Origin: Vulcanimicrobiota bacterium | GTDB lineage: Bacteria > Vulcanimicrobiota > Vulcanimicrobiia > Vulcanimicrobiales > Vulcanimicrobiaceae | Length of the DNA: 64,000 nucleotides | Assembly: GCA_963777315.1 (NCBI GenBank) | Contig: CAVZQC010000001.1 | Coordinates: 224,001 to 288,000, forward strand | Direction of reading: 5' to 3' | Shown here: in pieces, positions 1 through 64,000 of the stretch | How the letters are laid out: every line of letters starts with the position of its first letter | Numbering within the stretch: the stretch's first letter is position 1 | Notes under the pieces: generated by a model | The model's database searches: none | Told to the model about the DNA's origin: nothing | Seen by the model: the letters and a program-made list of their open reading frames with translations, nothing else | Made by a program: the position numbers and the translations under genes

Positions 1-1304
1 TCGGCGCCGAGCTCGACAACGATCCGCGAGCCAGGCCCGACGCGCAGAACATCGTGGACGCCATGCGCCCGGACGGTCTGATTCGCTCGGTGCATTTCCT
101 GACGATCGAGCACCCCGAGAAAGGCCCGGACTGGCAATGGCCGTTCGACAACCCCGAGTTCAAGGATCTTTACGACGCGATCGGCACCGAGCGCGTTTGG
201 GAACTCTACGTGGCCAAGCTGCTCGACGACGTCGAAAAGCTTCCCGGGCACATCGTGGGCCACTTCTACGTTCCTGCGACGTTCGGGCATTGGCCCGCTG
301 CCGCACGGTTGGAACAGTATGAGGACCGGCTGCTGGACGCATGCGCGGCGCGCGGAATGGCCGTCGAGATCAACACGCGGTTTCTCTACCGCGACAATCC
401 CGAAGAGCTCAAGCAGAAATATCGCGGCGCGCTTGCGCGGCTGATGCGCAAAGCCAAAGCCCGAGGCGTCGGCATCGCCATCGGCTCGGACGCTCATAGC
501 CCCAAGGATCAGGGCAACGCATTTGGTTCGGTTCTCAAAATGCTCGACGAGGCGAAGATCAACGAGATCGTGTTCCCCGTCGGCGGCCGCTTGGCGCGCG
601 TCGCGCTGCGCGCCACCAAAGAGCATTTGCAAAAGATCAAAGCGCAAGAACCGCTGCCTGCGCCGGGCAGCAGCATCAGCGGATTCGGGAGAGCCGAACT
701 GGGTTTACCCGAGCGCGAGGAAGCCCAAGAGCGTGAAAAAGCCGGCTCCCATTCCAAGTCCGGACGCGACTTAGGACCGCGCAAGCGCGCGAGCAGCCCG
801 GCGCGTTCGAGCAAGAGACCCGTCAAAGACTTGGGCGACGGCAAAGCAAAAACCCTCGAGCCCCCCAAGCCTGTGCCCAAGGGCCGGGTTCGCGCGACGG
901 CCGCCGCCAAGCCGGTAAAACCGGCCAAAACCGCGCCCAAGAGTTCAAGGCCGGCGCCGAAAGCGCCGGCTCAGGCGGCTAAGGCGGCCAAGCCTGCCAA
1001 GCCTGCCAAGCCTGCCGTGAAGTCCTCGTCAAAGCCGGCGGCAAAGAAGCCCGCCGGGAAAACGGTCAAGGCTGCGGCCAAATCCAAGGCGTCGCGCGCC
1101 GTTAAAGCAGCCAAGGCGCCCAGCCGCCGGAACGCTTCGGCCAAAAAATCCACGCCGGCCAAACGTTCGCCCGCAAAGAAAGCTTCCGGCAAGAAGGCCG
1201 CTCCCGGCAAGAAGGCCCCCGCGAAAAAGCGCGCCGGGACCACGCGCAAAGTTTCCGCGGCCAAGCGAACGGCAACAAAGAAATCACCTTCGAAACGCCG
1301 CTGA
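1..1304 (+). CDS. PHP-domain (histidinol-phosphatase-like) protein with Lys/Ala/Pro-rich histone H1-like C-terminal tail; 5' end lies outside the window
   Basis: PHP motifs IRSVH, IVGH, AVEINT and GSDAH; last ~170 aa are PAKK/AAKK low-complexity repeats. Confidence 0.75.
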   Translation, partial: GAELDNDPRARPDAQNIVDAMRPDGLIRSVHFLTIEHPEKGPDWQWPFDNPEFKDLYDAIGTERVWELYVAKLLDDVEKLPGHIVGHFYVPATFGHWPAAARLEQYEDRLLDACAARGMAVEINTRFLYRDNPEELKQKYRGALARLMRKAKARGVGIAIGSDAHSPKDQGNAFGSVLKMLDEAKINEIVFPVGGRLARVALRATKEHLQKIKAQEPLPAPGSSISGFGRAELGLPEREEAQEREKAGSHSKSGRDLGPRKRASSPARSSKRPVKDLGDGKAKTLEPPKPVPKGRVRATAAAKPVKPAKTAPKSSRPAPKAPAQAAKAAKPAKPAKPAVKSSSKPAAKKPAGKTVKAAAKSKASRAVKAAKAPSRRNASAKKSTPAKRSPAKKASGKKAAPGKKAPAKKRAGTTRKVSAAKRTATKKSPSKRR

Positions 1305-1316
1305 GGAGTCTGGTTC

Positions 1317-3377
1317 GTGCCTGATATTTCGCGCGTACGCAACGTCGGCATCGTCGGCTCTCACCATGCCGGAAAAACCACGCTGGTCGAAGCAATCCTT
1401 TCGCATTGCGCGGCAATCGGCCGCAAGGGTACCGTAATAGAAGGCACCACGACCACGGACTACGAGCTGGAATGCATCAATCACGCGCAGTCGACGACCG
1501 TCGGCTTCGCGCACTGCGCGTGCGGGGCAAACGGCGAGGAGCCGATCGAAATGACGCTCGTCGACTGCCCCGGCTTCATCGATTTTTTCGAAGAGACGAA
1601 ACTGGCGCTTTCCGGGTGCGACGCGGCGGTGGTCGTCGTCGACGCAGATCCGTCTCGCGTCGCGCAAACGCAGGCCGTCGTGGAGTTCATCGAGTCCCGT
1701 AAACTGCCGCATTTGTTCCTCGTGAATAAAATGGATCGTCCCGGTTCGGATTTTGCCGGCACGCTGACGGCCTTGCAGGCCTCGTACGGGCGTCACGTCG
1801 TTGCCGAGCAATGGCCCGTCGGCGCAGCCGACGCATTCAAGGGCTACGTCGATTTGGCCGAACGCAAAGCGTATTCGTTCCAGGGCGCCGGCGAGCAAGA
1901 GTCCGGCGTTCCGGCCGAGATTCAGGAAGAGGTCGAGCTCGCGCGTGGTCAGCTGCTTGAAGCTATGGCCGATTTCGACGACCACCTCATGGAAGAGCTG
2001 CTCGAAGGGGTCGAGCCTCCGCAAGACGAGGTGCGTGAAGATCTCTGCAAGGAATGCGCGCACGATCAAATCGTGCCCGTGCTGGCCGCAGCCGCGCTGT
2101 CGGGCCAGGGCGTTGCGGCGGTCGTGCAGGCGATCCAAAAATGGTTTCCGTCGCCCCGAGAAACGCCGCTGGTCGATGCCGAAGGACGGCAAATCGACGT
2201 CACCGACGGCGGTCCCGTAGTCGCATACGTCATCAAGACAATTGTGCATCCGCAGTCGGGGAAAATATCCGTAGTGCGCGTGCTCTCGGGCACACTCAAA
2301 TCGGATGCGACCTTGACCGACATCTCCAAAGGCTCCGATAAGGTCCGTTGCGGCGGGTTGTACCGTTTGCAGGGCAAAAAACAGGAAGCGATTGCACAGG
2401 CGGGTCCCGGAAGCATCGTCGCCATCGGCCGCCTGGAAAACGTTTCCACCGGCGACACGCTGACCGAAAACGGCTACAAGATTCTTTTGCCGCGCGTGGC
2501 GGCTTCCGACCCGGTTTACGCCGTTGCCATCAAGCCCAAAGACCGGATGGACGAAGCGAAGATTTCACAGATGCTGGCCCGGATCATCGACGAGGATCCG
2601 GCGCTTCGTCTCGAGCGCGCGCCGATTACCAACGAATTGCTGCTCCTGGGCTGCGGCGAACAGCACGTTGCCATCGCCGTCGAACGGCTCACCCGCAAAT
2701 TCAAAGTCGAGGCGACGACGGCGCCGCCGGCGATCCCGTATCAAGAAACCATCGGCGCGGGCACCGAAGTTCACGGGCGATACAAACACCAAACCGGCGG
2801 CCATGGGCAATTCGGCGACGTATGGCTGCGCTTTGCTCCGCGCGAGCGCGGCAACGGCGCGACGTTCGAAGAACGAATCGTCGGCGGCGTGGTGCCGCGT
2901 CAGTTCATCCCCGCCGTGGAGAAAGGGGTGCGCGAAGCGCTCATGCACGGCAGCATCGGGGGGTATCCGGTGACCGACGTTCACGTCGTACTGTTTGACG
3001 GCGCGTACCACGACGTGGACTCGAGCGAACAGTCGTTCCGGACTGCAGCCGGAATGGCAGTGCGCGAAGCGCTTCCCAAGTGCAGCCCCGTAGTGCTCGA
3101 GCCTATCGTTCGCGTGCACGTCACGGTGCCGGCCGCGTACACCTCCACGGTCATTCAACAACTGACGGGCAAACGCGGTCAAATCCTGGGAATGAGCCCG
3201 GCGGAAAAGCCGGGGCACGACGTCGTCGAAGCCGACGTTCCGCAGGTCGAGCTTTCACGCTACATCACCGAATTGCGCACTGCCACCCAAGGTTTGGGCA
3301 CGTACGCCTGGCGTCACGAACGATTCGATCCCGTACCGGGCAAGTGGACCGGCCCGAAGGCCGCCGCCGGAGCGTAG
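1317..3377 (+). CDS. Elongation factor G paralog (EF-G2-like translational GTPase)
   Basis: GSHHAGKTT, DCPG and NKMD motifs; domain IV motifs KHQTGGHGQFGDV and DGAYHDVDSS; 686 aa. Confidence 0.9.
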   Translation: MPDISRVRNVGIVGSHHAGKTTLVEAILSHCAAIGRKGTVIEGTTTTDYELECINHAQSTTVGFAHCACGANGEEPIEMTLVDCPGFIDFFEETKLALSGCDAAVVVVDADPSRVAQTQAVVEFIESRKLPHLFLVNKMDRPGSDFAGTLTALQASYGRHVVAEQWPVGAADAFKGYVDLAERKAYSFQGAGEQESGVPAEIQEEVELARGQLLEAMADFDDHLMEELLEGVEPPQDEVREDLCKECAHDQIVPVLAAAALSGQGVAAVVQAIQKWFPSPRETPLVDAEGRQIDVTDGGPVVAYVIKTIVHPQSGKISVVRVLSGTLKSDATLTDISKGSDKVRCGGLYRLQGKKQEAIAQAGPGSIVAIGRLENVSTGDTLTENGYKILLPRVAASDPVYAVAIKPKDRMDEAKISQMLARIIDEDPALRLERAPITNELLLLGCGEQHVAIAVERLTRKFKVEATTAPPAIPYQETIGAGTEVHGRYKHQTGGHGQFGDVWLRFAPRERGNGATFEERIVGGVVPRQFIPAVEKGVREALMHGSIGGYPVTDVHVVLFDGAYHDVDSSEQSFRTAAGMAVREALPKCSPVVLEPIVRVHVTVPAAYTSTVIQQLTGKRGQILGMSPAEKPGHDVVEADVPQVELSRYITELRTATQGLGTYAWRHERFDPVPGKWTGPKAAAGA

Positions 3378-3414
3378 CGAACAGCGCGGTTCTTACTCAG
3401 TGGAGGATTCCTTG

Positions 3415-5043
3415 GTGAAACGTCTTCTGGCGGCCGCCGCTTTGGGCGCGCTGCTCGCGAGCTGTACCCAAAGCGGAACGTCCGGAACGTCGGGTCGAAA
3501 CGCAGGCGGTCAACCCGGTACGCTGCGCATGTCGATTCAGCAGGACGTAAAGAATCTCAATCCGCTGCTCAATTCGAACACCACCGACGGCATGATCGCG
3601 TTTCTGATGTTCGAGCCCCTGCTGCACTCGGACGTCCAGGGCAATCCGGTACCGATGCTGGCCGCACAAGTGCCTACGCTGCAGAACGGCGGAATCTCCA
3701 AGGACGGCCTGACGATCACATATCACCTGCGCAAGAACGTAAAGTGGAGCGACGGCGTCCCGGTGACGTCCAAAGACGTGAAGTGGTCCTGGCAAGCCAT
3801 CGTCGACAAGAACAACAACATCATCTCCACGCACGGCTACGATTACGTGCGCAGCGTCGGCACGCCCGACGATTACACGGTCGTCGTGCACCTCAAACAG
3901 AGATTCGCGCCGTTCATCAACACGTTTTTTGCCGACAGCGACCAGCCCTATCCCGTGGCTCCGGCGCACGTTCTATCCAAGTATCCGAACATCAATCAGA
4001 TTCCGTTCAACAACAATCCCAACGTCAGCGACGGTCCCTTTAAATTCGTGCGCTGGGTGCATGGCGATCACATGGAGTTCGCCGCGAACGACGCTTTCTT
4101 CATGGGCAAGCCGGGACTGCGCAGCATCTACATTCGCATCGTTCCGGACGAAAACACGGCGATCAATCTCTTGCGCACGCACGAGCTGGACTGGATGTAC
4201 CAGGCGTCGATCAACAATTATCCGCAAGCGCGCAATATCCCCGGGGTCCGGCTCGCCTGGGTCGACGTCAACGGCTACGAGTACAGCCAATTGAACGTCC
4301 AGCGGCCGTACTTGCAGGACGCGCGCGTGCGGCGCGCCATCGCGTACGCGATAGACAAGCGGCGCATCGTCGACACGACGACGTTCGGCCAAGAAAAAAT
4401 CGCAACCGAGGATCAGCCTCCGTTCATGTGGTCGCACGATCCCGGGATCGCAGACTATCCGTTCGATCCGGCCAAAGCGCGCCAATTGCTCGAGCAGGCG
4501 GGCTGGTCGCCCGGGCCCGGCGGCATCATGACCAAGGGCGGGCAGCCGCTCACGCTGGTCATGGTCAGCAACAACAGCAACGTGACGCGCCGCAAAAACA
4601 GCGTGCTGCTGCAAGCGATGCTGCGGCAAGCCGGCATTCAAGTGGAGGTGAAGTACTACCCGGGCGACGTGCTGTTCGCGCCGGCCGGCGAAGGCGGCAT
4701 TCTTCAGAGCGGAAAATTCGACATTTCGCTCGCGGGCTGGTACTCGGGTATCGATCCCGACGACGCTTCGCAATTGACCTGCGCGAACGTGGCGCCCAAC
4801 GGGTACAACTATTCGCGGTATTGCAATGCGGAAATGGACGCGGCGCAAAACATCGCCCTGGACAACTACGACCGGCCAACGCGCAAGAAAGCATACTTTC
4901 ACATTCAGCAGCTGCTGCATCGCGACGTGCCGATGATATACTACTGGTACACGCGTCAGATGCAACCCGTCAGCGTAAACTTCAAGGGATTCGCCCCCAA
5001 TCCGGTGACCGAATCCTGGAACGCGTGGCAATGGAGTATCTAG
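3415..5043 (+). CDS. Peptide/nickel ABC transporter substrate-binding lipoprotein (family 5, OppA/AppA-like)
   Basis: Lipobox LASC after a hydrophobic leader; LRKNVKWSDGVPVTSKDV family 5 signature; GPFKF. Confidence 0.9.
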   Translation: MKRLLAAAALGALLASCTQSGTSGTSGRNAGGQPGTLRMSIQQDVKNLNPLLNSNTTDGMIAFLMFEPLLHSDVQGNPVPMLAAQVPTLQNGGISKDGLTITYHLRKNVKWSDGVPVTSKDVKWSWQAIVDKNNNIISTHGYDYVRSVGTPDDYTVVVHLKQRFAPFINTFFADSDQPYPVAPAHVLSKYPNINQIPFNNNPNVSDGPFKFVRWVHGDHMEFAANDAFFMGKPGLRSIYIRIVPDENTAINLLRTHELDWMYQASINNYPQARNIPGVRLAWVDVNGYEYSQLNVQRPYLQDARVRRAIAYAIDKRRIVDTTTFGQEKIATEDQPPFMWSHDPGIADYPFDPAKARQLLEQAGWSPGPGGIMTKGGQPLTLVMVSNNSNVTRRKNSVLLQAMLRQAGIQVEVKYYPGDVLFAPAGEGGILQSGKFDISLAGWYSGIDPDDASQLTCANVAPNGYNYSRYCNAEMDAAQNIALDNYDRPTRKKAYFHIQQLLHRDVPMIYYWYTRQMQPVSVNFKGFAPNPVTESWNAWQWSI

Positions 5044-5582
5044 GACCGCGCGACCCTATCGCGCGGATCCCCGATCTGAACTGGCTGCGCAAAGTCATCG
5101 TGGAGCGCGCCCTTACCCGGGGTGACTACGTTCTGTCCGGCGGCGCTCGCAGCGACTACTACATCGACAAGTTCAGGCTCTTTTCCGACCCGCAGGTGCT
5201 GCGCCGGATCGCCCGGTTGTTCGTGCCGATCATTTCGGACATTACCCCGGACCTCATCGCGGGCACGGAGCTCGGCGGCGTCGTCATCGCGACGGCGGTC
5301 TCCCAACTGAGCAACATTCCCCTGCTCGCGGTCCGCAAGGAGCCCAAGGGCTACGGCGCGTTTCCGGGGGAATACGTCGAGGGGCCGTACGAGCCGGGTC
5401 AAAAGGTGCTGCTCCTCGAAGACGTAGTGACCAGCGGGCGGGAGCTGCTGGCTGCCAAAGCGCGCCTGGAGGAACTCAATCTACAGGTGACCTGCTATGC
5501 CGTGGTCAGCCGGGGGCTGGCACCGGTGCGTTCGCTCATACAATTCTCGTTGCCAAGAGGGCGGCCCCAGACGGAAAATTAG
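5031..5582 (+). CDS. pyrE: Orotate phosphoribosyltransferase-like protein
   Basis: C-terminal part of ORF 4428..5582: LSGGARSDYYID, ELGG, VRKEPKGYG, PRPP motif LLLEDVVTSG. Confidence 0.8.
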   Translation: MEYLGPRDPIARIPDLNWLRKVIVERALTRGDYVLSGGARSDYYIDKFRLFSDPQVLRRIARLFVPIISDITPDLIAGTELGGVVIATAVSQLSNIPLLAVRKEPKGYGAFPGEYVEGPYEPGQKVLLLEDVVTSGRELLAAKARLEELNLQVTCYAVVSRGLAPVRSLIQFSLPRGRPQTEN

Positions 5583-5712
5583 TAGCCGTCCTGAAGCGCT
5601 TGGGCACTAAGGACCACCCCTCGGCAGCTACACTTAACGGTGCGCCCGGTCGATTGCTATTAAGAGGGCGGCGTTGTAGCTTGGGCAGGCAGTCAATCCA
5701 CGGCGTTATCTT

Positions 5713-7500
5713 GTGGGGGAGTTCGCTATCTTGCACGCAAAGGACGCAAGCGCTATAAGAGCGGCACACGCGCCGGGAGAGCATCTCGCTCGCTTGCGCG
5801 CGCTGTGGGATCTTGCGTTGCGCGACGACGCGACCCAAACTCAAATCGACGGCGTGCTGCGCGAAGCGCGCACGGCTCTGCACTGCGACTACGTTGAAGT
5901 GTGGAACGACGCCGCGCGCCAGCGCATGGCTTACGCGTCCGACGAGCATCTGCCCCGGCCCATCGGTTCGAGCGCCTTGTCCCGCAATGCCGCCGACGAC
6001 AAACCGACGATGTTCTTTCGCGATCCCGGCGAACATACTGCACTGCAGGAAATTCTGCGATCGCTCGGCTGGTCGACGATCCTCGTTCGAAGTTTTCAAA
6101 CCGGCGAGCATCGTTCGACCCTGTCCTTTGCATGGAAGACAGCGCGGCAGACGTTCGTGTCGGAGGTCGAACTGCAATACGTTGATTTCTTGACGCACGT
6201 CGTTTCGCGTCTCATCGAACTTGCCGAAAAGCAGCGGCAAATCAACGATAAGATGCTCAACGACCCGCTCACGGGATTGCACAACCGCGCGGCTACGCTC
6301 GATCACGCGGCGCTCATGCTTTCTTCGGCGAACCGCACCGGCGCGCCGCTGGCATTTCTGTACGTCGATCTCGACGGGTTCAAGGCCATCAACGATTCGT
6401 ATGGCCACGCTATCGGCGATAGAGCCATTGCCGAAGCGGCCAACCGCATGCGTTCGGCGCTGCGCCGGCACGAGATTGCCGGCCGTATCGGCGGCGACGA
6501 GTTCGCGGTGCTGGTCAACTTCAACGAAGACGGCGAACTCGAAGCCATCGCCCATCGCCTGCTCGAAGCGATCGCGGCGCCCATGACGTACAACGGCGTG
6601 GAAGTGCGCTTGAGCGCGAGCGTAGGCATTGCGGTCTTCCCGCAGGACGGTACGAGCGCCGAAGAGCTGCTCGCGCACGCCGACGCGGCAATGTACATCG
6701 CCAAGCGCAGCAGCGGCGCGGGATATGCCTTCTACGAAAGCGCCAAGTACGAGCCGGTACTGCTCCAGCAAGCCGAGACCCGCGATCCCGCAGGCAATGC
6801 GGATCGCCCATTCATCCTGTGCTTTCAGCCCATCGTCGATTCGAGAACCGGCCGCATCATCGCAGCCGAAGCCCTCATTCGCTGGCTGCATCCAACGCAC
6901 GGCCTTCTGCTCCCGGACAGTTCTCCGGACGACGGCGGCCGTTCGAGCGTACCGGCTCATATCGATCGCGCGGTCATCGAAGCGGTCTTCGACAGCGAGA
7001 AATATCGCGAAACTGCGCGCTCGATTCCCGTGCACGTCAACGTGAGCGAAGCTGCGGAAAATTTGTTTTCGGCTTATTCGAGCAGCCAGGCCAACATCGC
7101 GATCGAGATTCCGGAAATGCTGGTCGCCGACGACCCCGAGCGGTACGCCGCGTTCATTGCGCACATACGGGAACGCGGCTTCAGCGTCGGTCTTTCGAGC
7201 TTCGGCAACGCTGGGCTGGCACTGCGTCTGCTAGCGGATTTGCCGCTTGATTTCGTCAAGATCGGTCCCAAGCTGATCCCGGGAAAGCGGTTCGGCGCCG
7301 GTTCTGCCGCTGCCGCGAAGGCTGCGATCAAACAAGCCCATCACTTCGGATGGTCCGTAATCGCCGAAAACGTCGAAGAAGAATCGCAGCGCGAATGGCT
7401 GATCGGCGCGGGCGTCGACGGACTTCAGGGATACTACATCTGCAGCCCGCTCACGCAGCGCGACTTTGCCAACTGGCTACGCTACCGAGCCGCGCAATGA
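5713..7500 (+). CDS. GAF-like sensor + GGDEF diguanylate cyclase + degenerate EAL domain
   Basis: DPLTGLHNR, DLDGFKAINDSYGH and intact GGDEF; FQPIVD...EALIRW present, but DDFGTG replaced by SSFGNAG. Confidence 0.9.
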   Translation: MGEFAILHAKDASAIRAAHAPGEHLARLRALWDLALRDDATQTQIDGVLREARTALHCDYVEVWNDAARQRMAYASDEHLPRPIGSSALSRNAADDKPTMFFRDPGEHTALQEILRSLGWSTILVRSFQTGEHRSTLSFAWKTARQTFVSEVELQYVDFLTHVVSRLIELAEKQRQINDKMLNDPLTGLHNRAATLDHAALMLSSANRTGAPLAFLYVDLDGFKAINDSYGHAIGDRAIAEAANRMRSALRRHEIAGRIGGDEFAVLVNFNEDGELEAIAHRLLEAIAAPMTYNGVEVRLSASVGIAVFPQDGTSAEELLAHADAAMYIAKRSSGAGYAFYESAKYEPVLLQQAETRDPAGNADRPFILCFQPIVDSRTGRIIAAEALIRWLHPTHGLLLPDSSPDDGGRSSVPAHIDRAVIEAVFDSEKYRETARSIPVHVNVSEAAENLFSAYSSSQANIAIEIPEMLVADDPERYAAFIAHIRERGFSVGLSSFGNAGLALRLLADLPLDFVKIGPKLIPGKRFGAGSAAAAKAAIKQAHHFGWSVIAENVEEESQREWLIGAGVDGLQGYYICSPLTQRDFANWLRYRAAQ

Positions 7501-9881
7501 CGATGAAGCCACTAACCCGCACGCGGCTCACCGCGCGTCTGCACGCGGCCTCAAAACGCCCCGCGACGGTCATTTGCGCTCCGGAAGGCTTCGGGAAGAC
7601 CACCGCGGTTCGCAGGTTTTTGCAAGAGCATCCGGCCGCGACGCTGGAATTGGAGCTGCTGCGCGAACACGGCTCGCTCACGTCGTTTGCGCGCGGCCTG
7701 GCAGAAACGCTTGCGCCCGTCGCGCCGGGCCTACCGTCCTCGTTCGCGCGCGCCATGGAGTTCGCGTTCCAGTCGTCGCGCGTGGAAGACGAGTTGGCGA
7801 TTTGGTTTCTTGGGCACCTCGATCGCCACGCCTCCCGAACGATACTCATCGACGATCTCCACCATGCCGCGGACGAGCGGATACTGCGGCTGCTCGAGCG
7901 CTTGGTGACCGATTCGCCGCCGGGCTATCGCTGGCTCATCGCGTCGCGAGAGATGCCGGCTCCGGCGGAACGCTGGCTGGAGCGTGACCTTTGCGCCCGG
8001 CCCGTTGACGAGAATGACCTGCGGCTCACGCAAAGCGAGATGCACGAGATCGCGGCATCGATGGAACTTTCGCAGACGCAGACGGCTTCGCTCGAGGAGA
8101 TGACCCGTGGCTGGCCGCTCGCCTTCAGTTTGGGTGCGAGCCTTCCGCGCTGGATCGATCGCCTGCACCAGCTGCGTCCGGCCAGCGCCGAAGGCGTGTA
8201 CGCATTTTTTGCCGAGCAATTCTTTTTGCAGTGCGACGATCGCCTCAAAGAACTGCTGCTCGATACCTGCGTCTTCACCACGCTCGATCGCGACGTCATT
8301 GCCAAAAGCCCATGGCGCCGTTCTTGGCCTGCGCTGCGCGACCTGGCCGCGGACGGACGGCTCGTATCCCTTCGGCGCGACGGTTCGATTCAATTGCGCG
8401 ATCTCTTCCGAACGTTCTTGGAACAGCGCCTGGAGCAGGAAACCGCCACGACGGTTTCCGAGGCCTGCACGACGGCGGCGAATTTGTTGGAGAACTGCGG
8501 GCGGGTAGCCGACGCTTTGCGTTTGTATGCGCGCGCGGGCAACGATGCCGGGGTTCTGCAGCTGTGCGAACGCTACGGGTTCGCGCTCGTCGACGAGGGG
8601 CGCCTGGACGACTTGAAGAGCGCCTTGGCGACCGTCGCTGCCGACGCGGCTGACGGGAGCGCGGTAGCATTGGCGGTAAAGGGGATCGCCGAAGCCAACG
8701 CCGCTCGAAGCGACATCGCGGAATCGTGGTACTTGCACGCGATCGACAAGGCGCAAGGCACCGTCTCGCGAGCCGAGATCGCCTACCGTTACGGCCTCGA
8801 GCTCGTGCGGCAAGGCCGCTTGGACGGCATCGAACTACTCGAGCAATACGTCGGCAAAACGCTTCCGGTAGAACTGGACGCATCGCTGCGATCGACGCTC
8901 GCAACGGCGTACGTGCTGGCCGAGCGATTCGACGACGCGCGAACGATGATGGATACGGCGCTTGGGCTGGTGGACCCATCCGCGTCCAAGCCGCTGCAAG
9001 CCAAAATTCATCACCACGCCGCGTGGGTCGCGCTGTTCACCGGTCAAATCGCCACCGCGCGCAACTGCGCGACGCTGGCAGTGGAATCCGCGCTCGAATG
9101 CGCCATGTACGACGTCGCGGCTCGCGCGTATTCGGTACTGTACAACATTTCGTATGACGTCGAAGACAGCCCTATCGCAACGCTGGAAATTTTGGACCGC
9201 ATTCTGGACTGCGGGCTGAAAGCCGGCAGCGAGCAAGTCCGGCTTTTTGCGCTGCTGGGGAGCATCGATATTCGCGCCGAAATCGGTGACGCCGACGGTC
9301 TGCGTAAAATCGAAAAAATACTCGATGCGCATAGCATCGATTATGCCAGCCGAGCGACTACGGAAGCGCTGTTGCCCGCAGAAGCGCTCACCCTTGCCGG
9401 CAGCGGACGCTTCGGGGATGCGTATAATTTGATTTTCCCCACCGGCGAACGCCAAGTTACGGCCGACCGTAAAGCGCTTCGGTTTTCCGAGATTGCGTTC
9501 TACGCCTCAGCCGCCGGATTCACCGAAAAAGCGAAGCTTGCGCTCGCCGAAGTAGAAAACCATTTGCGGCAAAGCGATCCGGCTTCGCGGCGCACCATCC
9601 GCACGCAGCTCTACTATGCGCTTGCCGTTCGGCTTCTTGGCCGCATCGGCGAAGCGTACGATATGTTGCGGCTCGTATCCGAGCAACGCGATGCGATGTC
9701 TGCGCGCTTGCGCGCCCTGTACGCCTGCGTCAACGCCATTTTCGATCACTGGGAAAGCGCCGATAACTACGATGCTCTCTACGTAGCGCTGCACGAGCTG
9801 CGCGCAGAGCATTTCGGCGGAGTAGGAGCTGCGCTGGCAGCTCTCCCATGCGCACAGGAGCAGATGCAAATTGCTGGATAG
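7497..9881 (+). CDS. MalT-like STAND ATPase with TPR-like helical sensor region, no C-terminal LuxR HTH
   Basis: Walker A APEGFGKTT, Walker B ILIDDLH, ASR, DLRLT and TRGWP motifs of the MalT family; ATGA overlap with the upstream gene. Confidence 0.8.
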   Translation: MTMKPLTRTRLTARLHAASKRPATVICAPEGFGKTTAVRRFLQEHPAATLELELLREHGSLTSFARGLAETLAPVAPGLPSSFARAMEFAFQSSRVEDELAIWFLGHLDRHASRTILIDDLHHAADERILRLLERLVTDSPPGYRWLIASREMPAPAERWLERDLCARPVDENDLRLTQSEMHEIAASMELSQTQTASLEEMTRGWPLAFSLGASLPRWIDRLHQLRPASAEGVYAFFAEQFFLQCDDRLKELLLDTCVFTTLDRDVIAKSPWRRSWPALRDLAADGRLVSLRRDGSIQLRDLFRTFLEQRLEQETATTVSEACTTAANLLENCGRVADALRLYARAGNDAGVLQLCERYGFALVDEGRLDDLKSALATVAADAADGSAVALAVKGIAEANAARSDIAESWYLHAIDKAQGTVSRAEIAYRYGLELVRQGRLDGIELLEQYVGKTLPVELDASLRSTLATAYVLAERFDDARTMMDTALGLVDPSASKPLQAKIHHHAAWVALFTGQIATARNCATLAVESALECAMYDVAARAYSVLYNISYDVEDSPIATLEILDRILDCGLKAGSEQVRLFALLGSIDIRAEIGDADGLRKIEKILDAHSIDYASRATTEALLPAEALTLAGSGRFGDAYNLIFPTGERQVTADRKALRFSEIAFYASAAGFTEKAKLALAEVENHLRQSDPASRRTIRTQLYYALAVRLLGRIGEAYDMLRLVSEQRDAMSARLRALYACVNAIFDHWESADNYDALYVALHELRAEHFGGVGAALAALPCAQEQMQIAG

Positions 9882-10842
9882 GCAAGTCGCCTCGGGATCA
9901 AACGTGACGCACCGCATCGGAGCGCTGCGGCGCGAGATTTCGAATCGAACGCTCGCGAGAACGCTGCCGCCGGAACGCCAGTCGATTTTGGCGGACGTGG
10001 TGACGAAGCGAACGCTGGATCGGATCGCGGATTGGACGCTTGGCCAAGACGTATCGCCGGTTTTCGACTGGGTGGACACGGTCCTCAAGGAATATCCTCA
10101 GCAGAGCCGCTTGTACACCTTGCTGCCTTCGGCAGTCAGCGCAACGCTGGATGTCCTTTCCGAGGAGCCCGAATCCTTGGCGCCGGCGATTCGCGGCGAG
10201 CTGATGAATTTGCAGCAGCGAATCGACGTCCACATCGGCGCTTTTTGCACGAAGCGCCAAGAGAACGAACTGCGTGCCATCGATCCCGTCGATGCCAAAA
10301 TCGACGAGCTGCTGTTCAGGCTTTCTGCGCAGGATTCGCTTACGGCCGAACACTCGCGATCGGTGGGCATGTGGTGCTGGCGCATAGCCAAGCATCTTGC
10401 GTTACCGCGGGCTGAGTCGTACGTTATCATCCGCAGTGGTTTATTGCACGATGTCGGCAAGACGGCTACGCCCATAGAAATTTTGATGGCGCCGCGCAAA
10501 CTCACCGAAAAGGAATGGGAGATAATGCGCCAGCACGCCGTCCTGGGCGAGCGAATTATTCGGCGGACGTCAGAACTGCGGCAGTTCACGCCGGCGGTTC
10601 GCTCTCACCACGAACGATTCGACGGCGACGGATACCCGGACGGCTTAGAGCGCGGCTCGATTCCGTTTGCGGCGCGCATCGTCGCCGTGGCCGACGCGTT
10701 CAATGCGATGATTGCGCGGCGGCCCTACCGCAATCCCATGCCGCCGACGCACGCGATCGAGGAACTGAAACGAAACAGCGGGACCCAATTCGATCCCGCT
10801 GCCGTTGAAGCGATGATTGACGTCGTGCTTAGTGGCCGATGA
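9871..10842 (+). CDS. HD-GYP phosphodiesterase (c-di-GMP)
   Basis: EHSRSV, LLHDVGK, HHERFDGDGYPDGL, ADAFNAM, RPYR, GTQFDP. Confidence 0.9.
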   Translation: MLDRQVASGSNVTHRIGALRREISNRTLARTLPPERQSILADVVTKRTLDRIADWTLGQDVSPVFDWVDTVLKEYPQQSRLYTLLPSAVSATLDVLSEEPESLAPAIRGELMNLQQRIDVHIGAFCTKRQENELRAIDPVDAKIDELLFRLSAQDSLTAEHSRSVGMWCWRIAKHLALPRAESYVIIRSGLLHDVGKTATPIEILMAPRKLTEKEWEIMRQHAVLGERIIRRTSELRQFTPAVRSHHERFDGDGYPDGLERGSIPFAARIVAVADAFNAMIARRPYRNPMPPTHAIEELKRNSGTQFDPAAVEAMIDVVLSGR

Positions 10843-11254
10843 TCCGCATCAACCAAGAAACGTCGATAGTAAAGGCGCCTGACCCCGGAATACCCGAAAG
10901 CACAAGAAATTTCGGGAGGGCGCTCGCGCTGTCCATGCGATTGGGTCCGGGCAGGGCGCTCGCGCTGTCCATGCGATTGGGTCCGGGCAGGGCGCTCGCG
11001 CTGTCCATGCGATTGGGTCCGGGCAGGGCACTCGCGCTGTCCATGCGATTGGGTCCGGGCAGGGCACTCGCGCTGTCCATGCGATTGGGTCCGGGCAGGG
11101 CACTCGCGCTGTCCATGCGATTGGGTCCGGGCAGGGCACTCGCGCTGTCCATGCGATGGGGTGCGGGCAGGGCGCTGGCGCTGTCTGCTAACGCGGGGGC
11201 CGTAGCGCACACCAAAGCTATAGCACCAAAAACGAGCGTCTTATATGAGGTCAT
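10829..11254 (-). CDS. Secreted multi-core repeat peptide precursor (signal peptide + 8 x DSASALP)
   Basis: AGGAG RBS just upstream of ATG 11254; leader MTSYKTLVFGAIALVCATAPALA ends in an A-x-A site directly before the first DSASALP. Confidence 0.75.
   Translation of the reverse strand: MTSYKTLVFGAIALVCATAPALADSASALPAPHRMDSASALPGPNRMDSASALPGPNRMDSASALPGPNRMDSASALPGPNRMDSASALPGPNRMDSASALPGPNRMDSASALPKFLVLSGIPGSGAFTIDVSWLMRIIGH
10915..11185. repeat. 36-bp tandem repeat, 7 full units plus 1 partial
   Basis: Unit GCAGGGC(G/A)CTCGCGCTGTCCATGCGATTGGGTCCGG starting at 10915, 10951, 10987, 11023, 11059, 11095, 11131 and 11167 (partial); no spacers. Confidence 0.98.
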
Positions 11255-11386
11255 AAGGGCTCCTATAATAGCGAGAAAACGCGCAGCGTTATACGCGCTG
11301 CTTGTCATTATGCTATCTTGCTTGGAAGCAGTTGAAAGCTCTCATCGCTATCAGCAGTTGACGGCAGTGGGAACATAGAACTACCC

Positions 11387-11953
11387 GTGATGATAGGTAC
11401 GCGCCGGGCAGTATCTACCGTAGACCAACGGGCGCCGCTCTTACCCGACCATTTCGAGGTATTGCAGCGGCGGGCCACGCCTGCGCTGTTCGTCGTGGAC
11501 AAGCGCTTGCGGGTTATCTACTATCGCGCCGATCCTGCCGAACGGCGCAAAGAATTTCATCCCGCTCATGACGGCTCGCTGCCGCAAGCGATCGAGTATA
11601 CGGTCCTCAAGCTGCTGGCGCAGGCGGAGGACAGCATCGACGGCGTTCTTCGCGGTGCGGTCAGCGCCTCGGTGGCCGTTCGCGTGATCGAGCTCCACGG
11701 AACTCCGCCCGTCTACGCTATTATGGTCGAGCGTTTCGCGCTTCGCGATCACATGGAGACGCTTGCGAACCGCTTCAGCCTCTCCCCGCGCGAACGCCAA
11801 GTGCTCGGGCTGGTCGTCAAGGGGCTGCGCAACGAAGAGATCGCCCAGCACCTGTTCATCTCCAAATCTACCGCCATCTTCCACGTCAAACAATTGCTGA
11901 CCAAAACCGGGTCGCGCAACCGCACGGAAATGGTCGCCAAGATCATCGCTTAG
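11387..11953 (+). CDS. LuxR/CsgD-family HTH transcriptional regulator
   Basis: C-terminal LSPRERQVLGLVVKGLRNEEIAQHLFISKSTAIFHVKQLLTK; no receiver domain. Confidence 0.9.
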   Translation: MMIGTRRAVSTVDQRAPLLPDHFEVLQRRATPALFVVDKRLRVIYYRADPAERRKEFHPAHDGSLPQAIEYTVLKLLAQAEDSIDGVLRGAVSASVAVRVIELHGTPPVYAIMVERFALRDHMETLANRFSLSPRERQVLGLVVKGLRNEEIAQHLFISKSTAIFHVKQLLTKTGSRNRTEMVAKIIA

Positions 11954-12729
11954 AGCGAAAACTCCAAACCGTCCTCGGCTACCGTGATGCGGCCGCCGAA
12001 CTCTTGGGCGGCCGCCTGTTGCAGCTCGCGCGGATCGTTTTCGGCTCCGTAATGCGTGAGGAGCAAATGTTTGACGCCGGCCTGGGCCGCCATTTTCCCG
12101 GCTTCTCCTGCGTTCGAATGCCCGCGCGGACGGTGATCGCGCCCGCGTGGCCCCAGCGCGCACTCGCAAATAAAGAGATCGGCATCGCGCGCCGCGCGCA
12201 CGACGTCCGCGCTCGGAGCCGTGTCAGCCGAATACGCGATCGACGCTGCCTGGGTTGAAACGCGCATCGCATATGCTTGAACGTAATGGATCGTGCGCAT
12301 GAACCGGATCTCCAGATCGCCGACGGTCAGCGCTCCAGCGGGATCGTACTCGCGCAAGCGCATCGATGCGTCAAAGAAGCGTTGATTCTCTCCAACGGAT
12401 GCGGCAAGCCCGTACCTTTGCAGCCCTTCTATGCCTCCCGGATACACGTACACGTCCAGCGGAACGGCGCGCTTGGTGGGCGGAAGCGACGTGAGGTAGC
12501 GCAGCGGAATCAAGTCGACCACGTGATCGGCGTGCATGTGCGAAACGATCACGGCATCGAGCGCGGCCGGATCCGCAAAGCGCCGCATGCTCTGCACGGC
12601 GCCGCTTCCGCAATCCAGCGCAATCGACGTTCGGCCGGTTTGAATGAGATAGCAACTGCAGGCCGTGCCGGCGCGAGGCACTGCGGAGCTGGAACCGATC
12701 ACCCGAACGCGCAGCGCCGAACGCTTTAC
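11950..12729 (-). CDS. Metallo-beta-lactamase-fold hydrolase, RNase Z/YhfI-like (start uncertain)
   Basis: ACSCYL, LDCGSG, SHMHADH, YSADT, GHS and LTH motifs. Confidence 0.85.
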   Translation of the reverse strand, partial: VKRSALRVRVIGSSSAVPRAGTACSCYLIQTGRTSIALDCGSGAVQSMRRFADPAALDAVIVSHMHADHVVDLIPLRYLTSLPPTKRAVPLDVYVYPGGIEGLQRYGLAASVGENQRFFDASMRLREYDPAGALTVGDLEIRFMRTIHYVQAYAMRVSTQAASIAYSADTAPSADVVRAARDADLFICECALGPRGRDHRPRGHSNAGEAGKMAAQAGVKHLLLTHYGAENDPRELQQAAAQEFGGRITVAEDGLEFSL

Positions 12730-13181
12730 GGCAGCGACTCGTAGACCTCCCGCGCGTGACCGTCGACTTTGACCTTCGGCCATACCTTGGCAATCTTCCC
12801 CGATGCATCGATCAAAAACGTAGACCGCTGCACGCCCCTGGTTATTTTGCCGTACAAGCTCTTGTCGACGACGACTCCAAACGCCTCGCAAAGCAGTCCG
12901 TCCACGTCTGCAAGCAAGGTGAACGGAATGCCGTACTTGGTTTTGAACTTCTGATGCGAGGCGACGGTATCGCGGCTCACTCCCACGATCTTTACGCCCT
13001 TACGCGTGAAGCCGGCATAGGCGTCGCGAAACTGCGACGCTTCGCTCGTTCAGCCGGGCGTGTCGTCTTTGGGATAAAACCACAGAACCAGGGGGCTCCC
13101 GAGCAGGTCGCCCGTGCCGATCGTTTTACCTGCATCGTCGAGCACGTTGACACGGGGCATCTGCGTACCTTCGGTTAACAT
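12726..13181 (-). CDS. bcp: BCP/PrxQ peroxiredoxin with in-frame TGA (probable selenocysteine) at the peroxidatic position
   Basis: ORFs 13050..13478 and 12726..12986 share a frame: FYPKDDTPG-TGA-TSEASQFRD...GVSRD...RSTFLID; AGGAG RBS before ATG 13181. Confidence 0.85.
13021..13040 (-). promoter_or_regulatory. Putative bacterial SECIS hairpin
   Basis: GCGTCGC-AGTTTC-GCGACGC perfect 7-bp stem starting 9 nt after the TGA; G is the second loop base. Confidence 0.65.
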
Positions 13182-13297
13182 GGCGCTCCTCTCAAACCGA
13201 TCTTTGGAACGGGAAAATCCTGGACCGGCTCGAGGTTCCCTGCCTCGCCGGCAAAGAGTACCGCACGGCGCGGCCTTTGAATACAGAGCGCAGCACA

Positions 13298-13861
13298 ATG
13301 GAAGCTTCAAGCAGCGTCGGCGCGCACCCCCTGGCCGATGCGCTGATCGAACGGCTGCGCGGGCGCGGCGCGCGCGTTCTCGAACTAGGCGCCGGAAGCG
13401 GCCGCAACACGGCCGCACTGCAGGCTGCCGGTTTCGACGTGCGGGCGATACGCGACGACGACGTGCCTGAAATTGCACCAGGCGATGGAGCGTTCGACGC
13501 CGCGCTCAGCACTCACGCACTGTTGCACGGCACCCCTGCCGCCATCGCGTGTACCGTGCAAAAAACTGCGCGAGCACTCAAGCCGCATGCGCCGTTCTAT
13601 TGCACCTTCTCCTCCAAGCGTGACGCGCGCTGCGGTCGGGGCAGGCGGATCGCCGATGATACGTACGCCCCGCTGAGCGGCGACGAGGCCGGCGTGCCGC
13701 ACGCGTATTTCGACGAGGCCGGCTTACGTGCGATGCTGCAGCAGTGGTACGAAGTCGAGTCGCTGCAGGAGCACGAAGTGGACACTATCGTCGGACGGTG
13801 GGCGCACGCGCAGCCGCGGTCGGGCGCCGTCCACTGGTTTTTGCGCGCGCGGAAACTTTAG
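13298..13861 (+). CDS. Class I SAM-dependent methyltransferase
   Basis: [11 protein letters not shown] motif I; FDAALS; ALKP. Confidence 0.8.
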
Positions 13862-14643
13862 TTCTTTTGAAGAGCGATCATTCCGCGCATCGGACTGGAC
13901 GCGTTCGCGTGCAGCCGCTTTTCCATGCGTCCCGATAAAAACGCCATCCGGCCCGCCTGCACGGCGTATTGCATCGCGCGCGCCATCTGCACCGGATCCC
14001 CGGCGCAGGCGATCCCGGTGTTCATGAGCACTGCATCGGCTCCCAGTTCCATCGCAATCGCCGCATCGCTCGCCGTGCCGACGCCGGCATCCACGATGAC
14101 GGGCACCGTGGCGCGCTCTTTGATGATCGTCAAAGAATACGGATTGCACACGCCCAACCCGCTTCCGATGGGCGCCGCCAGCGGCATCACGGCGGCGCAG
14201 CCTTCTTCTTCGAGCTGTTTGCACGCGACCGGATCGTCGACCACGTACGGCAGCACCGTGAATCCCTCTTTGACCAGCTGCGCTGCGGCGGAAAGCGTTT
14301 CCCGGGTGTCGGGATACAGCGTGCGAGTATCGCCGATCACTTCGAGTTTGATCAAATCCGTGGCAAGCAGCTCGCGCGCCAGCTGAGCGGTCAGAACCGC
14401 TTCCTTTGCGGTAAAGCAGCCCGCGGTGTTCGGCAAGATCGTGTACGCGTCGCGATCGATGTAGTCGAGCATCGTCTTACCGCTTGCGTCGTCGAAATTG
14501 ATGCGCCGAATAGCGACGGTCACCATTTGCGCGCCGGAGGCTCGATGCGCCGCCTGCATCGTCTGGAGCGACGGGTACTTGGCGGTCCCGACGATGAGGC
14601 GTGAGGAGAATGTGGATGTTCCGATCTGCAGTACGTCGTTCAT
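13858..14643 (-). CDS. thiG: Thiazole synthase
   Basis: [40 protein letters not shown]. Confidence 0.97.
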
Positions 14644-14659
14644 TGTGTCCTCGATGCGG

Positions 14660-14860
14660 TCAGCCGCCCGCCGCGGCTTTGATGATTTCGATGCGATCGC
14701 CCTCTCGAACGAGCTCTTCGTCGTATGCGGAACGGCGCACGACGCAGTCGTTCTTCGCAACGGCGATTCCCTTTGGCGGCGCTTGCACGCGCACGAGCAG
14801 CTGCGACACGGTCATGCCGTCGGGCAATTCCTGTTCGCTGCCGTTGATCGAAGCTTTCAC
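14660..14860 (-). CDS. thiS: Sulfur carrier protein
   Basis: 66 aa, INGSEQE...[13 protein letters not shown] with C-terminal GG; lies between thiO and thiG. Confidence 0.92.
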
Positions 14861-14874
14861 CGACCCGAGTTTCG

Positions 14875-16005
14875 CTACGCGATGCCCGCTTTCGTTCCCA
14901 GGCGCGCAAGATCGAACGCAACGAGGCGCTCGGGGCTCGCTCCCTCCACGACGTCGGCCAGCAAGCGCGCGGTGATGGGCGCGAGCAGAATGCCGTTGCG
15001 ATAGTGTCCGGCGGCCAGGAAATAGCCTTGCCGAAGCGTTGCGCCCAGGAAGGGCCTGCCGTCCGGCGTTGCCGGACGCAGCCCTGCCCACATTTCGCTC
15101 ACCGCAAAGTCTTGTAACGCAGGGGCTGCCGCAACGGCCGCATGCAGCAAAGCATGCACGCCGCCCGCGGTTACGCGAAGGTCCGCGACCTGCTCCACCG
15201 TTGCGCCCACGAGAAGCCGCCCATCGCTGCGCGGCACCAAATACGCGCCCGGAACCCATGTCGTGCGGCGCATGAAGCCGGCCGGAATCGTAATGGCGAT
15301 CATTTGACCCTTGACCGGACGCACGGGCGGCACGCATTCCGCGGGAACCCCCTCGATCTCGCCGGCCCACGCGCCGGCCGCATTGATTACCGCCCCCGCC
15401 GGCTCGTAGCCAAGATCGGAGTGCACTCCCAAAACGCGGCGCGCATCGAATTGCAGCCCCACCGATGCGAGTTCGCTGCGCACGACGACGCCGCGCGCGC
15501 GGCATGCGGCGGTAAGCGCGCGCCCCAGTCGACGATTGTCGATTTGGCCTTCACCGTGCACTAACAGCGCGCCGGCGACGTTTTTGCTTAGAGCCGGCTC
15601 GGCCAGCAGCGTGTGATTCCGATCGAGCAGCGTTGCCGAATTGCCGGCGGCGTGCAGTTCGGCGCACCGCCGCGCCAGCGCAGCATACTGCTCGGCTGAA
15701 TACGCCGCGTGCAGAATGCCGTCCAGCCGCAAATGCGGATCGACGCCGCCGGCGTCGCGCACGGACTGCGCAAAAGCCGGATACAGCGCCAGCGACTGCC
15801 CGCACAGCGACTGCAGCGGTTCGTCGGGCAAACTCTCGGTCAACGGAGCCAGCATTCCGGCTGCGGCCCACGATGCGGCTCGCGCCGGTTCTGCCGTATC
15901 GTAGACGCGCACGGCTGCGCCGCGCGATGCCAGTTCGAACGCAATCGATAATCCGATGATCCCGGCGCCGACGATGGCTACGTCGCCGGAAGCGCGCGAC
16001 TGCAT
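14875..16005 (-). CDS. thiO: Glycine oxidase
   Basis: GAGIIG, ASWAAAGML, PVKGQ, GLRP, GHYRNGILLAP. Confidence 0.95.
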   Translation of the reverse strand: MQSRASGDVAIVGAGIIGLSIAFELASRGAAVRVYDTAEPARAASWAAAGMLAPLTESLPDEPLQSLCGQSLALYPAFAQSVRDAGGVDPHLRLDGILHAAYSAEQYAALARRCAELHAAGNSATLLDRNHTLLAEPALSKNVAGALLVHGEGQIDNRRLGRALTAACRARGVVVRSELASVGLQFDARRVLGVHSDLGYEPAGAVINAAGAWAGEIEGVPAECVPPVRPVKGQMIAITIPAGFMRRTTWVPGAYLVPRSDGRLLVGATVEQVADLRVTAGGVHALLHAAVAAAPALQDFAVSEMWAGLRPATPDGRPFLGATLRQGYFLAAGHYRNGILLAPITARLLADVVEGASPERLVAFDLARLGTKAGIA

Positions 16006-16782
16006 CTATCGCGCCCCGTGCAAAAAAGCTCGAATCGTGACGGGCTGCTCGATTTCGAACGCGGTCAAGGTCATATATCGACCGGTCTTGGCCGACGGAG
16101 CGCTGATGATCGCTTTGCTCACGACGATGCCGCGCAGCACGCCGGCGCGGTCGAATGCTCCGGCGCCCGAATCGCCCCGATCGCAGGTCGGGCAGAACAG
16201 CAGCGTGCCGTAGAGATGCCGTTCGGCGATTCCGGGCGACGCGGTCCAGCTCTTGGCACCGGGATGCCCCATAACCACGAATTGCTGACCCGTGGCAAGC
16301 GCCGCATTGCCCACGCGCGCCGTGGGATATGCCGTCAGAGGTACCGGTTCAACGTATACCAGCGCGAGATCGGCGCGGCGGTCGCGAACGATCCGTATCG
16401 CCCGCCGAACCGTGTGGTCCGGGAAGATGACGAACTTGCGCCCGGCGTGCGCGACGATGTGCTTGGCGGTAAGTATCTCGATGCGCGAGTTGCGCACGCG
16501 CACGATGACGCCCGCTCCCATGTATGCGCTATGCTGCGAAGTCCGGGCTGCAACAATTACCGTTTGCTCGCGCAGGCGTTCGGCAAGTCCGCTGCTTTCG
16601 CGCACGCGATACGATTCTTGAATCAGCCCTGCGTCGATGAAGAGATCTTTTTGCCGAGCTGCGTAGAGGATCAGACCCTTGCCGGCGTCGGGAAACGCTC
16701 GCGCCATCTGCCAAATGCCCTCGCCGAGCAGGCTGAGCACGGCGAGCAGCACGACGAGCGAAAAATCGACCCGGGTTTTCAC
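16006..16782 (-). CDS. Membrane-anchored trypsin-like serine protease
   Basis: N-terminal hydrophobic helix; TAKH, DLAL and GDSGAG catalytic motifs. Confidence 0.75.
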   Translation of the reverse strand: MKTRVDFSLVVLLAVLSLLGEGIWQMARAFPDAGKGLILYAARQKDLFIDAGLIQESYRVRESSGLAERLREQTVIVAARTSQHSAYMGAGVIVRVRNSRIEILTAKHIVAHAGRKFVIFPDHTVRRAIRIVRDRRADLALVYVEPVPLTAYPTARVGNAALATGQQFVVMGHPGAKSWTASPGIAERHLYGTLLFCPTCDRGDSGAGAFDRAGVLRGIVVSKAIISAPSAKTGRYMTLTAFEIEQPVTIRAFLHGAR

Positions 16783-18434
16783 ATCGCGGTGTACACCGGC
16801 CCTTCGCCGCCCTGCGGAGGGACCCATGTGATGATTTGATAGGGATCGGCGATATCGCAGGTTTTGCAATGCACGCAATTCGTGAAATTGACGACGAGTT
16901 GTCCCTGTACCTCACCTGAATCCGCTTTTTCGAATTGCGGTTCGTACACTTGCGCGGGACAGAAATACTCGCAAGGGTTGCCGTACTCGACCGTGCAGCG
17001 GTCGCGGCAGATGTTGGTATCTGCCACGTGCAGGTGGCTGGGTTGATCTTCTTCGTGCATCGTGCCGCTGTTGTACACGTCGGTGAGTTTGTCGAAGGTG
17101 ACGACGTTGTCGATGACGGCGCGCTGCGTAGGCCGCGGCTTGTAGCCGCGCTTTTCCATGCGTTCGAATCCGGGCTCTCCGCGCAGTCGATCAGCAACGC
17201 CGAAAGCGCGGCCTTTGGTGAACATCCCCAGGCCGGTGTTGAGCACGCCGTTGATCAGGCCGTTTCTGAAACCTTGATGAAAATTGCGCGCCGAATACAG
17301 TTCGTCGTATGCCCACGACGTTTCGAACTTGCGCTGCATTGCCGACAGCTGCTCTGCATCGAAACGGCCCGCCTGCAGCGCCTCGAACGCGGTTTGCGCG
17401 GCCAGCATGCCCGACTTGGCGGCCAAGTGCACGCCCTTGAGGCGCATGCCGTTCAAGAAACCCGCCGAATCGCCGATCAAAAGCAAGCCGTCGGCGTACA
17501 AGCGCGGCATCGCGTACAGACCGCCCTCGGGGATCGCTTTTGCGCCGTACCGCAACAGCTGTGCGCCTTCGAGCAGCCGGCGCACCGCCGGCTGCGATTT
17601 GAAGAGTTGAAAGACGTCGTGCGGATCGGTAGTGGGATCCTTATAGTCCAGACCGGTGACGAACCCGATGTCCAGGATGTCGCCGGCCATGCCGTAGATG
17701 AATCCGCCGCCGAACGTGTCGTTGGGAAGCGGATAGCCCATCGTGTGGATCACGCTTCCGGGCTGTACGCGCCCGGGCGGACACTGCCAAAGCTCTTTCA
17801 CGCCCGCGGCGTAGACTTGGGGTTCGCGCCCCGCATCCAGATCGAGCCGCGGAATCGCCTGCTTTGCGAGCGTTCCGCGCGGACCTTCCCCCAGCACGAC
17901 GATCTTTGCGAAAATGTCCGCGCCCGGCTCGTAGTTGGCTTTGGGTTTGCCGCTGCGGTCAATGCCTTTGTCGCCGGTGCGCACGCCGATAACGCGGTCG
18001 CCTTCCCACAGCAGCTGCTGACCCGGAAATTCGCCGAAGACCTGCGCGCCCGCATCCTCGGCGGTGCGTGCCAACCATGTGACGATCTTCTGCAGCGACA
18101 CGACGTATTTTCCGCGATTGTTCATCATCGGCGGCACCATCGGCGCTTTGATTCGCCCGCTCTGCGTGAGCAGCCACAACTGATCGCTGCTGACGGCAGC
18201 TTCGAGCGGCGCTTGCTCGCGCCACCCCTCGAGCAGCTCGTCGAGCGCCTTGGGATCCATCACCGCACCGGAGAGCGCGTGGTTGCCGATTTCGCCGGCT
18301 TTGTCGATGACCAGAATTTCGATTTCCTTGCCGGCCGCTTTGGCCAGCTGCGCCAGCGCAATCGCGCCCGCAAGACTTGCCGGGCCGGCGCCGACGAACA
18401 GCACGTCTACTTCGAGCGAATCGCGTTCGGGCAT
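16779..18434 (-). CDS. Electron transfer flavoprotein:quinone oxidoreductase
   Basis: VGAGPA, AIPEGG, KGVHLA; C-terminal CPAQVYE and NCVHCKTCDI Fe-S motif. Confidence 0.95.
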   Translation of the reverse strand: MPERDSLEVDVLFVGAGPASLAGAIALAQLAKAAGKEIEILVIDKAGEIGNHALSGAVMDPKALDELLEGWREQAPLEAAVSSDQLWLLTQSGRIKAPMVPPMMNNRGKYVVSLQKIVTWLARTAEDAGAQVFGEFPGQQLLWEGDRVIGVRTGDKGIDRSGKPKANYEPGADIFAKIVVLGEGPRGTLAKQAIPRLDLDAGREPQVYAAGVKELWQCPPGRVQPGSVIHTMGYPLPNDTFGGGFIYGMAGDILDIGFVTGLDYKDPTTDPHDVFQLFKSQPAVRRLLEGAQLLRYGAKAIPEGGLYAMPRLYADGLLLIGDSAGFLNGMRLKGVHLAAKSGMLAAQTAFEALQAGRFDAEQLSAMQRKFETSWAYDELYSARNFHQGFRNGLINGVLNTGLGMFTKGRAFGVADRLRGEPGFERMEKRGYKPRPTQRAVIDNVVTFDKLTDVYNSGTMHEEDQPSHLHVADTNICRDRCTVEYGNPCEYFCPAQVYEPQFEKADSGEVQGQLVVNFTNCVHCKTCDIADPYQIITWVPPQGGEGPVYTAM

Positions 18435-18440
18435 GATGTT

Positions 18441-19238
18441 TTACAGGTTCGAAAGCGCGGCGATAGCCGCCTTTACAGCGATGCCGTGTATGGAGATGCG
18501 TGCCTCCAACGCCGCAGCGGTCGGTGTTTCGAAGGTCAACGCTCGCTTTGCCGCGCGCCGCGCGATCGCCATCGTGTAGGACAACCCGCCCAACGAGTCG
18601 CTCTCCGGCGTTTTTGCCGGCCGCACGACGCCCTCGTCCAGCTCGGCGCGTTCGAACGGCGCTCCCAGATCGCACGCCTCTAGGTCTTGAATCGCAACGC
18701 CGCTTTCGCGCAGGCGCGCTATCACGGTGCGGCCCAAGTCGCCCGCGCCGTACTCGTAACAGTAAAATCCACGAGCGTCGCAGTCCTCGTGCAAATCGAT
18801 CGACAGCGCAAACTTGCGATTCCGGTTGGCGGTAACGATGGCGCGCGTTTCGGGCGTCTGTCCGCCGCGACCGAAGCTGCGGTTCACGTCCTGTCCTTCG
18901 GCGTTCGTCCGCGTTCCGCGGCGGTAGCCGCTGGGATTCGTGCACGGCCAGATCCGATACGCATACCGCGCGTCGGGAGGCCCGTTTTCAAACAACGCCA
19001 GCAATGCCCAAGGGCCGGCGGGCTCGTCGCCGTGAACGCCGGCGGCGAGTGCAACGGCCGGCGCGGCGGCGTCCCCGAACTCCGCGCACAGCAGCGTGCG
19101 CGCGGCACCGGCGCAGGCAACTTCGCGCACGCTGATGTCGCCGCGCGCGCGCAGCGCTTTCCAGCGCGCCTCGAGATCGTCGTAACCGTCTACGATAGGC
19201 GCTCGTTGATGCGATCGGCCGTCTGCTGCGCGGTCCAC
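18441..19238 (-). CDS. M14 family metallocarboxypeptidase / desuccinylase-like (start uncertain)
   Basis: GVHGDE, NPSG, DVNRSF, IDLHED, TFETP. Confidence 0.85.
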   Translation of the reverse strand: MDRAADGRSHQRAPIVDGYDDLEARWKALRARGDISVREVACAGAARTLLCAEFGDAAAPAVALAAGVHGDEPAGPWALLALFENGPPDARYAYRIWPCTNPSGYRRGTRTNAEGQDVNRSFGRGGQTPETRAIVTANRNRKFALSIDLHEDCDARGFYCYEYGAGDLGRTVIARLRESGVAIQDLEACDLGAPFERAELDEGVVRPAKTPESDSLGGLSYTMAIARRAAKRALTFETPTAAALEARISIHGIAVKAAIAALSNL

Positions 19239-19849
19239 CCGCCGTGCCGTGCAATGCGAAAAGCGTATGCCAGCACACCGGCCACGTCTTTGGCGTCAGT
19301 GCTTTCTCCCAAGCGTTGCCACAGCTGCTCGGCATCGCCGCCCGGCTCGGTGCGTTCGAGAATTTGGTCGAGCGTAAGCCATAATCTGTCGGCGGGACCT
19401 TCGACCGACGCGCTTTTCAAAACGTCTCGCGTTTTGTCGCGCAGTTCCTCGGGATTAACGTGCAGTGCGGCAAGCAGCTCGTTGGGCGATTTGCACGCGC
19501 GCAGGTATCCCATCATCAGATGTTCGGCGCCGATATACCGGTGGCCGAACTTGCGTGCTTCGTCGAACGAACACTCGATCAGGTGCTTTGCTTCCTGGGT
19601 GAAGGTCATCCCCTCAGACGGGTTTGTCCCTTGACCCGTGCCGATGATGGTCCGCGCAGCCTCGAGCGTCTTGGGTTCGTCGGCGCCCAGCGATGCCGCG
19701 ATCTGCGCGGCCTCACTTTGTCCTTCCATCACGATCCCGGCAAAAATATGAGCCGGCCCGATGTACGGGGTTTTCAGCCGCTCGGCAACTTCTTGCGCGC
19801 GAATGATCGCACGCCGGGCCACTTCGGTAAAGGGCTCCCACATGCTCAT
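19190..19849 (-). CDS. Clp N-terminal repeat domain protein without ATPase
   Basis: FTEVARRAIIRAQEVA, IGPAHI, FTQEAK, HRYIGAEHL. Confidence 0.8.
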   Translation of the reverse strand: MSMWEPFTEVARRAIIRAQEVAERLKTPYIGPAHIFAGIVMEGQSEAAQIAASLGADEPKTLEAARTIIGTGQGTNPSEGMTFTQEAKHLIECSFDEARKFGHRYIGAEHLMMGYLRACKSPNELLAALHVNPEELRDKTRDVLKSASVEGPADRLWLTLDQILERTEPGGDAEQLWQRLGESTDAKDVAGVLAYAFRIARHGGWTAQQTADRINERLS

Positions 19850-19850
19850 A

Positions 19851-21092
19851 TCAATCGTGAGTCCATTCCAGCATCGCCTTCCACTCGTTCTTGGGAAAAC
19901 GCTGTTTGCTTTTAATCGTATCGAGGTACTTGCGCTTGCCGCTGCGGTTGCCCTTACCCATGAAACATCCGCCGACTAGGCGGTTCTCCCAAAAATACAG
20001 CGCACGATACCATTTCTTTTCGCCGTCGAGGGTGCATACCGTTTCGATGTCCTTGCGGTATTCGGGCGAAAGGCCGAACTGCGTGATGGTTTGGCCTTTG
20101 AAGAGCAGGCTGGAATATTCGGGAACGTCGTCGTACTTCACGCTTGCGCCCATCATGTTTTGCGCGGCGACTTTTCCGTGCGCACCCGCGTTGTTCCACG
20201 TTCCCATGCGGTAGCGCATTTCCAGGATGGGATCGTAGAAGTCCGCGATGTCTCCCGCGGCAAAAACGCCTCTGACGTTCGTTTCAAGTCCGTCGCCGCA
20301 CAAGATGCCGTTCTTGCTGGTTTCGATGGCGGTGCCTTGCAGCATTTCAACGTTCATCGCCAGCCCCAATCCGACGCCGTAACACTGCGCGTCGATGTCG
20401 GCGCCGCTTTTGAGGCGCACCTTTCTGACCACGCCGTTGTCGCGTACGAATTCGGCGATCTGGTCGTTGTAATGCATGTGCACGCCGTCCGTTTTAGCGG
20501 CCTGGTCGATCAGTTCGCCGGCCTGCTCGTCGAGCATCCGGTGCAGCACCCGAGGGCCGCGCATGACCCAATGCGTTTCCACTTTGCGTGAGATGAAGGC
20601 TTCGGCCAACTCGTAGGCGATGAACGACCCGCCGATCGCGACGCCCGCTTTTGCGGTTTCCAGTTCGCGCGAGATCGCCAAGGTGTCGCTCATGTATTGA
20701 AAATTGTAGACGTTGGCTCCATCCGCGCCGGCTGCAGGGTGGGGATTGGGGCGCCCGCCCGTGGCGATCAAAACGGCATCGTACGGGTAGCTTTTTCCTT
20801 GCGCGACCACGACGTTCTCGTCCGGCACGATCGCCTCTACGCGAGTCTCCAAATGCAGTTCGATGTTTTGCTTTTCGTGCCAGGCTGCGTCGCGCATGAT
20901 CACCTTTTGCTCGGTGACTTGTTTGCGCAGGAGCGGCGGCAGCGCTATACGGTTATACAGGGTGTATGGTTCGTCGGTGAACAACACGATCGTGCACGAG
21001 GGATCGTGCTTGCGCAGCTGCTCGGCCGCGGTCGTACCGGCAAATCCGTTTCCGACGATGACGTATCGCCGAAAATCTCCGGCTGCATTCAC
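19851..21092 (-). CDS. NAD(P)/FAD-dependent oxidoreductase (ferredoxin/rubredoxin reductase-like)
   Basis: IVGNGFAG, IATGG, IGGSFIA, TNVRGVFAAGD. Confidence 0.85.
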   Translation of the reverse strand: MNAAGDFRRYVIVGNGFAGTTAAEQLRKHDPSCTIVLFTDEPYTLYNRIALPPLLRKQVTEQKVIMRDAAWHEKQNIELHLETRVEAIVPDENVVVAQGKSYPYDAVLIATGGRPNPHPAAGADGANVYNFQYMSDTLAISRELETAKAGVAIGGSFIAYELAEAFISRKVETHWVMRGPRVLHRMLDEQAGELIDQAAKTDGVHMHYNDQIAEFVRDNGVVRKVRLKSGADIDAQCYGVGLGLAMNVEMLQGTAIETSKNGILCGDGLETNVRGVFAAGDIADFYDPILEMRYRMGTWNNAGAHGKVAAQNMMGASVKYDDVPEYSSLLFKGQTITQFGLSPEYRKDIETVCTLDGEKKWYRALYFWENRLVGGCFMGKGNRSGKRKYLDTIKSKQRFPKNEWKAMLEWTHD

Positions 21093-22255
21093 GAAAGCCC
21101 CGGTTCGGGGTGCGACAGCCCCAGGCCCACCATCATCTCAAAACCGACGGCGAGCGCGCGTTCGTCGATGTCGTACTGGGCGCTGTGCTGGGGAAAGGTG
21201 CCGAGCTGCATTCCGCGCGCTCCGACGATGAAGTAGGCGCCCGGGCGCTCCGCCAGCATGTACGCCATGTCTTCCGCCCACATCACCACGTCGTGCGGAT
21301 AAACCACGTTCTGCTCGCCCAGCACGCGCGCGCCCACCGTTCGAACGATCTCGTTCATGCGCGGATCGTTGACGGTCGGCGGATATCCGTATCGGTATTT
21401 CAGGTCGTATTCGACCCGCATTGCGCGGGCAAGCCCGCTCACGATGCGCTCCATGCGTTCGGGCATCGATGCGCGCACGCCCGCATCGAAGCTGCGCACC
21501 GTGCCTTCCATGAGCGCCTCGCTGGGGATCACGTTGAACGTCGAGCCGGCATGGAATTTTCCAACGGTGAAAACCGCCGGATCCTTGGGTGCGATTTCGC
21601 GGCTGACGATCGTTTGCAGCATCGTCACGAAATGCGCTCCTGCCACGATCGGGTCGATCGCGCGCTCGGGCATTGCCCCGTGGCCGCCCTTGCCGCGAAT
21701 CGCCAGGTGGAATTCGTCCGAGGAAGCGAAGAACGGACCGTCGCGTACGCCGATCTTTCCCACGTCCAGGCCGCTGAACAGGTGCAGCGCGAAACAGCGA
21801 TCGACGTGCGGCCTTTCCAGCGCTCCGTCTTCGATCATCAGTTTGTTGCCGGCATAACCTTCTTCACCCGGCTGAAAGCACAGGACCAGCGTTCCGGCAA
21901 TCTCCGCGCGGCGCGCCGCCAGCTCCCGCGCGGCACACAGCAATATGGCTATGTGGCCGTCGTGCCCGCACGCATGCATGACGCCGTCATTGCGCGACCG
22001 GTACTCGACGTCGGATACTTCGGTTACGGGCAGCGCATCCATGTCTGCGCGCAAGAGCGTCACCGGGCCGGGCTTACCGCCGCAAAGCGTAGCCAAAACG
22101 CCCGTGCCGCCGACACCGGTTCGCATATCGTCCGGTTGCAGCTCGCGCATTTCGCGTTCGATATACGCTGCCGTCCCGAACTCTTTGAGCGACAGTTCCG
22201 GATGCATGTGAAAATGGCGCCGGTGCCGGACCAGTTCACGTTCGGGCGCTTTCAT
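21089..22255 (-). CDS. M20 family amidohydrolase
   Basis: HMHPELS, LRADMDALP, MHACGHDGH, QPGEE. Confidence 0.93.
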   Translation of the reverse strand: MKAPERELVRHRRHFHMHPELSLKEFGTAAYIEREMRELQPDDMRTGVGGTGVLATLCGGKPGPVTLLRADMDALPVTEVSDVEYRSRNDGVMHACGHDGHIAILLCAARELAARRAEIAGTLVLCFQPGEEGYAGNKLMIEDGALERPHVDRCFALHLFSGLDVGKIGVRDGPFFASSDEFHLAIRGKGGHGAMPERAIDPIVAGAHFVTMLQTIVSREIAPKDPAVFTVGKFHAGSTFNVIPSEALMEGTVRSFDAGVRASMPERMERIVSGLARAMRVEYDLKYRYGYPPTVNDPRMNEIVRTVGARVLGEQNVVYPHDVVMWAEDMAYMLAERPGAYFIVGARGMQLGTFPQHSAQYDIDERALAVGFEMMVGLGLSHPEPGLS

Positions 22256-23010
22256 AGCGGCACGACGTCGGCTTTGTAGCGGTAATGCCCAATGGTCGGC
22301 AGGCAGTATGCGGTGGCGGGGGCGTACTTTGAGAGTTTCGCGGCTTCCACGGCGGCACGGTCGAACCCGTACGTCTTCGAACCTTCCACCACTTCGGCGT
22401 TTGCCACGCTCCCATCCGGCAAGACCGTAACGTCCACCACTGCCGTTCCGGGAAACGTTGCTTGGCCGGGAGAGAACTGCGGCTCGACGACGGTGAGCGC
22501 GCGGACCGGCGCAAAGGGCTGCGCGCAATCCATGCGACCGTACGGAGCGCGAATGGTCGCGGCTATGACGACGTCGCCCGGCGACGGGGAGCGCGCCACC
22601 GAATCACCCACGGCCGCAGGAAGCTTCTGCAGGGTTTCTTGCGGCGGATAACAGCCTTCACCGGGATCGTCCAGCCACGCGCGCCGAATCCGGATCGGTT
22701 CGGGAAACCGCGCATAGAGAACGCGCGAGGCGAAACTGCCCGCTTCTTTGCGATCGGTCCTCACCGGCCCGAACGCAATCCTAAACCAGCCGCGGTCCGA
22801 GTCGAGGGCAACGGATCCCGACAGCTCGCGCGTTTTCGGCGACGTCAAAAAAAAGCCGAACACGGTACGCGCGGCGTTCGCCGGCAGAAAGCCGACCGCG
22901 GCTGCCGGACACTGCTGCTGCGCCGCAGCGGCCGCTCGCGGCTGCGCAGCAATGGTCAGGAAAGCGGTAACTGCGGCAAGCAGAGCCGTTTTCAACGCGC
23001 GATTGCTCAC
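22252..23010 (-). CDS. Exported protein with TonB C-terminal domain
   Basis: Signal-like N-terminus; GTAVVDVTVLPDGSVANAEVVEGS...FDRAAVEAAK. Confidence 0.7.
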   Translation of the reverse strand: MSNRALKTALLAAVTAFLTIAAQPRAAAAAQQQCPAAAVGFLPANAARTVFGFFLTSPKTRELSGSVALDSDRGWFRIAFGPVRTDRKEAGSFASRVLYARFPEPIRIRRAWLDDPGEGCYPPQETLQKLPAAVGDSVARSPSPGDVVIAATIRAPYGRMDCAQPFAPVRALTVVEPQFSPGQATFPGTAVVDVTVLPDGSVANAEVVEGSKTYGFDRAAVEAAKLSKYAPATAYCLPTIGHYRYKADVVPL

Positions 23011-23061
23011 GGTGCCGCCTTCGCGCAGGATTCGAGCGCGGTCCTGCGTGACTACGAGCCT

Positions 23062-24087
23062 GTGGCGCCAGACACGCAATCCTCGCCAACGTTCGAACGG
23101 CACGGGCTTTCCGACGAGCAACTCGTGGAACTGTGGCGGATCATGCTCCTGCACCGGCGCTTGGAATCGCGCGGCTTCGAACTCAACCGCCAGGGGAAAA
23201 TACCCTTTGCCTCCGCGGGTGAAGGGCACGAGGCGGTGCAAGCCGGCGCTGCCATGGCGTTCGAGCGCGGCAAGGACGTTCTGGTTCCGTACTATCGCGA
23301 TCTGGGACTGGATTTGGGCATCGGTCTATCGCCCTACGAAGTCCTGCTCTCGCTGTTCGCGCGCGCGGCCGACCACAGCGGCGGACGTCAATTTCCGCAT
23401 CACTACGCGAGCAAACGCTTGGGCCGTCAAACGATCAGTTCGATCATCGCCGCTCAAACGTCGCACGCGGTCGGAGCGGCGTATGCGATGCAATACCGCA
23501 AAGAGCGCGGGCGCGCTGTGCTCACGACGTTCGGCGACGGAGCGACCAGCGAAGGCGAATGGCACGAGTCCGTCAACTTTGCCGCGGTCCATCGTCTCCC
23601 GATCGTCTTTCTGTGCGAAAACAACGAGTGGGCAATTTCGACGCCGTTGTCACGGCAGATGGGGCAGCCGGACGTGTACGAGCGCGCAGCCGGCTATGCC
23701 ATGCCCGGCGTAAGGGTGGACGGATTCGATCCGATTGCATGCTACGCAGCGGTCAAAGAAGGTTTGCGTCGCGCCCGGGATGGGGACGGCCCGACGCTGA
23801 TCGAAGCCAAATGCTATCGTTTCCTCGCGCATACCACGGATGACGATGACCGCACCTACCGCTCCCGGGGCGAGGTGGACGAGCGCCGCAAAAGCGACCC
23901 CGTGCCGGGTTTCGAGCGCTTTTTGATCGAGCATGGAGTGCTGAGCGCTGCGCAGGCAGAAGCACTGAAGTCTCGCATACTTGGCGAGGCGAACCAAGCC
24001 ACCGATGCGGCCGAAGCTATGCCGTATCCGAAACCCGCCGACCTGTACGCGAATGTGCACGCAGGCTCTTGGGAACCATGGCAGTGA
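23062..24087 (+). CDS. 2-oxoacid dehydrogenase E1 alpha subunit, copy 1
   Basis: GHEAVQ, PYYRD, GDGATSEG..N TPP motif, YRFLAHTTDD. Confidence 0.92.
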   Translation: MAPDTQSSPTFERHGLSDEQLVELWRIMLLHRRLESRGFELNRQGKIPFASAGEGHEAVQAGAAMAFERGKDVLVPYYRDLGLDLGIGLSPYEVLLSLFARAADHSGGRQFPHHYASKRLGRQTISSIIAAQTSHAVGAAYAMQYRKERGRAVLTTFGDGATSEGEWHESVNFAAVHRLPIVFLCENNEWAISTPLSRQMGQPDVYERAAGYAMPGVRVDGFDPIACYAAVKEGLRRARDGDGPTLIEAKCYRFLAHTTDDDDRTYRSRGEVDERRKSDPVPGFERFLIEHGVLSAAQAEALKSRILGEANQATDAAEAMPYPKPADLYANVHAGSWEPWQ

Positions 24088-24106
24088 CGAGTAGGACGAT
24101 GAAGTA

Positions 24107-25135
24107 ATGGCAAAGAGCGAAACCCAAATGCGCGCGGCGCTCGAACGGCACGGATTATCGGACGATCAGCTCAAAGCGATCTTTCGAACCATGCTGCTGC
24201 AGCGCCAACTCGACAACCGCGGATTCCAGCTGAACCGCCAAGGCAAAGTGCCGTTCGCGCTGGGCAGTGAAGGCCACGAAGCGCTCCAGGCCGGCGCCGC
24301 AATGGCGTTCCAGCGCGGCAAAGACATCCTGGCGCCGTATTATCGCGATCTCGGGCTGGCGATCGGCATCGGCTTGTCGCCCTACGAGATCATGCTCTCG
24401 ATTTTCGCGCGGGCCGACGACCACAACGGCGGGCGTCAGTTTCCCAACCATTATTCGTCCAAAAAGGCCGGCCTGATGACGTTTTCTTCGATTCTGGCCG
24501 CCCATATTCCGCACGCCGTAGGGGCAGCGTTTGCGATCAAATATCGCGCCGAAACGGGGCGCGCCGTGCTGGTTACGTGCGGCGATGGAACCACCAGCGA
24601 AGGCGAGTGGCACGAATCGGTCAATTTCGCCGCCGTCCACAAGCTGCCCATCGTGTTTCTGATCGAGAACAATCAGTGGGCCATTTCCACGCCGCTGCGC
24701 CAGCAGATGGGACAGCCCGATATCTACAAACGCGCCGGCGGGTATGGAATGCCGGGCGAGCAATTCGACGGCTTCGATCCGATTGCGACGTACGACGCGG
24801 TAAACCGCGCGATGGAACGCGCGCGCAGCGGCGATGGCCCGAGTCTGGTCGAAGGCATCTGCTACCGCTTTTTGGCTCACTCGACCGACGACAACGACAT
24901 GACGTACCGCACCAAAGACGAAGTGAGTGAGAACCGTAAACACGATCCCGTTCCGCGGTTCGAACGGGTACTGCTCGACGCGGGAATCATGACGCAAGCG
25001 CAGATCGACGAAATGAAGAAGGCCGTCCTCGCGCAAACGAACGAAGCGACCGACGCAGCGGAAGCGATGCCGTATCCGACCGCGGCGGATCTGTACGAAC
25101 ACGTCTATGAAGGAGCGTGGGAACCGTGGCAGTAG
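24107..25135 (+). CDS. 2-oxoacid dehydrogenase E1 alpha subunit, copy 2
   Basis: GHEALQ, PYYRD, GDGTTSEG, YRFLAHSTDD. Confidence 0.93.
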   Translation: MAKSETQMRAALERHGLSDDQLKAIFRTMLLQRQLDNRGFQLNRQGKVPFALGSEGHEALQAGAAMAFQRGKDILAPYYRDLGLAIGIGLSPYEIMLSIFARADDHNGGRQFPNHYSSKKAGLMTFSSILAAHIPHAVGAAFAIKYRAETGRAVLVTCGDGTTSEGEWHESVNFAAVHKLPIVFLIENNQWAISTPLRQQMGQPDIYKRAGGYGMPGEQFDGFDPIATYDAVNRAMERARSGDGPSLVEGICYRFLAHSTDDNDMTYRTKDEVSENRKHDPVPRFERVLLDAGIMTQAQIDEMKKAVLAQTNEATDAAEAMPYPTAADLYEHVYEGAWEPWQ

Positions 25136-26130
25136 CGACTTCTTCTTCCCAAACGCTCAACAACGTCGAGGCCGTGCGCGCGACGCTGTACGAAGCGCTC
25201 AAGAGCGACGAACGCACGGTGATTCTGGGCGAAGACGTCGGCAACCGCGGCAACGTCTTTCTCATCACCAAAGATTTCATCAAGGAGTTCGGCCCCGAGC
25301 GCGTGATCGACACGCCTATCGCCGAGGCGTCGATCGTCGGCATTGCCGTGGGCATGGCCATGGAAGGATTGCGGCCCATCGCCGAGATTCAGTTTGCCGA
25401 CTTCATCTACCCCGCGTTCAACCAGATCGTCGGAGAAGCGGCCAAAACCAGATACCGCAGCAACGGCGAGTATACGTGCCCATTGGTCATCCGCACGCCG
25501 TACGGCGGCGGCGTGCGCGGCGCGCTCTCGCACTCGGTGTGCATCGAAGCGCTCTTCTACCACGTTCCGGGCCTGAAGATCGTAGCGCCGTCTTTCCCGG
25601 CGGACGTCAAGGGGCTGCTGAACGCGGCCATCGACGACCCGGATCCGGTGCTGTTCCTCGAGCATAAGAAAACGTATCGCCTCATCAAGGGCGACGTCCC
25701 GGACGGTCATTACACGATTCCGATCGGGAAAGCCGAAGTGAAAAAGGCCGGCAGCCGGCTCACGGTGGTCTCCTACGGTTTGTACGTTCATTGGGCGATC
25801 CAAGCCGCCCAGGAGCTGGAGAAAGAAGGCATGTCGGTCGAAGTGATCGACTTGCGGTCGATTCGGCCGATGGATCGCGGCACGATACTCGAAAGCGTGC
25901 GCAAGACGCAAAAGCTGCTGATCGTCCACGAGGACAACAAGTTCGGCGGCGTCGGCGCGGAGATCAGCGCGATGGTGGCCGAGGAAGCGCTCTTCGATTT
26001 GGACGCACCGATTCGCCGCTTGTGCGCCCCGGACGTTCCAGCCATGGGCTATGCGCTTCCGCTCGAGGAAGAGTATATGAGCTCGCCCGCCGAGATGGCG
26101 CAGGTAATGCGCGAGATGGTGAGGTTCTGA
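25126..26130 (+). CDS. 2-oxoacid dehydrogenase E1 beta subunit
   Basis: LGEDVG, RVIDTPIAE, EIQFADF, FLEHK, IDLRSI. Confidence 0.95.
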   Translation: MAVATSSSQTLNNVEAVRATLYEALKSDERTVILGEDVGNRGNVFLITKDFIKEFGPERVIDTPIAEASIVGIAVGMAMEGLRPIAEIQFADFIYPAFNQIVGEAAKTRYRSNGEYTCPLVIRTPYGGGVRGALSHSVCIEALFYHVPGLKIVAPSFPADVKGLLNAAIDDPDPVLFLEHKKTYRLIKGDVPDGHYTIPIGKAEVKKAGSRLTVVSYGLYVHWAIQAAQELEKEGMSVEVIDLRSIRPMDRGTILESVRKTQKLLIVHEDNKFGGVGAEISAMVAEEALFDLDAPIRRLCAPDVPAMGYALPLEEEYMSSPAEMAQVMREMVRF

Positions 26131-26131
26131 C

Positions 26132-27430
26132 GTGGCAACCACGATAACGATGCCGCAGCTCGGCGAAACCGTAACCGAGGGAACGGTGGAGCGGTGGCTG
26201 AAAAAAGCCGGCGACGCGGTTGAAAAATACGAAGCCTTTTTGGAGGTTTCAACCGACAAGGTCAATTCCGAAGTGCCTGCGCCGGTCACCGGCACCATTC
26301 GCGAAATTCTGGTGCAGGAAGGCACGACCGTCGCGACCGGCACCCCGATCGCGGTCATCGACGATGCAGCTGCTGCGCCGGCAGCACCGGCCGGCCCCGC
26401 GCAAGCGGCGTCGGCGCCCGTACCCGCGCCTGCAGCCGCGCCCGCCGCGGCGGCGCGGGCCAACGGCCAAGGCACGACGACGCCGGCCAACGGCGCGCAG
26501 ACCGCACTGCGCGGCGCCTCGCCCGCGGTACGCAGGCTCGCCCGCGAACACCAAATCGACATTCGCGCTATTGCGGGTTCGGGGACGAACGGACGCGTGA
26601 CGGCGCAAGACGTTCTCGGCGCAGCTCGCATGGGCCCGGCTGCCGCGGTCGGCCAAGCGATCGCGGTTGGCACGAATTTCGCCGCCACCGGCGCACCGGG
26701 GCAAAAGGCCGCCAGCACGTATGCGCAGCCGATGCCTGGTTCGATCGTTCCTCTGAGTTCCGCGCGCCGCATCATTGCCGAGCGAATGGTCGAGAGCAAG
26801 CACACCGCGCCGCATGCGTGGTCCATGGTGCAAGTCGACGTCACCAACGTTTGGAAATGGCGCGTGCGCGAAAAGGACCGCTTCGAGCGCGAAACGGGCT
26901 ACAAGCTCACGCTGCTGCCGTTCTTCATCCGCGCGGTAATCGAATCGCTCTCGGCGTTTCCGCTGATGAACGCCAAGTTCACGCCGGACGGCATTTACGT
27001 CGAAAAAGACGTCAACATCGGCATCGCCATCGGTTTGCCGGCCAATCTCGTGGTCCCGGTAATAAAGCACGCGGACAAGCTGTCGATCAAGGGGCTTGCG
27101 GCCGCGGCCGGCGATATCGTGGACCGAGCGCGCCGCAGCAAACTTTCTGCCGACGACGTGCAAGGCGGCACGTTCACCGTCAACAACAACGGCGCAAATG
27201 GCTCGTACGCGTCCGCGCCGATCATCAACGGCGGCCAAGCCGGCATCGTCACGATGGAAACCGTCGTCAAGCAGCCCGTCGTGACCGCCGACGACGCGAT
27301 TGCCATCCGCCACATGATGAACGTGTGCCTTTCACTGGATCATCGCGTGGTCGATGGTTACGTCGCGAGCGGCTTTTTAGCCGATCTCAAGCGGCGAATC
27401 GAAGCGATGGGGCCCGACGGCGAACTATAG
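26132..27430 (+). CDS. Dihydrolipoamide acyltransferase E2
   Basis: Lipoyl domain STDKV; E3-binding ASPAVRRLARE; catalytic DHRVVDG. Confidence 0.95.
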   Translation: MATTITMPQLGETVTEGTVERWLKKAGDAVEKYEAFLEVSTDKVNSEVPAPVTGTIREILVQEGTTVATGTPIAVIDDAAAAPAAPAGPAQAASAPVPAPAAAPAAAARANGQGTTTPANGAQTALRGASPAVRRLAREHQIDIRAIAGSGTNGRVTAQDVLGAARMGPAAAVGQAIAVGTNFAATGAPGQKAASTYAQPMPGSIVPLSSARRIIAERMVESKHTAPHAWSMVQVDVTNVWKWRVREKDRFERETGYKLTLLPFFIRAVIESLSAFPLMNAKFTPDGIYVEKDVNIGIAIGLPANLVVPVIKHADKLSIKGLAAAAGDIVDRARRSKLSADDVQGGTFTVNNNGANGSYASAPIINGGQAGIVTMETVVKQPVVTADDAIAIRHMMNVCLSLDHRVVDGYVASGFLADLKRRIEAMGPDGEL

Positions 27431-27667
27431 CTACCTGGCCGCGACGTAGACTGCGGAAAAGACGCGGACCAAATGGTCCAGCGCGATCACCAGCACCCAA
27501 AAGGCCGCCAGCGCCGCAAGAACCACGAGCGATTGGGCGCGTTCGCGAGACCTGGCTTTTTTGCGGGAACCGGCATCCATGCAAAAAGTATCGCATTGCA
27601 AACGAGCGGCCGAACGAGTCCTTGGGGCTGGGGTGCGGGTCCTAGTGGCCCTTAACGGCGTCCGCCG

Positions 27668-27862
27668 CTAGCGAATCATCGGGGTAGAGTATTCTCCGAC
27701 GAAAAAGTTAAGCATGAAGACCACTACCCAGAACGCCGCGATAGCGGCCAGCAACACGATCGATTGAGCTCGCTCGCGCAGCCGAGCGCTGTGCCGCAAG
27801 GGCAAATCCTTGGGCAGCAGACCAACCGTACTCTGGGATCGAGCGGAATAATGCTTCACCAC
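27668..27862 (-). CDS. Small hypothetical membrane protein
   Basis: 64-aa ORF with one hydrophobic helix in an otherwise empty gap. Confidence 0.35.
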   Translation of the reverse strand: MVKHYSARSQSTVGLLPKDLPLRHSARLRERAQSIVLLAAIAAFWVVVFMLNFFVGEYSTPMIR

Positions 27863-27895
27863 AAGCTTATTCCCGGCACTCCTGCGGGCGAACCG

Positions 27896-28761
27896 TCATC
27901 TCAGACCCAACACGTTTGCAAGGTTCGCACTATCGTCGACGATAGCCTCGATTTTGCCCCCCGGAGATGTCAGCAAGGTAGTCACGCCGGGCCCGTGGCC
28001 GGCGATGAACGAGCGGCCATGCACGACGACGCCGACCGAGATGGCCCCGGTACGGTACACTCGCCCGAACGAGTGGTCGGCGTCCACGATGGCGACGAAA
28101 TCGCCCAAACGCAAATCGCGCAAGCCATATTGCTGCGACAGCGCCTCATCGAAGGTTTGGATGTCGCAATCGCCCCGGACGACGGTCGAGCGGCCGAGCC
28201 CCGAACCCATGACCGCGGCCGGCACCAGCTTTGCGACGCGCGCGCGCACCGTTTGCCCGCGCAGCTCCGGAGCCCAGCGCTCGAGCAAATCCGATCGGCG
28301 TTGAACACCTTGACGTCGGGCGCATCCAGCAGCCGCATCCCCTGCCCGCAGCCCCAGACCTGGACTTTGTCGCCGATGGCCATCTTGCGCATAATCTCCG
28401 GCTCGAAATCGACGATCACGTGTTCGACCCCGCCGTGTTTGCCCGTTACGCGCCCCACCGCTCCTTTGGCATCGCCGCCGACGACTACCGCTTCGTTGCC
28501 GATGCATGCCATCGCGTTCAGCGCCGCGTTTTGCCGGTCGTCCGGCGCGCGCATGCTGACCGCCGGCTCTATGTGGTCCGCTGCAAAAGCGAACGCCGCG
28601 TCGCCGACGCGAACGTTCGGGTTGATTCCCCCAACGCTGGGAAGGATTCGAGCTTCTCCTTCGCAGCCGACGTCGTACCGGCCCGAATTCAGTTGCGCCG
28701 GGGCAATTTCGCCCATCACTGCGCAAATGACCAATTCCGAGCGGTTGATGCGAAGGCTCAC
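27896..28761 (-). pseudogene. DUF4438-like protein with a frameshift near 28293 (possibly a sequencing error)
   Basis: PSVGGINPNVRVGD, DHIEPAVS and CIGN in one frame; MGSGLG, GDCDI and GHGPGV in another; adding one C (GATC[C]GGAT) joins them. Confidence 0.7.
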
Positions 28762-28789
28762 GATACGGCGTACCTCGAAGCGAGCGGAT

Positions 28790-29155
28790 GTGCAGATTCG
28801 TAAGCACTTCCGGTTCGAGGCTGCGCACGTTCTCCCTTACCATCCGGGAAAGTGCTCGCGGCTGCACGGCCACTCGTACCGCTTGGACGTCGCTGTACGG
28901 GGGCCGCTCCAAAGCGACGGACCCGCACGGGGAATGATCGAGGACTTCGATGCGATCCGGGGTATCGTGCACCGTGCGATCATCGATACGCTCGATCACT
29001 CCTGCCTCAACGACGTGATCGAAAATCCGACCTGCGAGCGGATCGCGGCATGGGTTTGGCAGACGCTCCTGCCCGCGCTTCCCGCACTGGACGAACTGGT
29101 GCTGTGGGAAACGCCGACGTCGTGCGCCGTACTTCGCAAAACGGATTTTCACTGA
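28790..29155 (+). CDS. queD: 6-carboxytetrahydropterin synthase
   Basis: FEAAH, CSRLHGHSY, LDH, NPTCE, ET motifs. Confidence 0.93.
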   Translation: MQIRKHFRFEAAHVLPYHPGKCSRLHGHSYRLDVAVRGPLQSDGPARGMIEDFDAIRGIVHRAIIDTLDHSCLNDVIENPTCERIAAWVWQTLLPALPALDELVLWETPTSCAVLRKTDFH

Positions 29156-29730
29156 TGCTTGCGCTCGCGGAAATCTTTTACAGCATTCAAGGCGAGGGCG
29201 CATTCAGCGGAACGCCCGCGGTATTCGTACGGCTGGCGGGGTGCAATCTTTCCTGCGATTTCTGCGATACGGATTACTCGCTCAAGTTCTTGGCAAGCGT
29301 CGACGAGGTCGTGAGCCGCGTGCGTGACATCGGCGCGCAGTGCCCCATGGTCGTTCTCACGGGCGGCGAACCCCTCGCGCAGACGGAGGCTAGCGCGCTG
29401 ATCGCGGCGCTGCGCGCGAACGGCAAGCGCGTGCACATCGAAACGAACGGCACCATTTACGTAGACGTCCCAAACGACGTTTGGGTCACGGTGTCGCCCA
29501 AAGAGCGCGTGGATCCGCGCATGGCGCGCCGCGCCGACGAGGTCAAACTGATCGTCGACGGCCGCGTTCCCGAAGAGCACCTCGAACTGTTCGAGGAGCA
29601 CGCGGTTCTGCTGCTGCAGCCCGAAGGCAACAAGCCGTCAAACGTCGAGCTGGCTTTAGCGTACGCCAAAGGGCATCCGGAGCGCTTTCGACTCTCCTTG
29701 CAAACCCACAAACTGATCGGCGTGCCGTAG
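29155..29730 (+). CDS. queE: 7-carboxy-7-deazaguanine synthase (radical SAM)
   Basis: EIFYSIQGEG, CNLSCDFCDT, TGGEP, ETNG, LQTHK. Confidence 0.95.
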   Translation: MLALAEIFYSIQGEGAFSGTPAVFVRLAGCNLSCDFCDTDYSLKFLASVDEVVSRVRDIGAQCPMVVLTGGEPLAQTEASALIAALRANGKRVHIETNGTIYVDVPNDVWVTVSPKERVDPRMARRADEVKLIVDGRVPEEHLELFEEHAVLLLQPEGNKPSNVELALAYAKGHPERFRLSLQTHKLIGVP

Positions 29731-29770
29731 TGGGCGTTGCCGATACCGGTGTCGAGCAGCAACGCCGCGC

Positions 29771-30376
29771 ATGATTTTGGTAACGTGCGCAATCGGCAAA
29801 GAACTGCGTTCCTTTCGGCCGGTGCCGCATGTCGAGATGCTCGTTACGGGGGTGGGGCCTGTGGAAGCGGCGGCATGCGTGTCACGGGCGCTGGCGCAAA
29901 GCCCATACGAGCTGGTCATTAGCGCGGGGATCGCAGGTGCGGTCGACGGAGCGGCGGCTATCGGCGAAGGCGTTGTGGTTTTCGAGGAGACGTTCGAGCT
30001 CGATCTGGAAACCGGAATGCCGCTCGTGCTACCCGAGGGCGCAAGCGTCGTCGATCGCGCCGGATCCGATTTGGCGCTGGTCGATCGACTGGTGGAGCTG
30101 GGCTTTCGCAGCGTGCGAGGCGTTACCGTGCCCCGCGTCACCGCAACGGACGACGGCGCCGCGCGGCTTGCGCGCGCCGGCATCGGCGTTGAAACCATGG
30201 AAGGTTTTGCCGTTTTGCGCGCCGCCGAGATCGCCGGCGTTGCCGCGATCGAAGTGCGCGGAATATCGAACGCCGTTTGCGATCGCAAACGCAGCGGCTG
30301 GGATTTCGAAGCCGGCGTGGCGGGGGCCGAAAAAGTGTTGCAAGCTTTGCTCTCGGTAATTCACGTCGATGGATAG
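29771..30376 (+). CDS. mqnB: Futalosine hydrolase
   Basis: TGVGPV, SAGIAG, ETMEG, EVRGISN; adjacent to mqnD. Confidence 0.88.
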   Translation: MILVTCAIGKELRSFRPVPHVEMLVTGVGPVEAAACVSRALAQSPYELVISAGIAGAVDGAAAIGEGVVVFEETFELDLETGMPLVLPEGASVVDRAGSDLALVDRLVELGFRSVRGVTVPRVTATDDGAARLARAGIGVETMEGFAVLRAAEIAGVAAIEVRGISNAVCDRKRSGWDFEAGVAGAEKVLQALLSVIHVDG

Positions 30377-31205
30377 GCCGCTCACCCTCGCGTACTCTCC
30401 GTGCCCGAACGATACGTACGTCTTCGCCGCATGGAGCAACGGCCTGCTCGACGGCGTGCCCGAAGTACGCGTCTATCTGGAGGACGTTGAGAACCTCAAC
30501 ACTTCTGCGCTCAAAGCGGATCACTGCTTGACCAAAGTGAGTTACGGCGCCATTCCGCTGCTGATGGCAGATTACCGGATCCTGCGTGCCGGCGGCGCCC
30601 TGGGCTCAGGCTGCGGTCCGCTGCTGGTCGCGCGCGCCGGTTCGCGCACGAAACTCGAGCAATTCAAGAATACGATCATCGCGATACCGGGCGAGATGAC
30701 GACGGCGTTTATGCTGCTGCGCATGGCGATGGGCTCGCGTCCGCAAACGGTGCAGATGCGCTTCGACAAAATCGTCGAAGCGGTCGCCGGTGGGACGGCG
30801 GATGCCGGTCTGATCATTCACGAGTCGCGCTTTACCTATCAGGATTCCGGCCTCGTCGAAGTTTTAGATTTGGGAACGTGGTGGGAAGAGCAGACTTCGA
30901 TGCCCATACCGCTAGGCGCCATTCTGGCCAGAAGAGACCTCGACGATGCCGAAGCGCGCGAAGCGGATTCAGCCATTCGCCGCAGCTTGCAGTATGCGCG
31001 TGAAAACGAAAGCGACGTCATGAAGTACGTTCACGAGCATGCAACGGAAATGAGCGAACAGGTCATGCGCAAGCACATCGACCTCTACGTCAACGACTAC
31101 ACCGGCGATCTGGGAGACGAGGGAATGGCTGCCGTGCGGGAACTCTTTGCGCGCGCCCATCGAGCGCGCATCATACCCGAAACCACGGAGCCGGAGTTTG
31201 TGTAG
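30369..31205 (+). CDS. mqnD: 1,4-dihydroxy-6-naphthoate synthase
   Basis: SPCPNDT, GGALG, IIHESRF, PIPLG. Confidence 0.95.
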   Translation: MDRPLTLAYSPCPNDTYVFAAWSNGLLDGVPEVRVYLEDVENLNTSALKADHCLTKVSYGAIPLLMADYRILRAGGALGSGCGPLLVARAGSRTKLEQFKNTIIAIPGEMTTAFMLLRMAMGSRPQTVQMRFDKIVEAVAGGTADAGLIIHESRFTYQDSGLVEVLDLGTWWEEQTSMPIPLGAILARRDLDDAEAREADSAIRRSLQYARENESDVMKYVHEHATEMSEQVMRKHIDLYVNDYTGDLGDEGMAAVRELFARAHRARIIPETTEPEFV

Positions 31206-32430
31206 GCGCCTGCTTGCGTTTGCTGCGGCGCTGGCGATAGGCGCTGCGGCGACCATTTTGCCGGCGGCCGCGGGAACGTTGCCCCCCGCGCACGTCGTGC
31301 TTGGCGACGAAGTGTTTCTCCAATCCGCATGGCGCGATTTGCACGGACGCTGCGTGGGCGTCATCACCAACCAAACCGGCGTTACTTCCCGGCTGGTCAA
31401 TCTCGTCGACGCAATCGCAAGCAATCCGCAGATCTGCATCAAAGCGATCTATTCGCCCGAGCACGGCTTGCGCGGCGACCGCCCTGCGGGTGCGTACGTT
31501 GCCTCGTACACCGACCGGCGCACCGGTTTACCCGTCTACAGCTTGTACGGGCCGCAGCGCCATCCGACCGCGCAAATGCTTGCAGGCGTCGACGTGCTGC
31601 TGTTCGACATTCAGGACGTCGGTTCGCGGACGTACACCTACATTTCCACGATGGCCTACGCGATGCAGGCTGCCAAGCAGTTCGGCAAGGAAATCTGGAT
31701 TCTCGATCGACCCAATCCCATCGGCGGGACGATGGTGGAAGGCCCCGTGCTCGATCCTCGCTTCAAATCGTTCATCGGCCTTTATCCGATCGCCGTGCGT
31801 CACGGCATGACGGTCGGCGAACTCGCGCGCATGTTCAACGAACGCTTCGGCATCGGAGCAAATCTTCGCGTCATTGCGATGCGCGGCTGGCACCGAAGCA
31901 TGCTGTGGCCGCAAACGGGGCTGCAGTGGGTGCAAACTTCGCCGAACATTCCGGAATGGAGCACGGCCATAGTCTATCCGTGCACGGGCTTGATCGACGG
32001 CGTCGGGCTCAGCGGCGGCATCGGCACCACCAAACCGTTCAAGTACGCCGGCGCAGTCAATGTGGATGCCTACCGGTTAGCGCAGGCCCTCAACGATCGC
32101 AACATCCCCGGAGTGTACTTCCGCCCTGCGTATTGGTCGCCGCTATTGAGCGGGCGCAATCAGCCCGAGTACGGCGGCGTCGAACTGGATGTGTACGAGC
32201 CTAGCGTCTTTCCGGCCGTACGCACGGCCGTAGAACTCATCACTGCCGTGCGCGACGTTTCGCCCAACGCTCTGCGCATTCGTTCAAAGCAGTTGGCCAT
32301 TGATTGGGGCACCGATACGCTCGAACGCGGGGTGCGCGACGGACTGCAGACCCGGCAAATCATGCAGGGTTGGCATGCAAGCCTCGAACGGTTTCTGTCG
32401 ATCCGCCGCAAGTACTTGCTGTACGATTGA
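31198..32430 (+). CDS. namZ: Exo-beta-N-acetylmuramidase (DUF1343)
   Basis: Signal peptide; TNQTG, SPEHG, FDIQDVG, LDRPNP, HGMTVGELA, TSPN. Confidence 0.9.
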   Translation: MCRRLLAFAAALAIGAAATILPAAAGTLPPAHVVLGDEVFLQSAWRDLHGRCVGVITNQTGVTSRLVNLVDAIASNPQICIKAIYSPEHGLRGDRPAGAYVASYTDRRTGLPVYSLYGPQRHPTAQMLAGVDVLLFDIQDVGSRTYTYISTMAYAMQAAKQFGKEIWILDRPNPIGGTMVEGPVLDPRFKSFIGLYPIAVRHGMTVGELARMFNERFGIGANLRVIAMRGWHRSMLWPQTGLQWVQTSPNIPEWSTAIVYPCTGLIDGVGLSGGIGTTKPFKYAGAVNVDAYRLAQALNDRNIPGVYFRPAYWSPLLSGRNQPEYGGVELDVYEPSVFPAVRTAVELITAVRDVSPNALRIRSKQLAIDWGTDTLERGVRDGLQTRQIMQGWHASLERFLSIRRKYLLYD

Positions 32431-32433
32431 ACT

Positions 32434-32955
32434 TTAGTCCAGGCCGCCGCGGCGGGTGCGCAAGTAGTTGATCTGCCAGAGATGAATGAAACGCTGCAGT
32501 TCTTCCTGCGTTTTAGGATCGATGTCCACGAACGCTACGCCGTGTTCGAACGTTCGCCGGTCGCGATTGAAGAACGTCGCAAGTACCGTTGCCTTCACGT
32601 TCATCGGAGGAAATCTCTGGGGTTGCACTTTGACCGTTTCGGGGCGCAGCCCGAAGGGGCTTTGCTCGTACAGTTCCTTTTCGATCGTCATGTTCGCTAG
32701 AAATTCATCGGGAAGCGTGAATTCCAGCTGGAGGATGCACCCGTTCAACAGGTCCTCGCGGCACGATAGGCGCAGGCCGCCGGCGCTCAGGTCGTTTGCC
32801 TTAGCGGCGCACCGCTGTGATGCGCCTTGGAGCCTGTATTGCACGTCGAACTCGACGGGCATGCGGAACGCTGAACGTTTTTGGCCGCTCGGCAGGGGAG
32901 TTTTGCGCCGCGGCTGGGGTTTTTTCTTCTTGAGGAACCTGTAAAAAAGTCCCAC
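32434..32955 (-). CDS. PilZ domain protein (c-di-GMP receptor)
   Basis: RxxxR (RSAFR) and DxSxGG (DLSAGG). Confidence 0.8.
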   Translation of the reverse strand: MGLFYRFLKKKKPQPRRKTPLPSGQKRSAFRMPVEFDVQYRLQGASQRCAAKANDLSAGGLRLSCREDLLNGCILQLEFTLPDEFLANMTIEKELYEQSPFGLRPETVKVQPQRFPPMNVKATVLATFFNRDRRTFEHGVAFVDIDPKTQEELQRFIHLWQINYLRTRRGGLD

Positions 32956-33007
32956 GTCGAGAGCCAGCTTAAAGGCGCCCGGTGCAGTTCCTCCTAAACA
33001 CCACCGC

Positions 33008-34387
33008 GTGCTGGTACAGCGGTTGTCCGATGCGCTCGGAGCGGATGCGGTAAAAACCGAACCGGAAGATTGCTCCGTCTACGCGTTCGATGCGTATTCC
33101 GAGGGACGGCTTCCCACGGCAGTGGTGCTTCCGACTTCTACGCGCGAAGTTGCCGCTGCAGTGAAAATCGCGCGAGATTGCGGCGAGCCGATCGTCGCGC
33201 GCGGTGCGGGCACGGGTCTGTGCGGGGGCGCCGTTCCGGCCCAGGGCGGCATCGTGTTTTCGTTTGCGCGCATGAATCGTTTGCTGGAGCTCGACGTGCG
33301 CAACCGGCGCGCGCGCGTGCAACCCGGCCTGGTAAATTTGGATCTCTCCAAACTCACCTCCGGCGCAGGATTGTTTTACGCGCCCGATCCGTCGTCGCAA
33401 CGGACCTCGACGATCGGCGGCAACATCGGCACGAACGCGGGCGGCCCGCACTGTTTGTCGTACGGAACGACGGTCAATCACGTGCTGGCCTTGGAAGTCG
33501 TCGACGAATCGGGCGAAGTCTTTCACACTTCGGTCGAAGAGGACGGCTACGATTTGACCGGCGCGCTGGTCGGAAGCGAAGGGACCTTGGGCATTACGTG
33601 CTCGGCGTGGGTGCGGCTCATGCGTTCGCCGGAATCGGTTCGGGTGTGGCTGGCGGGATTCGCCAACGTCGAAAACGCTTCAGCCGCCGTTTCGGCGATC
33701 GTCGGGGCCGGTATCGTGCCCACTGCGCTCGAGATGCTCGATCGCCTCGCGCTGCAGGCCGTCGAGGCGGCGTTCCATTGCGGTTATCCAACCGACGCCG
33801 GCGCCGTGCTGCTCATCGAAAGCGCCGGCTTCCAAGAGGACCTGGACTCGTATGAGTCGCAAATGGCCCGCCTGGTCCGCGACGCCGGCGCGCTGTCGTG
33901 GCGTTCGGCGCGGTCGCAAGCCGAGCGCGACGCGCTCTGGGCGGGGCGTAAAGGCGCGCTGGGAGCCACCGGACGCATCGCTCCCAACTACTACATTCAA
34001 GACGTCGTCGTGCCGCGAACCAAACTTCCCCAAGCACTGCAGGCGGTCGAGTCCGCCTGTGACGCCCGCAGCATCAAAGTCGCGAACGTTTTTCACGCCG
34101 GCGACGGCAATCTGCACCCTTTGCTGATGTACGATCGCAGCGATCGCAGGCAAGTCGGCGCGGTGATCGATGCCGGCAACGAAATACTGCAAGCCGCCGT
34201 CGATCTAGGCGGAACGATCAGCGGCGAGCATGGCATCGGCTACGAAAAACGGGGAACGCTGACGCGTATTTTCAGCACGGACGATCTGGCGACGATGGCG
34301 CGCGTGCGCGAGGTATTCGATCCCAAGCGCGCGCTCAATCCGGAAAAAATCTTCCCCGCCGGCGTGAGCTGCGCTGAAGTGCAATGA
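33008..34387 (+). CDS. glcD: FAD-linked oxidase, glycolate oxidase GlcD-like
   Basis: RGAGTG, APDPSS, NAGGPH, GSEGTLG, HAGDGNLH, GEHGIG. Confidence 0.88.
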   Translation: MLVQRLSDALGADAVKTEPEDCSVYAFDAYSEGRLPTAVVLPTSTREVAAAVKIARDCGEPIVARGAGTGLCGGAVPAQGGIVFSFARMNRLLELDVRNRRARVQPGLVNLDLSKLTSGAGLFYAPDPSSQRTSTIGGNIGTNAGGPHCLSYGTTVNHVLALEVVDESGEVFHTSVEEDGYDLTGALVGSEGTLGITCSAWVRLMRSPESVRVWLAGFANVENASAAVSAIVGAGIVPTALEMLDRLALQAVEAAFHCGYPTDAGAVLLIESAGFQEDLDSYESQMARLVRDAGALSWRSARSQAERDALWAGRKGALGATGRIAPNYYIQDVVVPRTKLPQALQAVESACDARSIKVANVFHAGDGNLHPLLMYDRSDRRQVGAVIDAGNEILQAAVDLGGTISGEHGIGYEKRGTLTRIFSTDDLATMARVREVFDPKRALNPEKIFPAGVSCAEVQ

Positions 34388-35598
34388 TCGCCGATCGCGT
34401 TCTGCCGCATACGGTGCAGGAAATGTCCGACAGGATCGCCGGCTGGAACGCGCAGGGTTTGCCGGTAACGATCGAAGGCGCAAATACGCTTGCGGGGATG
34501 GGATCGCCGGCGCGGTCGGACGTCTCCCTCGTGACGACGCGCTTGAACGGCGTGCTCGCCTACGAGCATCACGATATGACGTGTGCGGTGCAGGCCGGCG
34601 TCAGTCTGGCGCAGCTCGCCGGTGTTTTAGGCGAGCACGGTCAGTTCGTGCCGCTTGACGCGCCGCTTTGCGCATCCGCGACGCTGGGAGGAACGGTGGC
34701 GGCCGGCTGGCTCGGACCGCGCCGGCATTTGTACGGACGTCCGCGCGATTTTATCATCGGCTCCCAGGTCGTTCTTGCCGATGGAACCATCGCCAAAGCG
34801 GGCGGCATGGTGGTCAAGAACGTGAGCGGATACGACATGAGCAAGCTGTACGTCGGATCGTTCGGTACGCTGGGCGCGATCGCGCAGCTCAATCTCAAAA
34901 CGTTGCCGCTTCCCCCGCGACGGCGCGTTCTGATCGCGCAGCTGCCTGAAGGCTCGCGCCCCAAAGCGATCGCCCAACTCGTATCGCTGCCGGTTTACCC
35001 GGCCGCCGCGTGCTGCATCGAAGGTTTCCGCAAAACGATCGACGGCGAAGATGGCGTCGATGGGCGGCTTTTCTTACTGCTCGAAGGATCCGAGGCGTTG
35101 CTGGAACGCGCAACGCGCGATATGCGTTCGGCTCTGGGGCGCGCGGGGGTGCCCGAAACGGTCATCCTCGACGCGGGCGCCGGACAAAGCGTCCAGCGTT
35201 TGATCGACGCAGAGATCGCTTGCGTTGGGGAACGTTCCATCACGTACCGTTCGCTGGGAATGCCTGACGGCGTCGAACGGCGCGCGACCGCAATGCGGGA
35301 TGCGGCCCACCGTCACGAGCTGTTTACCGACGTGCTGCTCGACGTCATGAACGGCGACGTGTTTTTGCGCATAACCGAGCGCGACAGCCGCGTGTTTGCC
35401 GGGAAGGCAGAGGCGTTCCACGACGAGCTGCGCTCGCTCGAGCCGCGCAGCGTTATCGTCGCCGGGAAGGCGCCCATTCGGGATTGCCTGGACGCGTGGG
35501 GAGCGCCGCCGGCGGCGATCGAGAAAATGCTCGCGATAAAAGCCCGATTCGATCCGAAGGGTACGCTCAATCCCGGGCGCTTCATCGCCGGACTCTAA
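34384..35598 (+). CDS. glcE: FAD-binding oxidase subunit, GlcE-like
   Basis: GGMVVKNVSGYDMSKL, GSFGTLG, FDPKGTLNPG; follows glcD. Confidence 0.8.
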   Translation: MIADRVLPHTVQEMSDRIAGWNAQGLPVTIEGANTLAGMGSPARSDVSLVTTRLNGVLAYEHHDMTCAVQAGVSLAQLAGVLGEHGQFVPLDAPLCASATLGGTVAAGWLGPRRHLYGRPRDFIIGSQVVLADGTIAKAGGMVVKNVSGYDMSKLYVGSFGTLGAIAQLNLKTLPLPPRRRVLIAQLPEGSRPKAIAQLVSLPVYPAAACCIEGFRKTIDGEDGVDGRLFLLLEGSEALLERATRDMRSALGRAGVPETVILDAGAGQSVQRLIDAEIACVGERSITYRSLGMPDGVERRATAMRDAAHRHELFTDVLLDVMNGDVFLRITERDSRVFAGKAEAFHDELRSLEPRSVIVAGKAPIRDCLDAWGAPPAAIEKMLAIKARFDPKGTLNPGRFIAGL

Positions 35599-35602
35599 CC
35601 GG

Positions 35603-36670
35603 GTGCTGTCCAAAGAAATCCGCTGGGCCCAGGCACGCGTGCTTTTGGGACCGCGGCGCTTGAGGTTTCTTCTCGACGGCGGTTTGGACGACGTGCTGGA
35701 TTTGCGGAGATTTTTGGTGCACGTCGTGCCACTCGCGCGCGCGGCACTGGCGCGGTTGGAGTATTTGGCTCATAGAATTCCCGACGCACAGCTGCGCGCG
35801 CAAGCGCTTTCATGTCTGCACGCAAAAGCGTATCATGTGGCCGGCGCGGGCATTCTGGCAACCTTTTTACCCAGCATGGCACGCGAACATTACATGGAGA
35901 TCGTCGCGCCGCTCGAAACGATATACGATTTCCTCGACTCTCTGTGCGACCGTCACCCGCAAACTCCGGTGCGCGCCTTTCGTCAGCTGCATGAAGCGCT
36001 GACCGACGCGTTGGATCCGGGACGCCCGATGCACGAGTATTACCTCTACGGACCGCCGGGCGACGATGGAGATTACCTGCACACGCTCGTGCGTCGCGTG
36101 CGGCATGCTCTGAGCCGGCTGGGCGACTACGAGCTGCTCGTACCGTATTTCCGTCACGCAGCCGAGTTGTATGCCGATACGCAAACGTTCAAACACTTGC
36201 CGCCCGGCGAACGTGAACGCGCGTGCATCGACTGGCACGCTCGCGAAGGCGGATCTTTCGGAGACTTATCCTGGTGGGAATTCGCCGCGGCGGCGGGATC
36301 GCAGTTTCAAGTCTATGCGCCGCTCTATGCCGGATTCTGCAGCGAGTTCGACCGCATCGGCCAAACGTATGCAGCGTACTTTCCGGCATTCTCGGCCTTG
36401 CACGTACTGCTGGATTCGTTCATCGACCAAGCCGAGGATCGCGCCCACGGAGAGCTCAGTTGGGTCGAGTGCTATGCCGGACCGCAAGAGTTTCTCAATC
36501 GCGCCGGCGTGCTGGCGGGGCGAGGACGCTCGGCGTTTGCGGGCCTCGCGATGCCGCGCGCGCACTTCTTCGCTCTGCGCATCATGGCGCTGTTCTACTC
36601 CACCCATCCCAAAGTTGCGCAGCAGCGCCTCAACGACGAAGCGCTCGATCTGCTGGAGGCGCTGGCTTGA
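35603..36670 (+). CDS. DUF2600 / tetraprenyl-beta-curcumene synthase (YtpB)-like terpene cyclase
   Basis: IPDAQLRAQAL, DFLDSLCD, DALDP, WWEFAAAAGS, LHVLLDSFIDQAED. Confidence 0.75.
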   Translation: MLSKEIRWAQARVLLGPRRLRFLLDGGLDDVLDLRRFLVHVVPLARAALARLEYLAHRIPDAQLRAQALSCLHAKAYHVAGAGILATFLPSMAREHYMEIVAPLETIYDFLDSLCDRHPQTPVRAFRQLHEALTDALDPGRPMHEYYLYGPPGDDGDYLHTLVRRVRHALSRLGDYELLVPYFRHAAELYADTQTFKHLPPGERERACIDWHAREGGSFGDLSWWEFAAAAGSQFQVYAPLYAGFCSEFDRIGQTYAAYFPAFSALHVLLDSFIDQAEDRAHGELSWVECYAGPQEFLNRAGVLAGRGRSAFAGLAMPRAHFFALRIMALFYSTHPKVAQQRLNDEALDLLEALA

Positions 36671-37289
36671 CCAGCCCTGCAATGCCCCGGAGGTCTTCGA
36701 TGAATTTGCCCAGCTCGCGCCGGCGTGTTTGGTCGTCGGGCGCGCGCAATATCGAAGAAGGATGCACCGTGGCCACCACGCGTGGCGCCAGCGGGGAAGT
36801 CATCACTTCGCCGCGGTGCTTGGTCAGACGGAACGCGGATCCCAACAGCGCCTGCGCTGCGGTGGCACCCAGCGCAACGACGACGTCGGGCCGCACCAGC
36901 TCGATTTCCGAGCGCAGCCACGGCGCACAAGCCTGAATCTCGATGACTTTGGGCTTGGCATGGATGCGCCGCTTTCCCCGCACGATGTACTTGAAGTGTT
37001 TGACCGCGTTGGTTATGTAGACGTTTGCCGGTTCGATGTTTGCGGCTGCCATCGCTTTGCGCAGTAGCATTCCAGCCGGCCCGACAAACGGGTGGCCTTG
37101 GCGGTCTTCGACGTCTCCGGGCTGTTCGCCGACGAACAATAGGCGCGCGCGAGCTTTACCTTCGCCGAATACGGTCTGGGTCGCCGCCTTGTACAGATCG
37201 CATCCGCGGCAACGCGCCGCCGCCTGCCGCAAACTCTTGAGCGAACGCTTTTGCGGAAGATATTCGGCCGCAGACCGGTGCTCGTTCAC
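36630..37289 (-). CDS. udgX: UdgX family uracil-DNA binding glycosylase
   Basis: CRGCDL, GEQPGD, NAVKHFK, diagnostic KRRIH loop, HPS. Confidence 0.9.
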   Translation of the reverse strand: MNEHRSAAEYLPQKRSLKSLRQAAARCRGCDLYKAATQTVFGEGKARARLLFVGEQPGDVEDRQGHPFVGPAGMLLRKAMAAANIEPANVYITNAVKHFKYIVRGKRRIHAKPKVIEIQACAPWLRSEIELVRPDVVVALGATAAQALLGSAFRLTKHRGEVMTSPLAPRVVATVHPSSILRAPDDQTRRRELGKFIEDLRGIAGLVKPAPPADRALRR

Positions 37290-38491
37290 GAAGCCACGGC
37301 GGTGCTCGACGCTCGTGCATACCCCGGGCCGATGCGGCGTCCGGCAAGCCAATACGCTAACGCGCAAAGTATCGGCAACGCGCTCACGCACAGCAGGGCG
37401 CCCGAGGCGCCGATCCGCGCCACGCCGAACCCGACCGCCGTCACCAGCGCCGACCCGGCACCGAATGCCACGCCGTTCATCAATCCCAGCGCCATGCCCA
37501 GATTGCGCGGCAGCATGCGCTGAACGATCGCCACGCTCGGGGCGCTTTGCACGTTGAGCAAAACGCCCGCGAACAACAATGCGGCTACGCCGACCGGACC
37601 GCCCAATACGAAAAACCCGTACAGCACCGGAGCCGAGACAATGAGACTTCCCACGGCGATAGCAAGCGCGCCGAACCGATCTCCCAGCCAGCCTCCGGCA
37701 TACAGACCGATGACTCCGACCGCCAAGAAAGCCGTGACGAGCGTTCCGGCTTGCGCGATCGTGCCGCCGCGCGCAACGACGAGATTCGGAAGATACGTCA
37801 TGAACGACGCTCCGACCAAATACTTCAACGCCGTCCCGGCCACCAGCAATCCAACGCCGGTCTTATCGACGGGTTGTTCTCCGGCCGCAAGCGAGGCATG
37901 GTGCGCCTGCGTCGCGCGCTGCGCGCGATCGGCCAAGGTGCGCATGAGGACGAACGTCACTGCGACCGCCGCCGCGCCGGGGATCAGCATCCAGACCGAA
38001 CCGGCCGTGCCGCCGTGCGTGATGAGCGCCGCGATTGCGAGAGGGCCAAACGCGTATCCGACTGCGCCGCCGATCTGAAAGATCGAGATTCCGCCCGATT
38101 TGCGATCGCCGCTGAGCAGCGCGGCGTACTTGCCGGCTTCGGGATGCATGATCGCCGAACCGAGGCCGCCCACGACGGTCAACGCGGCCAAAACGGCAAT
38201 TCCGGGCGAAAGCCCAATGAACGATACTGCGGTTGCAGTCAAGCCGACGGAAGCGGGAAGAAACCACCACCGGCCGGCTCTATCCGAATAGGCGCCGAAC
38301 AGCGGTTGGACGATGGAGCTCGTCAGATACCAAAGGAATCCGATCGCGCCTTGATACAGCGGCGAAAGCCGGTGCGCCGTCACGATCGCGAAAATCAAGA
38401 ACGGCACCATGCCGGAGAAAAAATCGGACGCACCGTGCGCGAACCCCATGGTCAAGAGTCCGCGCAGGTGCCAAGTCTGTTTGGTGCGCAC
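37286..38491 (-). CDS. MFS transporter, Fsr (fosmidomycin resistance)-like
   Basis: About 12 hydrophobic helices; QPLFGAYSDR, MHPEA. Confidence 0.85.
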   Translation of the reverse strand: MRTKQTWHLRGLLTMGFAHGASDFFSGMVPFLIFAIVTAHRLSPLYQGAIGFLWYLTSSIVQPLFGAYSDRAGRWWFLPASVGLTATAVSFIGLSPGIAVLAALTVVGGLGSAIMHPEAGKYAALLSGDRKSGGISIFQIGGAVGYAFGPLAIAALITHGGTAGSVWMLIPGAAAVAVTFVLMRTLADRAQRATQAHHASLAAGEQPVDKTGVGLLVAGTALKYLVGASFMTYLPNLVVARGGTIAQAGTLVTAFLAVGVIGLYAGGWLGDRFGALAIAVGSLIVSAPVLYGFFVLGGPVGVAALLFAGVLLNVQSAPSVAIVQRMLPRNLGMALGLMNGVAFGAGSALVTAVGFGVARIGASGALLCVSALPILCALAYWLAGRRIGPGYARASSTAVAS

Positions 38492-38501
38492 TACCGGTGC
38501 T

Positions 38502-39725
38502 TTATCGGCGGGCGGCTGCCATCTCCTCGCGCGGTGCGACCTCGCCTCGCGTCACGGCGGCCGGACGGACGAACGACTTGACGAAATCGTCCTCGTGCTT
38601 GGCCATGAGCCGGTAAAACTCGGGCACGTCGTCAAGCGTTCCGCGGTGCGTGATGATGAACGACGGATCGATGTCGCCTCGGCGTACGCGATCGAGCAGC
38701 GGACGGATGTAACGCTGCATGTGCGTTTGCCCGGTGCGAACCTGCAGGCCCTTTTCGAAAATCGTTCCCATCGGCATCTTGTCGATGAATCCGCCATACA
38801 CGCCGGGTACGGAAACGGTGCCGCCCTTCCCGCACGCTTGAATTGCCAGCCGCAAAACGTGCGCGCGGTCCAATTCCAAGCGCACGGACTGCTTGGCCTT
38901 ATCGATCACTGCATCCGGAGTTCGGCCGTGCGCCTCCATTCCCACGCAATCGATGCACGAGTCGGGTCCTCGTCCGCCGGTCATCTCGTGCAGCGCTTCC
39001 AGAATGTTGACTTCGTCGAAGTCGACCGGAATCGCTCCGGCGTTTCGTGCCATTTCCAATCGCTCCGGTATCCGATCGATCGCAATGACGCGTTCGGCTC
39101 CCAGCAAAAGTGCGCTGCGAACGGCAAATTGTCCGACGGGACCACAGCCCCACACGGCGACGACGTCGCCCTGCTTGACGTCGGCGTTTTCGGCACCCAT
39201 GTAGCCGGTAGGGAAAATGTCCGTCAGGTACAATGCGCGCTCGTCCTCGATCTCATCGGGAACCACTACCGGTCCGACGTCGGCAAACGGCACTCGAACG
39301 TACTCTGCCTGTCCGCCGGAGTATCCGCCGAACAAGTGCGAGTATCCGAACAATCCGGCGCAGGAAAACCCATACAGACGCTCGGCCATGCCGGCGTTGG
39401 GGTTGGAATTGTCGCACAACGCCCACTGGTCGCGCACGCACGGCTCGCAGTTTCCGCACGCGATGTTGAATGGAACGACGACACGATCGCCGCCGCGAAG
39501 CGTATTTACGCCCGGCCCCACCTCTTGCACGATCCCCATGAACTCATGGCCCAGAATGTCGCCCGGCTTCATCGTCGGCATCATACCGTTGTACAAATGA
39601 AGATCCGAACCGCACACGGCCGTGGCTGTGACTCGCACGATCGCATCTCGAGGGTTGAGAATCTGCGGATCTTTCACTCGCTCGACGCGCACGTCATGCG
39701 TGCCGTTCCAAACGACTGCTTTCAT
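38502..39725 (-). CDS. Zn-dependent alcohol/formaldehyde dehydrogenase (MDR family)
   Basis: CGSDLH, GHE, CGNCEPC...C, TDIFPTG, GCGPVG. Confidence 0.92.
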   Translation of the reverse strand: MKAVVWNGTHDVRVERVKDPQILNPRDAIVRVTATAVCGSDLHLYNGMMPTMKPGDILGHEFMGIVQEVGPGVNTLRGGDRVVVPFNIACGNCEPCVRDQWALCDNSNPNAGMAERLYGFSCAGLFGYSHLFGGYSGGQAEYVRVPFADVGPVVVPDEIEDERALYLTDIFPTGYMGAENADVKQGDVVAVWGCGPVGQFAVRSALLLGAERVIAIDRIPERLEMARNAGAIPVDFDEVNILEALHEMTGGRGPDSCIDCVGMEAHGRTPDAVIDKAKQSVRLELDRAHVLRLAIQACGKGGTVSVPGVYGGFIDKMPMGTIFEKGLQVRTGQTHMQRYIRPLLDRVRRGDIDPSFIITHRGTLDDVPEFYRLMAKHEDDFVKSFVRPAAVTRGEVAPREEMAAARR

Positions 39726-40093
39726 GCGTAACGCCTCCCGGTGGCGATCTCTCCGGTTTCCAGCAGCGCTTTAGCGCGCCGGAGCACTTCCTTTACGTCG
39801 TACTTGCCGATGCCGCGCATCGTGAGATAGATTTCCGTACCGCGGCCCGCGGGCGCATCGCAAATCTCCAGATTATCGATATTGGCCAGCTTGCGTTTTG
39901 ACTCCAGCGCCTGGATCATGCGATCGCGAGATTCGACGAACTGTTCGACGCGCGAGCGGGGCGCAAGCACCGTGGCTGCTTGCGTAATCGGCCGGCGCAA
40001 ACGCGCGCGCGCGTTGCGAGCAAGATATGTAAGCGTCAGCCCGGCTACGGCGCCGGCAGCCAGAAGCGTTACGGAAGTGTTCCGCTCATTCAT
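39722..40093 (-). CDS. Truncated SRPBCC/cyclase-like membrane-anchored protein
   Basis: APAGRGTE and LRRAKALLETGEIAT; family often sits upstream of this ADH type. Confidence 0.55.
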   Translation of the reverse strand: MNERNTSVTLLAAGAVAGLTLTYLARNARARLRRPITQAATVLAPRSRVEQFVESRDRMIQALESKRKLANIDNLEICDAPAGRGTEIYLTMRGIGKYDVKEVLRRAKALLETGEIATGRRYA

Positions 40094-40130
40094 GCGCCCA
40101 GTTTTCCCGTAAAATGGGTAATCCCACGGC

Positions 40131-41147
40131 ATGCGCTTGCCATCGGGCTATAAATCCGCCGGTATCGTCCTTGCCGGCGCGCTTGCCTTGCGAATCGCCT
40201 CTCGCTTGCTGCGCCGAGTCGATGTGCGCGATAAGGTCGCGTTCATTACCGGAGGCTCCCGAGGTTTGGGACTTGCGATCGCGGTCGTTTGCGCGCGCGC
40301 GGGCATGCGCGTGGCAATTTGCGCGCGAGACGCGCAAACGCTCGAGCGGGCGGCTGGGCAGTTGCGTCGCTACGGCGCGCAGGTTCTCGCGCTCGCCTGC
40401 GACGTGCGCAATCGTAGCGAGATAGAAGAGGCGATCGGCCGTACTGCGGCCGAGTTCGGCAGGCTGGACTTGCTGGTGAACAACGCCGGCACCATCGCGG
40501 TCGGTCCGATGGAATCGATGACTATCGACGATTACGCAGATGCGATGAGCACGCACTTTTGGGCAATGTACTACGCGGTGGAAAGCGCCCTGCCGGTCTT
40601 CGAACGTCAAGGCAGCGGCCATATCGCCAACGTGACCTCCATTGGCGGAAAAATCAGCGTTCCGCACTTGCTGCCGTATTGCGCGAGCAAGTTTGCCGCG
40701 GTCGGCTACTCGGAAGGGCTGCGCTCCGCCTTGGGATCCAAAAACGTGAGCGTGACTACGGTGGTGCCGGGGTTGATGCGCACGGGAAGCCCGCGCAATG
40801 CTTGGTTCAAAGGACAGCATCGCAAAGAATACACCTGGTTTGCGCTTTCGGACGCACTGCCCGGATCGTCCATTTCCGCCGGCGCTGCGGCGCGGCGCAT
40901 CGTCGACGCGGCCATGCGCGGCGATGCGGAGATCGTTTTGTCGCTGCCGGCCCAGCTGGCGGTGCTCGCAAACGGCATCGCGCCTCGGCTGGTGTCCGCC
41001 GCACTGAAGATCGGCGCACGGCTGCTTCCGGGACCGGTTGCAGGAACCTCGCAGCGCGTGCGGGGCGCGCAGAGCGCAACCGCGTTGACCGACTCTGCAC
41101 TGACCGCGCTGAGCAAGAAGGCGGAACGCGACTACAACCAAATATGA
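40131..41147 (+). CDS. SDR family oxidoreductase
   Basis: TGGSRGLG, NNAG, YCASK. Confidence 0.93.
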   Translation: MRLPSGYKSAGIVLAGALALRIASRLLRRVDVRDKVAFITGGSRGLGLAIAVVCARAGMRVAICARDAQTLERAAGQLRRYGAQVLALACDVRNRSEIEEAIGRTAAEFGRLDLLVNNAGTIAVGPMESMTIDDYADAMSTHFWAMYYAVESALPVFERQGSGHIANVTSIGGKISVPHLLPYCASKFAAVGYSEGLRSALGSKNVSVTTVVPGLMRTGSPRNAWFKGQHRKEYTWFALSDALPGSSISAGAAARRIVDAAMRGDAEIVLSLPAQLAVLANGIAPRLVSAALKIGARLLPGPVAGTSQRVRGAQSATALTDSALTALSKKAERDYNQI

Positions 41148-41151
41148 CGGG

Positions 41152-42459
41152 ATGGATTATCGCGCGCGGCGTGCCGCATTTGCTCGAGGCTTGCAGGACG
41201 GCGTAGCCGTCATTCCCGCCGCGCGCCGGCGGTACCGCAACGCCGACACGGACTACGAGTTTCGCCAAGACTCCGACTTCCAATACTTGACGGGCTTCGA
41301 CGAGCCTGATGCCGTGCTCGTTATCGCACCGCACTACGAGCGCGAACGCGAAATACTGTTTCTTCATCCCCGCGACCGCGACCAAGAGATTTGGACGGGC
41401 CGGCGCTTGGGCGTGCAGGCGGCGCCCGAGCGACTGGGCATCGACGCGGCGTATTCCCTCGACGAACTCGATGCACGTTTACCGCAGTATTTGTGCGGCG
41501 CGCGTCAGCTGTATTACGCGCTCGGACGTCACGATCGATCCGATGCGCGCATTCAGACGGCCCTTGAATCGGCCCGCACGCTGACACGCCGGGCCGGCCG
41601 CGCGCCGGAATCCATCGTCGATCCCGCGACCATTCTGCACGAACAGCGCCTGCGCAAAGACGAGCGCGAGATCGCGATCTTGCGGCAAGCTGCGGCTACG
41701 ACGGCGCTGGGATTTTCGGCCGGCATGGCGGCCACGCGAGCCGGTATGTACGAATACCAACTGGAGGCGGCGATCGAAGCGGAATACTTTCGCAACGGTG
41801 CGCAATCGGTCGCGTACCCATCCATTGTAGCCTCGGGCGTAAACTCGACGATCCTGCACTACACTGCCAACCGTAAGCGACTGGCGGACGGCGAGCTCGT
41901 ACTGGTCGATAGCGGCTGTGAGAGCGATTCATACGCGTCCGACGTGACGCGAACGTGGCCGGTGAACGGCAAGTTTTCACCGGAGCAGCGCGCCGTGTAC
42001 GAGGTGGTGCTGACCGCGCAGCTAGCCGGCATTTCGCGCGTCGTGCCGGGAGCGGGGTGCCGCGAATTTCACGACGCCTGCGTGCGCGCAATCACCGAAG
42101 GACTCATCGACCTCGGGCTGCTCGGCGGCTCGCTCGAGGAAAATCTGGAAAAGCGCCGGTACACGGATTACTTTATGCACGGGAGCGGGCACTGGCTGGG
42201 CCTGGACGTGCACGATGCGGGACGCTACCGCGACGAAACCGACGCGTATCGCGCGCTGGAGCCCGGAATGGTGACCACGGTCGAACCAGGCATCTACGTT
42301 CAGCAGGATCTGAACTGCGACGAACGCTTCAAAGGCATCGGCGTGCGGATAGAGGACGACGTGCTCGTTACCTGCGACGGCAACGAAAACCTCACGGCCG
42401 CGATTCCGAAAACGGTCGCGCAGCTCGAAGCGCTGATTGGACAGCGCATGGTCGCCTAA
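41152..42459 (+). CDS. pepP: Xaa-Pro aminopeptidase
   Basis: FRQDSDFQYLTG, DVTRT, HWLGLDVHD, TVEPG, RIEDD. Confidence 0.95.
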   Translation: MDYRARRAAFARGLQDGVAVIPAARRRYRNADTDYEFRQDSDFQYLTGFDEPDAVLVIAPHYEREREILFLHPRDRDQEIWTGRRLGVQAAPERLGIDAAYSLDELDARLPQYLCGARQLYYALGRHDRSDARIQTALESARTLTRRAGRAPESIVDPATILHEQRLRKDEREIAILRQAAATTALGFSAGMAATRAGMYEYQLEAAIEAEYFRNGAQSVAYPSIVASGVNSTILHYTANRKRLADGELVLVDSGCESDSYASDVTRTWPVNGKFSPEQRAVYEVVLTAQLAGISRVVPGAGCREFHDACVRAITEGLIDLGLLGGSLEENLEKRRYTDYFMHGSGHWLGLDVHDAGRYRDETDAYRALEPGMVTTVEPGIYVQQDLNCDERFKGIGVRIEDDVLVTCDGNENLTAAIPKTVAQLEALIGQRMVA

Positions 42460-42977
42460 TCGAAAACCCCACGCCGCAGCTCATCAGCGCAAGGCTGATT
42501 CTCGAACCGGTTCGCCCGGCGCATGCGATGGAAGCGTGGCCGCATCTGGACGACGACCGCATGTGGCAATACTTCGAGCACCTACGGCCCGCAACGTTGG
42601 ACGAGCTGCGACGCCGTTATGAGAAGTGGCAGGCAGGCCGCCCGGAATCCGGCGAGGTTTGGCTGAACTGGTTGTGTCGTCTGCGCGCGAGCGCTGCGCC
42701 GGCCGGCGCGATGCAGGCGACCATTCTTGTCGAACGACGGCTGGCGTATATCGCTTACGCTTTTTACCCCGAACACCGCCGGAAAGGGTATGCCCGCGAA
42801 GCCTGCCTCGTCGTCCTGGCGCATCTTCGCAATGCCTATGCGATAGACCGCGTTTTGGCCGAGATGGACTCGCGCAACGTGGCCTCGTATCGACTTGCCG
42901 AATCGCTGGGATTCACACGGGCGGCAACGCGCGAACACGAGTACGTCTACGAGTTACCGCTGCGGCGTCAAGGCTAA
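42456..42977 (+). CDS. RimJ/RimL-type GNAT acetyltransferase (start uncertain)
   Basis: ARLILEP, RRKGYAREA, NVASYRLAESLGF. Confidence 0.75.
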   Translation, partial: LIENPTPQLISARLILEPVRPAHAMEAWPHLDDDRMWQYFEHLRPATLDELRRRYEKWQAGRPESGEVWLNWLCRLRASAAPAGAMQATILVERRLAYIAYAFYPEHRRKGYAREACLVVLAHLRNAYAIDRVLAEMDSRNVASYRLAESLGFTRAATREHEYVYELPLRRQG

Positions 42978-43912
42978 GCGATGGCCTCTTCGATGGGAAA
43001 CTCGAGCGCTTCGAGATATTTTTCGGCGTCCATTGCAGCGCGGCAGCCGAGGCCTGCCGCCGTCACCGCTTGTTTGTAGCGCTTATCGTAAACGTCACCT
43101 GCGACGAATACGCCTTCAACGCTGGTCGTAACGCCGTCCGGCGATCGGATGTAGCCGGTTTTATCGAGCTCGAGTTGGCCGCGAAAGATTTCGGTATTCG
43201 GATCGTGTCCGATGGCGACGAACAGGGCCTGCGCCGGCAGCTCGAAACGGCGCCCTTCGACGACGTCGTACAGACGCAGGCATTCCAGCGAGTGGTGACC
43301 GACCGCTTCTTCCACGATCGTGTTCCAGACGAACTCGATTTTGTCGTGCGCCATGGCGCGGTCGGCCATGATTTTGCTCGCGCGCAAATGATCGCGCCGG
43401 TGAATCACGCTGACTTTGCTTGCGAAGCGCGTCAGGAAGAGCGCTTCTTCCATCGCCGAATCGCCGCCACCCACGACCGCAATGTGCTTACCGGCAAAAA
43501 ACGCGCCGTCACACGTCGCGCACGTCGAAACACCGCGCCCGCGTAAATGTTCTTCACCGGGTACTCCCAGCCAGCGCGCGGTCGCACCGGTTGCGACGAT
43601 TGCGGTCTTGGCTTCATGCTGCGCGTCGAAAGTCGAAATGACGAGCGGGCGCTTGTGAAAGTCCACCGCGGCCACGTCGACGTTTTCGATGCGAGCGCCG
43701 AAACGCTCGGCTTGTTCGCGAAACTTGATCATTAGGTCGGGGCCCATGATCCCCTCGGGGAACCCGGGGAAGTTTTCGACCTCGGTCGTAAGCATGAGTT
43801 GGCCGCCGTACATCCCCCCTGCAAGCACGAGCGGAGACAGGTTCGCGCGAGCGGCGTAGATGGCCGCGGTGAGTCCGGCAGGGCCGGAACCGATGATAAC
43901 GAGGCGTTCCAT
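42974..43912 (-). CDS. trxB: Thioredoxin reductase
   Basis: IGSGPAG, CATCDG, GGGDSA, HRR, YKQAVTAAG. Confidence 0.97.
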   Translation of the reverse strand: MERLVIIGSGPAGLTAAIYAARANLSPLVLAGGMYGGQLMLTTEVENFPGFPEGIMGPDLMIKFREQAERFGARIENVDVAAVDFHKRPLVISTFDAQHEAKTAIVATGATARWLGVPGEEHLRGRGVSTCATCDGAFFAGKHIAVVGGGDSAMEEALFLTRFASKVSVIHRRDHLRASKIMADRAMAHDKIEFVWNTIVEEAVGHHSLECLRLYDVVEGRRFELPAQALFVAIGHDPNTEIFRGQLELDKTGYIRSPDGVTTSVEGVFVAGDVYDKRYKQAVTAAGLGCRAAMDAEKYLEALEFPIEEAIA

Positions 43913-43965
43913 ACCAGGCCATTTCGACCGGTCCGGGGACGCTTCCGGTTGCACGAGGACACGCT

Positions 43966-44784
43966 ATGGCGCTTGAAGACGAATTCTGCGACGTCCTGAC
44001 CAAAGCGATGCGGGGCTCGGGCACGAGCGTTGCCGCTCTGGCACGCAGCATCGGAATGCCGGCCGACGCAATTGGGGCATGGGCGTCGGGTCGCAGCGTG
44101 CCGGACGAAAACGGCGCTCGAGCCGCAGCCCGCGCCGTTGGCTTAGACCCCGGCAAACTCGCCGATGCGGCCGCACAGCGCTGGCACCCCGAGGACGTTT
44201 CACTGACCGGCGTTCGGCGTCACGCCCAGCATCCGCATCCCAGCAACGGATACGTCTTCTTTTTGGACGGCGGCAAACGCGCTGCGCTGGTCGATCCCGC
44301 GGGCGTTGCCGCCAATCTGATGCGCATGCTGCGCGACGGCCGGTACCATTTGGAATACATTCTCATCACGCACAAGCACGCCGATCACTGCGATGCGACC
44401 GCCGACGTCGCCGCAAATTTCCCCGCTGCCAAAATCGTCATGCACTCGGCAGACGCACACGCGATCGGATCGCTGGCCGACAAGGCGCTGCGCGTGAAGG
44501 ACGGCGAAGAGCTGCCCTTCGGCGACATACGCATTCGCATGCTCCACACGCCGGGCCACACGGACGGCTCGACGTCGTACCTGTTCAAATCCACGCTGTT
44601 CACCGGCGATACGCTATTTGCCGGCAGCGTCGGGGGCGCGTACGGCGACGCGAGCACCTACAGCGATATCCTCAACAGCGTTCGCTCCAAGATTTTCTCA
44701 CTGCCCGACGACACGGTGCTCATGCCGGGTCACGGTCCTGCGAGCAAGGTCGAGTGGGAGAAATCCCACAACCCGTTTTTTTAG
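43966..44784 (+). CDS. XRE-like HTH fused to glyoxalase II-like MBL hydrolase
   Basis: N-terminal HTH-like segment; THKHADH, TPGHT, TGDTLF, PGHG. Confidence 0.8.
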   Translation: MALEDEFCDVLTKAMRGSGTSVAALARSIGMPADAIGAWASGRSVPDENGARAAARAVGLDPGKLADAAAQRWHPEDVSLTGVRRHAQHPHPSNGYVFFLDGGKRAALVDPAGVAANLMRMLRDGRYHLEYILITHKHADHCDATADVAANFPAAKIVMHSADAHAIGSLADKALRVKDGEELPFGDIRIRMLHTPGHTDGSTSYLFKSTLFTGDTLFAGSVGGAYGDASTYSDILNSVRSKIFSLPDDTVLMPGHGPASKVEWEKSHNPFF

Positions 44785-44821
44785 CCCCCGTTTACCGCAA
44801 CATGGGAATGCTTTATACGAT

Positions 44822-45616
44822 ATGCTTGCTTCAGTGATACTTTCCGCCGCGCTTGCGGCGACCGTCCCCGTTCCGGCGGGGATTTCCATACCGGCGACCA
44901 TGGTGTCGTCGGTGTCGTCCAAGACCGCCAAAGTGGGCGACACGTTTACGTTCCGTACCACCAAAAACGTGCGCGCGGGTGCGCTATTCGTGCCTGCGAA
45001 CACTCCGGGCGAAGGCGTCGTTTCCGCGGTGTCCCACGCGGCCGGCACGCGTCGCGGAACGCTCACGCTGACGCCGCAGCGCATTACGCTGGCGTCCGGA
45101 CAGATTTTGACCGTTGCTGCAGCCGGCGGCGGAGCATATGCCGCGCGCCGTCATGTGTTTGCGCTTCCCATTCCTTTGCCCGGAGTACTGCTCATCGGCG
45201 GAGTCGAGAATCCGGGACGAGACGTTACCATTGGACCCGGAACGGATTTTACCGTGGTGACGACGGCCGCGCGCAACGGACGCGCGCCGTCGGCGCGAAC
45301 CGTGAGACAAGCGCGCGCGGGCGCCGCGCCGTCTATTCGAACGGCCTGCAGTTCGATCGCGCCGGCTCCACGGCCGTCGAGCACGATCGTGAAGCGAAAC
45401 GGCGAACAAAAGCGGCGCGTGCAGAATGATGCAATCCAGCCGCTCCGGTCCAGGCTTGCACTCAAACGAACCGCTGCGCGCGGGGCACCGTGCACGACGA
45501 GCCGGTACAATGCGGAATTCGGTGCGGACGGCTGCAACGGCGCTGAATTCCACGGCGCAAGCAGCAGGGTGACGAGCGCAAGGGCGATCACGCCGGTCAA
45601 CGATAGAATTCCTTGA
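44822..45616 (+). CDS. Secreted hypothetical beta-rich protein (3' end doubtful)
   Basis: Signal-like N-terminus; SSKTAKVGDTFTF and VTIGPGT segments; low-quality Arg-rich tail after about 45270. Confidence 0.5.
   Translation: MLASVILSAALAATVPVPAGISIPATMVSSVSSKTAKVGDTFTFRTTKNVRAGALFVPANTPGEGVVSAVSHAAGTRRGTLTLTPQRITLASGQILTVAAAGGGAYAARRHVFALPIPLPGVLLIGGVENPGRDVTIGPGTDFTVVTTAARNGRAPSARTVRQARAGAAPSIRTACSSIAPAPRPSSTIVKRNGEQKRRVQNDAIQPLRSRLALKRTAARGAPCTTSRYNAEFGADGCNGAEFHGASSRVTSARAITPVNDRIP
45151..45600 (-). CDS. Secreted hypothetical protein (3' end doubtful)
   Basis: Signal-like N-terminus; GWIASFCTRRFCSP motif. Confidence 0.4.
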   Translation of the reverse strand: MTGVIALALVTLLLAPWNSAPLQPSAPNSALYRLVVHGAPRAAVRLSASLDRSGWIASFCTRRFCSPFRFTIVLDGRGAGAIELQAVRIDGAAPARACLTVRADGARPLRAAVVTTVKSVPGPMVTSRPGFSTPPMSSTPGKGMGSANT

Positions 45617-45839
45617 GTTGCGGGTTCGCAATCACCGTCGCTCCAGGTTCAGAGAGAGCTGGCCTCCTGTTCATCCTAGGCCGTTACGAGCGCCAAGTTT
45701 CGCCGTTCCCGCCGCTGCCGCGTTCGAGCCTCTGCCAATAGCCTTACGGAGCATACGGTTGACAGAACTGAAGCATCTCGCTAAATTTCGGAGTTGCACC
45801 TTCGCACAGTTGAAGAGTGCTGGCGCCGGATATTCGAGC

Positions 45840-46809
45840 TGCGGGTAGCCCATTCTTAAGTGGTAAGTCCGCAAGTTAGGCGGTCAACGCGGCGGCCCGT
45901 AAAGTGAAGTATGCCGCGTCCGGCGTGCGACCGTCAAGCGCCGAGTGCGGCCGGATGCCGTTGTAGAACTCGACGTATCTTCCGATTCCGCCTTGGCGAT
46001 CGCTTCCTGCACGGCCTCGATACAGAAATCGGTCGTGAGCGTATTGGAGAGGCGCCACGCGAGAATGCGTCGCGTTGCACAGTCGATAATCGCGAACAGA
46101 TACAAGAAGCCGCGCTGCATCGGGATGTAGCAAATATCCGCAGCCCAGACCTGGTCCGGCCGATCGATGGTCAGGCCACGCCAGAGATAGGGAAACACCG
46201 GATGGTCAGGATTACGCCTGGCCGTACGCTTCTTGCGATAGAGCGCTTCGATGCCCATCAGTCGCATGAGCTGCGCCACACGCCGGCGGCCGATGCAAAA
46301 ACCGAGCGCCTTGAGGCGATCGCGCAGCATCGGCGTACCCATGAATGGGTAGTCCGTGTGCAAATGGTCACTCGGCGCATCAACTCCAAGTCGGCTGCTG
46401 AAATTTCTGCCGGCACGTTGTATAGCGAACTGCGCGAAAGTTGCAAGAGATCGGCTTGGCGCTTTTTCTAAAAAATCGTTTTTCAGCGTGAGCTGGCCGA
46501 TCTTCGCATGTAATTTCTCGACGTCGACTTCCTCGGTCTTACGCTGCTTCCGTCGAACGCCGACACGGCGTTCTCCAGCAGCTGCGTTTTCCAGTTCGTG
46601 ATCTGATTGGGGTGCACGTCAAACTTTTTGGCCAACTCTGCTATCGTGAGTCCACCGCGAATCGCGAGCAGCGCTACCTTCGCTTTGAATGCCGGTGGGT
46701 GGTTCCGGCGAGAACGTCGTGCCAAGATCTGCTCCTTCTGAAGGCTCGTTCGCCTTGCGTGGAGCGGAGTCACCACTTAAGCCGCTTCCGGCTACCCGGG
46801 GCCACCTCT
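45840..46809 (-). mobile_element. Degenerate IS3-family insertion sequence
   Basis: OrfA RRNHPPAFKAKVAL...VHPNQITNWK; OrfB PDQVWAADICYIP...RPHSALDGRTP; imperfect terminal IRs CGGGTAGCC..CTTAAGTGG (45842-45863) and CCACTTAAG..GGCTACCCG (46773-46798); frameshifts and an internal deletion. Confidence 0.9.
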
Positions 46810-47076
46810 GCCCTCACGCACAGCGATCGATTCGCAGATCAGAACGCGTGCTAGCGGGAATTGAAGTGCCCCCACCCTGCGGTAACAAATTTCCCCCTTT
46901 TTCAACAGTGAGAGCCGAACTTTGGGCCATCCCTTGTTCGTTCCCCGCAGCCCAGCGTTTTCGGTATCCGTAATAGCTGGTCAAGCAGCACGTCACTCGG
47001 CGGCGTAAAAAGCACCCAAGGGCATACTAGCGGCTGGCCTTCCCGTCGGCGCACGCCAGGCGAGCGCGTGGTGTAT

Positions 47077-47535
47077 TCACTCTACCTCGTGATCGTCGTC
47101 CTCCAATGATTCGCTGGAGATCGCGGAGTGTTCTCGGGCGACGCTTTGGCCGCCCTCGTCTCGACAGTATGTGATGATCCATTTTTGTGATGCAACAACA
47201 ACGCGCTTCGCCGATGAGCAGACTGCATCCCAGTCGACAGATTCAATTACTTGGCTCTCCTTAGACGTTGATGGGTCCCAGCGATCTGCGACGGTGGTTA
47301 CAATTTTTAGAAAAGCTCGGAGAGAGGCGAGCTGCGCTGCAGAGAGACCATAGGAGCCTTCGCGTTGAGCGCAAAAGTACTCGATGCGATAGTCATAGAG
47401 CGACTCAAATGCCTCCCAGTACGAAGATGCTTCGGGACCCTGACCTTCAACCCACACGCGTTTCTGATAATGACGATCCGAAAACTCTCCAATGAGCTGA
47501 ATTAAGCCGCAAAGAGCATTGTAATCACCTATCAT
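47077..47535 (-). CDS. Putative immunity protein
   Basis: About 150 aa, AT-richer, directly downstream of the RHS C-terminal domain; SDRHYQKRVWVEGQGPE segment. Confidence 0.6.
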   Translation of the reverse strand: MIGDYNALCGLIQLIGEFSDRHYQKRVWVEGQGPEASSYWEAFESLYDYRIEYFCAQREGSYGLSAAQLASLRAFLKIVTTVADRWDPSTSKESQVIESVDWDAVCSSAKRVVVASQKWIITYCRDEGGQSVAREHSAISSESLEDDDHEVE

Positions 47536-47568
47536 TCGATCCTTTTTCCGATTCCGCCGCAAGCAGCC

Positions 47569-49436
47569 TTAATTTGGCGTGGTGCTGCTGGGATGTTTGG
47601 ATTTCTGGCCGCTCTTCGGCTTTGGCATGAACTTGTAACGATCGGCTGGAATGTGGGACTCAGAAGATTTTCTGGAAACATATTTCCCGTCTTCGTCTAG
47701 GTTTCTACCATTCCACTGCTGGGTGTAATAGGGTTCTCGTTGCGATTGATTGGGGCTGTTTGGATTCCCCGGCATGTAACGCACGTTGTTGTTGGGGTTC
47801 CCTGGTTCACTCCATCGCCACCGTTGCCTTTTGCTGAAGTCTCCTCCGTCCAGCCAGCCGGCATCCCCGCGGGGCGGTGCATGGAATCGTCGTCCAGCGG
47901 CATTGGGGTTAGCAGCGTCCGCAACAGAAGCTCAAGCCGGCCACACCAAGGGCAATAGCCACTCGGGTCTTGATAAGAAAGCGGATTGTTCCGATTCCAC
48001 ATGTACGGCTTTTGCGACATCGGATCGTGCACGTCGCCGGCGTACGCGTCAGGCGCGGTCCACTGCGCGGAATTGGGATCGTAGGCGCGCACGCCCTGAA
48101 AGACGTTCAGGCCGTCCGAGTAGCCGTCGGTACGCACCGCCGTGAGCGCCGGCATATAGGACTGATAGCCTGGGCTGCCGCCGTTGGGATTGTATTTCTG
48201 ACATAACTTCGTTTCGCAGGAGCGCTGCGAGGGGTCATCGTTGCGTGCACTCAGGCCCGTCGTATTGTGCGACTGCACGGCCGTATCGCTGTAGTCACGG
48301 TCGAAGACGGTCAGCTTCCCGGTCGTATCCGTCGTGCCGAGTTTCTCGATGTAATAGCTCAGGCTGCTGCCGTCGTACTGATACAGCAGGGCGTTCCCGT
48401 CCCAGCCGTAGGTCAGCGTCGTCGTGAATGTCCCGTTGTCGACGAGGGTATTGATTCTCTGAGCGAGCTGCCCATCCGCCGCCCAAACGTAGGCGTTGGT
48501 CTGCGCGTACTGATTCGTGGGCGGCGAATCCTCGGAGAACGTGGGATTGATCGAGACGTAGTTGACCGGCAGCGTCTGCTGGATCACGTGGTTCTCCGCA
48601 TCGTAGCTGCGTTGCGAGGTGGCCACGGTCGTGCCATAGGTGGATTGATCGCTGGATTCGCGGCCGGCGGTATCGTAGCCGTAAACGTGTCCCATATGCT
48701 CGGTGATTGGGTTGCCGTTTTCGGAGGCTTGAATGTCGTAGACCGTCGAGCCCAGCGCGCCCGAACGGGCATCGTACGTGCACGATCCGGTATTTGCGGG
48801 CAAGGTTTGGCACGTAGTGCCGTTGGCGTAGTAGCCGATGGTGTTAAACGGGCCGCCCAGTTCGCCGCGCGTGCTGTACGAATACGGTTGTTGGGGGAGC
48901 TGCAGCGGCGTAAAGTACAGCAGCTCACCTTCCGCGTCGTAATTGGTCTGACCCGATGGCGCGCTGTCCGCAGGAAGTTGTTCGGTAGCGATGCGGCCGG
49001 ACGCGTCGTACGTGAACGTCTTAGCAGCAAGCGTGATTGTGCGGGCTTATAGTTGGGCACGCTGGTGCCGGTGAGCGGATCGCTTTGCGTGAGCTCACGG
49101 CCGGCATTGGTGTACGTCCAGGCAAACGTGCCGCCCGAACCTGCGCTGGTCACCAGCGACGAGCGCAGGCCGTCGGCGCGGTAATTGTACGCCATGAGAT
49201 TGGGCTGCGAGACGCTCAGCGATGGAATAGTCAGCGACAAGTCCTTGCGCAGCCCGTCGGGATAGTACGCATAACTTATGGTGCGGCCCAGGCGTGGGTG
49301 AAGCATGAGCGGCACCATGCGCGCTCGCAACGCCCGCAAACGGCGGGGTCGCCGCTGCCATCGACGCAACAAGCAGCGCCGCGCCGGCAATGCGAAAACG
49401 CGGCGCAGTGAAACTGCCCACCAACCCGGCTCCCAT
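47569..49436 (-). pseudogene. Truncated, frameshifted RHS/YD-repeat polymorphic toxin
   Basis: YD repeats (YYPDG, YDASGR, YDTAGR, YDAENH); core end RAYDPNSAQW..PD..NNPLSYQDPSG; toxin tip in a second frame; shifts near 49280, 49040 and 47820. Confidence 0.85.
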
Positions 49437-49502
49437 ATTTTGAAAATCGACAGAAGGCTCGCAAACCTTAGTGTGCGCGGCATGATGCCGCAGCGGTGTC
49501 CA

Positions 49503-50300
49503 TTACGTGCGCAGCTTGTACCCCGTGTACGCCATGCGCAGCGCGATCGTCAGCGAAACGGCCATGAGCACTACGATAACCAGCACCGAAAGCCACAGCG
49601 GCAAATACCCCTGGCCCGTATAGCTGTATCGGAACGCGTCGATCGTGTAGAACATGGGATTCGCCAGTTCGACGTGGCGCAGAACCGGCGGCAGCAGCTG
49701 GGCCGAAGTGAAGACGCCGCCGACGAAGACCAGCGGCGTAATGGCAAAGGTCGTCAGCACGGCAAGATGGTCGAACTTCTCGGCAATCAAGCCGAAAATC
49801 AGGCCCAAGGCGGAAAACAAGACGGAAACGACGATCATCACGAAAAAATACAGCCACCACGTGCGCGGCAAGGTGTGCACGAAGAAAAAGCCCAGCGCCA
49901 TGATCATATTAGCGATCAGCATCGCGCGCGCCAAGCTGCCTAAAATGTAGCCGAAAACCATCTCGCCGGCCGACATGGGCGCGATGAGCATCTCTTGGAT
50001 CGAATTCATGAACCGGCCCTGAAAGACCGAACTGCTGCACTCACCGTACGAGGAATCGATGACCTGCAGCATGATGAGGCCCGGTATCAGGAACTCGGCA
50101 TACGAAACGCCTTGCACGCTCTTGATGCGGCTTCCCAGGGCAAGCCCGAAAATCGAAACGTACAGAATCGTCGTAATGATCGGCGGCCAAATGACCTGAT
50201 TGATGATCTTCAGGCTCCGGACCATCTCACGCTTGATCAGCGTGAGCAGCGCGATCCAATTCACGCCGGAAGGATTGGCGGCGCTTGCTCGAACCATCAT
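49503..50300 (-). CDS. ABC-2 type exporter permease (YadH-like)
   Basis: FLIPGLIM, PLVFVGGVF, NPMFYTIDAFRY. Confidence 0.9.
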   Translation of the reverse strand: MMVRASAANPSGVNWIALLTLIKREMVRSLKIINQVIWPPIITTILYVSIFGLALGSRIKSVQGVSYAEFLIPGLIMLQVIDSSYGECSSSVFQGRFMNSIQEMLIAPMSAGEMVFGYILGSLARAMLIANMIMALGFFFVHTLPRTWWLYFFVMIVVSVLFSALGLIFGLIAEKFDHLAVLTTFAITPLVFVGGVFTSAQLLPPVLRHVELANPMFYTIDAFRYSYTGQGYLPLWLSVLVIVVLMAVSLTIALRMAYTGYKLRT

Positions 50301-51040
50301 GCTCGCGTCAGATCCAGGAATACTTCCTGCAGCCCTTTGCCTTTGCGATCGAGCAGTTCGCGCGTGGGCTCGAGCGCGACCAGCTTTCCGCTGCGAATGA
50401 TTCCCACGTTGCGGCACAGCGCTTCGGCCTCTTCCAGATAATGCGTGGTCAGAAAAATCGTCATGCCGCCCGCATTGAGCTCGCGCAGGAAGGCCCACAA
50501 TTCCAGCCGCAGCTCCACGTCGACGCCCGCAGTCGGTTCGTCCAGGATCAAAAGCTCGGGCGAGTGAACCAAAGCACGCGCGAGCGTGAGCCTCCGCTTC
50601 ATCCCGCCCGAAAGTTTCATATAGTCCTGCTTGGCCTTGGAAGAAAGACCGAAGCGCTCGAGCAGCATATCGGCCTGTTGAGCGACTTCGCGCGGCCGCA
50701 ATCCAAAATAGCCGGCTTGGTAGATCAAAATATCCCGAATCGACAGATACCGGTCGAAGTTGTATTCCTGGGGCGCCAAGCCGATGAGCCGGCGAGCCGA
50801 GCGCCACTGCGCAACGTTGTCGTATCCAAAAATGTTGATGCTTCCGGAGTTCATGCGCGCCAGTCCGACGATGGCGTTGATCGTCGTGGTCTTTCCCGCG
50901 CCGTTGGGGCCCAGAAAGGCGAAGAAGTCTCCGGCCTGCACGCGCAGCGAAACGTCGTCGACCGCGACGAACCGCTCGTAGCGCTTGACCAGATGCGAAA
51001 TCTCGATAGCGGGGGCGCCCGAAGCGGCGCCGTTGTCTAG
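50297..51040 (-). CDS. ABC-2 type ATP-binding protein (YadG-like; start uncertain)
   Basis: GPNGAGKTT, LSGGMKRR, LLILDEP, TTH. Confidence 0.9.
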   Translation of the reverse strand, partial: LDNGAASGAPAIEISHLVKRYERFVAVDDVSLRVQAGDFFAFLGPNGAGKTTTINAIVGLARMNSGSINIFGYDNVAQWRSARRLIGLAPQEYNFDRYLSIRDILIYQAGYFGLRPREVAQQADMLLERFGLSSKAKQDYMKLSGGMKRRLTLARALVHSPELLILDEPTAGVDVELRLELWAFLRELNAGGMTIFLTTHYLEEAEALCRNVGIIRSGKLVALEPTRELLDRKGKGLQEVFLDLTRA

Positions 51041-51063
51041 GCGCCCGTCCGGACGACGGACTC

Positions 51064-51802
51064 CTAGGGAACTAGCGTTTTTAATCGTTTGTACCGATGG
51101 CGGCGAAGGGTGGAAATCAGACTCCGTACTTTCCGGAATCCCGCAATCTGCCAGCTGGGTTGCAACTTTCTTCACGTCGAAGGGAACGCGGCGGTGCTTG
51201 ACCTCCCACCCGCCCGCGCGCCGCGTGAACAGCGCATACCCCGCGCGCGGGTCGCCGTCCTTGGGCAAACCGGCCGAAGACACGTTCACCAGCAGTTTGC
51301 CGCGCCAGGTGCGCGCGTACGGAATGTGCAGATGCCCGAACGCAATGGTGCCGGCGCGTTCGGGCCCGATCAAACGCTCCAGCGTAGCGTCGTCCGCGTC
51401 GGGCCAAAGGTGATCGTCGTCGGTGGCCGGATTGGCATGCACGACGAGCAGCTCCTGATCTTCATCGCCAAAGCGCAGTGAGAACGGCAGCTCGCGAAGC
51501 CAGCCCACCCACTTCTCGCCGATCTGCTTGCGCTGCCACTCCAACTGCTTTCGATCGTTCTCGTCGGCGCCGCGCAAGTCGCCCGCATCGGCCGCGCTCA
51601 CGTAGCGATCGGTGTTTCCGCGCAAGCATTGGGCGCCGATATCTTGCAATCGCTGCAGCACTTTCTTAGGGCGAGGCCCGTCCATGCACAGGTCTCCCGC
51701 GCCGACGATCACGTCGGCGCCTCCTTGGTGCTGCAGATCGGTAAGGCAGGCGTCCAGCCCGACCAGGTTGCCGTGAATATCGGAAAGGATTGCTATGCGC
51801 AT
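51064..51802 (-). CDS. Calcineurin-like metallophosphoesterase (YfcE-like) with apparent frameshift near 51121
   Basis: SDIHGN, GDL, GNTD, GHLH; a natural-looking end ELISTLRRHRYKRLKTLVP* lies in an alternative frame. Confidence 0.8.
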
Positions 51803-51808
51803 AGCCGT

Positions 51809-52654
51809 TTACACGCGTTTGATGTCGGCAACGAGCATCGACGGCGTAATTCCGACTCGCGCAAAATCGTACAAGTCGATCGCTTCGACGATCACTCCGC
51901 GTTTGCGCAGCATATCAACGACTTTGGGAAACCGCATGTCCGCAAGCACGTGATGTTCGCCCAAATTGAGAACGCCCGCGCCCAGTTCGTCGCCGGAATT
52001 CGCCGTATACACTTTGTACGATGCGAACGCTGCATGATCCACGTACTGCGGCCCGGCGAGCACGAACGCGTCCTTCGCCAGGACGCCCGCCACGGCGCGC
52101 AGCGAACCGGCTCGTTCTCCTAAGCGCACTTCCACGATTCCGTAGCCGTGCGCTCTGGCGATCTGCGCGAATCCGTTGCGACCGAGCGCGTTGCTGCGCG
52201 CGCTCGCGCCGATGAATGCCGTGTTGCCCGCCATGATGACGTCGCTGCCGTCCAGCAGTCCGGGCGGCGATACGTGGGCGGCGATAGGAATGTCGTGCTG
52301 CTCGAGCTGCGCCTCCAGCCAGGCAACTTGAGGACGGCGCGCCATCGAGCAGGGACGCATCATCACCACGCCATTCTCGAAAGCAATTGCGGCATCGGCG
52401 ACGGCGCACGCGTAAGGATCGCCGCCGTGAGGCTGCAGCACGGTCGTATCGCAACCGAAGTACTCGAGCGTCTTGACCAGGATGCGCTGAGCAGACGCAG
52501 CTCGAGCATGCACCGCGCTGGGCTCACCGGCCAGCGGGCGGGCTTCCTCGATAGCAGCGCTCACGGCCACCAGCATGGCGGCACGCAGCGCGCCGGTCGG
52601 GTTTGCAACCAGACGCGGTCCATAGGAAACGTTGGAAGTATGCATTCCCGTCAT
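51809..52654 (-). CDS. Amidinotransferase/DDAH-fold protein, catalytically degenerate
   Basis: LDGSDV, GASARSNALG and PYACAVADAA segments match the DDAH layout. Confidence 0.65.
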   Translation of the reverse strand: MTGMHTSNVSYGPRLVANPTGALRAAMLVAVSAAIEEARPLAGEPSAVHARAASAQRILVKTLEYFGCDTTVLQPHGGDPYACAVADAAIAFENGVVMMRPCSMARRPQVAWLEAQLEQHDIPIAAHVSPPGLLDGSDVIMAGNTAFIGASARSNALGRNGFAQIARAHGYGIVEVRLGERAGSLRAVAGVLAKDAFVLAGPQYVDHAAFASYKVYTANSGDELGAGVLNLGEHHVLADMRFPKVVDMLRKRGVIVEAIDLYDFARVGITPSMLVADIKRV

Positions 52655-55452
52655 TGATTCGCGTGAAGGGCCCGCAGTGCCGCCCGATAGAGCGCCTGCT
52701 GGCGGCCGGCATAGATCGCGGGAGGCATCGTGCCGCGCGCAGCGGCCAGCGCGTCGGCTCGACGCGATAGATCGACGATTGGCGCGGACCGTTCGACATC
52801 CGCGTCCGGGCCGCTCTGGTCGGTTTGGTCCAAGAGCGCGGCAATGCGCCGGCCCGGCGCGCTTGCAGTCTGGGGAGCAACCGGCAACGCGGAATAGGGC
52901 GCGCTATCGGGCGGACGCGCCGTAAAAAAACTCGCCATGTCGGTGGCCAGCAGATCGCCCAGCGAGAGCGGCGGCAGGCCCAAAATCTCTTCTTCCGTTT
53001 TCAAAATGCTGACCGTCGATAGGTGCGAGTCGCCGGTGAAACGCCGTTTGGCGTATGGCGAGACCACCACGGCGTACGTACGGTGTTCGCTGACGTGATC
53101 GCGCGAACTCTGCGCGTCGTCGGGGGTGATGAAGATTGCCGTCGACGGCCAAGTCGGCTGATGCGAGAGAAAATCCACGATCAGGCCCAAAGCGCGATCG
53201 CCGTCGGCAACTTCTTCGGGAAGCGGCGGAATATCGGGACCGAAACCGCCGTGATCGTTGGGCAGCCAAATATAGGTGAAATCCGGCACGGCGCCGCGCT
53301 GCTCTAATCCGGTGTAGTCGCGGATGAACTCGCGCGCGCGCCGGACGTCGCGGATGCGAAGATTCCATCCCGGGTAATCGGCGTCGATGTGTCCGCCCAA
53401 TGCCGCCAAAGCCGGAACGTCCAGCGAATACAGCCCGCCCAAACCGCTGGTCGGCGCGCTTTCATCGTTCACGCCTAGAAACTTCGGATCGTCGTCTTTG
53501 GGATCGACGGCCCGTCCCTCGTCGTATCCCGACAACCGGATCAAATCGCCGTAATCGCGGTACGTGCGGCCGGCTCTCGCGGCGTTGTTGAAGATGTAGC
53601 CGGCGCGCGGATAGTCTTCAGGATCCTCGTTCTTGTTGACCATCGGCGCGCGTCCGCTTTTGACCAGCAGCGTTTTTTCCGAATACGCGGTCGTGATGCC
53701 GGCCGCTGCGAATTGGTGACCCGCGTCGGACTCCTCCGAATCCGCGTAGAGATTGGTGGCCAGCGCATACTCGCGTGCGAGCGCGTGCAGATTCGGGGTA
53801 ATGGTTTGGCCAAAGGAAACGAGTGCGGGATCCCCCTTGCCGTACGGCCGTCCTTGCGCGTCGGTCAGATCGCCCAGCATGGCGTCGTACGTTTTATTCT
53901 CTTCTAAAATGAACACGACGTGTTTGATGACGCTGCTGCGTTGGAGGGATCGCAGTGGCGGCACCACCGGATCGGCGTGCGGACGCTGCGCGACGCGCAA
54001 ATACCGCAGCGCCGAGAAGGTCGTCTTCTCCAGCGGCAGCTTGTGCAGATCGATCCGCTGCAAGGTCGACCACATCACGTTGCTGTCCTGTTCGGCTTGG
54101 TACACGTGACCGCCGGGACTGCTGCGGTACGGCGGTCCTCCTTCAAAGCGAGGTTCCTGCCCGATGCCTTTGGCGTTTGCCACGTACAGATAGCGTCCCG
54201 TCGGCGAAACGGCGAGGGCGGTGGGATACCATCCTGTTGGAATCAGCCCCAAGCGGTGCAGTTTTCCGGGGTTGCGCGCGTCGACCACCGCGATGGCGTT
54301 CATGCCTGCCAACGCGACGTAGAGCCGTTTGCCGTTGGGGCTCAGGGCGATGGCATCGGGCTGCGTTCCGTACGGCGAGCGGTCGAACAAGCGCAATTGC
54401 AATCCGCTGACCACGCGCGGTATGCCCGATAAGCTCACTACGGCAACGCGGTCGACGTTGGCCATGCAGACGTAGGCATAACGCCCGTCCTTCGAAATCG
54501 CGATCGCATTGGGGTGCGCGCCGCCGACGTTGTCCATGCCGTCCGGCGCCTGATCCATCGCGGTCGACACGAGAGCTTGCCGAACGTCGCCCTGCGCGGT
54601 AAGCGCGACGGTCGTCATCGCCGAGCCTTGCGTGGGTGCAAACGGAACGTTGGCAAAGACGGGATAGCGAACTTGTTTAGGCAGATTGCCGTACAGCATC
54701 AACCCGGGATCGGTGACGTACAGACGACGGCCGCCGACCGCGGCTGCGTACGGAAAAAACCCCACGGGCACCGTATGCATGACTTGCCGCGCGGCCACGT
54801 CAACCGCAGTCACGCTGTTGCCCAAATTGTTCACGACGTACGCGATACGGCGATTCGGCGAAAGCGTAATCCAACCCGGAAAGGCGTGGTGCGCATTGGC
54901 GTACCGCGGATCTGCGGCCCGAGGAATGGCCAGCGTCGACTCTTCGTGCAGCTTTCCCGCACCGTCCAAGCGCCAAAAGCGCAAACTGTCGGCACCGCCG
55001 GTGGACGCGATCACGAGCGTTTGCTCCGGGCTAGCAGGATCGCGCATGGCAGCGACCCCCAAGAACAGCGACAGGTCGCCGCTCTTGAACACGTCCGTCA
55101 CCGCCATGGTAGCGGTATCGACGACAGCCATCGAATAACCGCCGCGCACCGCCGGAGCGATCGTGCTGCGTGCCGATGATTCGCGTTCGTCGTCGTTGCT
55201 CACGACGGCGTACTTGCCGCCTGGCGCGAGCGCTAACCCGAGCGCATTCATCCCGACGATAGTGCTCTTTCCGACGGGCGCGAGGATGCGGCCGTTGGGT
55301 AGCACGACGTTATACGGAATCGCGGGGTTGGGTGCACCGGCGATGCGCAAACCAGCCGGCGCTGTATATACCGTCGGCAGCGGGCCCGCTCCGAGCAGCG
55401 CCAGCGCGGTAACGACCGCACAGAAAGCTCGCAAATTCACAAAGGCAGCCAT
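52651..55452 (-). CDS. Secreted YncE/YVTN beta-propeller + phosphoesterase (alkaline-phosphatase-like) protein
   Basis: Signal peptide; propeller repeats (VGFFP, PTGWYP); IKHVVFILEENKTYD, LPNDH, DDAQ. Confidence 0.85.
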   Translation of the reverse strand: MAAFVNLRAFCAVVTALALLGAGPLPTVYTAPAGLRIAGAPNPAIPYNVVLPNGRILAPVGKSTIVGMNALGLALAPGGKYAVVSNDDERESSARSTIAPAVRGGYSMAVVDTATMAVTDVFKSGDLSLFLGVAAMRDPASPEQTLVIASTGGADSLRFWRLDGAGKLHEESTLAIPRAADPRYANAHHAFPGWITLSPNRRIAYVVNNLGNSVTAVDVAARQVMHTVPVGFFPYAAAVGGRRLYVTDPGLMLYGNLPKQVRYPVFANVPFAPTQGSAMTTVALTAQGDVRQALVSTAMDQAPDGMDNVGGAHPNAIAISKDGRYAYVCMANVDRVAVVSLSGIPRVVSGLQLRLFDRSPYGTQPDAIALSPNGKRLYVALAGMNAIAVVDARNPGKLHRLGLIPTGWYPTALAVSPTGRYLYVANAKGIGQEPRFEGGPPYRSSPGGHVYQAEQDSNVMWSTLQRIDLHKLPLEKTTFSALRYLRVAQRPHADPVVPPLRSLQRSSVIKHVVFILEENKTYDAMLGDLTDAQGRPYGKGDPALVSFGQTITPNLHALAREYALATNLYADSEESDAGHQFAAAGITTAYSEKTLLVKSGRAPMVNKNEDPEDYPRAGYIFNNAARAGRTYRDYGDLIRLSGYDEGRAVDPKDDDPKFLGVNDESAPTSGLGGLYSLDVPALAALGGHIDADYPGWNLRIRDVRRAREFIRDYTGLEQRGAVPDFTYIWLPNDHGGFGPDIPPLPEEVADGDRALGLIVDFLSHQPTWPSTAIFITPDDAQSSRDHVSEHRTYAVVVSPYAKRRFTGDSHLSTVSILKTEEEILGLPPLSLGDLLATDMASFFTARPPDSAPYSALPVAPQTASAPGRRIAALLDQTDQSGPDADVERSAPIVDLSRRADALAAARGTMPPAIYAGRQQALYRAALRALHANQ

Positions 55453-55513
55453 ACGGACGGCGCACGAGGCTCCCCTGCTGCGCCTAGGGGCGAACGACTT
55501 CCTCTTCTTTGGC

Positions 55514-55870
55514 TTATAGCGATTCTAGGATTTCAATCCAGCGATTCCACAGCGCGACGTCGCCTTTTTCCGGATCGTCCGCAGTCTGTTTGGCCGACTC
55601 GATCATGGCGGCGGTTTGGGCTTTCCCGCGCGCGTCCACGTTCTTCTCCATGAATTCCGCCGCAGCCGCCAGTGCGTCTTGGGGCTCGAGCGGATCGGCG
55701 GTAACCGTGTCCAAGAAGCGCTGGTACAGCGCCGGCAGCCGCGAATGATCGCCGTCCATTTGCATGTTGCGCGCCAGCTCTTCCATCGCCGGATCCGCGA
55801 GCCGCGATGCATCCTGCAAGAGCAGCTTCCGGATCGCTTCGTACGTCTGCTGCTTGGAAACGAACTCCAT
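55514..55870 (-). CDS. Hypothetical protein
   Basis: 118-aa helical ORF between co-oriented genes. Confidence 0.55.
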   Translation of the reverse strand: MEFVSKQQTYEAIRKLLLQDASRLADPAMEELARNMQMDGDHSRLPALYQRFLDTVTADPLEPQDALAAAAEFMEKNVDARGKAQTAAMIESAKQTADDPEKGDVALWNRWIEILESL

Positions 55871-55890
55871 CGTGCGCCCGTATACCCGGT

Positions 55891-56583
55891 TTACTTCGTG
55901 TCCAGCCGGTAGCCGATGCCGCGCACGCTGGCAATCTCCACCGGCGCACCCACTTCGGAAAGCTTCTTGCGAAGCGCTGCGATGTGCACGTCGACCACCC
56001 GGGTAGGCACTCCCGACGTGTCGTTCCACACGTGCTCGAGGATCTGTGCGCGCGTGAGCAGCCGGCCTTCGGCTTCGGCCAAAAACCACAGCAGCCGAAA
56101 TTCCAGCGCAGTCAGCGTCACGTTCTTGCCGTCGTTGTTGAGCGTATGGAAATCACGCACGAGCTTCGCCGTGCCTACTTGCAGGACGCCGGCGTCTTCT
56201 TTCTTTTGAAGATACTTCTCGCGCCGGCGCAAAAACGACGCAACGCGCGCTACGAGCTCGTTCCCGGAGAACGGCTTGGTGATGTAGTCGTCCGCGCCCA
56301 AACCCAGACCCAGCAGTACGTCTTGCTCGCGTGAATGTCCGCTGACCATCAGCACGAAGGCGTTGTTGGAGTTGGACAGCGAGGTGCACACGTCCAGGCC
56401 CGAGATGTCCGGCAAGCCGATGTCGAGTATAACGATGTCGGGTTTGTACGTATCGGCCAGTTCCAGACCTTCGGCGCCCGTGCCGGTGACGCGAACTTCG
56501 TAGTCGGCTCGTTCGAGCACGCTCTGCTCGAGCTTTGCGATGTCTTCGTCGTCCTCGATAACGAGGATCTTGGACTGCGGCAT
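55891..56583 (-). CDS. OmpR-family response regulator
   Basis: IEDD, LDIGLP, GADDYITKPF; winged helix VDVHIAALRKKL..VRGIGY. Confidence 0.95.
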   Translation of the reverse strand: MPQSKILVIEDDEDIAKLEQSVLERADYEVRVTGTGAEGLELADTYKPDIVILDIGLPDISGLDVCTSLSNSNNAFVLMVSGHSREQDVLLGLGLGADDYITKPFSGNELVARVASFLRRREKYLQKKEDAGVLQVGTAKLVRDFHTLNNDGKNVTLTALEFRLLWFLAEAEGRLLTRAQILEHVWNDTSGVPTRVVDVHIAALRKKLSEVGAPVEIASVRGIGYRLDTK

Positions 56584-56592
56584 ATACCCCCT

Positions 56593-58035
56593 TTATGTAC
56601 TCGCGGTTATATCTTCCCCTTCCGAGAGGACGAATTGACGCCGGGCGACTCCCTCATCGACCGCCGCGGACGCGACCGCCTTTGCAACAGCCTCGACCAC
56701 CCGCACGTCAAAAACGCTCGGTATGATGTATTCCGGGCTGCGTTCCTGGTCCGCGACGATGGACGCGATGGCATGAGCCGCTGCAAGCTTCATCTTCTGC
56801 GTGATTCGCCCCGCCCGGGAGTCCAGCGCTCCGCGGAAGATGCCGGGAAACGCAAGTAAGTTATTGACTTGATTGGGAAAGTCGGAGCGCCCCGTTGCGA
56901 TGACCGCGACGTGCGGCGCCGCGATGTCGGGCATGATCTCCGGAGTGGGGTTGGCCATGGCAAAGACGATCGGATCGCGCGCCATGTTGCGCAAGTCCTC
57001 GGACTGCAAGATGCCCGGCGCCGAAACGCCGATGAACACGTCGGCGCCTTTGAGGACCTCCGCCAGGGTGCCGCGCCGGTTCTCGCGGTTGGTGTGTTCG
57101 GCCAGCCACCGCCAATGCGAATTCTCGTAGCGGTCCGTGCGGTTGAGCGCTCCGGCGCGGTCGACCGGAACGACGTCGCGTACTCCCGCCTCGAGCAGCA
57201 TCTTGATCGTAGCGGTTCCCGCGGCACCGCTGCCGGCCACGACGATTTGCAGATTCTCCAACGGCTTTTCGACTACTTTGGCCGCATTGATGAGCGCCGC
57301 TAGAATCACGACCGCCGTGCCGTGCTGATCGTCGTGCATAACCGGGATGTCGAGCGTTTCGACCAGCCTTCGCTCCACTTCAAAACAGCGCGGCGCCGAG
57401 ATGTCCTCCAAATTGATTCCGCCGAAAACCGGCGCGATGCGCTGCACGGTTTCGACGATCTCGTCGATGTCTTTCGTGTCCAGGCAAATCGGAAACGCAT
57501 CAATGCCGGCGAACTGTTTGAACAGCATCGCTTTGCCCTCCATGACGGGCAGCGCGCCGAGCGGTCCGATATCGCCCAGCCCTAACACCGCGGTGCCGTC
57601 CGTGACCACCGCGACGCTGTTGCGCTTGATGGTCAGATTGAACGCTTTGGAGGGATCGGCCGCAATGGCCATCGACACGCGCGCAACGCCGGGCGTGTAA
57701 ACGGTGGAAAGATCCTGACGTGTTTTGACCGGAATTTTCGGCTCGATCCGAATCTTGCCGCCCAAATGCGCGAGAAACGTGCTGTCCGAAGCGCTCACGA
57801 CGGTGACGCCGTCGAGCTGTTCGACCGCAACCCGCACGCCTTTTCCGACCAAGTCCGAACTGACGTTCACGGTGACGTCGCGAACGATTTGCGTCTTGTT
57901 GATGGAGCGCATGTCCACTGCCGCGATGACGCCGCCCGCGTCGCCTATCGCGGCAGCGAGCTGATTGAAGGCGCCTGGGCTGTTGGGCATTTCCACCCGC
58001 ATGATGAGCGTGAAACCGATCGCTATCTGTGGCAT
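56593..58035 (-). CDS. NAD-dependent malic enzyme with N-terminal ACT domain
   Basis: YTPGVA, DGTAVLGLG, MEGK, NLEDI, HDDQHGT, NQVNN. Confidence 0.95.
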   Translation of the reverse strand: MPQIAIGFTLIMRVEMPNSPGAFNQLAAAIGDAGGVIAAVDMRSINKTQIVRDVTVNVSSDLVGKGVRVAVEQLDGVTVVSASDSTFLAHLGGKIRIEPKIPVKTRQDLSTVYTPGVARVSMAIAADPSKAFNLTIKRNSVAVVTDGTAVLGLGDIGPLGALPVMEGKAMLFKQFAGIDAFPICLDTKDIDEIVETVQRIAPVFGGINLEDISAPRCFEVERRLVETLDIPVMHDDQHGTAVVILAALINAAKVVEKPLENLQIVVAGSGAAGTATIKMLLEAGVRDVVPVDRAGALNRTDRYENSHWRWLAEHTNRENRRGTLAEVLKGADVFIGVSAPGILQSEDLRNMARDPIVFAMANPTPEIMPDIAAPHVAVIATGRSDFPNQVNNLLAFPGIFRGALDSRAGRITQKMKLAAAHAIASIVADQERSPEYIIPSVFDVRVVEAVAKAVASAAVDEGVARRQFVLSEGEDITAST

Positions 58036-58038
58036 CGA

Positions 58039-59397
58039 CTAATCCCCACTGACGGTCATTTCGCTCACGCGAAACGACGGCGAAACGATCGAACCGTCGA
58101 AGCGTAAGTCGTTTGCGACTTCGTCGATGCCCTCGAGCATCTGCGGAAACGTCGTCGCAATGGTGAATTCTTCAATCGGGTACGCCAGGCGGCCGTTTTC
58201 GACGTAGTATCCGCGCGCTCCGCGGCTGTACGTGCCGCTGGCGTGCTCCGTCGCAAAACCGATCGTGTCGATGACGAGCACGCCGCGCTCCGTACGCGCC
58301 ACGAGGTCTTCGAACGTACACGAGCCCGGTGCTAAATGGAAGTTGTTCGGGCCCACGCCGCCCCCGGTAGAGTTGCCCGTGGAAGCGGAGCCGAGCTTGC
58401 GCGCGTAATACGTATCGTAGAGGAACGTTCGCAGCGTGCCCTTTTCGAAAACGATCGTGCGCTGCGTGGGCACGCCTTCACCGTCGAACGGAGCGCTGCC
58501 CAGTTTTCCCGGCATCGTGCCGTCGTCGACCACGGTGACCAGGTCGTTGCCGATGCGCCGGCCGATGCTCTCGGCAAGCCACGAATTGCCAATCGCGACG
58601 TTGGAGGCATTGACGGCAGCGAATAAATCCGACAGCACGCCGGCCGCGACGTCGCGTTCGAATATTACCGGCACGCGCATCGTCGGCGGCTTTCGTGCGC
58701 CGAACAGCCCAACGGTGCGGTCTACGGCTTTGCACGCGATCGACTCGAGGTCTTCCATATCGTTCAGTCGCCGCGCGGCGCTTGCATACGATCCCGTGCG
58801 TTTGGCCGTACCGTCAAGCGCCACGGGACTGCTCGAGCGATGCGCGCGCGTCGAACGATACTCGCCGGCAAACCCGTTGGAGTTGACCAGTACCGTGGTG
58901 TTTACCGTATCGCTCACGTGCGATCCGTTGCTGTTGGTGATGCGCGAATCGAGCTCGCGAACGCGCCGTTCCAGCGCGAGCGCCTCATCGATCTTCGAGC
59001 CGGCCTCGCGATTTGCCAACTCGTCGGAATAGAGCTGCAGGTCGAAACCGTCCGCAACGCCGGCAGACTCCGGCAGCAGCGCAAACGGATCGCGGCCCAC
59101 GTGGCGAGCTGCCGCGATTGCGGTCGCGACGGCGGCGCGTAGGTTTTCGCGGTCGAAATCGGAGGTCGAAAGCGAGGCTTTGCGGCCATCGACGAAAACG
59201 CGCAGATGCAGCGAACGCCCAGTCGACTGTTCGAGTTTGGTGATCGTGCGGTCGCGCGCCTCGGCTGAAAAACGTTCGCTCACGCAAATGCCGGCCTCTG
59301 CCTGCCAAGCGCCTTCGCGCATCGCGCGATCCAACGCCGCCTGCGCGTGTTCCAACGCATCGGCGTGCGTGTGTTCGAGCCCGGCGCTATGCGACAT
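58039..59397 (-). CDS. pmbA: TldE/PmbA family protein
   Basis: APFDGEG, GTYSRGARG; adjacent to tldD. Confidence 0.9.
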   Translation of the reverse strand: MSHSAGLEHTHADALEHAQAALDRAMREGAWQAEAGICVSERFSAEARDRTITKLEQSTGRSLHLRVFVDGRKASLSTSDFDRENLRAAVATAIAAARHVGRDPFALLPESAGVADGFDLQLYSDELANREAGSKIDEALALERRVRELDSRITNSNGSHVSDTVNTTVLVNSNGFAGEYRSTRAHRSSSPVALDGTAKRTGSYASAARRLNDMEDLESIACKAVDRTVGLFGARKPPTMRVPVIFERDVAAGVLSDLFAAVNASNVAIGNSWLAESIGRRIGNDLVTVVDDGTMPGKLGSAPFDGEGVPTQRTIVFEKGTLRTFLYDTYYARKLGSASTGNSTGGGVGPNNFHLAPGSCTFEDLVARTERGVLVIDTIGFATEHASGTYSRGARGYYVENGRLAYPIEEFTIATTFPQMLEGIDEVANDLRFDGSIVSPSFRVSEMTVSGD

Positions 59398-60782
59398 TGG
59401 AGCCGCCCACGGTTATCGAGGATATTTTTATCGTGGGCATTCCCACGCCCACCGGTACGTATTGGCCGCCTTTACCGCACGTGTAGTGGCGGTTGGCCAG
59501 GCGGCCGTCGTTGCCCACCGCCGTCACTTTGGTCATGACGTCGGGACCGTTGCCGACAATGGTGGCGTTCTTTACGGGAGCCGTCACGCGGCCGCCTTCA
59601 ATCAGGTAGCCTTCGGCGACCATGAAGACGAAATCGCCGCGGCTGATCTCCACTTGTCCGCCTGCAAACGACTTGGCATAGATGCCGCGCTTGGTCGACG
59701 CGATGATGTCTTCCACGCTCGATTCACCGCTGGGCATGTAGGTGTTGCACATGCGCGGTTGCGGCATGGATCGAAACGACTGACGGCGTCCGCTCCCGGT
59801 CGATGCCGTGCGCATCAGTTTGCCGTTGAGGTAATCCTGCATGTAGCCGCGCAGTATGCCGTTTTCGATCAGCACCTTGTGCGCGCCGGGATTGCCTTCG
59901 TCGTCGATCGAGATGCTGCCCCGCTCCTCGGGCAAATTACCGTCGTCGTAAATGGTCACCAATTCGCCGGCCACTCGTTCTCCGACGCGCCCGCTATACA
60001 GCGAAACCCCCTGCCGGTTGAAGTCGCTTTCCAGCCCGTGTCCTACGGCTTCGTGCAGCAGCACGCCGCCCCCGCCGCAACCGACCACCATTTCCATCTC
60101 GCCCGCAGGCGCTGCTACGGCTTCCAGGTTCGTTATCGAGATGCGCGCGGCTTCAAGGGCAATCGATTCGGCGCTGCGGCGTTCGTAGAATGCGATCGAC
60201 GTGCGGCCGCCGTCGCCGACGAAACCGTGTCCGCGGTCTCCGTTTTTGGTCGTGACGACCTGTACTCCCAGCGACACCAGCGGACGCCGGTCGTGCAGCC
60301 AGCGGCCGTCGCTGGTGCCTATCCAGACTTCCTGCAGTTCATCGGCGACGTTGGCATTGACTGCGGCCACGCGCGGATCGAACCGGCGCGCCGCCGCATC
60401 GGCGCGTTCGAGCAGCTGTACGTACGATTCGCCGGCTGCGTGCGCGGACCGGAGCGTATCGTAAAACGGTGCCGATGCTATCGGCTGGATTCGACCGCCG
60501 GCCGGCGCTGCGCGGGAGTCGCGAGCTGATGAGAGAGGCCATTCGTGCGGCGCGCTGCAGCGCTTCAAACGACAAGTCGTCCGAATACGCATAGCCCGCG
60601 GATTCTCCGACGATAGTCCGAATGCCGACGCCTTGCGTGACCGTTAAGCCGCTTTCGTGGATATGGCCGGACTGCAGACGGAAGGACGTGGCCACACGGC
60701 GCTCGCAGAAAACGTCGGCGTAGTCGCCGCCGCGCTCCAACGCCAGCGTGAGCAAACGCTCTGCGACCTCTCGATCTATCAC
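59387..60782 (-). CDS. tldD: TldD metalloprotease with apparent frameshift near 60527
   Basis: N-terminus GGDYADVF..GVGIR in ORF 60339..60782; HEAVGHGLE, DDEG, PRMCNT and CGKGGQ in ORF 59387..60592. Confidence 0.88.
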
Positions 60783-60786
60783 GGCG

Positions 60787-62285
60787 TTAACGCTGCGCGA
60801 TCCGGTCGACGGCGGATACGATCGCCGCGTCGGGATCGCCGGGCGAACCGTCGATCAAAAATGCAAACGCAAGGCGGCCGTGTTTGCGGCTGTCGACGTA
60901 ACCGGCCAGTGCGGCGGCGTCGGCCAGATGACCGCTTTTTGCGCGCACGCGGCCGGCCGCGGCGGTAAAGTGATACATCTTGAGCGTTCCGTCCAATCCC
61001 CCGCGCGGCAGCATCGGATACAGGGCGTTGCCGTGCGGGTCGGCGTCGAAATGCGCCAGAATGCGCGCGAGCGTCATCGCACTTACCCGGTTCGCGTGGG
61101 CGAGGCCGCTGCCGTCGACCACATGCAACCCCGGAACCGGTATCGCCTGCGCGGCAAGCACGCGACGTTCGGCGGCCAGGCCGTTGCGGTCGTCGCCGGC
61201 CGATCCGCTCGCCGCACCCAGCGTGCGCATCAGCTGCTCGGCGAAATGGTTGTCCGAAAACGTGAGCATGTGCGCGACCAGCTTCGCCAGCGGCTGCGAA
61301 TGGTGCTCCCATAGGATGTGGGCGTCGACCGGCACGGTCCCGGTTCGCGGCGCACGCGCAACCTCGATCCCGCTTTCTGCGAGCAATGCATTCATGACGC
61401 CGGCCGCATACCGTCCAACGCCGTGCACCGGCACCCAAAATTTCTCTTCGACGCCCGGCGGCACGTTGCCGTCCAAACGAAATTCGTTCGGCGTTTGCGT
61501 AGCCGCAACGATGACGTCATCGCCCCCGCCCGTCGTTACGTTGCCGTAATAGCGCACGCCCGGGCTGACGGGACGAATGCGGACGTTCGCCGCATCGCCG
61601 GACGACGTACCGATCACGTCGAATTCGACCGTGTCCTCGTCGACGGAGATGCCGCTGGTCGCCGCCATAAAATCTTCGTTGCCGTCGTCGGCGTCCCAGT
61701 TGGGGTTGATTTCCTCACCCGACAGCGCGCTGGGATCCGCGACGACGCTTCCTTCAATCGCCGTCAGGCCCGCATCACGCAGCGCGCGCGCCCCCAAAGC
61801 CAGATCGCTGCTGCGAAGTGACGGGTCGCCCGATCCGGCGAGCCAAATATCTCCGCGCAGCACGGTGCCGTGCGGAGGCTGCGCAGACGCGAGCAACGTG
61901 TCGAACCGGTACGCCGTTCCCAATTCGGAGAGCGCGGCGTCCGCCACGATCAATTTCTGCGTAGATGCCGGGGTAACGGCAGCGGAACCGCGATCGTCGT
62001 AGAGCACCGAACCGTCCTGTGCGAGAACCACGCACTCCACGAACCGGCGCCGCCGATTGCCGGACCGAGCGCGCTGCGCAGCACGCGCGCAAGCTCGGCC
62101 TTGGATGCGTTTCCCCAACGTGGAGCAGCCGTTCGTTGCACCCGGAATAGAGCCGGAGCTGCAGCCGGATGCGCGTGAATCGGCTCGGCCGGACTGCGCG
62201 GGCGCAGCACGATCGCCAAAGCGAGCGCGAAGAACGCCAGCGCGAGCGTAACCGCAACGCGCCTACGAGCGCGAGAGCGCCTCAA
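60787..62285 (-). CDS. dacB: D-Ala-D-Ala carboxypeptidase/endopeptidase PBP4 with apparent frameshift near 62033
   Basis: PASTQK, SDN, DGSGL and AKSG motifs; membrane anchor lies in an upstream frame. Confidence 0.85.
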
Positions 62286-64000
62286 TCTTCTCTTGAATCT
62301 TTCGCTGTTCTTCACGTAAGGCATCGACGTCGCTTCGCAAGCTGGTAACTTGGGTCGGGACTTTCTGGGATTCGCGAATGCGTATCGCGGCTTCGGTCGC
62401 ATCGCGGCGGATGCGCCCGTCGAACGCACCGATCGATAGACGATCGAGCGCCGAAAGGAAACGGCGGTCGGCGAGCTGTTCGGCGGCCGCAATCGCCTGA
62501 CGCTGCACCAGAAACATCGGGTCATCGAGATGGACGGCGATTGCGTCGACCGCCGATGCGCGCTCGGCTTCGGTTATTTCCGCATGACGCGCCAGAGCGA
62601 TGAGCGCCGCCCGTCTGAGCCCTTCCTCTTTTCCGATGCGCGCCGCGGCGATCAGCGGTGCGGTTGCGCGCGCATCCGCGAGTTCGCCCAAACCCAGCGC
62701 AGCACCCGATTCGACCACCCCATTCCAGGTCACTTTGTCCAGCGCGTCGCTCAATACGCCGTACGCGCGCTCATCGCGAGTTTTGCCCAGGGACTGCAGC
62801 GCTGCCGACTGCACGAAGTATGAGGCGTCGCCCTGCGCAGCTCCAATCAGCGCACGCGCAACGCCGGCGTCCCTGAAGTTGCCCAGCGCACCCGCAGCAG
62901 CGCGGCGCACCTTGGGATGCTCGTGCGAGAGCGCGCGCAACAGCAGCGAGCACGCCCACCGCGCCCGCGTCGCGCCGACGGCCTGCGCCGTCTCCGCCAG
63001 CACGCCCCAAAACTGCTCGCGCGCGAACGCACCGCTCAAGGCTTCTCGAGCGCTCGCCGAGCCGTCTTTGGCCAGTTCGCGCGCGGCTCGAATGCGCGCG
63101 ACGACGTCCGGATCCGCCGACAGCGACGCAACGGCGAAATCAGCGCCGAACTGGTACGTCACATCACCCAATATGAACGCGCCCGGATCGAATCGAAACA
63201 GCTTCGGATCGAAATCCAAGGGAACCGTGACGGTTTCGTGCGCGCTTTCTACGTGAACCCGGATGCGCCGTTCGGAATCGATCGCAAGTCCAGGCGCGAA
63301 CGCTACGTCGACGTCGAAAATGTACGCGGGATTCTGATCGTTCACCGGCTGCTTTTGGTCGATGGTGACGGTCGCCACGCGCCGCTCGGCATCGTAAGAG
63401 GCGGCCACGTTGAGTTGCGGATGGCCGCCGCGCAAAACCCACTGATCGAAAAAGCCGCGCATGTTGCGCCCGGTGCTTTGCTCGATCGCCCGTACGAAAT
63501 CGATCGTTTCGACCGTTCGTTGCGCATTGTCGCGCACGTAACGGCGAATCGCGCGCCAAAAGCGTCCTTCACCGAGCTCTCCCCGCAGCATGTGCAGCAC
63601 CGCGCCGCCCTTTTCGTACAGGTGCCGATCGAACAGTTCGATCGGATCGCGAAAACGGTTGTACACGATCGGGCGCCGATACCGGTCCGCGTCCTCGTGC
63701 AGGTAGCGCTCGACGCACCCGAAGATGTCGTAGAGGTACTCATCGTATCCCAAGTCGGCTTCGCGGAAGACCGCTTCGAAGTACGTAGCGAAACCTTCGT
63801 TGAGCCACGCGTGCGACCAATCGCGGCAGGTGATGAGATCGCCGAACCATTGATGCGCCAGTTCGTGCGAAACCAGCGGGTCGCTCGAAAAATCGATATG
63901 GGCACGCTCGTCGTGCAGCGTGCGATCCGTCTGCGTCGTTGCCGACGTGTTCTCCATGCCGCCGAAGATGAAATCCGAGACCGCGATCTGCGAATAGCGT
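62263..64000 (-). CDS. pepN: M1 aminopeptidase with C-terminal HEAT repeats; 5' end lies outside the window
   Basis: GGMEN, HELAHQWFGD, WLNEGFA, YEKG; HEAT-like repeats. Confidence 0.92.
   Translation of the reverse strand, partial: RYSQIAVSDFIFGGMENTSATTQTDRTLHDERAHIDFSSDPLVSHELAHQWFGDLITCRDWSHAWLNEGFATYFEAVFREADLGYDEYLYDIFGCVERYLHEDADRYRRPIVYNRFRDPIELFDRHLYEKGGAVLHMLRGELGEGRFWRAIRRYVRDNAQRTVETIDFVRAIEQSTGRNMRGFFDQWVLRGGHPQLNVAASYDAERRVATVTIDQKQPVNDQNPAYIFDVDVAFAPGLAIDSERRIRVHVESAHETVTVPLDFDPKLFRFDPGAFILGDVTYQFGADFAVASLSADPDVVARIRAARELAKDGSASAREALSGAFAREQFWGVLAETAQAVGATRARWACSLLLRALSHEHPKVRRAAAGALGNFRDAGVARALIGAAQGDASYFVQSAALQSLGKTRDERAYGVLSDALDKVTWNGVVESGAALGLGELADARATAPLIAAARIGKEEGLRRAALIALARHAEITEAERASAVDAIAVHLDDPMFLVQRQAIAAAEQLADRRFLSALDRLSIGAFDGRIRRDATEAAIRIRESQKVPTQVTSLRSDVDALREEQRKIQEKIEALSRS

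Follow-up and report, generated by a model that had tools for sequence, protein, structure and literature searches.

The window, a stretch of 64,000 nucleotides from a Vulcanimicrobiota bacterium, contains a module of five genes that is real and conserved. It encodes a multi-core peptide precursor, a MalT-type STAND/TPR protein without a helix-turn-helix (HTH), an HD-GYP phosphodiesterase, a GGDEF-EAL protein and a solo LuxR-type regulator. Comparison of the sequences makes it likely that the peptide is the ligand of the STAND protein. For the system as a whole we lean, by a small measure, towards a pathway in which the re-imported peptide would bind the STAND protein, which would then switch the HD-GYP enzyme. 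The features of the module are the following (positions in the window; strand; basis of the assignment in brackets).

5713..7500, + strand: GGDEF-EAL protein whose N-terminal region is unassigned (Pfam and motifs).
7497..9881, + strand: HTH-less MalT-type STAND/TPR protein, the proposed peptide receptor (Pfam, NCBIfam, AF2 model, fold match and covariation).
9871..10842, + strand: HD-GYP phosphodiesterase, the proposed direct output (Pfam HD_5, motifs, model, fold search and STAND fusions).
10829..11254, - strand: multi-core peptide precursor, 141 aa (tandem array and homologues).
11186..11254, - strand: predicted Sec signal peptide of 23 residues with A-L-A at its end (by eye and by conservation).
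10913..11185, - strand: eight DSASALP cores at 12-residue spacing (repeat detection and translation).
10829..10912, - strand: hydrophobic C-terminal tail of the precursor (orthologue comparison).
11310..11315, - strand: TAGCAT, a conserved -10-like hexamer in the promoter of the precursor gene (locus comparison).
11333..11344, no strand assigned: 12-bp near-palindrome TGAGAGCTTTCA (as read on the - strand), a candidate operator (locus comparison).
11387..11953, + strand: solo regulator with a LuxR/GerE HTH, proposed to feed back on the precursor gene (domain search and homologues).

The layout described in the sequence-only reading is borne out. All five ORFs are found in the window, and their stop and start codons do overlap: an ATGA at 7497-7500 couples the GGDEF-EAL and STAND genes translationally, and 11 nt are shared at 9871-9881. 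The HD-GYP gene converges on the repeat-peptide gene with a 14-nt overlap at 10829-10842, and the divergent region on the other side of the precursor gene is indeed AT-rich (132 bp, 48% GC vs 62% for the window). The start of the precursor, previously set at 11308, is not kept: we prefer 11254 (MTSYK, 141 aa, with AGGAG 5 nt upstream) because 23 other orthologues share a beginning of the form M-x-SY[RK]T, and the 159-aa reading from 11308 was dropped. We took the long + strand ORF at 10839-11378, and the other frames that run across the array, for shadow ORFs. Upstream lies an OppA-like gene (3400-5043) whose synteny does not extend beyond close relatives and three paralogous loci; owing to this patchiness, and to the 13 such matches in the genome, it was left out of the module.

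Searches based on the STAND protein and on the LuxR protein together place the module in 24 of the 301 family genomes searched, three of which (G162, G166 and G218) are unpublished. The 21 best STAND matches in the 301 genomes (E of 2.6e-143 or better) all belong to a full module, the locus of G271 being counted though it is split over two contigs. At the LuxR loci fetched with E of 3.2e-27 or better, precursor and HD-GYP genes adjoin in 24 of 25 cases; the one locus without them is 164 nt away from the end of its contig, and one further match was left unfetched. Weaker LuxR matches come without the module in five of five cases. Neighbourhood conservation, which had been suggested as a check, is favourable to the claim on both counts, 21/21 and 24/25. 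The LuxR gene is present at every one of the 24 free-peptide loci and the GGDEF-EAL gene at all 22 informative ones, in five of which it is relocated. STAND matches themselves are found in 67 of 71 same-family genomes and in few genomes beyond the family. Named relatives put the host in Eremiobacterota: the label is Ca. Baltobacteraceae for a homologous precursor and locus, and Ca. Eremiobacteraeota for a second locus. The sequence-only reading knew of no described system with such a five-gene layout, and none was found in the literature searched (mostly open-access main texts).

The precursor gene stands out by its tandem array (10913-11185; period 36, 7.6 copies, 97% match), with a TRF score of 490 against 65 for the second-best array in the window. 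The DSASALP cores are separated by the linkers APHRM (once) and GPNRM (six times), and the first core abuts the predicted signal peptide directly. Read by eye, the latter has a basic start, a hydrophobic stretch and an A-x-A motif kept across precursors. The shortest orthologous precursors have about 40 aa and the longest more than 140, the C-terminal tail being alike in close orthologues and missing from some. Within this conserved scaffold the cores, 7-8 residues long, are variable between species: DSASALP, DSASAVP, DSVPAIP, DIPHAMP, DSVTAKP, GLSPMP, AGPKAQP and TSIPAQP, among others. In two precursors the core is single or degenerate.

The same type of core recurs in an unrelated carrier, an S53 lipoprotein protease encoded beside HTH-bearing STAND paralogues. 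Here head-to-tail 8-mers, such as DNPSALPG, DSASAMPG or ESATGLPG, lie in the tether that joins the lipobox Cys to the enzyme. Of 81 proteases linked to a STAND, 62 contain identical repeats and 74 carry the motif at least once; unlinked proteases have no repeats (0/29). Thirty proteases had been chosen as controls; just one of them has repeats, and that one proved to have a STAND and an HD-GYP gene for neighbours. The 22 best S53 matches are all found beside a STAND. The core motif goes with STAND adjacency in either carrier. The protease is kumamolisin-like in an alignment search against the PDB (E 2e-14), with no match in a PDB sequence search with a single protease, and the E-x-x-x-D, D and S residues are conserved in the S53 proteases. 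This paralogous module with a protease tether is commoner than the one with a free precursor, and the source genome itself also holds a protease-borne locus, with three copies of DSPSALPG. A further paralogue, at G000:C4:295559, has neither an S53 gene nor a repeat ORF.

The STAND protein (794 aa) is composed of an NTPase, residues 1 to about 387, and a TPR superhelix at about 420-772; its AF2 model has a pLDDT of 95. Its earlier description as MalT-like and HTH-less holds: the NCBIfam MalT model covers residues 6-383 only, and the C-terminal LuxR HTH, present at 83 of 122 family loci, is absent. Residues 1-387 match the fold of MalT (8bob, Z 34, rmsd 3.0 over 378 residues) and that of P. horikoshii PH0952 (6mfv, Z 26.7). 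Walker A, Walker B, the sensor Arg and GxP are all intact. The winged-helix His, a signature of the STAND switch, is replaced by Arg302 in the window and missing in about half of the orthologues; most HTH-bearing paralogues keep it. Residues 420-772 resemble phage Rap (Z 18.5), NprR (18.2) and MalT domain III (15.5), a generic TPR match that extends to APPBP2 (20.4) and LGN (17.1). A complex prediction with TPR residues 365-794 and a 43-residue repeat stretch gave no answer (score 0.01) and is neutral.

The STAND/TPR architecture, together with weak matches of the whole model to the folds of Avs3 and SAMD9, could also suit an NLR-like defence system set off by a phage or amyloid-type signal. 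We regard this as extremely improbable: the closest NTPase is MalT, the outputs are a LuxR HTH and c-di-GMP enzymes, and the motif contains a proline and sits behind a signal peptide.

If the TPR domain reads the peptide, core and receptor should change together; such covariation had been proposed as a check. Corrected mutual information over 91 receptor-core pairs links core position P1 to R698 and R662, P2-P3 to Y549, Y553 and A620, and P4 to E623. Every acidic P1 in the training pairs (66 of 66) is accompanied by R662; E623 accompanies S, T, N or H at P4 in 53 of 57 cases and other P4 residues in 5 of 34. On an unrooted FastTree tree of STAND residues 1-500 (89 rows, two fragments excluded), 13 independent pairs were available for P4-E623: nine changed in the same direction, none in the opposite one and four were unchanged (p 0.004, for a contrast chosen post hoc). 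The independent pairs for P1 are uninformative (2-3 same, 0 opposite, p 0.5).

For a control that shares ancestry with the cores, we took 133 variable columns from the same protease in 85 protease-linked pairs. TPR A-helices line the groove, and on them lie 12 of the 20 strongest partners of P1-P4; the control mean is 1.03 out of 5, and in 20000 draws a value of 12 was never reached. We defined the A-helix set once the first round of covariation was known, with helix parity taken from the Pfam TPR_12 register. The P4-E623 link (z 7.5) exceeds every control (maximum 6.97). The covariation goes beyond that of control columns, but the held-out test of pre-set rules was not significant. For that test two rules were fixed beforehand and 91 new loci examined, of which 35 had a repeated core; after exclusion of seven over 90% identical to training rows and of five duplicates, 23 were left (17 held-out pairs are reused in the 85-pair control). 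The P4 rule was concordant in 14 of the 23 (Fisher p 0.40), three of its misses being pairs of Arg at P4 with E623, chemically sensible yet unpredicted. As for the P1 rule, R662 was present with all 14 acidic P1 residues, and in the two pairs that had lost it P1 was not acidic (p 0.14).

These results bear on a simpler explanation, in which precursor and receptor are neighbours only: the repeats would serve as a structural linker or be secreted without modification, the STAND protein would sense a small metabolite, as MalT does, and the covariation would stem from shared ancestry. It would account for the non-significant held-out tests, kin do share both genes, and orphan receptors exist, since nine of the 14 HTH-less STAND and HD-GYP loci outside the module have neither an S53 gene nor a repeat ORF in the DNA fetched. 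However, the control columns from the same gene share that ancestry and are devoid of the TPR enrichment, the motif follows STAND adjacency in both carriers, and no RiPP-type modifying enzyme was noticed among the five module genes. We judge mere neighbourhood quite improbable; the comparative evidence for a STAND family that would read peptides is strong but indirect.

The sequence-only reading had left the output of the receptor open between the cyclase, the phosphodiesterase and the LuxR protein. This choice narrows to the HD-GYP enzyme on the strength of fusions and adjacency, the other two being accessory genes that move around. An HD-GYP gene lies directly behind, or is fused to, all 38 informative HTH-less STANDs vs 7 of 83 HTH-bearing ones, and a second set, of 40 loci, gives the same picture: HD-GYP comes next in each of the 17 whose STAND has an absent or decayed HTH. 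Natural fusions of about 1100 aa exist (including P0032-34), and all those seen join STAND to HD-GYP. Because of this adjacency or fusion in 38 of 38 cases, the HD-GYP protein is probably the direct output of the receptor. Its signature (HD, HHExxDGxGYP and flanking metal ligands) is intact in 24 of 24 orthologues. The N-terminal helical domain, residues 1 to about 135, resembles a non-heme globin-like bundle; with Z of 11-13 for a helical bundle and Foldseek matches at E>0.02, this assignment is a lead only, and a family look-up of the same region returned no family (0.77).

The GGDEF motif of the neighbouring protein is intact in 17 of 18 orthologues. DDFG is the loop-6 motif of active EAL phosphodiesterases; the EAL domain in the window has SSFG in its place, and the DD is absent in 20 of 20 orthologues. 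Judged by these motifs, the protein is probably a diguanylate cyclase whose EAL domain lacks catalytic activity. Its first 182 aa gave no match in Pfam.

Another arrangement would be a split MalT, the peptide-bound STAND acting on the solo LuxR protein, which would stand in for its lost HTH in trans, or on the GGDEF-EAL protein, with HD-GYP merely co-regulated. The constant presence of LuxR (24/24) and GGDEF-EAL (22/22 informative) at free-peptide loci would agree with it, as would the translational coupling of the GGDEF-EAL and STAND genes in the window. But fourteen HTH-less STAND and HD-GYP loci do without this LuxR and 17 more keep HD-GYP directly behind, the only fusions seen are to HD-GYP, and the GGDEF-EAL gene is the one relocated in 5 of 22 loci. 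Control through the HD-GYP enzyme is our preferred reading, and a split MalT we hold to be improbable.

The LuxR protein may act elsewhere, at the precursor promoter. A TGAGAG-like box could be placed in 19 of 22 loci, in some with two mismatches, mostly 21 nt before the -10-like hexamer. In close relatives it forms one half of a palindrome of 12 bp that overlaps the -35 position; in the window the near-palindrome at 11333-11344 ends 17 nt ahead of the -10. A search for a wider regulon found none: of 17 near-matches in the genome, 11333-11344 alone has a -10 at this spacing. The scan for promoters and terminators revealed nothing beyond chance, and a family look-up of the LuxR N-terminal domain found only hypothetical proteins. 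The divergent LuxR protein may bind at this palindromic box, a candidate operator.

We propose the following pathway. The precursor would be exported by Sec and cut by signal peptidase ahead of Asp24, then its repeats trimmed in trans by an extracellular protease, probably an S53 enzyme like that at G000:C2:153178. The released DSASALP(G) would be taken up by an ABC system of the Opp/Dpp type and settle in the TPR groove with its N-terminus at the distal TPRs, Asp1 near R662 and R698 and Ser4 near E623. A MalT-like nucleotide switch or oligomerisation could be relayed to HD-GYP through the globin-like domain. HD-GYP would lower c-di-GMP, the sign of the effect being a guess, and the GGDEF protein would serve as a local source of c-di-GMP. 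Finally, the LuxR protein would feed back on the palindromic box of the precursor promoter.

It is likely that this signal acts between cells. Less plausibly, the same binding of core to STAND could make a cell-autonomous monitor, reporting the cell's own state and not population density, be it of a cytoplasmic, unexported precursor or of a working, acid-activated S53 protease, without which no peptide is freed. The commoner paralogous module would fit a monitor, with its cores kept in a lipoprotein tether and its kumamolisin-like protease, and so would the lack of an importer within the module, whose five genes include no importer or protease gene; the covariation is equally compatible with it. 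Against this, cores and receptor diversify together between species, as expected of kin-specific signals, and a plain export monitor needs no change of code. Repeats are likewise known from Rap-Phr: repeated, diverging cores are reported for the Phr and NprX precursors (PMC5199041). We consider a monitor unlikely and retain signalling between cells.

Several known systems resemble the module in part. Rap is HTH-less and acts on a protein. The RRNPP systems (Rap-Phr, NprR-NprX, PlcR-PapR) likewise have a small precursor with a predicted signal peptide near a cytoplasmic TPR protein, and the TPR domain of the module has the span and fold of Rap and NprR (Z about 18). The comparison with them, drawn in the sequence-only reading, works as an analogy, but not as membership, as the module departs from three of the five criteria of PMC10075063, which include a propeptide of 10-100 aa, a receptor of 250-500 aa and genes that are direct neighbours. 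The precursor in the window is too long at 141 aa (many orthologous ones are within the range), the receptor has 794 aa with a STAND NTPase, and HD-GYP lies between receptor and precursor genes. At 4 of the 24 loci HD-GYP is fused to the receptor and therefore receptor and precursor genes are direct neighbours there. The other two criteria are a Sec-secreted propeptide and receptor TPRs that recognise the mature peptide; on these the module offers a putative leader, judged by eye, and a TPR superhelix for which the covariation suggests peptide recognition. Further differences are the proposed output, a cyclic-dinucleotide enzyme, the cores carried inside an S53 protease in relatives, and the host, which belongs to Eremiobacterota and not to Bacillota. 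The accessible part of PMC10075063 places peptide quorum sensing in Bacillota, in two-component and RRNPP classes, and the available RRNPP_detector tables cover Firmicutes genomes only.

With MalT/LAL proteins (E. coli MalT, P. horikoshii PH0952) the receptor shares the NOD-arm-TPR architecture, and its paralogues end in a LuxR HTH. It differs from them in lacking that HTH, in the change of the winged-helix His to Arg and in having a separate or fused HD-GYP as proposed effector; the inducer of MalT is maltotriose, whereas the module would encode its own peptide. RpfG is the HD-GYP output of DSF quorum sensing, in which a fatty-acid signal passes through a histidine-kinase phosphorelay to a receiver domain. 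Both systems would lead a cell-cell signal to an HD-GYP phosphodiesterase, but that of the module has a globin-like domain instead of a receiver. The STAND switch is described in PMC6468293, in whose accessible main text the stand-alone word 'peptide' is absent. In RcbAB of Vibrio vulnificus, co-encoded TPR proteins control c-di-GMP turnover by protein contact (PMC12282931); there a GGDEF domain is controlled, and the accessible text mentions no peptide, STAND ATPase or HD-GYP.

Altogether, the family shows swapping of outputs, HTH for HD-GYP, and of carriers, protease tether for free precursor. It may represent a third architecture of peptide communication, a proposal that we find evenly poised: co-evolving NLR-like STAND receptors, each for its own self-peptide of 7-8 residues, with the carrier free or protease-tethered and the output DNA-binding or through c-di-GMP. 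To our knowledge, few inducers are known in the MalT/LAL clade. If the proposal is true, the clade would gain about 100 predicted receptor-ligand pairs with a residue code, P4-623 and P1-662/698, and the orthogonal peptide-receptor pairs could possibly be used in synthetic circuits. Peptide communication would also acquire a new class of receptors and reach into an abundant soil phylum, the Eremiobacterota.

Relatives of the module's components lie elsewhere in the organism's own genome (G000), on C2 and C4; they are listed here with two further genes of the window.

G000:C2:150580-154374, paralogous module: STAND-HTH, then S53 lipoprotein
G000:C4:295559-299361, third STAND, with HTH, then an HD-GYP gene
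G000:C4:191869-193247, tandem pair of solo LuxR genes
Window 3400-5043, binding protein of the OppA/DppA family (SBP_bac_5), two genes upstream
Window 54-1304, PHP-family-like protein

The S53 lipoprotein on C2 carries three copies of DSPSALPG, a single residue away from the window's core. Its gene and that of the STAND-HTH form one ORF through a frameshift that lies where the HTH is about to end and may be an assembly error. A divergent GAF/GGDEF-like gene lies upstream of this module. Genomes of genus g4 have 5-15 S53 protease paralogues each; none of those sampled carries core repeats.

Cores also occur outside proteases. At L296, STAND-HTH and HD-GYP genes adjoin that of a small lipoprotein which carries SLSPIPA-type repeats and lacks a protease domain; this lipoprotein is a third type of core carrier. 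At roughly 40 aa, the precursors of L092 and L096 are very short; their cores contain Cys (DCAHALP, DCGHALP), and their leader is atypical, lacking a clear hydrophobic stretch. Amphipathic tails follow the cores C-terminally in the window (10829-10912), L113, L197, L199 and L206, in free precursors as well as in some protease tethers.

The OppA/DppA-family gene, also found near the paralogous STAND-S53 modules of L169, L033 and L038, is a candidate importer, or else marks an insertion hotspot. The PHP-family-like protein has a long, histone-like, Lys/Ala-rich tail holding two short tandem repeats.

The tandem LuxR proteins share their N-terminal region with the window's LuxR (11387-11953). By eye, their genes adjoin glycosyltransferase-like and O-antigen-ligase-like genes; polysaccharide targets are possible.

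The HD-GYP protein on C4 shares its N-terminal domain with that of the window; no repeat peptide was seen near this pair, and TPR pocket residues differ in such distant STAND paralogues. In L212, L213 and L216, HD-GYP follows a STAND whose C-terminal HTH appears decayed. These STANDs are possible intermediates of an output swap between DNA-binding HTH and HD-GYP.

Follow-up and report, generated by a model that had tools for sequence, protein, structure and literature searches.

The locus studied here lies in a 64,000-nt stretch of DNA from a Vulcanimicrobiota bacterium (hereafter the window) and consists of a small gene with tandem DSASALP repeats, a divergent regulator gene and a set of signalling genes on the opposite strand. 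Its features are as follows:

10829..11254, minus strand: precursor gene, 141 aa (leader, eight cores and tail), defined by translation and orthologues
11186..11254, minus strand: Sec/signal peptidase I-type leader, 23 aa, with a basic N-region, a hydrophobic core and an A-L-A site (assigned by anatomy)
10913..11185, minus strand: repeat array with eight DSASALP cores of 21 nt each and 5-aa spacers
11185, 11149, 11113, 11077, 11041, 11005, 10969 and 10933, minus strand: starts of the DSASALP cores
10832..10912, minus strand: tail of 27 aa whose end is a moderately amphipathic helix; kept in the close clade
11260..11264, minus strand: AGGAG ribosome-binding site; GGAG is conserved in upstream regions of kin
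11310..11315, minus strand: TAGCAT in the precursor promoter, likely its -10 element; present in 19 of 31 upstream regions
11333..11344, no strand assigned: near-palindromic box TGAGAGCTTTCA, its right half at the -35 position
11387..11953, plus strand: divergent regulator, PAS-like domain plus LuxR HTH, present in 31/31 loci
9871..10842, plus strand: convergent HD-GYP-type phosphodiesterase, overlapping the precursor 3' end by 14 nt
7500..9881, plus strand: candidate receptor, a MalT-like STAND ATPase that has a TPR superhelix and lacks an HTH
5713..7500, plus strand: GGDEF (motif intact) and EAL (DDFGTG-type loop degenerate) protein, the usual fifth cassette member
3400..5043, plus strand: family 5 (oligopeptide-type) solute-binding protein, upstream and co-oriented, linked only in the close clade

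Translation of 10829-11254 reproduces exactly the open reading frame of the original prediction, with a leader ending in ALA, eight cores, a 27-aa tail and the AGGAG site. The leader is followed by DSASALP-APHRM, six DSASALP-GPNRM units and a final DSASALP, the cores being spaced 12 residues apart and each core after the first being preceded by R-M, as had been claimed. TRF gave four rows for the window, this being the sole long array (period 36, 7.6 copies, score 490). Pfam and NCBIfam scans assigned the precursor to no family, a weak Pfam match of the Pro-rich repeat to formin FH1 falling below cut-off, and an ESM Atlas search with an orthologue of the precursor as query gave no match of at least 0.9. 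Selection acts on the minus frame put forward originally: leader, frame and tail are retained in orthologues, and 177 synonymous codon variants occur within exact cores of 28 genes. Neither the plus-strand frame that overlaps it (10839-11378) nor a start at the in-frame ATG further upstream (11308) belongs to the reading conserved in orthologues, and both were rejected. An inverted repeat in the 5' leader of the precursor gene (11283-11301) has a terminator-like score on both strands, and its sequence is not kept in kin. For positions 9000-12000 of the window, no RNA holder is listed.

A conserved signalling cassette

Gene linkage is nearly constant across 31 precursor loci, with the LuxR gene present in 31, HD-GYP in 30 and the MalT-like STAND in 28, the misses being contig ends, while the GGDEF-EAL gene falls inside the fetched region in 25/31. 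No tailoring enzyme is found in the conserved cassette, judged from the window's genes and the matches to them, in keeping with what had been noted for the adjacent genes. In the shared intergenic region (30 regions examined), the gap between TGAGAG and TAGCAT is 23 nt in 15 of the 17 loci having TAGCAT. The TGAGAGCTTTCA box is a probable binding site of the PAS-LuxR regulator; in a genome scan with a matrix of the box the training site ranked first and no clear regulon emerged.

The HD-GYP metal motifs and the GGDEF motif are intact in the cassette proteins and the loop of the EAL domain is degenerate. STAND and HD-GYP are fused as one protein in three cassette genomes (L085, L086 and L089), and for this reason we take HD-GYP to be the likely effector of the STAND. 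In a tree of 121 STAND sensors, from which two partial rows were dropped, the 21 intact cassette STANDs form one clade (support 0.92), a result that is partly circular because the cassette was found via the peptide. A profile search of 301 genomes, with three candidates per genome, yielded no more full-length STANDs scoring between the cassette and its paralogues. As for peptide uptake, the genome has thirteen tblastn matches to family 5 solute-binding proteins, one OppD/F (ATPase) pair and one OppC. Frameshifts are seen in several cassette genes of long-contig assemblies (L031, L032, L073, L074 and L080) and are probably sequencing errors.

The 793-aa STAND of the window was modelled at pLDDT 91 as a NOD module, an arm and a TPR superhelix (residues ~380-790, matching TPR structures) without an HTH. 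The best structure matches of the model are MalT and PH0952 (8BOB, Z 34.5, rmsd 3.0 over 382 residues; 6MFV, Z 26.7), and a phmmer match to MalT/PH0952-type proteins was obtained at E 1.3e-5. The protein has APEGFGKT as Walker A and IDDLH as Walker B, motifs that vary among cassette members and that place it with the MalT-clade STANDs. It is not MalT proper: there is no C-terminal LuxR HTH and no GerE match, the C-terminal extension of cassette STANDs being only 4-12 aa or ~327 aa of HD-GYP, and its NCBIfam MalT score is 88 bits vs a cut-off of 537. Pfam TPR_12 was matched at E 2e-4, below cut-off. In structural alignment, the sensor model reached Z 13.5 with NprR (337 aligned, rmsd 6.2) and Z 13.0 with RapH, values that are common for helical repeats.

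Orthologues and selection on the core

Orthologues were sought with the divergent LuxR gene and not the peptide as query, and the four kin found had the same leader and different cores. A subsequent profile matched 40/301 genomes of the family (E up to 0.01), and a true precursor gene is present in 24/301, own genome counted; the seven weakest fetched loci (L058-L064) had no leader and were dropped from the orthologue set, and nine further weak matches had no locus, only the region of G121 being fetched among these. Seven metagenome loci and 22 database proteins provided further precursors. Named relatives carrying the gene are Candidatus Baltobacteraceae and other Vulcanimicrobiota (Eremiobacterota). 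The leader is strongly, indeed unusually, conserved across the family; precursors range from ~40 to 189 aa (many <100), with 1 to 9 copies of the core and spacers of 1 to ~13 aa.

An exactly repeated word occurs in 28/31 precursors and follows an [AV]-x-A site directly in 24 of these 28. In 28 genes, 115/124 core copies are exact, and pN/pS is 0.019 in cores vs 0.36 at flanking spacer positions, where the core was taken as the seven residues after the [AV]-x-A site, one duplicate and two eroded-leader genes were left out, and a copy was accepted if 5 of 7 residues agreed, a threshold slightly in favour of the core. Core identity is thus frozen inside one gene and different between genomes, even those of close relatives. 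Such freezing combined with between-genome change is what a specificity-bearing peptide, and not a spacer protein, would show.

Met, Phe and Leu prevail just before the core, where A, K, H, N and T also occur, and Pro is mostly followed by Lys or Gly. Given these varied flanking residues, R-M is no family rule and no conserved cut site, and spacer residues yield no single cut rule. Of the originally proposed 7-12 aa signal, the 7-mer ending in Pro stands as the selected unit and the 12-mer falls away. The mature peptide most likely ends at Pro7, possibly plus one residue. The tail, conserved in the close clade, is absent or replaced in several other orthologues and is therefore dispensable. 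Leaders are eroded in two genomes of one genus (G074 and G121), where short precursors (L087:2080-2208 and L090:5368-5490) carry two copies each of the Cys-containing cores DCAHALP and DCGHALP; in these, export may have been lost or rerouted.

Three unpublished genomes, G021 (L007, L034, L041, L116), G045 (L049, L081, L109) and G124 (L051, L083, L178), enter the orthologue, cassette, selection, box, tree, S53 and co-variation counts and supply the cores GLSPMP, AMPPIP, DTALARP and DAPSALP; depositors' permission is needed before publication, and no conclusion depends on these rows alone.

Paralogous STAND loci carry cores on S53 peptidases

Away from the cassette, a lipoprotein S53 (sedolisin-like) peptidase gene adjoins the STAND at 109/139 paralogous loci (75/99 and 34/40, sets that include a few duplicates and many kin). 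Tandem cores, e.g. DAPSALP, DTSNALP, ESSAGLP and NGATGLP, are located between the lipobox and the catalytic domain of these proteins, usually with Gly next after each, and 30 of the 34 STAND-linked S53 genes in the last batch have at least two exact cores. No S53 is seen at the other 30 loci, several of which are without any peptide. Many paralogous STANDs retain a C-terminal LuxR HTH. The peptidases have the sedolisin catalytic motifs E-x-x-x-D, GD-x-G and GGTS, and one of them, searched against PDB sequences, matched kumamolisin at E 5e-14; a Pfam scan of five saw only Peptidase_S8, with 3/5 passing the S8 cut-off, and no pro-domain.

A control set comprised 40 regions around the top S53 matches of a 121-genome sample, those known beside a STAND being left out. 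Of its 43 S53 genes that are not next to a STAND, 41 are repeat-free, the exceptions being one Pro-Thr linker repeat and one gene with core-like repeats (L291), and the single STAND-linked S53 has degenerate cores. Repeats being so scarce in STAND-free S53 genes, the cores go with the STAND rather than with the protease. At L168, and likewise at L170, a repeat lipoprotein encoded on its own has its core in common with the S53 gene that comes next. The fetched cassette regions gave no S53 match save one core-less gene in L078. Small stand-alone repeat ORFs were detected at 1/60 paralogous loci (L191), and that one was rejected as an antisense shadow of the S53 repeat; their scarcity was considered as a counter to the STAND link and set aside, the cores there sitting inside S53 genes. 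The precursor gene is one branch of a much larger system.

The genome of the window itself (G000) has a paralogous locus, in which the gene after a STAND-HTH encodes an S53 that carries DSPSALP three times, a core one residue off DSASALP:

G000 C2:150580-154374 (L278): paralogous STAND-HTH and S53 with three DSPSALP, reading as one 1263-aa frame

We do not take the 1263-aa fusion as real: a frameshift near the end of the HTH probably created it, since the HTH tail is truncated and 32 homologues of the S53 part (G000 C2:153178-154371) measure 346-421 aa, in a search that spanned only 218-697 aa. The DSPSALP locus is possibly a second channel with a near-identical peptide and cross-talk with DSASALP. 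A second S53 lipoprotein (L279, G000 C2:17463-18447) has no repeated cores and is split by a frameshift. At G000 C4:293500-299361 there is a third MalT-like STAND and HD-GYP pair, at which no core or S53 was found; it is divergent from an exported protein that by eye resembles prolyl oligopeptidase and is a second candidate for cutting after Pro.

Several variants on this theme were observed elsewhere. Mixed cores (e.g. DTMQGLP, DNMQGLP and ENMQGLP) occur within one S53 precursor at L244, L253, L242 and L179, resembling the diverged Phr duplicates proposed as specificity intermediates. Core-like repeats of the DSISPFP type lie apparently inside the S53 catalytic region, and not before it, at L180, while no STAND lies within ~4.5 kb of the S53 gene of L291 (4480-6060), whose six core-like repeats are degenerate and of the SAYPIGL type. 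Small stand-alone peptides with lipoprotein leaders are found beside divergent STANDs at L176:3703-3903 (DASSPLF twice), L177:7693-7827 (GGAMALP three times, at a contig end) and L144:2767-2970 (without repeat), and at L157:4260-4556 and L164:4231-4545 a small exported protein with an Ala-rich helix and an Arg/His-rich tail is divergent from the STAND.

Co-variation of the STAND sensor and the core

Co-variation was analysed in 108 STAND-core pairs, remaining after removal of two false automatic cores and three duplicates; 17 single cores were assigned by eye, and for cores of the LRAIP type the choice of position 1 is arbitrary. Among sensor columns, R698 and R661 track core position 1 best. 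Positions 657, 661, 698 and 701 are all Arg in 70/70 STANDs with a D/E-starting core, and 661, 698 and 701 are kept together in only 12 of the 38 STANDs with a non-acidic core start, whereas 19 of the 38 keep R698. Branches with non-acidic cores hold 34.5% of substitutions and account for 10/10 of those at 698 and 5/5 at 661; column 698 ranks first of 757 (p 2.4e-5, ~0.02 after correction) in a binomial test that treats successive changes in one clade as independent. The four arginine codons lie at ~9468-9602 and the residues are on alternate helices of the modelled TPR.

The same-branch co-change test across columns was not significant (family-wise p 0.14), the leading columns for other core positions were mixed and lay outside the sensor, and in a scan of the 30 cassette loci alone co-variation was indistinguishable from phylogeny. 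A predicted complex of STAND residues 300-785 with precursor residues 24-54 scored 0.14 against a mark of 0.32 and was weighed neither way. We conclude that a charge clamp in the TPR groove, arginines facing Asp1 of the core, has good but not conclusive support from these alignments.

Proposed mechanism and alternative explanations

Cassette conservation and selection on the core support the original reading of a multi-copy, unmodified and exported signalling pro-peptide beside MalT-like/TPR genes in Eremiobacterota. We suggest that Sec export and signal peptidase I would expose Asp1 of the first core, as the leader anatomy and the conserved register indicate, and that extracytoplasmic proteolysis, most plausibly by a family S53 lipoprotein peptidase acting in trans, would free up to eight DSASALP peptides, perhaps each keeping one extra residue. 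The peptide would spread between cells, re-enter through an Opp-type ABC importer, for which genes are present, and bind the TPR groove of the neighbouring MalT-like STAND, where Asp1 may pair with R698/R661. The switched STAND would then control the adjacent HD-GYP and hence the level of c-di-GMP, against the GGDEF protein of the same operon, while the divergent PAS-LuxR may act at the palindromic box of the precursor promoter and so close a feedback loop. As a whole, this scheme of a poly-pheromone precursor that is exported, cut, re-imported and sensed by the STAND, controlling c-di-GMP breakdown, is the one we favour, with reasonable though far from full confidence.

We regard as unlikely a cell-autonomous reporter, in which cutting is periplasmic, uptake is by the same cell and the STAND reads export or S53 activity (e.g. 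acidity) and not density. Sedolisins are acid-active, the S53 precursors are lipoproteins, and all co-variation results would fit such a reporter equally well. Release beyond the periplasm is not assured either, because the cultured member of the family is a diderm with an outer membrane, according to the available part of PMC9758169. However, close relatives have different cores, and this genome itself has two, DSASALP and DSPSALP, at separate loci, as one would expect from specificity codes; amplification to 8-9 copies suits a diluted signal, and the precursor of the window is without a lipid anchor. The broader claim, that a processed peptide is sensed by the STAND whether cell-to-cell or cell-autonomously, is in our judgement quite probable.

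It is very unlikely that the core targets the protease, as an S53 auto-inhibitory or decoy motif, with the stand-alone precursor acting as a secreted S53 inhibitor. The cores do sit at the place of a pro-region, from lipobox to catalytic domain, in proteins where Pfam shows no pro-domain; nevertheless, S53 genes away from STANDs mostly have no repeat, the STAND arginines track the first residue of the core, and the cassette holds precursor and STAND and no S53.

We likewise give very little credence to the PAS-LuxR protein, rather than the STAND, being the receptor in the manner of VqmA. It adjoins the precursor in every locus, its model has a PAS and an HTH fold matching EL222 and VqmA, and a conserved box lies in the shared intergenic region. 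On the other hand, a LuxR regulator of the cassette type found no match at the 40 + 60 paralogous STAND loci scanned, many of them with cores, no LuxR column tracks any convergent core feature (a weak test), and the PAS-like domain has only ~90 residues.

An unprocessed Pro/Ala/Ser-rich envelope or spacer protein, anchored by the amphipathic tail, is highly improbable: the low-complexity Pro-rich repeat, the sub-cut-off formin FH1 match and the conservation of the tail in the close clade would fit, but seven residues are frozen while their neighbours drift, unlike in a spacer, several orthologues lack the tail, some precursors have just one or two copies, and linkage to signalling genes is constant. 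Hardly credible is a RiPP precursor with repeated cores and modifying enzymes encoded elsewhere, for although the cores are cassette-like with Ser and the leader is unusually conserved, no tailoring gene is among the conserved neighbours, the leader looks like a Sec-type signal and some cores have no Ser, Thr or Cys. Amyloid signalling motifs are known from bacterial NLRs, and such a reading was set aside because the cores are Pro-rich.

Returning to the STAND-sensed peptide, DSASALP is probably a chemical signal that is read inside the cell by an NLR-like receptor, related to the immune sensors of animals and plants. Alongside membrane kinases and RRNPP receptors, peptide quorum sensing may have a third class, used by Baltobacteraceae, with multi-copy [DE]xxx[AG][LM]P peptides that are usually N-terminal on the S53 that would free them, are clamped by arginines of cytoplasmic NLR-like STANDs and are coupled to a swappable output (LuxR HTH or c-di-GMP phosphodiesterase), the window gene being a protease-free poly-pheromone coupled to c-di-GMP; taken jointly, we put this at slightly better than even. 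Neither the literature searched, which lacked most subscription papers and bioRxiv supplements, nor the supplementary files of PMC9758169 yielded a description of such a system. If true, it would add to bacterial peptide signalling a class not yet described, in which STAND/NLR-type ATPases gain a self-made peptide ligand and export-and-reimport signalling is tied to c-di-GMP in a diderm phylum abundant in oligotrophic environments. The analysis yields about a hundred predicted receptor-peptide pairs with a specificity code and named contact residues, which are thus testable with purified proteins and synthetic 7-mers even though the host is uncultured. The logic resembles Rap-Phr; the novelty would lie in the class of receptor, in the output and in the fusion of the poly-peptide to a protease.

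Comparison with known systems

Fungal alpha-factor and other Kex2-processed repeat proteins consist of a signal peptide followed by tandem identical cores and spacers. Here the precursor is bacterial, the proposed receptor is intracellular vs a GPCR, and no dibasic KR/RR sites occur between the cores, in spacers or flanking residues. The likeness of such repeats to Phr was pointed out in the part of PMC5199041 available to us, which also describes Phr genes with repeated identical autoinducers. A cyanobactin-like RiPP pathway would differ in having linked tailoring enzymes and a protease, none of which are among the conserved neighbours. From sedolisins of the kumamolisin type, the partner S53s differ in being lipoproteins in which tandem cores replace the usual pro-domain, and none belongs to the window's cassette. 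The divergent regulator shares its fold with VqmA and EL222, at two-domain TM-scores that are low (0.3-0.4) and with no ligand known for it.

The STAND has the NBD-HD-WHD-arm-TPR architecture of MalT and PH0952. The inducer of MalT is maltotriose, bound by arm and sensor (passages of PMC4381067; see also, for MalT-clade STANDs, parts of PMC6468293 and PMC10427625), whereas the STAND of the window lacks the HTH, pairs with HD-GYP and would respond to a self-made peptide.

Rap-Phr and other RRNPP systems (NprR-NprX, PlcR-PapR, AimR-AimP) likewise have a small pro-peptide, here with a putative Sec leader, a short mature peptide, here a predicted one, and a nearby cytoplasmic TPR sensor. RRNPP systems have been defined by a Sec-secreted propeptide of 10-100 aa, a receptor of 250-500 aa with TPRs and directly adjacent genes (PMC10075063, in the portion available). 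In the window, in contrast, the propeptide has 141 aa, the receptor has 793 aa with a STAND ATPase module, and an HD-GYP gene stands between the two except where it is fused to the STAND. Further differences are the diderm host phylum in place of Firmicutes, the output through an HD-GYP enzyme or a C-terminal LuxR HTH, and cores that are mostly fused to their own S53 peptidase. The system departs from RRNPP on three of five criteria and is not a member of that family, yet it would work like Rap-Phr.
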